35,433 nt of DNA. It comes from a virus (Duplodnaviria; Caudoviricetes). The notes under the pieces are model-generated. The model was not told the DNA's origin and searched no databases. It saw nothing but the letters and a program-made list of their open reading frames with translations. The DNA lies in IMG/VR virus record IMGVR_UViG_3300032303_001510, positions 1 to 35,433 of that record. One strand, 5' to 3'. The position numbers and the translations under genes are program-made. Below are positions 1 to 35,433 of the stretch, piece after piece (within the stretch, counting starts at the first letter, position 1; each line of letters opens with the position of its first letter).

Positions 1-123
1 AAGTGCTTTTTGAGGTCTAGGCTGGTCTTGGCTAGCTCAAAGTCATAAAGATTAGTATTGAACTTACTGCTGACTGCATCAGGGACTTGAATGTCATTCA
101 GCATAGAGGCTGAAATCATCAGG
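1..123. repeat. Terminal direct repeat, left copy (circular overlap)
   Basis: 1-123 is identical to 35311-35433. It falls inside a reading frame that continues across the junction, which indicates a circular or circularly permuted assembly. Confidence 0.97.
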
Positions 124-191
124 TTAAACTCAGGATCATCACTTACCCCAGCACGTTTGGCTTGCTGGATTAAAAACTCTTTAATGTTCAT
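1..191 (-). CDS. N-terminal part of the putative scaffolding protein, continuing across the origin into 34602-35433
   Basis: ATG at 191 overlaps the TGA of the 188-664 gene (ATGA) and reads MNIKEFLIQQAKRAGVSDDPEFNL, in frame with MISASML. The full protein is about 299 aa. Confidence 0.85.
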   Translation of the reverse strand, partial: MNIKEFLIQQAKRAGVSDDPEFNLMISASMLNDIQVPDAVSSKFNTNLYDFELAKTSLDLKKH

Positions 192-664
192 AGTGGCAGA
201 TTGTTAAGTTGTTCATCGGTGTAGAATGGAGACTCAGATGGAGAGGCAATGAGTGAATCATCTTCTGTAACCTCTTTCTTCTTGCGCTTTGGCTTCTCAA
301 TTTCTTCGGTAATGGTTGCAGGCTTAGCAGCAAGCTCAGCTTCAATTTCAGCACGGAGTTGTGCCTTTAGCTCTTCCTTGAGCTTACTCAGAAGCTCAGG
401 ATTAGACAGGCTGTTCATATCACCTCCGGCTGATAATGTCTTACCAACAATCACATCGCCTACTGGCCTAACCTTAGCCCAGCTGTATGCTCTCTTATTG
501 ATAGGCTTCTGAAGTTCACGAAGAGCAATTCTGGCATTCACTTGAAATTCAAACGCATGATCTTGCGCTCCTGTTGCTGGGTTTAGTTCCCAGCGCACAA
601 CTGTTACTTGTGCATTGTGTGGGCCATTCTTAATGGCATCCCTGATGTACTGTAAATTATCCAT
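188..664 (-). CDS. Hypothetical protein in the head module
   Basis: 158 aa ORF with a coiled-coil and a KPKRKKK patch, translationally coupled to the scaffold gene. Confidence 0.75.
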   Translation of the reverse strand: MDNLQYIRDAIKNGPHNAQVTVVRWELNPATGAQDHAFEFQVNARIALRELQKPINKRAYSWAKVRPVGDVIVGKTLSAGGDMNSLSNPELLSKLKEELKAQLRAEIEAELAAKPATITEEIEKPKRKKKEVTEDDSLIASPSESPFYTDEQLNNLPL

Positions 665-681
665 TATATTGATTTAATAAG

Positions 682-1350
682 TTACCCTGTATGATGTATC
701 TGACTTCTCTGATGCCCGGTCAGATGCGGGTCTTGATAGCAGACATGTGGCTGAAAGCCATAGCTAATCATGAGGTCTTGAATCCATGCAGTCATAGCGT
801 CTAAGCCATTGTTCTGGATGTAAGTATGTTCAAGAAACAACTGTGCTGCCTTCCGATTGACAATGTAGCCATGAGTCAGCCACATGTGATTGCCCTTCCA
901 AAGTTGAAGCCCCTCAATGCACTCAACAGGCTCAATAATCTGTTCTCCCCATCCTGCATAATAGTTCCAGCCTAGATGCAGAAAATCAAACTCTGGCAAC
1001 CTGTTCCAATTTGTCACGAGTTGATTGGTCTTTTCCACATCAAATCTGGCATCATCTTCCAGGACTAAGGCAAGTTCATTGCCATTATCCAGCATCTTCT
1101 GCCAGACTGCCCGATGAGAAGCACAGCAGCCTATCTCACTCAGGCTTATGATTTGCCTTTTGTTGGCTTTCTTTAGGCTATTATCAATCCGGTGGCTGAT
1201 ATAATTGCCATCTGATGCTGTTTGCATTTCAGGCTGATTACCATGCTTATCGGTTAGCCCTATTTCAGTAAAGTGACTGAGTAGTTTTTTGCGCCTTTGG
1301 ACAGCCCTTGGCAGGCTGATGTAATAGATGGCATCAACAGGAAACTTCAC
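682..1350 (-). CDS. Glycosyltransferase family 25
   Basis: Motifs IYYISL..RR, SLSEIGCCASHRAVW and LVLEDDA. The probable start is GTG at 1350; the longer ORF overlaps the upstream gene. Confidence 0.88.
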   Translation of the reverse strand: MKFPVDAIYYISLPRAVQRRKKLLSHFTEIGLTDKHGNQPEMQTASDGNYISHRIDNSLKKANKRQIISLSEIGCCASHRAVWQKMLDNGNELALVLEDDARFDVEKTNQLVTNWNRLPEFDFLHLGWNYYAGWGEQIIEPVECIEGLQLWKGNHMWLTHGYIVNRKAAQLFLEHTYIQNNGLDAMTAWIQDLMISYGFQPHVCYQDPHLTGHQRSQIHHTG

Positions 1351-1819
1351 AACTAATCTTTTCCGTGATTGATAAGTCCAAGGCGAAAAAGTGGGTCTCA
1401 AAGTTTCTCTCCGCAAGACCCCAGTATTGGTTTGCGATTGCTTTGGAGTTGTAGTCAGTACCTTCATAGGTGATTCCTTTTGTCCTATTGATAATTGAAG
1501 TAAGTGCAAACTCAGCATTTTCTAACTTACTGTTTGCGATCAGTTTAAAATTGACTCTTCTGAGCAGACTTGTGGCTCTGCCTCCGGCTGGAGTAGCCTC
1601 TACCGATGCACTCTCCCTGACCAGAAACAGCACAATCGGGTAAGTATCATTCACAGCACAGTAAGTTGAGCCATCCAAAGTCACATAGTTGCCAGCTGAT
1701 CCTTCAATGATGCTCTCAACTGCCTCACCATAGTTCAGAGCAAGACCTACATAGGTGCTGGCTATGTTTTCACATAGGTTCTTTATTGCGCTCTCAACGG
1801 TTACCTTGGTTAGCTTCAT
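1334..1819 (-). CDS. Putative tail terminator / neck protein
   Basis: 161 aa, beta-rich, directly downstream of a virion morphogenesis-type gene. The call is positional. Confidence 0.45.
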   Translation of the reverse strand: MKLTKVTVESAIKNLCENIASTYVGLALNYGEAVESIIEGSAGNYVTLDGSTYCAVNDTYPIVLFLVRESASVEATPAGGRATSLLRRVNFKLIANSKLENAEFALTSIINRTKGITYEGTDYNSKAIANQYWGLAERNFETHFFALDLSITEKISCEVSC

Positions 1820-2334
1820 TTGCTCAAAAATTCAATGGCTAATCTGTTGATGATTTGAAGGGATTGTGCCAGCTCTTCATCAGAAAGCTCAAAGGTAGTG
1901 CCAAATCTACTTTCTAAGCTATTGGCAATCTTTAGTTGCTCCGGTGAAGTGAATGTAACTCCGTAGGCTGTATTGCTTATTGGCACAGGCCTCCATGACT
2001 TCCACATATCACCAGAGAAAGTAAAGTCAATATAAGCAGTTTGCAGTCCCAACTTCTGTCTTAATTCCTTGTAGCTATCTGTGCTACTTAATGTCTTCAA
2101 TCTTTTTTTGTTGGCAAAGGACTGAGCTTTGCCAAAGGCAGAAGGAATGACTCTTTTACCATACTGTCCTATTTGACTTCCATCAGATTTTTCTCCTTGG
2201 TTCTGCACCCGTTTCATTACTTCCGGAGCAGCATAAAGAGCAGCTGCCCTCAGCACCTTGTCAGCCTTGGATGCTTCCCTGAAGTTCTTGAGCTGCTGCT
2301 TCAGGAAGGCAGATGTGGAGTCATAGACAGGCAT
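1816..2334 (-). CDS. Putative tail completion / virion morphogenesis protein (HK97 gp10 / Mu gpG-like)
   Basis: 172 aa basic protein. IDFTFSGDMWKSW resembles the L..TG.L..S motif of this group. Confidence 0.55.
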   Translation of the reverse strand: MPVYDSTSAFLKQQLKNFREASKADKVLRAAALYAAPEVMKRVQNQGEKSDGSQIGQYGKRVIPSAFGKAQSFANKKRLKTLSSTDSYKELRQKLGLQTAYIDFTFSGDMWKSWRPVPISNTAYGVTFTSPEQLKIANSLESRFGTTFELSDEELAQSLQIINRLAIEFLSK

Positions 2335-2340
2335 AAACTT

Positions 2341-2390
2341 TTTTTACAAATATTTTTGCAGATAAATTTTATCCGTTACTATTGCATTAC
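2341..2390 (+). promoter_or_regulatory. Bacteroidota-type promoter for the plus-strand island
   Basis: TTTG at 2355-2358, 18-nt spacer, TACTATTG at 2377-2384. The upstream 26 nt nearly match 31188-31213. Confidence 0.7.
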
Positions 2391-2411
2391 AAATCTAACC
2401 AATTAAATAAC

Positions 2412-2753
2412 ATGCAGAACAAAGTATCATTTCATGACCTATTTCCAAGATTTGGGATTAGCGTTAATTCAAAAGGCACAATTCAAGACATTCAGAAGTA
2501 TGCACACATGTATGGAGGTGTTATCACCATCTATGACATGAGGAAGGACTGGAATGGATTTGATGATGACAAGCCATACAGACTTAGCTATCGACTAAAT
2601 CAGCCTCCATTTGAGTTTCTTATCTATGGCATTGAGCTTACTGAAGATGAATATGAGACCCAGAAGCTCGCCTGGAATGGCTCTGACTCAATCATTGTTG
2701 AGCCTAACTGCCAGCTTACTCTAATTGATAATGCTTACCTCCTGCTCAGATGA
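2412..2753 (+). CDS. Hypothetical protein
   Basis: ATG at 2412 follows the promoter and an A-rich AACCAAT leader. Confidence 0.75.
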   Translation: MQNKVSFHDLFPRFGISVNSKGTIQDIQKYAHMYGGVITIYDMRKDWNGFDDDKPYRLSYRLNQPPFEFLIYGIELTEDEYETQKLAWNGSDSIIVEPNCQLTLIDNAYLLLR

Positions 2754-2872
2754 TTAACAGAGGCATTAAACAAGTAGTTAAAGAGGCCTTGTTTCAGGCC
2801 TTTTTCTGGATTGTCTCTATAATCTTAGTCATACTGTTAGCTATTAAATTTACCATCTACATCAATGGATAG
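2750..2872 (+). CDS. Small membrane protein (40 aa), not in the ORF track
   Basis: MINRGIKQVVKEALFQAFFWIVSIILVILLAIKFTIYING. ATGA overlap upstream and short overlap with the next gene; one hydrophobic helix. Confidence 0.65.
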   Translation: MINRGIKQVVKEALFQAFFWIVSIILVILLAIKFTIYING

Positions 2873-3563
2873 AGACATCACCATTTGCCTCACCAGCTGC
2901 GGTCGCTTTGACCTATTGGAGAAAACCATCAGCTCATTGGTTACTTATTGGGATGGTGAGCCTCCGGCTGCATTTCTGATACATGAGGACTCAGGAGCTA
3001 TCCCTACCTCATTAGGCATTGAATTAAACAGATTCCTGAAGAGGCATTGGCAGATTGAGGCTAAGTGGACTTTAAGTAACAATGCCGGGCAAGTGCATGC
3101 AATAGATACTCTTTACCATCAAGTTGAAACTCCTTACATCTTTCATTGCGAAGATGACTGGGAGTTCTACCAGGAGGGCTTTATAGGTGATTCTAAGGCT
3201 GTGCTGGAGGCTGAGCCTAAGTGTGCAGTGGTTTGGATTAAGCATCCATCAGACAGAAGTGGCCATACAATCATGAAAGATATTAAGCTCACAAAAACCG
3301 GAGTCAGGTATCAGCAACTTGCCCACAGATATAGAGGTGATTGGCATGGCATGACTTGGTCTCCTGGTCTTAGGAGACTGTCTGATTATATTATTGCAGG
3401 AGAGTTTTCTAAATTCTGCACATGGCGGCCCAATGACCACATCATTGCGGAGAAGGACTATAATAAAAGATATTATGACCTCGGTTATAGTGGATTCACT
3501 TTATGCCGGGGCTTCATCAAGCATTTAGGCAATATTCAATCTTTAAAAAAAAGGAAATTATGA
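2865..3563 (+). CDS. Glycosyltransferase, GT-A fold (family 2-like)
   Basis: ITICLTSCGRFDLLEKTISS N-terminus, IHEDSG, YIFHCEDDW acidic motif, C-terminal IKHLG. Confidence 0.8.
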   Translation: MDRDITICLTSCGRFDLLEKTISSLVTYWDGEPPAAFLIHEDSGAIPTSLGIELNRFLKRHWQIEAKWTLSNNAGQVHAIDTLYHQVETPYIFHCEDDWEFYQEGFIGDSKAVLEAEPKCAVVWIKHPSDRSGHTIMKDIKLTKTGVRYQQLAHRYRGDWHGMTWSPGLRRLSDYIIAGEFSKFCTWRPNDHIIAEKDYNKRYYDLGYSGFTLCRGFIKHLGNIQSLKKRKL

Positions 3564-3790
3564 AAGCAACACTTTACTTCAGGCTGGATGATCCAGAGGA
3601 CATTCAGGCACACATGCGATGCACTAAGGCAACAGACATGGCTCTGGCATTGTATCGGCTTAAGAATGTAATTCACAAAGCTATTGATGAATCAGAAGAT
3701 GGTAAGCATGTTGATGGTGACTATCTGAGCAATGAGGTCAATGAGATATTTGAGGAATTCAGCATAAACTTGAATGAGCTAATATCATGA
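3560..3790 (+). CDS. Hypothetical phage protein
   Basis: Starts MKATLYFRLDDPED at an ATGA overlap with the glycosyltransferase stop. Confidence 0.75.
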   Translation: MKATLYFRLDDPEDIQAHMRCTKATDMALALYRLKNVIHKAIDESEDGKHVDGDYLSNEVNEIFEEFSINLNELIS

Positions 3791-3966
3791 CACAACTTGA
3801 GCAGCTTCAAGTCATTGTAGCCAAGGAAATCAAGACCAAGAAATGGTTTGCTGAACAGGAGGCTAACACACCCAAGAGCAGCTACTATTGGCAAGGTGGC
3901 CTTGTTGCTTTACAGTATATCAAACATGTAATTGACAGATTAATAAAGGAAGAGGATGGAAGATAA
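3787..3966 (+). CDS. Hypothetical protein (59 aa), not in the ORF track
   Basis: MTQLEQLQVIVAKEIKTKKWFAEQ...; ATGA-coupled and fills the gap between neighbours. Confidence 0.7.
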   Translation: MTQLEQLQVIVAKEIKTKKWFAEQEANTPKSSYYWQGGLVALQYIKHVIDRLIKEEDGR

Positions 3967-4165
3967 CATGACGGCAGTTGATTGGCTTTTTAAAGCCCTA
4001 TTGGAAGAGCCAAAGGATAAAATGGTCTGGTATGCCATTCTGGATAAGGCCAAGGAAATGGAGAAAAATCAAATAATGAATGCTTATGAATGTGGTGTAG
4101 GAGACTCTTATGATTACACTTCTGAGGAAGGAGAACTATTTTACAAACAAATCTATGGAGAATAA
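3956..4165 (+). CDS. Small phage protein, TAVxWL..KAKEMEK family, copy 1
   Basis: MTAVDWL...DKAKEMEKNQI; paralogous to the next ORF. The start may be 3968. Confidence 0.75.
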   Translation: MEDNMTAVDWLFKALLEEPKDKMVWYAILDKAKEMEKNQIMNAYECGVGDSYDYTSEEGELFYKQIYGE

Positions 4166-4385
4166 ACAAACGGCAGTTCAATGGTTGATTAACAAAATTG
4201 ATATGCAATATCCTGATATCAATGTTAAGTGGAAAGAATGGATGGTCGATAAAGCCAAAGAAATGGAGAAGGAGCAGCACGGTAAAACATGGGATGATGC
4301 CATAACTCAATTCATTGCCAGAGGCTTTAATTCTGAAAGGACAGTCTGTGATTTTGATGAATACTATGCAGGAAACTATGAGTAA
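4155..4385 (+). CDS. Small phage protein, TAVxWL..KAKEMEK family, copy 2
   Basis: MENKQTAVQWL...DKAKEMEKEQH; ATG at 4155. Confidence 0.75.
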   Translation: MENKQTAVQWLINKIDMQYPDINVKWKEWMVDKAKEMEKEQHGKTWDDAITQFIARGFNSERTVCDFDEYYAGNYE

Positions 4386-4440
4386 TGATAACTGCACAGA
4401 ATTACGGTAAAACATTAAGTTTGCCGTAGAATGCTGAAAG

Positions 4441-4662
4441 ATGATGAATCCAATCGAAGAGCTAATTGATTTCATGATTGCCAATGAAGGCAAGATTGAC
4501 ATCAATGATGTGCTGGTCAAGGCTGAGCTTATCAATATGCGGTCTAAGCCTAGGCATGTTGGATGGTACTTTAATGGCCAGCTGGTTCAGTCATTAGATC
4601 AGCTTAAAGGCAATTCAATTTCTATGAGCAATAAACCTAAACAACTATTTTACTATCCATGA
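4441..4662 (+). CDS. Hypothetical protein
   Basis: 73 aa ORF, preceded by TAAGTTTG (4416-4423) and ATGA-coupled to the next gene. Confidence 0.7.
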   Translation: MMNPIEELIDFMIANEGKIDINDVLVKAELINMRSKPRHVGWYFNGQLVQSLDQLKGNSISMSNKPKQLFYYP

Positions 4663-4952
4663 ATATGCTAGACTATTGGGAAGACCATCATTACGAAAAG
4701 CCCCTTCAAAAGCACCGTGAGGAGATGATTAATAAAACTGATGCTGTCAATCATCCAGAGCATTACGGTGGCTCTGATAGTACCTATGAGGCTATCAAGG
4801 TTATTGAGGCTTGGGAACTAGGCTTCTGCCTTGGCAATGTAATCAAATACATCAGCAGAGCAGGCAAGAAGGGAAGCAAGTTGGAAGACTTAAAGAAGGC
4901 TCAGTGGTATCTCAACCATGAGATTGAGCGATTAGAAACAACACAATTTTAA
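4659..4952 (+). CDS. DUF3310 (SaV-like / T7 gp1.7-like) protein
   Basis: DAVNHPEHY, GFCLGNVIKYISRAGKK and EDLKKAQWYL signature. Confidence 0.9.
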   Translation: MNMLDYWEDHHYEKPLQKHREEMINKTDAVNHPEHYGGSDSTYEAIKVIEAWELGFCLGNVIKYISRAGKKGSKLEDLKKAQWYLNHEIERLETTQF

Positions 4953-4963
4953 ATATAAAAAAC

Positions 4964-5209
4964 ATGACAATTACTTTTAAACCAGAATCTGCATTTACAG
5001 AAATTGAATTTGATTTTGATGTAGATAATATAATTGTAAAAGGAGAAACTGAATATCTCGAAGGCAAGTATTCAGATAATCTCTATATTACTTTTGAAGA
5101 TAAAAATGATAAAGACAATTACATAAGTATAAGCCTAAATAAAAATCAGGCACTTTACTTAGGCAATTTTATTATGGCTTTTGTGAATGAGAAAAAGACT
5201 AAGGCCTGA
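4964..5209 (+). CDS. Hypothetical protein (AT-rich)
   Basis: 81 aa acidic ORF, last gene of the island, converging on 5199-6233. Confidence 0.7.
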   Translation: MTITFKPESAFTEIEFDFDVDNIIVKGETEYLEGKYSDNLYITFEDKNDKDNYISISLNKNQALYLGNFIMAFVNEKKTKA

Positions 5210-6233
5210 CAAAGCCCTGCTGGATTAGGCCAGCATTATCGCAATTAAAGCACAGGCCTTCACCTCTCAGGTTTAACTGCCTTGCCCATATAGCAAGGCT
5301 CTGATTATAGCCATCGAGGAAGGTAGCCATTGCTCTCTCAGTAAACTCACGATTGCCTTGTGCGAAGTAGTTAGCCCTAGGTGAGGCCACCTTCTGCCAA
5401 AGGATCTGATAGCATAAGAGATTTGCCCAGGCATCCAAAAGAAACTCCTTTTGCTGGCAGATGAATGAATCAAGGCTGCACAATAATTGAGCATCAATGT
5501 AGATTCCTGACTGACTGTTGTCTTGTGTCCAGCTATCTCCAAATCCATATCCTAGCGGAGCTGTAACCGGGAAGATGCTCCATCCATTTCTCCAGAGATA
5601 AGTAAATCTAGTTGCACATTCTAAGTCCATCTGATTCCATCCCCAGTCGATGAAGAAGCCTGTGGTAGTTGGCAGATTGGTGCAATCCATAGCCACCATG
5701 ATGTTGATTTTATCAAAGTCAGAATAGAACTCATTATTGACCGGCAAGTAGTTCATTCCCTCAATGAGGTCAGCAGTTCCCTGGTCTAATATCTTGCCAT
5801 CCTGAGTCTGGAAGATGTACCAAGGCACACCAGCAACAGCTGGCCCGGCATTGTAAACATAAATCTGCTTAACTCTTAGTGCCAGATACTTGCTGCCCTG
5901 AACACTTACAAATGCGCCCTTCAGGATTGCCTCTGCTGGTACTGTCTGAATCTGCTGCCATTGCTGCACAAAGTTCTTGCTGGTCTGGAATAGCACCTGA
6001 TCTAGCTGAGCCTCTGCTGAAGTGAATAAGGCAGACTGAATGTCTCTCTTGATTCTCACATAGCTTACAGCCTGAGCTGAGTTCCACATGCCCACATAAG
6101 ACACTTGCTCCGGTGTTGCAATCTTATCCAGCAACTCCGAACTCATGCCCGGATAATCATTGATGTATAGTCCAGACAGAGGAGCATCAGCTGTGCAACC
6201 TTTTAGTCCAATGTAGTCTTCGAGGCAATTCAT
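5199..6233 (-). CDS. Putative virion structural protein (possible head-tail adaptor with an inserted beta domain)
   Basis: 344 aa with helical ends, a beta-rich centre and Cys-rich termini. Function is inferred only. Confidence 0.45.
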   Translation of the reverse strand: MNCLEDYIGLKGCTADAPLSGLYINDYPGMSSELLDKIATPEQVSYVGMWNSAQAVSYVRIKRDIQSALFTSAEAQLDQVLFQTSKNFVQQWQQIQTVPAEAILKGAFVSVQGSKYLALRVKQIYVYNAGPAVAGVPWYIFQTQDGKILDQGTADLIEGMNYLPVNNEFYSDFDKINIMVAMDCTNLPTTTGFFIDWGWNQMDLECATRFTYLWRNGWSIFPVTAPLGYGFGDSWTQDNSQSGIYIDAQLLCSLDSFICQQKEFLLDAWANLLCYQILWQKVASPRANYFAQGNREFTERAMATFLDGYNQSLAIWARQLNLRGEGLCFNCDNAGLIQQGFVRP

Positions 6234-6242
6234 TTTACAAAG

Positions 6243-6476
6243 TTAAACATTATCAGCACTTCCAATATTGGGTGCAGTTATCCGGAATATCTTATTGGTT
6301 AGTGCAACCCATGCACCTAGCACTTGACCTAATATCAGCATTAGAACTGAGTCTCCGGTCTGGATTTTCTCCATCTTATAGAGCCATCCCACACCTATCA
6401 GTAAACCTACCAGAACTACTGTTGCACTGGTGTATGCATACACTTGCATGCGCTTACTGAAGAGTGCAGGAGTCAC
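6243..6476 (-). CDS. Putative holin (two transmembrane segments)
   Basis: Hydrophobic stretches ATVVLVGLLIGVGWLY and VLMLILGQVLGAWVAL, in the lysis cassette. Likely GTG start overlapping the upstream TGA. Confidence 0.55.
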   Translation of the reverse strand: MTPALFSKRMQVYAYTSATVVLVGLLIGVGWLYKMEKIQTGDSVLMLILGQVLGAWVALTNKIFRITAPNIGSADNV

Positions 6477-6793
6477 ATGCCTGGAATAAGGCTCTTGAGC
6501 AGACCTCCCACGAACTTGCCTCTTCTCTCTGCTCTGTCCTGCTTGATTGTCTTGTTCTGCTGGCATGAATCGAGATAGATAACTGACTTTCCTAGCCCTT
6601 TGATTTGCAATTTGAGGCTATCAACTGAGGCTTCAATATGAATGTTCCTGATTGTTGATTCCATCAGGCCTGCCTCGGTCTTGGCAATGTAGTCCTCAAT
6701 TTTCTTATGCTTTACATTAGCAGTATAAACATCACCACCAATATAAATGGCTAAGACAACCAGAATTAATACTCCTTCCTTTGATATGCTCAT
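6473..6793 (-). CDS. Membrane-anchored coiled-coil protein (spanin-like)
   Basis: N-terminal transmembrane segment followed by a coiled-coil, downstream of the endolysin. Confidence 0.45.
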   Translation of the reverse strand: MSISKEGVLILVVLAIYIGGDVYTANVKHKKIEDYIAKTEAGLMESTIRNIHIEASVDSLKLQIKGLGKSVIYLDSCQQNKTIKQDRAERRGKFVGGLLKSLIPGM

Positions 6794-7083
6794 CTAAATA
6801 GATTTTTAAGTTTCTGAATAATCCTTTGGTAACCAGACATCTCAACAAGTTGCCCGGCATCATTGTAATATAGCACAGTCTCCTTCATCTCCTTGTGCAT
6901 GTCCAAGGTCATGCGGTAGAGCCGATAAATCAAAATGATTGACCAGCCATGGTGGTAGAGCCATTCCTCTCCAGGATTGTAGAAGTTAGGTTCTGGGTTA
7001 GCCAATTTAGTCAGTAGGATAGCTCCGTAAGCAGGAGTGTCATAAATAAATTTAACCAATTCTCCTCTTAATTCGTGAGTCAT
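6790..7083 (-). CDS. Putative membrane protein of the lysis cassette
   Basis: ATG at 7083 just after the endolysin stop; moderately hydrophobic segments. Confidence 0.5.
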   Translation of the reverse strand: MTHELRGELVKFIYDTPAYGAILLTKLANPEPNFYNPGEEWLYHHGWSIILIYRLYRMTLDMHKEMKETVLYYNDAGQLVEMSGYQRIIQKLKNLFR

Positions 7084-7087
7084 AACT

Positions 7088-7447
7088 TTAGTAAGTCCAA
7101 ATAACCTTTGCAGGCTTAGTTGGATCGCAGTCAGCATGGATAAATGTGCTGCTCACTCCAATCCTGTTGATACCGGATTTCAGCAGACTATCAATAATCA
7201 CAAATCGCTTATCGCCATCTGTGCAATGTATGTCTGCTGCCCATCCCTGACAATGGCTGCTTTCCTTTACTCCTCCAATTTTAGCATTATGAGCTTCTGT
7301 CCGGAAGCCTGAGTTAATTTTAAATGGAACTCCGGCTATTGCTCTGGCATTGTCGAGCATCTGAATGAACTTAGGCTTCATGTTGCTTCCTGAACCTGGA
7401 GCATCTGGAGAGTCAAACTCTGAAAGTGTAAAATGCTTTAATTGCAT
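7088..7447 (-). CDS. Endolysin, peptidase M15 family
   Basis: HFTLSEF, INSGFR, HNAKIGG..SSHCQGWAADI and FIHAD zinc-ligand motifs. Confidence 0.92.
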   Translation of the reverse strand: MQLKHFTLSEFDSPDAPGSGSNMKPKFIQMLDNARAIAGVPFKINSGFRTEAHNAKIGGVKESSHCQGWAADIHCTDGDKRFVIIDSLLKSGINRIGVSSTFIHADCDPTKPAKVIWTY

Positions 7448-7456
7448 TGTGTAAAA

Positions 7457-7690
7457 TTACTTAATGCGAGTGAATTTTTTAGCTGCACTTTTTACAGACT
7501 TTTTGCCCACACAGCCCCAGGCCTTGCGACTTAAATCATTGGCACATGGTGGGTTCTTGCACTTCTTGATGCCTGATGACCTCGCACAATAGTTATCACC
7601 CTTGGCAGTGCCAGGAGCAATGGAGTAACCTTTTGCCCCAAAGCTGATTGTCTTGCCATTTACTTTGGTCTTAAACTTCTTGTCTGCCAT
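7457..7690 (-). CDS. Small basic Cys-containing protein
   Basis: 77 aa, Lys-rich, KTISFGAKGY...NYCARS...WGC. Confidence 0.75.
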   Translation of the reverse strand: MADKKFKTKVNGKTISFGAKGYSIAPGTAKGDNYCARSSGIKKCKNPPCANDLSRKAWGCVGKKSVKSAAKKFTRIK

Positions 7691-7821
7691 TATCTTCCTT
7701 GTCCTTTATATTTCTTCTGATTGCCTGCCTTTGGCCTTCTGCCCTTGCTATGCTTGCCTTCTCTGCGCTTACCGAAGCTAATCTTAGCTGCTGGATTGCT
7801 GCCTGTTTTCGCCTTTTTCAT
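7690..7821 (-). CDS. Very basic 43 aa peptide, not in the ORF track
   Basis: MKKAKTGSNPAAKISFGKRREGKHSKGRRPKAGNQKKYKGQGR; TAATG-coupled to the next gene. Confidence 0.7.
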   Translation of the reverse strand: MKKAKTGSNPAAKISFGKRREGKHSKGRRPKAGNQKKYKGQGR

Positions 7822-7869
7822 GTGTAAATATCAATATTTTAGCCTTATTATTGTAACCCCTTATGAGTC

Positions 7870-8361
7870 TTGAAGATAACGATTTCAGAGCGAGAGCTAA
7901 AGTTTCTCAAAGTGCTGGCAACAGGCAGGCACTTTCTCAAGGATCAGGTCAATCCTAACCGTCCTTCCGTAGCTCGCTGGGGAAATACTCAAGCACAAGC
8001 TGATTTAATGGGTGTACTTGGTGAATATGCTGTTGCCAAGGCTTTGAAGCTGCCCTTTGACACTAGCATTAATCTGGAAGGAGATGGAGGCAAGACTGAC
8101 CTAATGCTTGGTGAGTATGACATTCAGGTCAAGTCCACCAAGTATAAGACTGGAAGGTTAGTCTTTAACAATCGTAAAGAGATTGGAGCTGATGTGTTCA
8201 TCTTGTGCTGGGTCAATGAAGAGGCAATGGAGGTTTCCATATTAGGATACATCAGGAAGCAATCAATCGAAGATTGTCTGGTGGAGATGAACCTTGGCCA
8301 TGGTAAGAGGCTAGTAGTAGAGCAGAAATTTCTCAAGTCTATCAGCATGCTCATGGCTTAA
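7870..8361 (+). CDS. PD-(D/E)xK nuclease-like protein
   Basis: GVLGEYAVA...TD...DIQVKS pattern. TTG start; lone plus-strand gene. Confidence 0.55.
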   Translation: MKITISERELKFLKVLATGRHFLKDQVNPNRPSVARWGNTQAQADLMGVLGEYAVAKALKLPFDTSINLEGDGGKTDLMLGEYDIQVKSTKYKTGRLVFNNRKEIGADVFILCWVNEEAMEVSILGYIRKQSIEDCLVEMNLGHGKRLVVEQKFLKSISMLMA

Positions 8362-8370
8362 CTTGAGAAA

Positions 8371-9237
8371 TTATCTTAGGCCTGTCCTGCCCTTCTCCTT
8401 GGCAGCCTCATACTGCTCTTTAGCCACAGGCCAGAGCTGATGTCGGCAGTTGTAGCCACCACGGTAGATGAATATAGTAGTACTATTAGTGCCAGCCATG
8501 CGCCCCTGCCAGCCTTTAAGATTAGGCCATTTTTGGACTTCTTCCTTGGTGAAGAACCTTCCAGATCTAGCCTCACAGAATGGCCTTGTGTCTGCTATGA
8601 TTGTACCTTGATAGAGGTAATACTCCACATCTAAATCATCAGCAATGGTCTGAATGTACTCAGCATTAAAGGTCATCACTGAGTCATTAGTAGTCTGCTT
8701 GATGTATCGTTCAAGAAATGCCTTCTCAGTGTCTGTTCCCTCAATGAACTTCCTGAGAGTCTTATTAAGCTCAGACCTTGTGCCAATGCCACTAATGTTG
8801 TCCTTTAGTACCTCCTGAATGGCTGTTCCAAAGTTATCCCTGATGCCAGCACCTAGCAGTGCATCCTTTGTGGTCGCAATATTCGACTCCAGGATTGCCT
8901 TGTAAAGCTCAGTCTTAGGCTTGAAATCATCAAGAATGACACTGATGTAATCATTGGATAGCTTGGCTAATTGGTCAAATCCTGCAACCACTTCAGCCAC
9001 TTGTGCCTGGTAAAGGCTATTATTGACAATGGTATCTGAAATGTCTTTCTTGAGCTTTATCATTTCCTTTAATGACTTGGCTCTATCCTTGGCATCCAGG
9101 CTAAGATTGCTGGCTAGGTCAATGACCTGATCTGATAGTTTGGCAAAGACTTTAGGAAGCGCATCATCCATGCGCTTCTCAATAGCCATCTGAAGCTCCT
9201 GAATCTTCTTGATTAATTCAAGCTGCTTCTCATTCAT
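8371..9237 (-). CDS. Minor capsid / head morphogenesis protein (MuF-like)
   Basis: DTRPFC and GGYNCRHQL motifs, directly downstream of the portal. Confidence 0.82.
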   Translation of the reverse strand: MNEKQLELIKKIQELQMAIEKRMDDALPKVFAKLSDQVIDLASNLSLDAKDRAKSLKEMIKLKKDISDTIVNNSLYQAQVAEVVAGFDQLAKLSNDYISVILDDFKPKTELYKAILESNIATTKDALLGAGIRDNFGTAIQEVLKDNISGIGTRSELNKTLRKFIEGTDTEKAFLERYIKQTTNDSVMTFNAEYIQTIADDLDVEYYLYQGTIIADTRPFCEARSGRFFTKEEVQKWPNLKGWQGRMAGTNSTTIFIYRGGYNCRHQLWPVAKEQYEAAKEKGRTGLR

Positions 9238-9238
9238 A

Positions 9239-11044
9239 TTAGATGCCTTCTGGCATTATAGGCACTAATCCTGATTGAATTTGAGCTTGCTTTTCTGCTG
9301 CTAAGACATACACATCAGCCCTCTGTTGCTGCACAGGCTTATCATACCATGAAGCATCCTCATCAACTTTCTGCATCACAAATGCAGCTAGGTTGGCACT
9401 CAGGATGTAATCTAATTGAGTGCAGCCATTGGATGCCAGAAGTACAGTCTTTTCATCTGTACTTTTAAATGGCAATGGATCAAGCTGGCTAAGTATCTTC
9501 AGGTATGTTTTCTGGATACTGTTCTCGCCATACAGCTTTTCCACATAGTCCTTCTCAATGCCTGCTGTAATTAGTGGATTAAACTTGTTGGTCATTGCCT
9601 TAGACAACTGTTCAGCTACCATGTCGGCAGTCATCACATCATAGTCAGTAGGGACAGTAATCTGAGGCAAAGCTGCCTGAATCTTATCGCTGTCCATCAG
9701 GGAAGATGCAAAAAGTGCATTATACCTTTGGAGCATGATATAGAAACAGACCTTGCGGTAAACCTGAGCCAAATGAACAGTCACAGAGAAGCAGAAGGTG
9801 TTAAGCTCCTTCCGGTCATACTCTTTAGCTATCCCTGACTGAGCTGCTGGAATCTGCCCTAATAGCTCAAGACCAATGGCTTTAAATCCTTGAAACTCCT
9901 TCTGCAAGATGTCCTCCTGGAATAGCTTGACAGTCTCAGTTGGCCTCTCAATGTAGCCAGCTGGAGGCACAGGTGGAACAAGTGGATTAGGATTGACAGC
10001 ACTTACTCTGTCAATATTAATTTCCATCAGGCCAAAAGGTGATGAACTTGCCCTTCCAGAGCCTTGGCAATCATTACAGCCTATCTTCTCATCCTTACGG
10101 TTAGTCCTAATCCCTGTGCCATTGCAGGTCTTACATGGTGACATTTTCAATGCCCACTTTTGAGGCAAGGCATGTGTTGCCCAAAGTATATTCAAGTCAT
10201 CAGTCCTAAACAGCACTTCATTCCAAGCCGGTAGGCAAGGAGCAAGCACTGAGTCATAGACTAGCTGACCATCTTCTTCTTCATAAATGATATTGCCCAC
10301 CTTGCAGGCTGGCAGATAACTGAATTGGTAAGGCAAGATGAATACCTGGAATGGCTGGTCATAGGTGTACTGATTGACCTGCCGGAAGAGCATAAGCCCT
10401 TGAGTAGTGAAGCACAAGAACTGATCCCACTTTTTGCGGTTCATATCCTTATAGTCCTCGGTCTTAGTAATGACATAATCCTCACCTTCCCAAATTAGGT
10501 CTTCAGACTCAATAATGTGAGGGTAGGGCTTTGACCAGTCCAGCATAGTAACCTGAGATGGATTTTTGACGAACTCATCATAGTCTGGCACTGTAATTAC
10601 AACGGCATTACTATCCTTTAGGTAGGTCTTTAAAAACACATTAAATAGCCACTTCTCCAGGCTTCCTGTTTTTGGCAGCTCATACTCTACATAATTCTTG
10701 AGAGTATTATCCATCAGGCCTATGCGCTCAGCAATGCCTGTCTTTTTAAAGTCAGACTCAAAAGTGATTTTAAAGTCATCAGCCTGCTGAATCTTCTGGA
10801 GAAATGTAAATACTCTCCCGGTGGCAGTTGTTGTAGGAGCTTGCCATCTTCGCCTCCTGTACTGCTTCATCCATGGCTCTTCGCTCGGATGCTGAGTAAC
10901 CAAGAGTTTTTCGGGGTACTCATTCTCAAAGTGGTACTCAAGCTCTTCAGCTTTTTCCCTAGCCTCCTCAATATAGTCGTGCCTGCCTTCTCTGATTTTC
11001 TGATCCAGCAACTTTGATAGTAGTATCCCGATTAACTCTTCCAT
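9239..11044 (-). CDS. Portal protein with a DnaJ-type zinc-finger insert
   Basis: 601 aa, upstream of the MuF-like gene, QSGIAK motif typical of portals, two CxxCxGxG repeats. Confidence 0.72.
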   Translation of the reverse strand: MEELIGILLSKLLDQKIREGRHDYIEEAREKAEELEYHFENEYPEKLLVTQHPSEEPWMKQYRRRRWQAPTTTATGRVFTFLQKIQQADDFKITFESDFKKTGIAERIGLMDNTLKNYVEYELPKTGSLEKWLFNVFLKTYLKDSNAVVITVPDYDEFVKNPSQVTMLDWSKPYPHIIESEDLIWEGEDYVITKTEDYKDMNRKKWDQFLCFTTQGLMLFRQVNQYTYDQPFQVFILPYQFSYLPACKVGNIIYEEEDGQLVYDSVLAPCLPAWNEVLFRTDDLNILWATHALPQKWALKMSPCKTCNGTGIRTNRKDEKIGCNDCQGSGRASSSPFGLMEINIDRVSAVNPNPLVPPVPPAGYIERPTETVKLFQEDILQKEFQGFKAIGLELLGQIPAAQSGIAKEYDRKELNTFCFSVTVHLAQVYRKVCFYIMLQRYNALFASSLMDSDKIQAALPQITVPTDYDVMTADMVAEQLSKAMTNKFNPLITAGIEKDYVEKLYGENSIQKTYLKILSQLDPLPFKSTDEKTVLLASNGCTQLDYILSANLAAFVMQKVDEDASWYDKPVQQQRADVYVLAAEKQAQIQSGLVPIMPEGI

Positions 11045-11058
11045 GTAACTTTAATTAT

Positions 11059-11949
11059 TTAATCTGGGCAATTAACAATCAATGTGATGGTCTCTTGACC
11101 AAATACACATCCGTACTCATTGGTCACAGTAATCGTGAAAATATAAGTGCCAACAAAACCTAGAGCATTCCATGTTAGTACTCCAGATACTGGGTCAATT
11201 TCAAGCGCAATCTCAGTAATGTCATCACTGCCATCAGCTTGCTGGATTGACCATACTTGCTCGGGCGCACCAGAGATAGCACCAATGTTCAGGACTGCTG
11301 AAAAAGATGATGACTCTGTGGTATTACATCCACTTGTAATGGTGTTGCCAACATAAGTGTTGCCAGAGCCAGTAAAGCTGATGATGTAGTATAGACCCTC
11401 AAGGAAGGTGTCTGTGTCGAATTCATAAGGCAATGAATTGACCTTACTCACCCAGTTCACAGTTACTTCAGCCATCTGGTAAGTGTTAAGGTCAGCAGTG
11501 ATGATAGGATCACCGATAACTGTCACATAATAGCCAGAGGCATCCCAAATGCGATTTGGAGTGAAGTAATAAAAGTCATAGTTCTGAGACGAGCCAAGAA
11601 TGTCATTGTAGAACTGAACATTGCTCTGAACAACACCCTGCATGTCCTGGTAAGTCAGGGTGTGAGTCTTGGCAAGAGCCTTGGTGTTCTGCATGCCTCG
11701 GCCAGCAGTAGTTGCTGTTTCAGGCTTTGGCTTTTCTCCTGATGTGTTGAACACAAGGTAAGCCTCACCATTCAGGTAGCGGTCATAAAGAGCAGCAATC
11801 CACAGGTCAGCAGTAGACTTTTCTTGAGAAGTTAAGGCAGCAGACTTACGCACATAAGCCACCGCCACAATTTTATTCTGAAACTCCGGATCACACAGGA
11901 AGTTCTGATAGCACCCAACATCGGGGCATGTTAATGAAAATATTGACAT
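11059..11949 (-). CDS. Putative major tail tube protein with a C-terminal Ig-like domain
   Basis: 296 aa, beta-rich; IDPVSGVLTW...GTYIFTITVTNEYG Ig-like end. Confidence 0.6.
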   Translation of the reverse strand: MSIFSLTCPDVGCYQNFLCDPEFQNKIVAVAYVRKSAALTSQEKSTADLWIAALYDRYLNGEAYLVFNTSGEKPKPETATTAGRGMQNTKALAKTHTLTYQDMQGVVQSNVQFYNDILGSSQNYDFYYFTPNRIWDASGYYVTVIGDPIITADLNTYQMAEVTVNWVSKVNSLPYEFDTDTFLEGLYYIISFTGSGNTYVGNTITSGCNTTESSSFSAVLNIGAISGAPEQVWSIQQADGSDDITEIALEIDPVSGVLTWNALGFVGTYIFTITVTNEYGCVFGQETITLIVNCPD

Positions 11950-11953
11950 AGTT

Positions 11954-14107
11954 TTAACAAGTTAAACAACTTGAGTTCCTGGGCTGGAAGCCCTGAAGTA
12001 GTGCCTGAAACTTGACTTGCGCCAAAGTCTCAAATGATGATTGTGTAGTGAAATCCTGAATGGTGGCAACATCAATATCTCCCTTCACAAATATTGGTTT
12101 CATATCCCAGACTAAGTAACTGTGTCGGGTGGCATCGACAAGTGCTAATTGAGTATCCTGGTCTAAGAAATCCGTATGCAAATCTAATGATAAATCCTGC
12201 TTATTCTGAGGCCTCTTGTGAACTCCATTGCTCTGCCTGTATAGGTTTTCCTCAATGATAGGTTTAGCCCCTCCACCATTGATTCCAAGCCTAACTCGCT
12301 GCTTCCAGCCATTGAAGTACTCAAAGCCCTGTGCCATGGTGTTGTCATCTGACCAAAACTCCAGCATAGTGCTGAAGCAATCTGCTCTATCAATGTTGAT
12401 GATGTTGCTCAGTGAATACAGGTATGGCTGATCCTCAATTATATCATAAAGTCCTAGCCGATAACAACCATCCTTTACTGCTGGAATTGTGCATGTGGCA
12501 TAGAACTGAGACGGAGTAGCTGCCTGCTCATAAATGGCAGGCTTGATAAAGTAAACAGTCTCACCTGAGCCTTCATAATATGTCCAAGCAGTAATAGAGC
12601 AGAAGCAGATTGGAGTGCTGGTCAAAGTATAAGTAAATATGACTCTGCCTGTTTCATCAAGCTCAACCACTACACTGAGATAGTCAGGCCATGCAAGCCC
12701 TTCAACTACTGATTTGAATTCACTAAAATCACCTGTGGTAAGTCCACTAACTGGAATGGAAGCAAGAACATCGCCTATGACATTACCATCGCAATCAGTC
12801 ATCTGGAAATTGACAGTGTACTCTGGAGTATAATTAGCATCGTACCAATCTTGATATGTGCCTCTAACTCCGAAATTGCCATACATGCCCAATCCTGTAA
12901 TGATAATCGGTGGAGATGATGCATTGCCAACTTGCTGCACAAACTGACCTGACTCACTGAACAAGCCTACCTTAACTGAAGTAAGGCTAGTTAGATTGCC
13001 TGTGTCATTAGGCACATTAAACTGAAATATATCACCAGGAATGGCAGGCATGGCATAAAACTCAGAACTTACATAGCAATCTGATATGAAGTCGCACAGG
13101 TCAAAATCATACCAAGTATCTAAATAAATATACCTTGAGCCTGATGTAGGCTGATAGGGCAGCTGAGTAGATGAAGAATAAGTAGTAATGAACTCACTTG
13201 TCAAGTCGCTGCCAATGTCATTGACAAACCTTTGCCAAGTCCATGATCCATCCAGCCTGCCAACCAAGGCAAATACTCTGCTGCCTCCACTAGATAGCGT
13301 TACCTGAATGCGCTGGTAGCCTACTGAGTTAAAGACATAAGACTTAGTCCAGCCCTCCGGCATTACATAGGCATTATAGGTGTCTTGAATTGCCAGATAG
13401 CTTGTGTCAGCCAATGAAGTGCTGATAAGCTGCTCCATAAAGGTGATGGCAAACTTATCTTCTGCACTCAGAGCTGGCAATGTGAATCTTCTGGCATTCA
13501 ATTTAGGTAAGGTGTCAGCCGGAAGCCTGCTGATTGACCCATTGCTATTGAGCTGAAGTGTGCTAGCCCTGGCTAATCCACTTGTCGCAAAACCTGTGAC
13601 TAAATCATAGCTATAATATAGCGGAAATATAGCTGAGCCATAATCATTGGCAATGGTAAGAGCATTCACTCCATTGTCTTCAGCGGTAACTTGAGCAGTA
13701 TCAAATGAACCGTAGTAAGAGCCAACATTAAAAACATTAGCATTTCCTCCATTAACTATCTGACTTATTGGATCAAATGTGCCATTGATTGTTACTACCT
13801 GACTAGAATCTAATGCCGACAAATCAACATCTTGAATGTTGATATTGTACTCCCACTGAGGAGTATCTGGTATCTTACTGATGGTGGTTGTGAAGTTGCC
13901 AAATACCGGAAACTCATTGTAAGGCTTAACCAATGCCCTGACATCTGCATAAAATTGACTAATTGTTTTACCAGCTGCATTACCTGGTAGCCAAGCCAGC
14001 AACTCAACATAAAAGTCATTTAGCTGATTGCTGGATACCTGATTCTGTGGATAAAAACCAGTATTCCAAGCCGGAGAGAAGCGGTAGAATGGATGTGGAT
14101 TAGACAT
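11954..14107 (-). CDS. Putative minor tail structural protein
   Basis: 717 aa, acidic and beta-rich, between the fiber and tail tube genes. Confidence 0.6.
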   Translation of the reverse strand: MSNPHPFYRFSPAWNTGFYPQNQVSSNQLNDFYVELLAWLPGNAAGKTISQFYADVRALVKPYNEFPVFGNFTTTISKIPDTPQWEYNINIQDVDLSALDSSQVVTINGTFDPISQIVNGGNANVFNVGSYYGSFDTAQVTAEDNGVNALTIANDYGSAIFPLYYSYDLVTGFATSGLARASTLQLNSNGSISRLPADTLPKLNARRFTLPALSAEDKFAITFMEQLISTSLADTSYLAIQDTYNAYVMPEGWTKSYVFNSVGYQRIQVTLSSGGSRVFALVGRLDGSWTWQRFVNDIGSDLTSEFITTYSSSTQLPYQPTSGSRYIYLDTWYDFDLCDFISDCYVSSEFYAMPAIPGDIFQFNVPNDTGNLTSLTSVKVGLFSESGQFVQQVGNASSPPIIITGLGMYGNFGVRGTYQDWYDANYTPEYTVNFQMTDCDGNVIGDVLASIPVSGLTTGDFSEFKSVVEGLAWPDYLSVVVELDETGRVIFTYTLTSTPICFCSITAWTYYEGSGETVYFIKPAIYEQAATPSQFYATCTIPAVKDGCYRLGLYDIIEDQPYLYSLSNIINIDRADCFSTMLEFWSDDNTMAQGFEYFNGWKQRVRLGINGGGAKPIIEENLYRQSNGVHKRPQNKQDLSLDLHTDFLDQDTQLALVDATRHSYLVWDMKPIFVKGDIDVATIQDFTTQSSFETLAQVKFQALLQGFQPRNSSCLTC

Positions 14108-14315
14108 TGGATGTCAATGTATCATAGATCATCTGTGCCGATGTTTGGATAACATCATTGATGGTAGTTTCATTTTCAACCAATGTAATTGTGCAATCAT
14201 TTAAATCATTATTGACATCAATATTAACTGCATTTCCAATTATTATATAGTTGCCATAAGTCAATTCCTGACCTCTGTATATTAACTTATTATCTTTTAA
14301 ATTAATTTTTTCCAT
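14100..14315 (-). CDS. Small AT-rich protein after the tail fiber (possible fiber-associated chaperone)
   Basis: 71 aa, TAATG-coupled to the fiber gene and sharing the low GC of its C-terminus. Confidence 0.6.
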   Translation of the reverse strand: MEKINLKDNKLIYRGQELTYGNYIIIGNAVNIDVNNDLNDCTITLVENETTINDVIQTSAQMIYDTLTSNV

Positions 14316-16915
14316 TACATTGGTGATGTTGAAATTATGACATTAGTAACATTTCTAGTTGCAGATGCTCCAACCCATAAAACAATATATTGATTTACTG
14401 ACCAATTAATACTGGTAGTGGTAGAACCTAAAATACTTTGAGTTGTCATTGGATTTAGTAAGTATCTAGTTAAATCTCCACTACCTCCTCCAAATAAATT
14501 AAATCCAATTGTAACACTTTGTGCTGCATTTGAAGGCGACATACTAGATGATAAAACAGTTACTCCTCCAATAGCTGGAGTTGTATTAATGCTTAATGAA
14601 TAATTAATTCCGGTTGTTGTAACTGATGAAATTATTTTAAGCATTAATAAGAATGCATTATTAGAACTAAATGTTCCTGCCGGAATTATTAATGTTTCAA
14701 CAATGGTATTACCTGTTGGATTAGTTACTGTTGTTGCAGTTGTATTCTTTAAATATTGAAGAACCAGAGCTCCTCCATTATTAACCCAGGATAAAACACC
14801 TGAACCATTAGTCTGAATCACAGTTCCTGCAGTACCATCTGAATTAGGTAGAGTAAATGTAGTGTCTGCCGCTACTGTTGCCGGGGCTTTTAAACCGATG
14901 TAGTTAGTTCCTGCTCCACTTGGCTCAATAAGCCTAATCTCTCCTGCACTTGCTCCATTACCAAAAGTCTTTATACCGGCTAATGTTTGCGCTCCTGTGG
15001 TGATTAAGCCCTTGGTGCTTGCACTTGCATCTGGAATTGTAAATGTGTGAGTATTACTTGAAGATGTAATGGTCATATCTGAACTACTCAGAGTCTGAGT
15101 TGCCCCTGTCTGAGTTGGCCCAGTAGTGCCTACCATTCCAGTAATCCCAGTCCCTGCCATTATTCCTGCCTGTTGGGTTACAGTAAATATTGCAGAGGCC
15201 GTAGATGGAGGAGGATTACCTGCGGCTATAAATGGCATAGTGACTGAAGTACTCGTAGTACTCCACACAAGTTCATAATATTGACCGGCAGATAAACTGA
15301 GCAGATAATTCCATGATGGCAATACATGACCATTAATCCCTCCATGTTTTCCCACTACTGCGACAAATCCTGAACTTCCTGGAACATCTACTCCATTTAG
15401 TCTTAGCCAAATAGTTACATCATGCTCCTGTGTATCAGAGTTTTCAAGTTGTACTGAAAACTGAAGATTATAGATTCCGGCATTTGCAAAGGTTATTCTT
15501 GAATCACTAACAACAGTTACCTGATTGCTTAGATCCATTGTCCTAAACTTAATTGGATAACCGGTATTTATTAAAGCTGCAGTTTGTGTGTTATTATCCT
15601 GATATTGAGCATAATATCCAGTAGCACTTGCTCCTGCCGGAGTTGCCCATACATTGTCACCTCGCAGAAATGTAGTCGATGAAGGTGAGCCTGTTGCAGA
15701 TAGTTTTGAAACCCCAACCACACTATTGGCAATGGTAGCCGCTACTGACCCACTTCCAGATGCAGTTACATCTCCGGTAAGAGCAGTAATGCCTCCTCCT
15801 GTTCCATTTGCAGCAGCAGTAATTCGACCTTGTGAATCAACAGTTATGTTGGCATTCGTATAGCTATTAGGAGTAACCGCAGTATTGGCAAGTGCAATAG
15901 TTCCTGAAGTTGTTATTGTTCCACCAGATAAACCAGTTCCTGCCGTTATGCTTGTAATTGTTCCTGTTCCCCCACTTGCATTCAAGGTAGAACCAGACAT
16001 TGTCAGGTTAGACCCAAGGCTAATTTCCTGAATATTTAGAGTAGTATCAGAAGTGCCAAGTAGAATTTTATTAGCAGTTCCTACCGCAGGTTCAATGGAT
16101 GTCGCAGAGGCAAACTGAGTGAAATTCCCTGCACTTGGACTTCCCGTAGCAGTAACATCGCCCTTGCCATTAAATGTACTCCAATCAGATGAACTTAAAT
16201 AGCCATCATTTGAGCCATCGGCCTGAGAGATGCTAATATCTGGGTCAGTTGCAGTCCCAGAATCTGATAATGGAGCATTGACTGAAACTGAGGTTACTGT
16301 TCCACTGCCCTTATTATTGAAGGTAGTCCAGTCAGTTGAACTCAAATATCCATCCGTTGATCCATTGGCTTGTGGGATGCTTATGTCTGGTGTTGTGCCT
16401 CCGGTACTTGATAGTGGAGCAGATGCAGTCACATCAACCACAAGACCACTGCCAGCACCAGCACCAGGGAAGTAGCCTACCATGCGCCAATTACCTCCAC
16501 CCTCTGAGATAATCATGCAGCAGTCATTTGGCACTGCTGTCTTCGTATTTCCTGAAACTACTCCTGGAATAATGATGGCAGCAGAAGCTCGAATATTAGC
16601 AGCATTATCAAAGGTTAGCACAAATCTTGCACCCTTTTGAACTGTGCCAAAGCTGGTGATTAAGGTTGTGCCTGTGATGTGGATAAAGTTGCCATTGGCT
16701 AAACTTAGGTCAGTAGTTGCCCCAGCTACAATAGCATCACCTCTATTCTCATAGATCGCATTCTCAAGCCCGCTAATGTCCTTCTGAGTGACAAATGAAT
16801 CAATGCCATTGGTGATCCAATCCCTCAAGTCCTGCGGGCTAATAAGCTGGCTGGTGTTGTCAGGGAAATTGGTTGCTGAGTCTGTGCTGAGTTGCGCTCT
16901 GGTTCTATTCGCCAT
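14315..16915 (-). CDS. Tail fiber / receptor-binding protein
   Basis: 866 aa, G/S/T-rich, with GYLSSxDWxTFNxKG repeats and NITVDSQGRITAA, GTITSITAGTGL fiber motifs. Start at MANRTRAQ. Confidence 0.85.
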   Translation of the reverse strand: MANRTRAQLSTDSATNFPDNTSQLISPQDLRDWITNGIDSFVTQKDISGLENAIYENRGDAIVAGATTDLSLANGNFIHITGTTLITSFGTVQKGARFVLTFDNAANIRASAAIIIPGVVSGNTKTAVPNDCCMIISEGGGNWRMVGYFPGAGAGSGLVVDVTASAPLSSTGGTTPDISIPQANGSTDGYLSSTDWTTFNNKGSGTVTSVSVNAPLSDSGTATDPDISISQADGSNDGYLSSSDWSTFNGKGDVTATGSPSAGNFTQFASATSIEPAVGTANKILLGTSDTTLNIQEISLGSNLTMSGSTLNASGGTGTITSITAGTGLSGGTITTSGTIALANTAVTPNSYTNANITVDSQGRITAAANGTGGGITALTGDVTASGSGSVAATIANSVVGVSKLSATGSPSSTTFLRGDNVWATPAGASATGYYAQYQDNNTQTAALINTGYPIKFRTMDLSNQVTVVSDSRITFANAGIYNLQFSVQLENSDTQEHDVTIWLRLNGVDVPGSSGFVAVVGKHGGINGHVLPSWNYLLSLSAGQYYELVWSTTSTSVTMPFIAAGNPPPSTASAIFTVTQQAGIMAGTGITGMVGTTGPTQTGATQTLSSSDMTITSSSNTHTFTIPDASASTKGLITTGAQTLAGIKTFGNGASAGEIRLIEPSGAGTNYIGLKAPATVAADTTFTLPNSDGTAGTVIQTNGSGVLSWVNNGGALVLQYLKNTTATTVTNPTGNTIVETLIIPAGTFSSNNAFLLMLKIISSVTTTGINYSLSINTTPAIGGVTVLSSSMSPSNAAQSVTIGFNLFGGGSGDLTRYLLNPMTTQSILGSTTTSINWSVNQYIVLWVGASATRNVTNVIISTSPM

Positions 16916-19193
16916 TGTCGTATCCAGTGTCAAAGCCGATGGTAAATGCTCCACCAGCACCTGTTGTCTGATTTGACATCAACAGGGTAAATTTAGTAGT
17001 ACCACCGGAAGCATCCTCCGGTTGATTGGCTGCCTCAAGAATAAACCCTTGAACATCCAAACTGCCAGAAGTGAGCCTGACTTTCCGGTACTGCTCATCT
17101 TGAGACAAAGTTAAGAAATCGCAGAGACTTTGTGGATAGCTGAATTCAATGCCTATTGGTCTGAATAAATAGACAGCATCAGCTGGCCTTAGGTAAACAG
17201 GATCAACATTGGCATTCTCATTCAGCAGGCATTCCTCGCAATATTCCTGGCATGGGCCAATGGTGTCATCTATGTAGCTGCTGTAATTGGTCTGATATTG
17301 TCCAACCTGAAAGCGCAGCATTGGAGTAGTCAATCCATAAGTATTCATGCCTAAATACTTCCACCATCTCATTGCCACACGGGCAGGAGTGTGGAAGATA
17401 TTATAGAGGCCTGAGAGTGGTGAGTTGCTAGTGTTGATGTAATTGGATGGCATGCTCACTTGACCAGGTAAAAATGTAATTGAGCCAGATTGCTGAAATA
17501 GATTAAAGACTGTATTCTCTACATCTTCAAATGATAGCTCATTCCGGTTAAGCCAGATGATAAATTGCTCATAGTCATTAGGCCTATCTGATGTAGCACC
17601 ACCGAAACTGATGTCTGAGAGCCTCCTGCTAAATTCAATGGCATAACCTTCAGCGATAATCTGGCTTGTGATGTCCAACTTTGCGCTGCTTGCCTCATTC
17701 ATGGCCTTGTTATCCACAAAGTAATTACGGTCAGTGTGAATGGCATATACACCAGAAAGCTGAATGTTCTTCCACTTGTCTGAATAGCCTAATGTGATGT
17801 TATTCTTCAGCAAATCAACCTTAGCCATCTGATCTACTTCACCAACATTGGCAAAGGTCTGGCTTAGGATATTCTGATAAAAGTATTGCCTTGGCTCAAC
17901 TCTGATTTTCCACTCTGTTCCAGTCCATTCAAATGCCCATCCAAGGCAGAAGATTTTATCAAGATCTTCAAAGGTCTGCTTCCAGCTAGTCTTTAAAGCT
18001 CCAAGGCCATCCTGGTCTTCTGCTTGCCTAATTCGTAGGCCATTGGTCAATGCATTGTTCCAATAGCAGCCATCTCCTGACTCTGAGAAGGCATCTGAAA
18101 GCAATTTGTCACTGCTTCCGGTCATCATATAGATTGACCTTCTTAGCCATTGCTCAATGGTCAGCACATTGGCTGTGGATGCATACTGACCAGCATTAAT
18201 TTCGCTCAGGTTTATGGTGTAGCCTTCGTGAATTGTAACATCAACAGCCTGAGTAACTGTACTGAATGATGTCTGTGCAAAGAATAGACCTAATGTAATG
18301 CCAGGGCCAATGGTAATTGTTCCTGTGTAAGTTGGATTATAATTTATAACCTCAAGAGGAGATAAAGTAGGCGCAAACAGAGTCACGCATGGTGGAAATC
18401 CCTGCTGCACATTACCTGAAAATTGATAAAGGCCAAATGCTACATCAATATTACCTCCTGCATCATTGCTTTGAAGGGTAAAATCAATGGTGATGGTGTA
18501 CTGAAGTGTCCTTGTATAGCCTTGATTATTTTTAAATATTGGAGAGCCAGGTAAATTTCCATCGCCCGCCACATAAATCACATTCGTGTCAAAGGCTGAG
18601 CCATAATTATCGGTAAAATCCTTCTGCTGCCAATAAGTTGGCACAATGGCATACCGATTGAAGGCTGGGCCTGCTGGCCCTTTGCTCAGATATGTTGTGC
18701 TTTCAGCTAGATTCTTACCATTGGCCTGAAGATAAAGGTCTTGCCTGTGCAGCCTGATGTTCTTGAATGTCAAAGGGTCAATAGTGCCTCCATTTAGGTC
18801 AGTAGTGCTGGTCAGGTCAATCTCTACATCCTGCCTGCTCTTGAATTGCTCTCTGAAGTTATCATCAATGATGCCTACTGTCACTTCCCAGCTATCGGTG
18901 TCGCACACATTATGCTCCTGATATATGGCTAGATTAATCTTGCCTTGAAATTCATATGGTGCGCCTGCATAGCCTACATCGGAGACAATCAGGATGGTAA
19001 TGTCGGCATTAATAAAGTAGGTGTCATATAGAGCTTTTATCAGCTTTGCACCCTTATTGTAAAACCTTAATTCAGTGCTGAATGGTTGGTCAATGCCATG
19101 ACTTTCCATGCGTAGGGCTGTGAACTCAATGGCATCCCAGCCAATAGGCTCTTCAACCTCAATTCCATTCAAGTAAAATTTCCATCCTGCCAT
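16905..19193 (-). CDS. Minor tail protein (tail tip / hub)
   Basis: 762 aa, directly downstream of the tape measure gene. Confidence 0.7.
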   Translation of the reverse strand: MAGWKFYLNGIEVEEPIGWDAIEFTALRMESHGIDQPFSTELRFYNKGAKLIKALYDTYFINADITILIVSDVGYAGAPYEFQGKINLAIYQEHNVCDTDSWEVTVGIIDDNFREQFKSRQDVEIDLTSTTDLNGGTIDPLTFKNIRLHRQDLYLQANGKNLAESTTYLSKGPAGPAFNRYAIVPTYWQQKDFTDNYGSAFDTNVIYVAGDGNLPGSPIFKNNQGYTRTLQYTITIDFTLQSNDAGGNIDVAFGLYQFSGNVQQGFPPCVTLFAPTLSPLEVINYNPTYTGTITIGPGITLGLFFAQTSFSTVTQAVDVTIHEGYTINLSEINAGQYASTANVLTIEQWLRRSIYMMTGSSDKLLSDAFSESGDGCYWNNALTNGLRIRQAEDQDGLGALKTSWKQTFEDLDKIFCLGWAFEWTGTEWKIRVEPRQYFYQNILSQTFANVGEVDQMAKVDLLKNNITLGYSDKWKNIQLSGVYAIHTDRNYFVDNKAMNEASSAKLDITSQIIAEGYAIEFSRRLSDISFGGATSDRPNDYEQFIIWLNRNELSFEDVENTVFNLFQQSGSITFLPGQVSMPSNYINTSNSPLSGLYNIFHTPARVAMRWWKYLGMNTYGLTTPMLRFQVGQYQTNYSSYIDDTIGPCQEYCEECLLNENANVDPVYLRPADAVYLFRPIGIEFSYPQSLCDFLTLSQDEQYRKVRLTSGSLDVQGFILEAANQPEDASGGTTKFTLLMSNQTTGAGGAFTIGFDTGYDNGE

Positions 19194-19208
19194 AGCGCAA
19201 AGGTATAA

Positions 19209-19238
19209 AGAAAAAGCCCCTGCATTGCAGAGGCTCTT
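19209..19238 (-). terminator. Intrinsic terminator after the tape measure gene
   Basis: Minus strand GAGCCTCTGC-AAT-GCAGGGGCTT followed by a T-tract. Confidence 0.75.
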
Positions 19239-19266
19239 TGCATCGTCAATCTAAACCAATAACTGA

Positions 19267-21918
19267 CTAAACTGAGTCTGATCTGAATCTATTATTCAAG
19301 ATTCTAGTTGTCCTTCGTGGTGTTCGGATAAATTTCTCAAATCCCTTTTCATCCATGCTCACATGAGTGATTGGTAAGGACTTAAGGATGCTGCCAAGCT
19401 CTCTAATTTCACCTATCATTGGAGAGCCACCACTGCTGCCTCTGTTGGCATAGTGGTTAGCCAGGAATAGCTCCTGTCTGCTAAGTGCATGGTTAGGAAT
19501 AACCTGTGAGCCTTTTGGCAGATCAACCAGAGTCGCATTTGGAGGAGTGAAATAAACCTTGCCCGACTCAGTCACAACTTTCTCTACTCCTCGCTCACCT
19601 ACTATCGCCTTACCACCCTTGAATGGCTTACCCTTCGTTCCTTCGGCAAACTCAGGAATAGGAGTAGCAGCAATGATTCCTATTTGAGCTGCTGCTATTG
19701 CCCCGGCTAATACAGCTAATGGAGCTGTGGCAGGATTTGGCCCATACTTAATAAGCTGCTCACCTAATGTGAACAAGATTCTAGCTATTGAGGCTGCTTG
19801 CTCAGCCTTAAATTGTTTAGTCCTAATCTCCTTCTCCTTCTCTGCTTTCTGCTGATTAAGTTCATCAATCTTTTGCTGGTTGCCATCTGCAAGCCTTATT
19901 TCCTCATCATACCTGCGTTGAAGTAAGGTCATTTCATTGTTTAGTCTAGCTTGATAAAGTCCGAATGCACCATCAGAAATAGTTTGTGCTAGTTCAACTG
20001 TCTTAGACATTACTTGTCTTTTTAATTCTTCCTCTTGCAGTTTAATTTTAAGCATCATGGCATTATTAGCCATAATCTTATTATTTGCCTCAATCGCATC
20101 ATTGACACCTTGCTGCATTGTCTTTGCCCTTTCTTTTCTAATCTCTTCTTCTGTTTTAACTACTTCTTTATAATTATCCAGTCGAAGAGCTTTAGCCTTT
20201 TGATTAAAAATCTGTTCAGCATTTAATCGGCTAAGATTAGTATTCTGAATTTCAATATTTGTAATTTCAAGACCTTTAGCAGCATATTCTTTTTGCAACT
20301 TTAATTTTGCTTCAAAGAATGCTTTTTCAGCTCCTGATTCAGCTAATGGATCGCCATAAAGTTGCCCAATTAAAATCCTCTGCTCCTTTAGTAATTCTAG
20401 TAGTTTTAATCTATCATCATATTCCTTTTTAAGTCTTTTGGCTTTTTCTTTTTCATCTTCTGGTTTTTGGACTTGCTGAGTAATTGTTACTAAGCCTAAA
20501 ATCTTCTCATAAATATTCTCTTGTTCTTTTAGAATATTGAATTCCTTAGTGGCAGCATCTAGCTTAACCTTATCTTTTGTAATTCTGGCATCAACTTGCT
20601 TAAGCTGTGCATCAGTCAATCTTTTATCAATTTCAAAAAGTAATTGCCTTGCTGCTGATTGACGGCTTACAAATACTCCTTGCTTGATGCTAATGTCAAG
20701 GATTCGCTGAGCAATTTCTGCTTCTGTTCTTTTAGCTGCTATCTGCTCATCACTGGCTTTCTTAGCTCCTCCTCCTCCAGCTGCTTTACTAATTTCACTT
20801 GCAATTCCAGCAGCTAAATCATAAGCACCTTTCAGGAATGGATTGAGTCTGTTTCCTATTGCCAGAATTAGTTGGTCAATGGATGAGTTAAATCTGTTCT
20901 GACTAGCTGCAAGTGTAGTTATTTGAGTATTGCCTTTGCCAAATGTATTTTCAAGTTCAGTGGCAAACTTTGGCAGGAAGTCAGCAGCAAGTACCTGACC
21001 TTTTTGAAGCATCTTGTTAAGCTCTTGGGTTGTTACTCCCATAGCCTTGGCAGCTATGCCGAATGCTCCAACAAGTCGCTCACCTAATTGGCCTCTAAGT
21101 TCTTCAGCTTGCACATTGCCTTTGGACATCATTTGTCCAAGTGCCAGGAATGCGCCTTTAGTATCTTCGGCAGACAAGCCCATTACCTGTGCTGCCTTAG
21201 CTACTGCTGCAAATTGCCTGTTAGTCTCTTGGCTGCTTTGGCCTGCTAGGTTAGCAGCAGAAGCAAAGGTTTTATAGCCTTCAACTGCGCCCCTCAAATC
21301 AAGGCCTAGCTTCTGAGCTGTTTCCCTAATAAACTCAAAGTTTTTATTGCCCATCTCAGCTGAGCCAGAAGCAAAGTCAATGGCTTTCTGCATTGACTCA
21401 AACTTGATGGTTGTTTCAACAACTGCCTTCCCAAATTCAATTATTTTTGAAGCAGCAAAAATCCCAGCTAATGCAGCTCCAGCTTTGCCTGCAACAGCTT
21501 GAAATGAGGACATGCCACCTTCAGCCTTCTGAGTAGTTTCTTTGACATTTTTGAGGCTATTGTTTAGGTTGTCGGTGGCTTTCTTTAGCTCATCCTGAGC
21601 AGCTTTTAGCTGTTTAACTTTAGTCGCATAATCAGAATTTGCACTATTAGTATTCTTTACTTCAGAATTTAATCTCCTAACTTTAGCCTCCAAGTCAGCA
21701 ATACTTCCTGCCGCTGCCTTAGTTGGAGGAATCATTTTTTCAGGAGCTTTCCTGCCTTCTTCTCCCGTTTCCTTAAACTTGTCTCTGAGTTTAGCTAGCT
21801 GGTCTAATAAAGCCCTATCAGCAGCGGTTAGCTTGTCAAATTGTGAAGTTGCTGCTTGTAATTGGCTCAGGTCAATGTCATACCTGATTTTAATGTCATT
21901 CGTGGAAATAGTAGCCAT
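19267..21918 (-). CDS. Tail tape measure protein
   Basis: 883 aa, Ala/Lys/Glu-rich; ALGQMMSKGNVQAEELRGQLGE tape-measure motif; C-terminal FAEG..AIVGERGVE. Confidence 0.95.
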   Translation of the reverse strand: MATISTNDIKIRYDIDLSQLQAATSQFDKLTAADRALLDQLAKLRDKFKETGEEGRKAPEKMIPPTKAAAGSIADLEAKVRRLNSEVKNTNSANSDYATKVKQLKAAQDELKKATDNLNNSLKNVKETTQKAEGGMSSFQAVAGKAGAALAGIFAASKIIEFGKAVVETTIKFESMQKAIDFASGSAEMGNKNFEFIRETAQKLGLDLRGAVEGYKTFASAANLAGQSSQETNRQFAAVAKAAQVMGLSAEDTKGAFLALGQMMSKGNVQAEELRGQLGERLVGAFGIAAKAMGVTTQELNKMLQKGQVLAADFLPKFATELENTFGKGNTQITTLAASQNRFNSSIDQLILAIGNRLNPFLKGAYDLAAGIASEISKAAGGGGAKKASDEQIAAKRTEAEIAQRILDISIKQGVFVSRQSAARQLLFEIDKRLTDAQLKQVDARITKDKVKLDAATKEFNILKEQENIYEKILGLVTITQQVQKPEDEKEKAKRLKKEYDDRLKLLELLKEQRILIGQLYGDPLAESGAEKAFFEAKLKLQKEYAAKGLEITNIEIQNTNLSRLNAEQIFNQKAKALRLDNYKEVVKTEEEIRKERAKTMQQGVNDAIEANNKIMANNAMMLKIKLQEEELKRQVMSKTVELAQTISDGAFGLYQARLNNEMTLLQRRYDEEIRLADGNQQKIDELNQQKAEKEKEIRTKQFKAEQAASIARILFTLGEQLIKYGPNPATAPLAVLAGAIAAAQIGIIAATPIPEFAEGTKGKPFKGGKAIVGERGVEKVVTESGKVYFTPPNATLVDLPKGSQVIPNHALSRQELFLANHYANRGSSGGSPMIGEIRELGSILKSLPITHVSMDEKGFEKFIRTPRRTTRILNNRFRSDSV

Positions 21919-21950
21919 GAGCTTGTCTTTAGGCTTCAAAGATAGCAATT

Positions 21951-21980
21951 AAAAAAGCCACCCAATGTGGATGGCCTTTT
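21951..21980 (-). terminator. Intrinsic terminator after the tail chaperone gene
   Basis: Minus strand GCCATCCA-CAT-TGGGTGGC followed by TTTTTT. Confidence 0.7.
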
Positions 21981-22013
21981 CAAACAATTCTAAAAAAACA
22001 AAGCACAATAAAT

Positions 22014-22816
22014 CTACCCCTTACCCTTTTTAGCCTTTATAGTTGCAATATAGCTGCTTACAATTAAATAGTACTCATAGATTGGCCTTTCGACCAGGAA
22101 TTTAGCTCGGACAGGATCTCCACCTGAGACTCTAAACTGTTCATCAAATCTCTGTCTGTGCTGTCTAGTGATTGCAGTCCAATAATGTGTTTGAGGTTGT
22201 TGAGGCTTTGCAGAGTTTCGGCCTGTAAATAGTTCGGGAAATTCATGCTGTATTCGGTCAAAGAGGGTAGATAAGCGTACTCCGGCAGATTCAAAAAAAA
22301 ACCCTCCACATCATTGTGCTTCATCCAATGGTTTAGCTTTGACTTATTGTATGGATATTGATAGTCCAGTGGATTCTCCTGCTCATCAAAGTAAACAACT
22401 GTTGCCAGCTTAAGCTGCCGCAGTAGACTAACTGACATCTCCATCTGCTCTTTAAGCCTAGATGCCATGACACCTATCTCATAGAGCTTCTTATCATCCT
22501 TCTTTTTCTTGTCCATGAGCAAATTAATCAGCCCATTATTCCAGCCTCTGAGGAAGTCTGGGTTAATCTGCCAAAGTTCTTCTGTAAAGATGTCCCTGGC
22601 AGCTACTGCCCTCTGGAATGGCACATTGACTTCAGAAACAAACCGGAAATAGTTAGTGCCTCCAGAATTGAATGCAAACTCAATCTGATCCCAGCGGTCA
22701 ACAGGAGCTACTCCTCTGTACTTTGGTTTGCCTGACTCAGGCTGGACATTATCTGTTTCTGGATTAATGACAGGAGGAGCAGAAACAGGTGGTTTAGACC
22801 TAAAAATATTGAACAT
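22014..22816 (-). CDS. Tail assembly chaperone with a predicted -1 programmed frameshift (0-frame stop at 22064, -1 frame stop at 22014)
   Basis: Directly upstream of the tape measure gene. In-frame slippery G GGT TTT at 22304-22298; the -1 frame stays open for about 94 sense codons. Confidence 0.75.
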
Positions 22817-23097
22817 AAGTAAAATGGATAGTCAAACATCAGGCATGAGATGAACAAGAACTGCCATGCCCCGGAGCAGTAAGGGCATTCACCAAGTGGC
22901 TTTGCCCAGAAAGTCGGCAGCTTCTGAAGCTGGTAGAGATACCACTGCCCAATAGGGTGATCCTCCAGCAGGTAATCCAGAAACAATGAGAAAGCTGCAC
23001 AAATCAGTGCAATCAGCATCAAGGTCATCAGGCTCGAAATTGAGTGGAATGATGCAACAGCCTCTGCGCTTACCTCCACAACTTGATTCAATATCAT
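22708..23097 (-). CDS. Membrane protein with a CPYC motif (DUF1360-like)
   Basis: Two or three hydrophobic helices and KPLGECPYCSGAW. The start is uncertain. Confidence 0.6.
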   Translation of the reverse strand: MILNQVVEVSAEAVASFHSISSLMTLMLIALICAAFSLFLDYLLEDHPIGQWYLYQLQKLPTFWAKPLGECPYCSGAWQFLFISCLMFDYPFYLCSIFLGLNHLFLLLLSLIQKQIMSSLSQANQSTEE

Positions 23098-23108
23098 AAT
23101 TCATTGGT

Positions 23109-23492
23109 CTAGGCGAATATGTTAAAGATTAGAATGTTATCAGTCTGGTTGCTGATGGTATTGGCAAAGGTCATGCAGATGCTGTCATATTGCTTACCAT
23201 CGGTAGGAGTGAAGATGTATGGATTGACACTGCCCTGCTCATAGAAGCTGATGTGATACTGTCCTCCATAACTATTGATGAAGCCTTCCGGCATGGCAGT
23301 CAGGTCAAGCTCAACATAGCCATCAATGTCAATGGTCAGCAGTTGCTCCACAATGACATTCACTCCTGGCTTAGTAATCTTGATGACTATGTCTGCCTCG
23401 GTGAATGTAGTAGGCACAGCAATGTAGAATGCGAATGGGCAGCCATTGAGAGGCTCACAGACCTTGAAACAATCACTGCAACATAGTGCCAT
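23109..23492 (-). CDS. Hypothetical protein with a Cys-rich N-terminus, probably virion-associated
   Basis: Starts MALCCSDCFKVCEPLNGC at 23492, overlapping the end of TerL. Confidence 0.7.
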   Translation of the reverse strand: MALCCSDCFKVCEPLNGCPFAFYIAVPTTFTEADIVIKITKPGVNVIVEQLLTIDIDGYVELDLTAMPEGFINSYGGQYHISFYEQGSVNPYIFTPTDGKQYDSICMTFANTISNQTDNILIFNIFA

Positions 23493-24807
23493 ACTTTTCG
23501 AGATTGAAATTGCTTGTAATTTCAGCAAAGTTAGAGAAAATAAAATAGCGGAATGCATCCAGAGCATGAGACTTGTCTGGGTTCTTGTTCTTCCAGGCAT
23601 CTAGGCTGCCCTGCCTGTCCACCTTGGCCTCCTTCAGGTCTGTTACTAGCTCCTCACACCTCTTGCCACTTATCTGAACTTTAGCCTTCTGAAGCACAAG
23701 GATAGTAACCAATCGGCTAGCAATGTGGCTAGGGTTTGACTTAGCCACCTGAAGCTGAAGGTCTGAGACTTGCAAATAGTTTTTAATAAGAGCATAGGCA
23801 CTGATATTGTCCTGAGTAAAGGCATTTCTGGAAGCTCCAGAGGCATCACCGTTGATGATGTAGGTCATATTTGGAAACTCCTGCCTGATGGTCTGGCATA
23901 GGCCAGCTAGATCGCCAATGCGATAGACCTTGATGACATTGATTGTGGCATAATAAATGCCTTCCTCTGAGTTCTTGATGTACTGACTCACCACGCAGGT
24001 GTTGGTCACGTTGAAGTCAAAGGCAAGGTAGAGATTGTGAGCTGGAGAGGCCTTGATGTAGCCACCATAGACATGCCTTGAATAGTCAAAGGTGTAGGCA
24101 AAGAGTGACTCTCTATCCCAGACTCCCCATTGGCCTAGCGCATAAACCTCATAGTAAGTCTGGCTTACTGACTTGAGTGCCTCCATCCTAGTCACATACT
24201 CATCATCCAAGAAATCAATGGCATCCTTGTAAGTGCCATGCAGCCGGAGTACCTGGTTGGCCTCTTTGGGAGGAACATCATCAAAGAACCTCTTCTTAAT
24301 CCAATGGCTATCACTGACTGGATTGAAAGTCAGAAAGAATCGCTTTGGATGCTCGGACTTGCCCCTGAGTCGCAGAGTAATCTGAGTGAAGTCCTCCAGA
24401 GTCAATTCAGTGGCCTCCTCAATCCAGATATACTTAGCCTGGCTAAGTGACTTCAGCTTCTCAGGATCATCGCAGCCAAGAAACACAATCTTATTAGTAC
24501 CTGACTGCAACTCCATGTAGCCTGTCTTAGCCTTGATGAGCTTATCAAGACCCCATTGGCTAATCTTATTTCTGAAGTCAGCAAAGACTGAGTTCCTGAT
24601 GGTGGCAGCTACTTTTCGAATTACGAAAAAGGTCTGGAATTGATTGTCCTTGTTGTCGCATATCTCAGCCAGGAATAGCTGAATCATGGTCTGGCTCTTG
24701 CCACTTCCAGCACCTCCCCAAAGGATGTTGTAGGTCTTTGGGTCTGTTACTGCATCAAGGTACTTCTCCTGCCACAAGTCAGGACTTGAGAGATCAAGCT
24801 GTGCCAT
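23473..24807 (-). CDS. terL: Terminase large subunit (PBSX / SPP1-like)
   Basis: GGAGSGKS Walker A, IWIEEATEL Walker B, LTFNP, AFDFN and HALDAFRY nuclease motifs. Confidence 0.96.
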   Translation of the reverse strand: MAQLDLSSPDLWQEKYLDAVTDPKTYNILWGGAGSGKSQTMIQLFLAEICDNKDNQFQTFFVIRKVAATIRNSVFADFRNKISQWGLDKLIKAKTGYMELQSGTNKIVFLGCDDPEKLKSLSQAKYIWIEEATELTLEDFTQITLRLRGKSEHPKRFFLTFNPVSDSHWIKKRFFDDVPPKEANQVLRLHGTYKDAIDFLDDEYVTRMEALKSVSQTYYEVYALGQWGVWDRESLFAYTFDYSRHVYGGYIKASPAHNLYLAFDFNVTNTCVVSQYIKNSEEGIYYATINVIKVYRIGDLAGLCQTIRQEFPNMTYIINGDASGASRNAFTQDNISAYALIKNYLQVSDLQLQVAKSNPSHIASRLVTILVLQKAKVQISGKRCEELVTDLKEAKVDRQGSLDAWKNKNPDKSHALDAFRYFIFSNFAEITSNFNLEKYGTMLQ

Positions 24808-25127
24808 TAGGCTTCTGGTTCAGCTGCCTTCCTATTAACAGGCTGTGGCATAATGACTGTATTGAATGAGCCTTCCAGCTCAATGTCTTGCTTTGGTTTG
24901 CCATAGGCTCTATCCAGGAGTAATTCTGCTGCTCTTACATCACCTTTAGTTGCCTTGGCTCTCAGAGCCATTAGAATGGCCTCTGCTGCGGTCTTGCCAT
25001 CCTTCTCATCGCCAAGTACATTAGCAAGCAACTCCCTCAACTCAGGTAGCTTTTTAGGCCTTCCAGCAGGATTACCAGATTGGCCTTTTTTCCATTTTCC
25101 TTTTTCAAGATTCTCCGGCCTTGGCAT
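24807..25127 (-). CDS. terS: Terminase small subunit (DUF5681-type)
   Basis: WKKGQSGNPAGRPK and GDVRAAELLLDRAYGKPKQ; TAATG-coupled to TerL. Confidence 0.85.
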   Translation of the reverse strand: MPRPENLEKGKWKKGQSGNPAGRPKKLPELRELLANVLGDEKDGKTAAEAILMALRAKATKGDVRAAELLLDRAYGKPKQDIELEGSFNTVIMPQPVNRKAAEPEA

Positions 25128-25166
25128 CCTTGTTCTGTCCTTGTTTTGTACCTTTTTTTTGTTGCA

Positions 25167-25436
25167 TCATAATGACATAATAAATTTATCAAATTGGAAT
25201 TTAACGCAACTACTTAATTCAATGTATGTTTTTCCTTCTTCTGGAAAAGTATGAACTGCCAAGTGACTTTCACTTAACAAAAAAAGACATGTGTAACCAT
25301 GAGGATAAAAATATTTTTCAATAAATCCCTCAATTCCAAAGCCACTTTCAACAAGTTTATCTTTAAGATATGTTTTTAAAATATCAGAATTAACTTCACT
25401 AATCCAAGTGGAATAATTATGCATCTGAGCCTTCAT
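25167..25436 (-). CDS. speD: Minimal S-adenosylmethionine decarboxylase proenzyme
   Basis: FYPHGYT..LLSESHLAVHTFPE...IELSSC: E-S self-cleavage site plus the conserved His and Cys. Confidence 0.88.
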   Translation of the reverse strand: MKAQMHNYSTWISEVNSDILKTYLKDKLVESGFGIEGFIEKYFYPHGYTCLFLLSESHLAVHTFPEEGKTYIELSSCVKFQFDKFIMSL

Positions 25437-26715
25437 CAATGTCAATTTTTGGAAATATTAATTTGATTTCTTTTGGATTACCTTTAAAAAAAACTAAAAC
25501 CTGTTCATGCATTTTAACTACTTTTCTGCTGTTCATATACCTATTTGCTCGTAATGCTCCATTACCAACTGATTGAACTAATATTAATTCATTATATAAT
25601 ATAAGTCCGTTTTTATAAAAAATATCTTTTATATCATCTGGAAATCTATAATAATTGCCTTTTTCATTCCTTATATCCCCGCAAACAATTACAGCAAAAC
25701 GATTATCTTTTAAACATTTTATTGAGTTTGAAAAAGCTACATCTAAGATATGTATAAAGTCTTTATATTCTTTTTGATTGCTTGCATCGTTAGGTAAATC
25801 AGAATATATTTCTAAATCAAAGTATGGAGGACAACTAAATAGTAGATCTTGAGAATTAATTTCAAGATGATTAAGAACATTGCGACCATCATCGCAAATA
25901 TAATTAGCATTCATTCCCTTAACTCTTTGATTATTTAAATCGCTTTGTGATTTTCGTAATTCAATACCAGTAAAGGTATTACCTACATAAGATGAAACAT
26001 ATCCAAAAACTGTATCTCCGGCAAAGCAATCAAATGTTTTTCCACCTGGCAACCCAAACCATTTATTTATTATTTCAGCTAAAACTGAATCTAATATTGA
26101 TATTGAATTTTCTCTTATTACTCCTCCTTTATATGGTTTGTTTTCCCAATTTTTAACTATTGCATTTACTTTACTTTCAATGTTATCTCTACTCTCCCCA
26201 TTATCACTAATTAAAATATTCCAATAAGATTTTCTATCTTGCCAATAACCCTCTCTTGCATTTAGCACTGAAAATGGAGGTACAATAAATTTATCCTGTA
26301 ATTTAGTAATTGCCTCAACTTTTTTATCATCTTCTTCAGCTTCAAGCTCTTCAGTAAAGCCAACAGGAACATCTAAGCCCCAGGCATCAAGTTCTTCAGC
26401 ATTCCAGTTGTTTGCAAGATCATCCCAATCCCACTCACCAAACCCAACATTGTCCTTGATGATGAACTCTCTTTGCTTGGCCTCATCCCAATCAACTACT
26501 TCCACAGGCACTTCCTTCCATTTGGCTTCCTTAATGGCTTTATAGCGCATGTTGCCTCCAAGGATAATCATATCCTGGTTCACTACTATTGGCCTGACAC
26601 TTGCCATCTCTGGAAAGTCCTTCAGGCTTTGAACGAGCTTATGAAACTTATCATCCTTGATAAGTCTCGGATTGCTTGGGTTTGGTTTGATTGAACTTAT
26701 TGAAACTACTTGCAT
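25417..26715 (-). CDS. ParB/Srx N-terminal domain fused to an amino-(N6A/N4C) DNA methyltransferase-fold domain
   Basis: IKPNPSNPR..ILGGNMRY..IKDN ParB domain; acidic linker; motif I DCFAGDT, TGIEL, motif IV FSCPPY. Confidence 0.85.
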   Translation of the reverse strand: MQVVSISSIKPNPSNPRLIKDDKFHKLVQSLKDFPEMASVRPIVVNQDMIILGGNMRYKAIKEAKWKEVPVEVVDWDEAKQREFIIKDNVGFGEWDWDDLANNWNAEELDAWGLDVPVGFTEELEAEEDDKKVEAITKLQDKFIVPPFSVLNAREGYWQDRKSYWNILISDNGESRDNIESKVNAIVKNWENKPYKGGVIRENSISILDSVLAEIINKWFGLPGGKTFDCFAGDTVFGYVSSYVGNTFTGIELRKSQSDLNNQRVKGMNANYICDDGRNVLNHLEINSQDLLFSCPPYFDLEIYSDLPNDASNQKEYKDFIHILDVAFSNSIKCLKDNRFAVIVCGDIRNEKGNYYRFPDDIKDIFYKNGLILYNELILVQSVGNGALRANRYMNSRKVVKMHEQVLVFFKGNPKEIKLIFPKIDIDEGSDA

Positions 26716-26720
26716 AAATT

Positions 26721-26888
26721 CTATTTCTTTTTTGGCATCATTGAAGGCATTTTAGCCTTTGCTGCTTTCTTGGCCTTCTTAGCAACTGATAAAGCAATGG
26801 CTACTGCCTGCTTCTGAGGCTTGCCAGCCTTCATCTCTGTCTTGATGTTTGAGCTAACTGTCTTAGCTGAATATCCTTTCTTGAGCAT
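26721..26888 (-). CDS. Small basic protein (55 aa), not in the ORF track
   Basis: MLKKGYSAKTVSSNIKTEMKAGKPQKQAVAIALSVAKKAKKAAKAKMPSMMPKKK, preceded by a TATCTTTG promoter element. Confidence 0.8.
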   Translation of the reverse strand: MLKKGYSAKTVSSNIKTEMKAGKPQKQAVAIALSVAKKAKKAAKAKMPSMMPKKK

Positions 26889-26892
26889 AATT

Positions 26893-27150
26893 TTAATATT
26901 TAGGCAAAGATAGGTATTTCAACATTGCCTCATAGACTTCCAGCTGATTAGCCCATCTGCGCTTATGCCCTTTGGCGGCATCAGGCTGATTTAGCTTATT
27001 TTTTAGCTGTGTAATTTTTCGGCCAAGGTAATCCTGACAGTCTTGTCTGTTCATGGGTGGTTGTTTTAGTGAGTAAAGTAAATCATTGGAATAGGTGCTT
27101 CGGCCCTCCCATTGGGCAGGCACTTGGCTGATATGGATAGAATTATACAT
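26893..27150 (-). CDS. Hypothetical protein
   Basis: 85 aa, overlapping the DnaB stop. Confidence 0.65.
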   Translation of the reverse strand: MYNSIHISQVPAQWEGRSTYSNDLLYSLKQPPMNRQDCQDYLGRKITQLKNKLNQPDAAKGHKRRWANQLEVYEAMLKYLSLPKY

Positions 27151-28471
27151 GGTCTCTGAGTCGCATTAATGGCGCATCAAATTTAAGTGGAATAATTCCA
27201 GTTGATCCAGAGCGCATTTTGACTTGATCAATTATACATAGGTTCTCATTGCTCAATTCAAGACTTCCGACCTTAGTGGTTGATGTTGGCTCAAAGTAGT
27301 GAGCAGGCCTCATCATCATCCAGATGACATCAGCATCTTGCTCTATGCTCCCAGACTCACGAAGGTCAGACATCAGTGGCATTTTATCAGGCCTTTCATC
27401 AACTCTCCTGCTCAGCTGGCTCAAGGCCACCACCGGAATCTGAAGCTCCTTGGCTAATAGTTTTAGACCTCTACTGATTTCGCCTACAATGTTCACTCGA
27501 TTAGTCTCTTTAGGATTGACTGAATCAATCAGGCCTATGTAGTCAATAAATATCACCTTGATGTCATACTTATTTTTCCACATGGTTGCCTTGGTTCTGA
27601 TTTTACGGATATTCAGGTAGCCTTCATCGGTAATTTTTATCGGCCAATGCCTCATTCGATCTATTGCCTGTTTAAGTGAGTCTTTATCAAGTGAGTTCAT
27701 ATCGCCCTGCTTAATCTTGTAGGCAAAGATTTGAGACTCCTGACTAGCCAGCCTCTGGACTAGCTCGTGCTTTGTCATTTCAAGGCTAAATAGACCACAT
27801 CCAATCCCTTGCTTGGCTAAATTTCTGATAAGGCTTACCACTAGGGCTGTCTTGCCTTGCCCTGGTCTAGCACCCACAACAGTAAGCTCACCATCGGTAA
27901 GGCCTCCGCATAGTCTGTCTAGGCTCTCAATGCCTGTTGAGTAGCCTGCAATAGTACCAGATGCTTTATTGAACCATTGCTTTGCGCTTATGCTAAGCTG
28001 GCTCTGGAAGCTATCATCTGAATTAGTAAGGCTGGATGAGAGCAGGCTGTCAGCCTTATTTTGGATTTCTGCAATCGTCTCAAATATGTCTCCTGTTTCT
28101 GAGTTGGCTTTGGAGGCCATCTCGTGTGCCAAGTAATAGAACTTAGTTCTCATGTATTGTTCTATGAGGATTCGGCAATGGATTTCAACATGACCAGGGT
28201 TTTTAAGGCTGGCAAATACTGAGGCAACATTCTTAGCTCCTCCTGCTTCTTTAAGCAGTGAGGACTTTTTAAGAGTCAGAACAACAGTCTCCAGACTGAC
28301 TTGCTCACCAGCATCATGCTGACCTTGGATGGCTCTGGCTATGTTCTTGTTTTGCTCATTCTGAAAGACATCAAGGTTCGGCAGGATAGACAGTGCTGTT
28401 ACTCTCTCATCATCTGAAAGCATCATTGCGGAAAGGACTTGCCTCTCCATTTCTTCGTTTATAAAGTTCAT
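27143..28471 (-). CDS. dnaB: Replicative DNA helicase DnaB
   Basis: GARPGQGKT, FSLEM, FIDY, ALSQLSR, SDLRESGSIEQDAD. Confidence 0.97.
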   Translation of the reverse strand: MNFINEEMERQVLSAMMLSDDERVTALSILPNLDVFQNEQNKNIARAIQGQHDAGEQVSLETVVLTLKKSSLLKEAGGAKNVASVFASLKNPGHVEIHCRILIEQYMRTKFYYLAHEMASKANSETGDIFETIAEIQNKADSLLSSSLTNSDDSFQSQLSISAKQWFNKASGTIAGYSTGIESLDRLCGGLTDGELTVVGARPGQGKTALVVSLIRNLAKQGIGCGLFSLEMTKHELVQRLASQESQIFAYKIKQGDMNSLDKDSLKQAIDRMRHWPIKITDEGYLNIRKIRTKATMWKNKYDIKVIFIDYIGLIDSVNPKETNRVNIVGEISRGLKLLAKELQIPVVALSQLSRRVDERPDKMPLMSDLRESGSIEQDADVIWMMMRPAHYFEPTSTTKVGSLELSNENLCIIDQVKMRSGSTGIIPLKFDAPLMRLRDHV

Positions 28472-29070
28472 AGGTAAGGTAAAAAGGATTCGTGGACTTT
28501 GCGGACAGTTGCGGGCGGAACAAATGTGTTTGGGCTATTTTGGTTTTTAGCGAAAGTCGATTGATTTCGATTCCAAGTAGCCAACCTTCTTGATATATCA
28601 AAGAACTTTTCAGCCTGAAATCTCATTTTGCCTTTTTGGTCAGTTTCTGTCCAATAGGCTTTAAAGTCTGCAAGCATTTGCTTGTCATATTTTGATTCAA
28701 ACTTTGATAGGTCTGATAAATCTACTTTAACATCTACATCCTCATTTTCATCTTTATCTACATCTACATCTACATCTACATCTACATTAGCTTGTGCTTT
28801 GCTTCGTGTTTGCTTATGCTTTGCTTCGGTCTTGCTTCCACTTTGCTTCCGCTTTGCTTTACTTCCGCTTTTCCACTTAGTCCTATTTGCCTGAAGATTA
28901 GGCTTAATAAGTAGCCAGAATGGTAAGGCTGATTTTGAAAGTTCAGGCTCAATTCCATCAAGACCAAACTCAAAAATTGCCCGAAAAATCTCTAATTGTG
29001 TGTCATTTGGAAGCAATTTAATTGCATCATAAAAACTCCTGTAAAGCACCATTGAATCTCTACTTTTCAT
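28468..29070 (-). CDS. Replication initiator (DUF6291-type N-terminus)
   Basis: RDSMVLYRSFYDAIKLL N-terminus, internal repeats, DVDVDV linker, F..YW...RLATW C-terminus; ATGA-coupled to dnaB. Confidence 0.8.
   Translation of the reverse strand: MKSRDSMVLYRSFYDAIKLLPNDTQLEIFRAIFEFGLDGIEPELSKSALPFWLLIKPNLQANRTKWKSGSKAKRKQSGSKTEAKHKQTRSKAQANVDVDVDVDVDKDENEDVDVKVDLSDLSKFESKYDKQMLADFKAYWTETDQKGKMRFQAEKFFDISRRLATWNRNQSTFAKNQNSPNTFVPPATVRKVHESFLPYL
28730..28870. repeat. Putative replication origin: 11-bp iterons plus an ACATCT hexamer array
   Basis: TTGCTT recurs at 28799, 28810, 28821, 28832, 28843 and 28854; (ACATCT)n at about 28760-28787. Confidence 0.75.
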
Positions 29071-29073
29071 AAA

Positions 29074-29180
29074 ATAAAAAAACCCTTTGTTCGCCTTTCG
29101 AGGTAGGAGTCTCTACTCAGCGGACAAAGGGCAATAAAATATTTTACACTCGCTGCTCCTACCCAGCGGCCTTTCGGCTT
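29074..29180 (-). ncRNA. Structured cis-regulatory leader (kissing-loop attenuator) of the replication operon
   Basis: TAAGTTTG promoter at 29189-29182, three hairpins, loop GGTAGGAG complementary to CTCCTACC, final stem followed by T7. Confidence 0.65.
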
Positions 29181-29191
29181 TGCAAACTTAA

Positions 29192-29488
29192 CTACTTTTC
29201 CTGGAACGCATTAATATGATCAAAAAATTTCTGCACCTCTTCCTCACTCATATCAAATATCTGCCAGACTAAATCAACCACAGCTGAGTTAATAGTGTCT
29301 TCAGCCTGGGCCATCTCTGGGCCTAATTCCTGATGCAGAAACTTCTCGAACTGAGTGGCATCATTGAGCAACCTGTTAAAGTGCATCTTGACATCTCTCT
29401 TGAGCCTAATGGTGTCTGAATGCTTAATGACATAGCCTGTTTCAAGAACTCCCCGGATGAAGCAGGTGAACTTAGTGAAGTCTCTCAT
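29192..29488 (-). CDS. Hypothetical protein
   Basis: 98 aa, ATGA-coupled to the upstream gene. Confidence 0.7.
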   Translation of the reverse strand: MRDFTKFTCFIRGVLETGYVIKHSDTIRLKRDVKMHFNRLLNDATQFEKFLHQELGPEMAQAEDTINSAVVDLVWQIFDMSEEEVQKFFDHINAFQEK

Positions 29489-29769
29489 GACCTAATGCAC
29501 CAGGCGAAAAGTACAGTCATTCCAATGGCATAACCTGTGATGATAAAGGCATAAGTCATCCATGCCTGATGATGCCTGTGAGCCTCTTGGTATGCATCAT
29601 CCATCTTGGTGTGCTGAATCTCCCAAAACTCCTTACCTATATTTAGATCTTCAATCTCTTTCCTGAGCTTGGCAGCCTGCTCCTTGTGATAGTCTCTGCT
29701 GCGCCTATGATTGTCTGAATGCCTCCGGCACTCTGCCAGGTCTGCCTTTAGTTTATTGATTTCTTCCAT
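29485..29769 (-). CDS. Coiled-coil protein with a C-terminal transmembrane helix
   Basis: 94 aa; AWMTYAFIITGYAIGMTVLFAW hydrophobic end; AATCTAACCAATG start context. Confidence 0.7.
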   Translation of the reverse strand: MEEINKLKADLAECRRHSDNHRRSRDYHKEQAAKLRKEIEDLNIGKEFWEIQHTKMDDAYQEAHRHHQAWMTYAFIITGYAIGMTVLFAWCIRS

Positions 29770-29824
29770 TGGTTAGATTATTTTTTTGCAAATAAAATCA
29801 AATCAAAATGGAAGCACCAAATAA

Positions 29825-30376
29825 TTATTCAAAAACCATGATGGTGTTCTTGAACCACCACAGGCTGCTCCTTGACCTTAACTGCATGCTGATGGCATTG
29901 TTGATGGCATAGCCTCTGAGCTTCATCTGAGCCTCAATGTAGCTGTTAGGCTGGCAGTTCACATGCCCATCACCTACTTGCCCAGGGATTGCCCATGAGA
30001 GGATGATCATCTTTGGCTTACTGACCACCAGATTATCGAGGAATGTCTGCTCGAACTCTGCCGGGATATGCTCACCTACTTCCAGACTCATGACCACATC
30101 AATCTGCTCACCGCAATCAAAAGGCTTACTCAGGTCAGCAACCTTGCCAAGCCCACAAGTGAGCTGTGGTGTATTCGGATTGCCATCATAGGCATGCACC
30201 TTGTAGTTGTAAGCCTGGAGCAAGTGAGCATAATCACCCATGCCACATCCTAAGTCTAAAACACTGTTAAAATGATTCTTCTGGAATAGCTTTACAATGG
30301 TTGCTGCTAGTGATCTGTCATAGGCATGACCTTCATTTGTCGGATTCTCCCAGAATCCATTCTCATTTATGTTCAT
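29825..30376 (-). CDS. Class I SAM-dependent methyltransferase (probably small-molecule or glycan substrate)
   Basis: VLDLGCGMG, VMSLEVGEHIP, SWAIPGQVGDGHVNC; no (D/N/S)PPY motif. Confidence 0.85.
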   Translation of the reverse strand: MNINENGFWENPTNEGHAYDRSLAATIVKLFQKNHFNSVLDLGCGMGDYAHLLQAYNYKVHAYDGNPNTPQLTCGLGKVADLSKPFDCGEQIDVVMSLEVGEHIPAEFEQTFLDNLVVSKPKMIILSWAIPGQVGDGHVNCQPNSYIEAQMKLRGYAINNAISMQLRSRSSLWWFKNTIMVFE

Positions 30377-30755
30377 GATTGTAATAATTATCTATAATGT
30401 CTATGACCTCATCAAGTGACCAGGAGACCACCACTAGCCAGTTGCGCTCTACCAGCTTGTCAAAGATAGCCAACTGATGCTCTGATGGCTTATTGTAGCC
30501 TACCTTCAACTCAATGGCTAGTCCTGAGTAGCCATGCCTCTGGTCTAAGATCATGCAATCAGGAATCCCAGCCTTAACTCCCATGTCCTTGAGCTTTAAA
30601 GCCTCCAGAGCATGCCTGCTGCCTCCATTCGGGCAGTGAAACCAAAATGCATTTATTGCATTAAGGTACTTAGCCACTGACTTCTGGAACATATCCTCAC
30701 TGCCAGCATAACGCTTAAAAGCATCATTGTGGCGCATTGGGTAGTCTGTAATCAT
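30363..30755 (-). CDS. VRR-NUC domain nuclease (putative Holliday junction resolvase)
   Basis: FHCPNGG, MGVKAGIPD, AIELK, KPSEHQ. Confidence 0.9.
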   Translation of the reverse strand: MITDYPMRHNDAFKRYAGSEDMFQKSVAKYLNAINAFWFHCPNGGSRHALEALKLKDMGVKAGIPDCMILDQRHGYSGLAIELKVGYNKPSEHQLAIFDKLVERNWLVVVSWSLDEVIDIIDNYYNHEHK

Positions 30756-30820
30756 TTCAAAAAAAAATCCTGCCAAATATTTTTGCAATTACTTTTGCAA
30801 ACCTAAACCAAATTGGAACA

Positions 30821-31183
30821 ATGGACTGCTTAAAAATTAGCGACTTCTGCCGGAAGTTCAATCTGCCTAATCATAGGTTCACCAGATACAAGAGGCTTTT
30901 CCACACTAAGCAAGTGGAAGGCTATGTGAATAAGTGGGTCAAGCTGGATGACTATAATCTGAGCCTGGTGGAGGAGATATTAAGTCATACCGGAACAAGG
31001 CGCAAGAAGATGAGATATACTCTGGATGCCTTCTGTGTGAAGTATGGATTGACTGATGAACACTTTAAAAAGGTGTGCCACCGTATGCAGCTGGAGGATC
31101 ACGAAGGCCAGCTTATGGTCATTGATTCAAAGCACAATTATGCCCTTCTGAGGCACGGGAGGCTGATTCGGAAAAATAATTGA
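30821..31183 (+). CDS. Putative DNA-binding protein with two tandem HTH-like repeats
   Basis: ISDFCRKFNL..F and LDAFCVKYGL..F repeats; divergent from the replication operon; TACTTTTG upstream. Confidence 0.55.
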   Translation: MDCLKISDFCRKFNLPNHRFTRYKRLFHTKQVEGYVNKWVKLDDYNLSLVEEILSHTGTRRKKMRYTLDAFCVKYGLTDEHFKKVCHRMQLEDHEGQLMVIDSKHNYALLRHGRLIRKNN

Positions 31184-31187
31184 GATA

Positions 31188-31240
31188 TTTTTGTAAATAA
31201 TTTTGCAGATATAATTTCATGCTGTATGTTTGCATCATCA
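31188..31240 (+). promoter_or_regulatory. Bacteroidota-type promoter
   Basis: TTTG at 31202-31205, 19-nt spacer, TATGTTTG at 31225-31232. Confidence 0.75.
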
Positions 31241-31264
31241 AGTTTAACAATAACCAATAACAAC

Positions 31265-31495
31265 ATGACAACAGCACAATTATCACAGCGCATTGATGCC
31301 AGCAGAACTACTTCTTACGGGCATTACAAAGTAACTATCCAGTACAGAGGCAAGCAGTACAGCTGCATCAGCACAGACTCTATGGCCTATGACAGGTACA
31401 TGGATGAGGATGCCAAGGGCAGAGGCATCTATACTCAATTAGATGCTCTAAAGTCTTTCTGGATTGAATGCAAGCGTAAGAATAACCTATTCTAA
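31265..31495 (+). CDS. Hypothetical early protein
   Basis: ATG at 31265 after the promoter and leader; contains YGHYKVTIQYRGKQY. Confidence 0.75.
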   Translation: MTTAQLSQRIDASRTTSYGHYKVTIQYRGKQYSCISTDSMAYDRYMDEDAKGRGIYTQLDALKSFWIECKRKNNLF

Positions 31496-31497
31496 TC

Positions 31498-31599
31498 ATG
31501 ACCGATAACCATCCTCAACTGCCATTCAAGGATCAATGCATCCTACTTGGCAAGCTGCTCATCATCTGGATAGTAGCAGCACTCGTTCAAGCACTTTAA
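31498..31599 (+). CDS. Small membrane peptide (33 aa), not in the ORF track
   Basis: MTDNHPQLPFKDQCILLGKLLIIWIVAALVQAL; fills the intergenic gap. Confidence 0.55.
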   Translation: MTDNHPQLPFKDQCILLGKLLIIWIVAALVQAL

Positions 31600-31628
31600 T
31601 TTTTATTCAATTTAAAAACCAATAATTT

Positions 31629-32318
31629 ATGTCTATCATAGCAAAATCTACCGGAGAAAGCACACAGAGAGAGCTTATCCCTGCTGGCACTTATGTTGCC
31701 AGATGTTACTCAGTTGTTCACCTTGGTCATGTAGTTCAGAAGTACATGGGCGAGGAGAAATTAGTAGACCTGGTCAGGTTTACTTGGGAACTTCCCACTG
31801 AGCTTAGATGTTTTAACCAAGATAAAGGTGACCAGCCTTGCGCAATTAGCAAGGAAATGACCTTTAGCTTGAATGAGAAGTCAAACCTGAGAGCCATGCT
31901 CAACACCTGGAGAGGCAAGGCACTGACAGATGAGGAGGCCAAGGCCTTTGACTTAGCCAAGCTACTTGGCGCACCTTGCATGATCAACTTGATTCATCAG
32001 CCTAGCAAGGCTAACCCTGAGAAAGTCTATGAACGCATAGCTGCTGTGCTGCCTATGATGAAGGGAATGAGCTGCCCTCCTCAGCATAATCCTAGCATGG
32101 AGTTCTCAGTGCTTGATTTTGACAGAGAGAAGTTTATGACTCTACCTGCCTTCCTTCAGGAGATGATCACCGGAAGTAAGGAGTACCAGGCAATGATGAA
32201 AGCACCTGCTCCAACTGCACCTGTCCGCACAGGTTATGAAGACAAGGTTGGTCATGTGGTAACAAATGCCACTGAGCAGCGTGAGATTGCACAGGAGATA
32301 GATGAGTTGCCATTTTAA
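31629..32318 (+). CDS. Putative single-stranded DNA-binding / replication protein (NGO0469-like family)
   Basis: IPAGTYVARCY, SLNEKSNLR..L..WRG, FDLAKLLGAPCMI; SSB-like acidic tail DELPF. Confidence 0.7.
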   Translation: MSIIAKSTGESTQRELIPAGTYVARCYSVVHLGHVVQKYMGEEKLVDLVRFTWELPTELRCFNQDKGDQPCAISKEMTFSLNEKSNLRAMLNTWRGKALTDEEAKAFDLAKLLGAPCMINLIHQPSKANPEKVYERIAAVLPMMKGMSCPPQHNPSMEFSVLDFDREKFMTLPAFLQEMITGSKEYQAMMKAPAPTAPVRTGYEDKVGHVVTNATEQREIAQEIDELPF

Positions 32319-32329
32319 TCTTTACCAAT

Positions 32330-32704
32330 ATGGAATTTGTAAAATCACCAACAGGAGTTCTGCACATTATTTTGAATAAAGAAGAGCAGAGAATGCTATG
32401 CCACGCAATTTCTGGTGGCTCACAGGCGCAGATTGAATTTTCCGATGACACTATTAAGGATGATCCTTTTAAGAATTTTAAGGCAAATACAAGGCAGGCA
32501 ATTCGTGATACAATTAAATTATTTAGAACTAAAGAATTTACTTTAGAAGATGTAATTGAGATTCGTAAAAAATATTATGTGCCTTCTTTAAAAGATAGTT
32601 TTTTTATTCTGGCAGATAGAGGACACATGACAATTAAAAGGCATTCTGCAACTTCTAATTTTTACCAATTTTCTGAAAATTTATGCAGACACTCTGGCAA
32701 CTAA
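32330..32704 (+). CDS. Hypothetical protein (AT-rich)
   Basis: 124 aa between the SSB-like and Gp157 genes. Confidence 0.65.
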   Translation: MEFVKSPTGVLHIILNKEEQRMLCHAISGGSQAQIEFSDDTIKDDPFKNFKANTRQAIRDTIKLFRTKEFTLEDVIEIRKKYYVPSLKDSFFILADRGHMTIKRHSATSNFYQFSENLCRHSGN

Positions 32705-33186
32705 CACAAGACGAACTCTCCTTCATCGCTATGATGGAGGAGAACGGTGGTGAGGTCAATGATGAGATCATTGAGGAGCTTGCCATCCGAAGAGACAACT
32801 TTAGCCACAAGGCTGAAGCCTATGCCAAATTCATCCTGAAGCTAGAATCTGAGTCAGATCAGGCTGCTGCTGAGATTAAGCGCATACAAGCACTCAAGAA
32901 GGCTAAGGAGAACACAATAGCCAGACTCAGAGAGTCATTGCTAGCTGCTATTATGGTATTCACTGAAGAAGATGCCAAGGGCATCAGGAGATATGAAACT
33001 CCACTTGCTAAGCTAAGTACTCGCAAGAGTCAGGCAGTGGAAGTATTGGATGAGCAGCTTATCCCTGCTGACTTCTGGGTCATCAAGAAGGAAGTGAGCA
33101 AGTCCACAATCAGTCAAGCTATCAAGGATGGAGCAGAAGTACCAGGAGCGCAGATGAAGGACAACATCAGCCTGTCAATCCGATGA
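32683..33186 (+). CDS. Siphovirus Gp157 family protein
   Basis: KAEAYAKFI, EIKRIQALKK, RKSQAVEV, IPADF, AIKDGAEVPGA..LSIR. Confidence 0.9.
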   Translation: MQTLWQLTQDELSFIAMMEENGGEVNDEIIEELAIRRDNFSHKAEAYAKFILKLESESDQAAAEIKRIQALKKAKENTIARLRESLLAAIMVFTEEDAKGIRRYETPLAKLSTRKSQAVEVLDEQLIPADFWVIKKEVSKSTISQAIKDGAEVPGAQMKDNISLSIR

Positions 33187-33395
33187 AAAGCAAGAAGTAT
33201 AAGTTTAATATCATGGTTGGCAAGGAGGAAGAGCCTTATACTGGCATCTTTGAAAATTATGACCTTGCCATCCAATGGTATGAGAAACATGGGAAATGGC
33301 TTATCTCACAAGGCAAACAGATAGTCTTTCGTGAGTGCCTAATCAATGGGGAAACTAATGAGGAGCAGTTGCCCAAAAATTCTCCGCTTAGTTAG
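33183..33395 (+). CDS. Hypothetical protein
   Basis: 70 aa, ATGA-coupled to the Gp157 gene. Confidence 0.7.
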   Translation: MKSKKYKFNIMVGKEEEPYTGIFENYDLAIQWYEKHGKWLISQGKQIVFRECLINGETNEEQLPKNSPLS

Positions 33396-33425
33396 ATTGG
33401 TTAATTGTATAAACAGGTGAGAACG

Positions 33426-33457
33426 AAAAAGGGAGGCTTTTGGCCTCCCTCTTTTTT
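33426..33457. terminator. Bidirectional intrinsic terminator
   Basis: AAAAAGGGAGGC-TTTTG-GCCTCCCTCTTTTTT between the convergent early and capsid genes. Confidence 0.88.
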
Positions 33458-33471
33458 AGTCCTAACTTTAA

Positions 33472-34593
33472 TTAGTTAGCTTCAAACTGAGCTTTGAATA
33501 CACCGTTTACACCATAATTCTCATCGCCAGATGGAAACATAGCAGTTGGAGCAGAGTATAGGTCGAATGCTGCTTCTAGGAATACTTGATATGTCTCTTG
33601 GCACTCATCTGGCAAGATTCTCACATCCTGACGAACAGAAGGCAATCCCGGAATCGGCATAGTGAAGCGATTCATAACTCCAATCTGACCATAGTTACCT
33701 ACATAGTTCAGGTAAGGCAGATACAAAAGTGAACCAGGGGCAAACACGATGGCAGAATCAGCATCAGTCATGTTAGCAGCAATGTTGCTGTCAAAGTAGA
33801 AATCAGCAATCCCAGTATTATCACGAACAGTGGCAAAGTTGATACCATTTGCACCCTGACCGAAGTAGCGGCTATCGTTCATCCATACACGCTGAAGCGC
33901 ACCAGCACCACCTACAATGATAGGCGCACCGTTGAATCCTGTGTTCATGTATGATTGCTTCATTTCAAACAAACCTTTAGCCTTTACAGAGCCATCAGAA
34001 GCATTCTCAACGATGTAGGTAGGATTGGCAATATTGCCATACCATTTACCAACACCACCTAGAGCAGCAGTAATTAGGTCATCATTGATAGCCTGAATAA
34101 GAGCATTAGCAGACAGTTGGAAGTCCAAGAACATCTCACGAACTACTGACAATGCACCTTGAGCAGCACCAATGCCATTAGCCCGTTCCACAATTTGTCC
34201 CGGTTGAACCGAACCCGTTAGCTGAGTCAATTCCAGATAAGAATCGCAATATGTACGAATCTGAGCCTCAGACATTGTGAAGGAGACACCACGGTAATTG
34301 TTGATAGGTACTGTCTCTTCGATGTAGTTCATTTGACCATCGGCAGTACAGTCTTTAGTATCGGTGGCAGAAGAAGCCAGCTTGCGCTGCTTGTAAACCA
34401 CACGAACTTCCTTTAACTGCCCTGTGCCATTGTCATTGGCTTGGCGAATGATTTGACCAGCAGATAGATTTGATTGGCTAGTCAGAGCAGCAAGCATACC
34501 GCCCTGAATCTGCACATTGCCTGGGTTATTTATTAGGTTGTCAGCCAGAGATGTTAATATCGCTGGACAGACATTAGCTGTTGATAGTGACAT
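33472..34593 (-). CDS. Major capsid protein
   Basis: 373 aa, follows the scaffold-like gene and ends at a strong terminator. The call rests on size, composition and position. Confidence 0.75.
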   Translation of the reverse strand: MSLSTANVCPAILTSLADNLINNPGNVQIQGGMLAALTSQSNLSAGQIIRQANDNGTGQLKEVRVVYKQRKLASSATDTKDCTADGQMNYIEETVPINNYRGVSFTMSEAQIRTYCDSYLELTQLTGSVQPGQIVERANGIGAAQGALSVVREMFLDFQLSANALIQAINDDLITAALGGVGKWYGNIANPTYIVENASDGSVKAKGLFEMKQSYMNTGFNGAPIIVGGAGALQRVWMNDSRYFGQGANGINFATVRDNTGIADFYFDSNIAANMTDADSAIVFAPGSLLYLPYLNYVGNYGQIGVMNRFTMPIPGLPSVRQDVRILPDECQETYQVFLEAAFDLYSAPTAMFPSGDENYGVNGVFKAQFEAN

Positions 34594-34601
34594 TTTTGAA
34601 A

Positions 34602-35433
34602 CTAGATTTTAGCTGCCAGATTCGTAATATCAGCCAGAGCTGTACGAACTGAAGCAGATAGTGGAGTGCCTTGACTAGCCTGAGTTGGGATAGTCGGTAT
34701 TGTTGGTGTGCCTGCTGTGAACTGAACTTGGTTAGTGCCACCTTGACCTTGCTCCTTCAACAGCTTATTCTCTTGCAAAACTAATGCACTTAGATCAGAA
34801 TAGCTAAACTCTCTACCATTATGCACTAAAGGCAATGTAGGGTCTTTGGCATTTACGAGCCTAGCATTATTGCGCTCGGCATCATAGATGAGCTGACCAT
34901 CTAATTGAGCCAGCTTTTTCTCCAAGACTGCTGAGTAAGCCGGGATTCTGGCTGCCTCTGGAATCTGATCATTCCACTGAATGCCGTTGAGCTGGGTCTG
35001 CTCCCAAAGGTGCTTCATCTTGCTCACAAATTTCTGCTCAATAAGATGCTTGTCTGCCTCTGCCTTACTGACCAGGTCATCATACTTTGACTGAGCCTCG
35101 GCCATCTTCTTAAGAAACTCATCAGACTGGTTGCTGTTAGTGGCATTCTTAGCCTTCTCCTCCAGTTCCTTCATCTTTTTAAGTGCCAGCTTAATTTTAT
35201 CTCCGCTGTTCTTGGTTACCCGAAGCTCCTCCACTGCATTGCCATCAAGACCGTACTCTTTAGCCATCTTGATAATCTCTTCATCATAGCCCATCATGTA
35301 GTTGCTGATGAAGTGCTTTTTGAGGTCTAGGCTGGTCTTGGCTAGCTCAAAGTCATAAAGATTAGTATTGAACTTACTGCTGACTGCATCAGGGACTTGA
35401 ATGTCATTCAGCATAGAGGCTGAAATCATCAGG
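34602..35433 (-). CDS. Putative capsid scaffolding protein (C-terminal part; start at 191 across the origin)
   Basis: Charged coiled-coil, GQGG and Pro/Thr-rich linker, short C-terminal helix, directly upstream of the capsid gene. Confidence 0.75.
   Translation of the reverse strand, partial: LMISASMLNDIQVPDAVSSKFNTNLYDFELAKTSLDLKKHFISNYMMGYDEEIIKMAKEYGLDGNAVEELRVTKNSGDKIKLALKKMKELEEKAKNATNSNQSDEFLKKMAEAQSKYDDLVSKAEADKHLIEQKFVSKMKHLWEQTQLNGIQWNDQIPEAARIPAYSAVLEKKLAQLDGQLIYDAERNNARLVNAKDPTLPLVHNGREFSYSDLSALVLQENKLLKEQGQGGTNQVQFTAGTPTIPTIPTQASQGTPLSASVRTALADITNLAAKI
35311..35433. repeat. Terminal direct repeat, right copy (circular overlap)
   Basis: Identical to 1-123. Confidence 0.97.

What the first reader, a model, noticed from the sequence alone, without database searches (positions are those of the whole stretch)
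25167..26715. Candidate DNA aminopropylation system: AdoMet decarboxylase plus a ParB-fused methyltransferase-fold enzyme with an aminopropyltransferase-like Asp in motif I
Seen: a minimal SpeD (ESH, HTFPE, Cys) overlaps the end of a ParB-methyltransferase fusion, directly upstream of terS/terL. I recognise no spermidine synthase in the complete genome, so decarboxylated SAM (dcSAM) has no obvious phage-encoded consumer. Motif I reads F-A-G-D-T (26025-26011), while the catalytic motif IV SCPPY is intact. Established: spermidine synthases carry GxGDG, where the Asp binds the dcSAM aminopropyl amine and disfavours SAM; amino-methyltransferases have FxGxG and use (S/D/N)PPY to activate N6-adenine or N4-cytosine. 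Inference: this enzyme may transfer aminopropyl rather than methyl to an exocyclic base amine. That would give a cationic hypermodification, possibly coupled to packaging, for anti-restriction or charge neutralisation.
Basis: partly seen in the sequence, partly recalled or inferred. Interest (0 to 1): 0.92.

Follow-up and report, generated by a model that had tools for sequence, protein, structure and literature searches.

The report
Phage DNA aminopropylation from decarboxylated SAM
Next to its DNA-packaging genes this phage carries a methyltransferase-shaped enzyme overlapping a SAM decarboxylase gene, and across hundreds of phage and prophage loci the enzyme's cofactor pocket changes together with the decarboxylase, so it likely uses decarboxylated SAM and is predicted to attach a positively charged aminopropyl group to DNA bases, which would be an undescribed DNA modification.

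Summary
Observation confirmed with one correction: motif IV is C-P-P-Y (Cys295 in the D/N/S slot), not canonical. The genome is complete and has no spermidine synthase. In 261 sequence clusters, all 133 speD-linked transferases have the motif I Asp and lack the Arg/Lys three residues later. None of 105 Gly+Arg and none of 17 acid+Lys relatives has speD, so the Asp alone is not the marker; Asp plus loss of the basic residue is. A nested lineage lost speD and regained Lys and a motif X Phe. The speD ortholog from phage P2559S is a published true SAM decarboxylase. Of the 105 Gly+Arg relatives, 17 carry a PLP enzyme related to ViI gp226, which decarboxylates amino acids on DNA bases; 0 of 137 Asp-type loci do. 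Best reading: two routes to one aminopropyl base, decarboxylating before or after transfer. dcSAM use about 0.85, aminopropyl on DNA about 0.62; acceptor base unknown, nothing assayed. The scan noted this pair on other genomes before (e1-5865265, e1-6280692).

The parts
25417..26715 (-). ParB-fused SAM-fold transferase, 432 aa (PHROG 498 family); predicted dcSAM-dependent DNA aminopropyltransferase
26341..26715 (-). ParB-like N-terminal part (about residues 1-125), genome-like GC3 of 0.45; the same domain is fused to ordinary DPPY/SPPY methylases in 48 of 80 related loci
25417..26298 (-). transferase domain, motif order X-I-II-III-IV (circularly permuted against beta-class methylases), GC3 0.14
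26092..26094 (-). Leu208 in motif X (Leu in 135 of 137 Asp/no-basic clusters; Phe in 104 of 105 Gly+Arg and 17 of 17 acid+Lys clusters)
26002..26031 (-). motif I, D229-G238, with Asp234 (26016-26014) and Phe237 (26007-26005) where speD-less relatives have Gly and Arg/Lys
25822..25836 (-). motif IV S-C-P-P-Y, with Cys295 (25833-25831) in the D/N/S slot
25167..25436 (-). minimal class 1b SAM decarboxylase (speD), 89 aa from the ATG at 25436; Glu56-Ser57-His58 at 25271-25263, Cys77 at 25208-25206; overlaps the transferase by 20 nt; GC3 0.18
24807..25127 (-). DUF5681 protein in the small-terminase position, 39 nt after speD (context)
23473..24807 (-). terminase large subunit (context)

Best explanation
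The phage's speD likely converts SAM to decarboxylated SAM (dcSAM), and the overlapping ParB-fused methyltransferase-fold enzyme, whose cofactor pocket differs from that of its speD-less relatives at three positions, is predicted to transfer the 3-aminopropyl group of dcSAM to an exocyclic amine of a base in phage DNA (+57 Da, releasing methylthioadenosine). Shown here: the genes, their overlap, the pocket residues, their linkage to speD and the exclusive PLP partners. Inferred: dcSAM as cofactor (about 0.85), aminopropyl rather than methyl transfer, and DNA as acceptor. The base (N4-C, N6-A or N2-G) is open. The parent Gly+Arg enzymes would transfer the whole aminocarboxypropyl arm of SAM, and some would remove its CO2 afterwards with a PLP enzyme. 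Late expression next to terS/terL and an anti-restriction role are guesses from gene position.
For: (1) speD with Asp/no-basic pocket in 133 of 137 clusters, against 0 of 105 Gly+Arg, 0 of 17 acid+Lys and 0 of 2 others. In samples not picked on motif I: 47 of 49 against 0 of 21 (loci) and 39 of 42 against 0 of 24 (loci), all counted. From the speD side, 76 of 80 loci hold the transferase and all 74 readable motifs have the Asp. (2) The three best discriminating columns are L208 (motif X), F237 and D234 (motif I). (3) A 14-row speD-less clade nested in the speD clade (AU p 0.022 against holding the speD rows together) has Lys at 237 and Phe at 208 again. (4) The P2559S speD is a true AdoMetDC (PMC9992855). 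(5) No spermidine synthase in the phage; 11 of 16 genomes with the prophage cassette have no TIGR00417 match and 2 of 16 pass its cut-off. (6) A PLP fold-II enzyme lies beside or inside the transferase in 17 of 105 Gly+Arg clusters and 0 of 137 Asp/no-basic clusters. AlanGrant gp2 is 26% identical to ViI gp226 (pairwise E 1e-23) and the PLP lysine motif aligns across the partners. gp226 decarboxylates amino acids bound to DNA bases and needs a free alpha-amine (PMC8989533 section 19). (7) The same ParB is fused to canonical DNA amino-methylases in 48 of 80 related loci.
Against: No activity, ligand-bound structure or virion nucleoside data. The linkage rests on few independent events: one gain of speD, one pocket swap or reversion, and five losses of speD without return of a basic residue (L001/L002, L453, L468 and L313 keep the Asp; L491 lost it). 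The Asp explains exclusion of the carboxyl, not which S-substituent leaves. 88 of 105 Gly+Arg clusters have no PLP partner within the fetched flanks, and 13 of the 17 partners belong to a subfamily only distantly like gp226 (E 4e-4 or weaker, or no hit, with a two-sequence gp2+gp226 profile). The acid+Lys pocket keeps the Asp without speD. Cys295 matches neither spermidine synthase (Asp) nor methylases (D/N/S). The best fold matches are tRNA m2G methyltransferases. The 16 host genomes were chosen by me, many are drafts or MAGs, and completeness was not given.
Confidence: 0.62

Rival explanations
1. Private-cofactor methylase: the enzyme binds dcSAM in the usual pose and transfers its S-methyl group to DNA, so the phage keeps methylating its own DNA while speD drains SAM from host SAM-dependent defences.
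For: dcSAM keeps the S-methyl (established chemistry). The motif I Asp is described as a carboxyl filter, and the propylamine binds like the same part of SAM in methyltransferases. The fold and PPY are those of amino-methyltransferases. This reading fits all the speD linkage data.
Against: It does not explain why the parent enzymes pair with, or contain, a PLP enzyme of a family that acts on base-bound amino acids, nor why PLP partner and speD exclude each other. A SAM synthetase gene lies beside 8 of 137 Asp-type loci, which fits demand for SAM better than draining it.
Confidence: 0.16
2. The enzyme is a dcSAM-dependent aminopropyltransferase, but the acceptor is not a base in DNA: a virion or host protein, an RNA, a free nucleotide or a small amine.
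For: Top structural matches are the tRNA m2G enzymes Trm11, Trm14 and TrmN (Z 19.8, rmsd 2.5, 179 aligned for 6zxv). PPY-type motifs also act on protein amines (PMC7544214). Cys295 is atypical.
Against: The closest solved sequences for the transferase part are beta-class DNA amino-methylases (2ZIE, 8S9N, CcrM, MboII). The ParB slot holds DNA methylases in relatives. The PLP partner family acts on DNA.
Confidence: 0.12
3. An ordinary SAM methylase next to an auxiliary speD that boosts host spermidine or depletes SAM; the linkage is shared descent of one cassette.
For: All speD rows fall in one clade. speD is described as the commonest polyamine gene of phages (PMC9992855, passage). Two speD relatives lie in large contigs with no transferase nearby (L365, L380).
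Against: The pocket changes back where speD is lost. 14 of 16 host genomes have no above-cut-off spermidine synthase. Motifs I and IV are non-canonical. The overlap is kept across prophages in genomes of several phyla.
Confidence: 0.07

Closest known systems
Croceibacter phage P2559S gp66-gp67 (and Pseudomonas phage ZRG1 ParB protein + AdoMetDC)
   Same: Orthologous pair with the same motif I (FAGDTVFG) and overlap; 41% and 46% identical; gp67 shown to be a true AdoMetDC (PMC9992855, passage).
   Different: gp66 is annotated hypothetical; that paper's main text holds no 'methyltransferase', 'methylase' or 'DNA modification' and treats speD as a polyamine gene. Its supplement was not read.
CmoA-CmoX of Synechococcus phage S-B43 (PMC12783734, passages)
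   Same: A phage enzyme makes an altered SAM and a neighbouring DNA-methyltransferase homolog, retuned by a pocket residue, uses it; ParB genes occur nearby.
   Different: CmoX is a C5-cytosine enzyme that transfers the carboxymethyl at the methyl position of Cx-SAM; here the scaffold is an amino-methylase, the cofactor is dcSAM and the predicted leaving arm is the propylamine.
Spermidine synthase (SpeE)
   Same: Asp in the middle of the motif I loop and dependence on speD (PMC1282579 section 9).
   Different: No PF01564 match, Cys instead of Asp at the end of strand 4, PPY motif, ParB instead of the N-terminal beta domain; no sequence relationship found.
Beta-class N6A/N4C DNA methyltransferases (TTHA0409 2ZIE, CcrM, M.MboII)
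   Same: Nearest solved sequences for the transferase part (2ZIE E 1.4e-12); PPY, motif II acid, seven-stranded fold; they fill the same ParB slot in related phages.
   Different: Permuted motif order, FAGDT for FxGxG, CPPY for (D/N/S)PPY; PF01555 score 25.0, below its 26.7 cut-off.
ViI gp226 / M6 gp52 thymidine hypermodification (PMC8989533, section 19 and passages)
   Same: Would end in a cationic aminoalkyl base; the PLP decarboxylase family recurs with the Gly+Arg relatives of this enzyme.
   Different: Those pathways load free amino acids on 5-hmdU through a kinase and a transferase; none of these genes was recognised in this genome, and this locus has no PLP gene.

Membership tests
Class 1b AdoMet decarboxylase | Glu-Ser self-cleavage site, His-Thr-x-Pro-Glu and downstream Cys | tested here: met
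   aligned with 1TLU, E 1.7e-6; invariant in 6 of 6 aligned; ESH in 132 of 133 linked speD, L302 has an internal deletion. The roles of these residues are recalled.
Class 1b AdoMet decarboxylase | family score above cut-off | tested here: met
   PF02675 43 bits against 25
Class 1b AdoMet decarboxylase | acts on SAM, not arginine or ornithine | not testable with these tools
   the 46% identical P2559S ortholog is a published true AdoMetDC; this protein is not assayed
N6A/N4C DNA methyltransferase | seven-stranded class I fold | tested here: met
   model pLDDT 86; Z 19.8, rmsd 2.5, 179 aligned to Trm11
N6A/N4C DNA methyltransferase | motif I FxGxG | tested here: not met
   FAGDT; consensus from PMC7544214
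N6A/N4C DNA methyltransferase | motif IV (D/N/S)PP(Y/F/W) | tested here: not met
   CPPY; Cys in 258 of 261 clusters
N6A/N4C DNA methyltransferase | methyl transfer from SAM to DNA | not testable with these tools
   needs an assay
Spermidine synthase / aminopropyltransferase family | Asp in the middle of the motif I loop | tested here: met
   Asp234 by sequence position; no structural superposition was made
Spermidine synthase / aminopropyltransferase family | Asp at the end of strand 4 | tested here: not met
   Cys295
Spermidine synthase / aminopropyltransferase family | PF01564 match | tested here: not met
   0 of 1 genome; absent from the Pfam hits of the protein
Spermidine synthase / aminopropyltransferase family | closest fold is a spermidine synthase | tested here: inconclusive
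   rows listed are other class I methyltransferase folds
Spermidine synthase / aminopropyltransferase family | aminopropyl transfer from dcSAM | not testable with these tools
   inferred
CmoA-CmoX system | C5 methyltransferase homolog plus Cx-SAM synthase | tested here: not met
   neighbour is speD and the enzyme has a PPY amino-methylase scaffold; only the logic is shared

The most novel reading that the evidence does not exclude
PHROG 498, now annotated as DNA methyltransferases and present in phages of many bacterial phyla and in a halovirus, is a family of DNA aminoalkyl transferases. Gly+Arg members put the aminocarboxypropyl arm of SAM on a base, some then remove its CO2 with a gp226-like PLP enzyme, and the Asp clade reaches the same aminopropyl base by making dcSAM first. 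This would be the first aminopropyl and aminocarboxypropyl transfer onto DNA, with two or three new bases.
Probability: 0.5. Interest if true: 0.92.

Novelty: new variant of a known kind. Interest (0 to 1): 0.82.

Why it matters
Aminopropyl transfer from dcSAM is known for small amines, and my full-text searches turned up no report of it on DNA; subscription papers and Iyer et al. 2013 could not be read. If true, a common packaging-region gene (2,371 relatives among 2,777 candidates) is mis-annotated as a methylase, a common phage 'auxiliary' speD gets a phage-internal purpose, and a two-gene cassette would install a primary amine on DNA, useful as a labelling handle. It is directly testable because cultured phages carry each route: P2559S and ZRG1 (speD), AlanGrant/Vincenzo, Pam4 and R6L (PLP partner), B054 and phiFL3A (neither).

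Tried and rejected
'The Asp alone marks speD' was rejected: 19 of 152 Asp clusters lack speD. 'Motif IV intact' was rejected. The second methyltransferase gene (30376-29825) was considered as the dcSAM consumer and rejected: it has a canonical DLGCGMG motif and general Methyltransf hits. The first PLP profile was built from stop-to-stop ORFs; it hit four alternative-frame ORFs and missed four real partners, so the corrected list is used (17 of 105 in both). That first profile did not detect ViI gp226; the trimmed profile that includes AlanGrant gp2 and four fused domains did (60 bits). The first IQ-TREE run timed out; FastTree and a 44-row IQ-TREE were used. No spermidine synthase or aminocarboxypropyl transferase appeared among the listed fold matches, which is inconclusive. 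The model came without coordinates, so no ligand docking was done. No report on modified DNA of P2559S appeared in the search listing. Iyer et al. 2013 (NAR 41:7635) is not held; it may already list speD or PLP genes in ParB-terminase loci. No complex prediction, metagenome scan or read mapping was run.

Full report
Verdict. The gene pair is real and conserved. The transferase very likely uses decarboxylated SAM (about 0.85) and most likely puts an aminopropyl group on a DNA base (about 0.62). Nothing was assayed.

Anatomy. The window is a complete phage record: 123-nt terminal repeats, 100% by CheckV. On the minus strand, dnaB and two small ORFs precede a 432-aa ORF (26715-25417), then speD, a DUF5681 gene in the terS position and terL. 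The 432-aa protein has ParB_N at residues 2-90 and matches PHROG 498 at E 1.6e-112; its PF01555 score (25.0) is under the cut-off. speD most likely starts at the ATG at 25436 (89 aa, 20-nt overlap). It aligns with solved class 1b AdoMetDC over the cleavage site, HTFPE and the Cys. No spermidine synthase is encoded. The transferase domain and speD form a low-GC block (26-30% against about 45%; GC3 0.14 and 0.18 against 0.45 for the ParB part and 0.56 for terL). Among the 80 best loci for this ParB domain, 48 fuse it to a canonical DPPY/SPPY methylase and 2 to this domain plus speD. So catalytic domain and speD arrived together in a slot that usually holds a DNA methylase.

Fold and motifs. The AlphaFold model (pLDDT 86) is a class I SAM fold; the best matches are the tRNA m2G enzymes Trm11, Trm14 and TrmN (Z 19.8, rmsd 2.5, 179 aligned). 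By sequence the nearest solved proteins for this domain are beta-class DNA amino-methylases, with the two halves in swapped order (2ZIE). Motif I is F-A-G-D-T at 26025-26011. Motif IV is C-P-P-Y: Cys295 stands where amino-methylases have D/N/S (PMC7544214, passages) and spermidine synthase has Asp (PMC1282579 section 9). Cys is there in 258 of 261 clusters. An earlier count said Cys296; 295 is right.

Co-occurrence test. Of 501 loci plus a window slice, 497 held the transferase. I kept the 394 with at least 800 nt downstream and 200 aa of domain, and grouped them into 261 clusters at 95% identity. speD was present in 133 of 137 clusters with Asp and no basic residue at +3, in 0 of 105 with Gly and Arg, in 0 of 17 with an acid and Lys, and in 0 of 2 others. 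This pool is biased, because selected on motif I or speD. Two samples were found with patterns outside motif I, although ranked by likeness to the query (best 80 of 565 and of 341). They give 47 of 49 against 0 of 21 (78 of 80 loci kept, 70 clusters) and 39 of 42 against 0 of 24 (71 of 80 kept, 66 clusters). From the speD side, 76 of 80 loci held the transferase and all 74 readable motifs had the Asp; two of the four misses were cut contig ends. The three best discriminating columns are Leu208, Phe237 and Asp234, in motifs X and I. That these line the pocket for the methionine arm is established for motif I and recalled for motif X.

How independent is this? With motif I removed, all 88 speD rows of a 121-row tree fall in one clade (support 98), so there is one gain. 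Inside it a 14-row speD-less clade (support 100) has Lys at 237 and Phe at 208, as in the parent. Holding the speD rows together is rejected at p-AU 0.022 (44 rows; the group was named after earlier trees were seen). In that clade the motif X-II segment is 54-57% identical to its nearest speD relative against 69-79% elsewhere (control 76 against 78), so it may be a swapped segment rather than point reversion. Either way the cofactor segment changed where speD was lost. Against this: four clusters lost speD and kept the Asp with no basic residue (L001/L002, L453, L468, L313), and one lost speD and the Asp (L491). They may be recent losses, use a speD elsewhere, or be decaying.

Is speD a true SAM decarboxylase with another consumer? 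The P2559S ortholog, 46% identical and next to the same transferase, restored spermidine in an E. coli speD mutant (PMC9992855, passages). In 16 genomes that I picked from the prophage loci with the cassette, TIGR00417 matched in 5 and passed its cut-off in 2, and 11 had a single AdoMet_dc match. Many are drafts or MAGs, so absence is not proven, but boosting host spermidine is a poor general explanation.

Methyl or aminopropyl? The Asp only argues for dcSAM: in spermidine synthase it blocks the carboxyl, and dcSAM still has its methyl. The deciding lead came from the relatives. A PLP fold-II enzyme lies beside (14) or in frame inside (3: L026, L155, L202) the transferase in 17 of 105 Gly+Arg clusters, in 0 of 137 Asp/no-basic clusters and in 0 of 17 acid+Lys clusters (the clusters are related, so the Fisher p of 3e-7 overstates the case). 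AlanGrant gp2 is 26% identical to ViI gp226, and the lysine motif aligns across all partners shown; a profile of the partners scores gp226 at 60 bits. gp226 decarboxylates amino acids bound to DNA bases and needs a free alpha-amine (PMC8989533 section 19). A methylated base offers no such substrate; an aminocarboxypropylated base does, and its decarboxylation gives an aminopropyl base. speD and the PLP enzyme would then be two answers to one task. Limits: 88 of 105 Gly+Arg clusters show no PLP gene within the fetched flanks, and 13 of the 17 partners are only distant relatives of gp226.

Mechanism. Shown: genes, overlap, pocket residues, linkage, exclusive partners. Inferred: speD self-cleaves and makes dcSAM; the transferase binds it through Asp234 in a pocket that has lost the carboxylate-binding Arg; a flipped base held by PPY attacks the propyl carbon, releasing methylthioadenosine. 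The base is open: TSPPY in the nearest solved sequence and in three family clusters hints at N4-cytosine, the fold matches at N2-guanine. The role of Cys295 is unknown. Late, packaging-linked action rests on gene position and on the ParB-terminase proposal as cited in PMC4738411 and PMC8256090 (passages).

Rivals. Methyl transfer from dcSAM (0.16); aminopropyl transfer to a non-DNA acceptor (0.12); plain methylase with a passenger speD (0.07).

Novelty. The logic of a phage-made SAM variant used by a retuned DNA methyltransferase homolog is known from CmoA-CmoX (PMC12783734, passages), so I class this as a new variant of a known kind, with chemistry not found in my searches: searches returned no papers, and the listings showed none on this reaction. 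PMC12704722 (passages) lists ParB-N6N4-methylase fusions as predicted methylases. PMC13219725 and PMC13458397 (passages) hold no 'aminopropyl'. No supplements were read, and Iyer et al. 2013 was not available. The scan's notes e1-5865265 and e1-6280692 describe the same pair on other genomes; they are not independent evidence, and my linkage counts were made before I saw them. Interest 0.82.

Noticed in passing
L303:1458-2618, L301:5008-6183, L306:1929-3140, L304:4950-6182, L167:3647-4693: In 6 of 17 acid+Lys clusters (and 1 of 105 Gly+Arg) a 350-410 aa protein with an SGGKD PP-loop-like motif and a C-x-x-C-Y-K-C motif follows the transferase where speD would be; only weak DUF7411 or QueC hits. 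It could be an ATP-dependent tailoring enzyme for a carboxylated adduct.
   Followed up: partly
L292:2412-3455, L300:2355-3455, L304:2412-3458, L392:4544-5665: A SAM synthetase gene lies near the transferase in 8 of 137 Asp/no-basic and 6 of 17 acid+Lys clusters, 0 of 105 Gly+Arg.
   Followed up: partly
L392:678-1979 and 1983-3017: Two ParB-fused genes in tandem before speD; the second has the ParB part and only the C-terminal end of the transferase.
   Followed up: no
L409:2118-2987; L378:2654-2983: An unrelated ORF sits between transferase and speD; L409 lacks ParB and lies among replication genes.
   Followed up: no
L191:2110-4866; L184:2995-4272: Gly+Arg transferases fused to or next to an Asp/Asn beta-hydroxylase-like domain, with a PLP gene following; suggests further tailoring.
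   Followed up: no
L271:331-2190; L155:1089-3323: A Cys-rich domain (GCGG-x-CC) is appended to or inserted in the transferase in one speD-type and one PLP-type protein.
   Followed up: no
L365, L380: Close speD relatives in 250-290 kb contigs with no transferase within 3 kb; speD of this type can stand alone.
   Followed up: no
window 682-1518 (-) and 29825-30376 (-): A family 25 glycosyltransferase and a small class I methyltransferase with canonical motif I; not linked to the cassette.
   Followed up: partly
window 5199-9237 (-): Unannotated 344-aa and 288-aa ORFs after a weak portal match (11044-9239, PHROG 7376); no capsid family was recognised by Pfam or PHROGs among the 47 ORFs scanned.
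   Followed up: no
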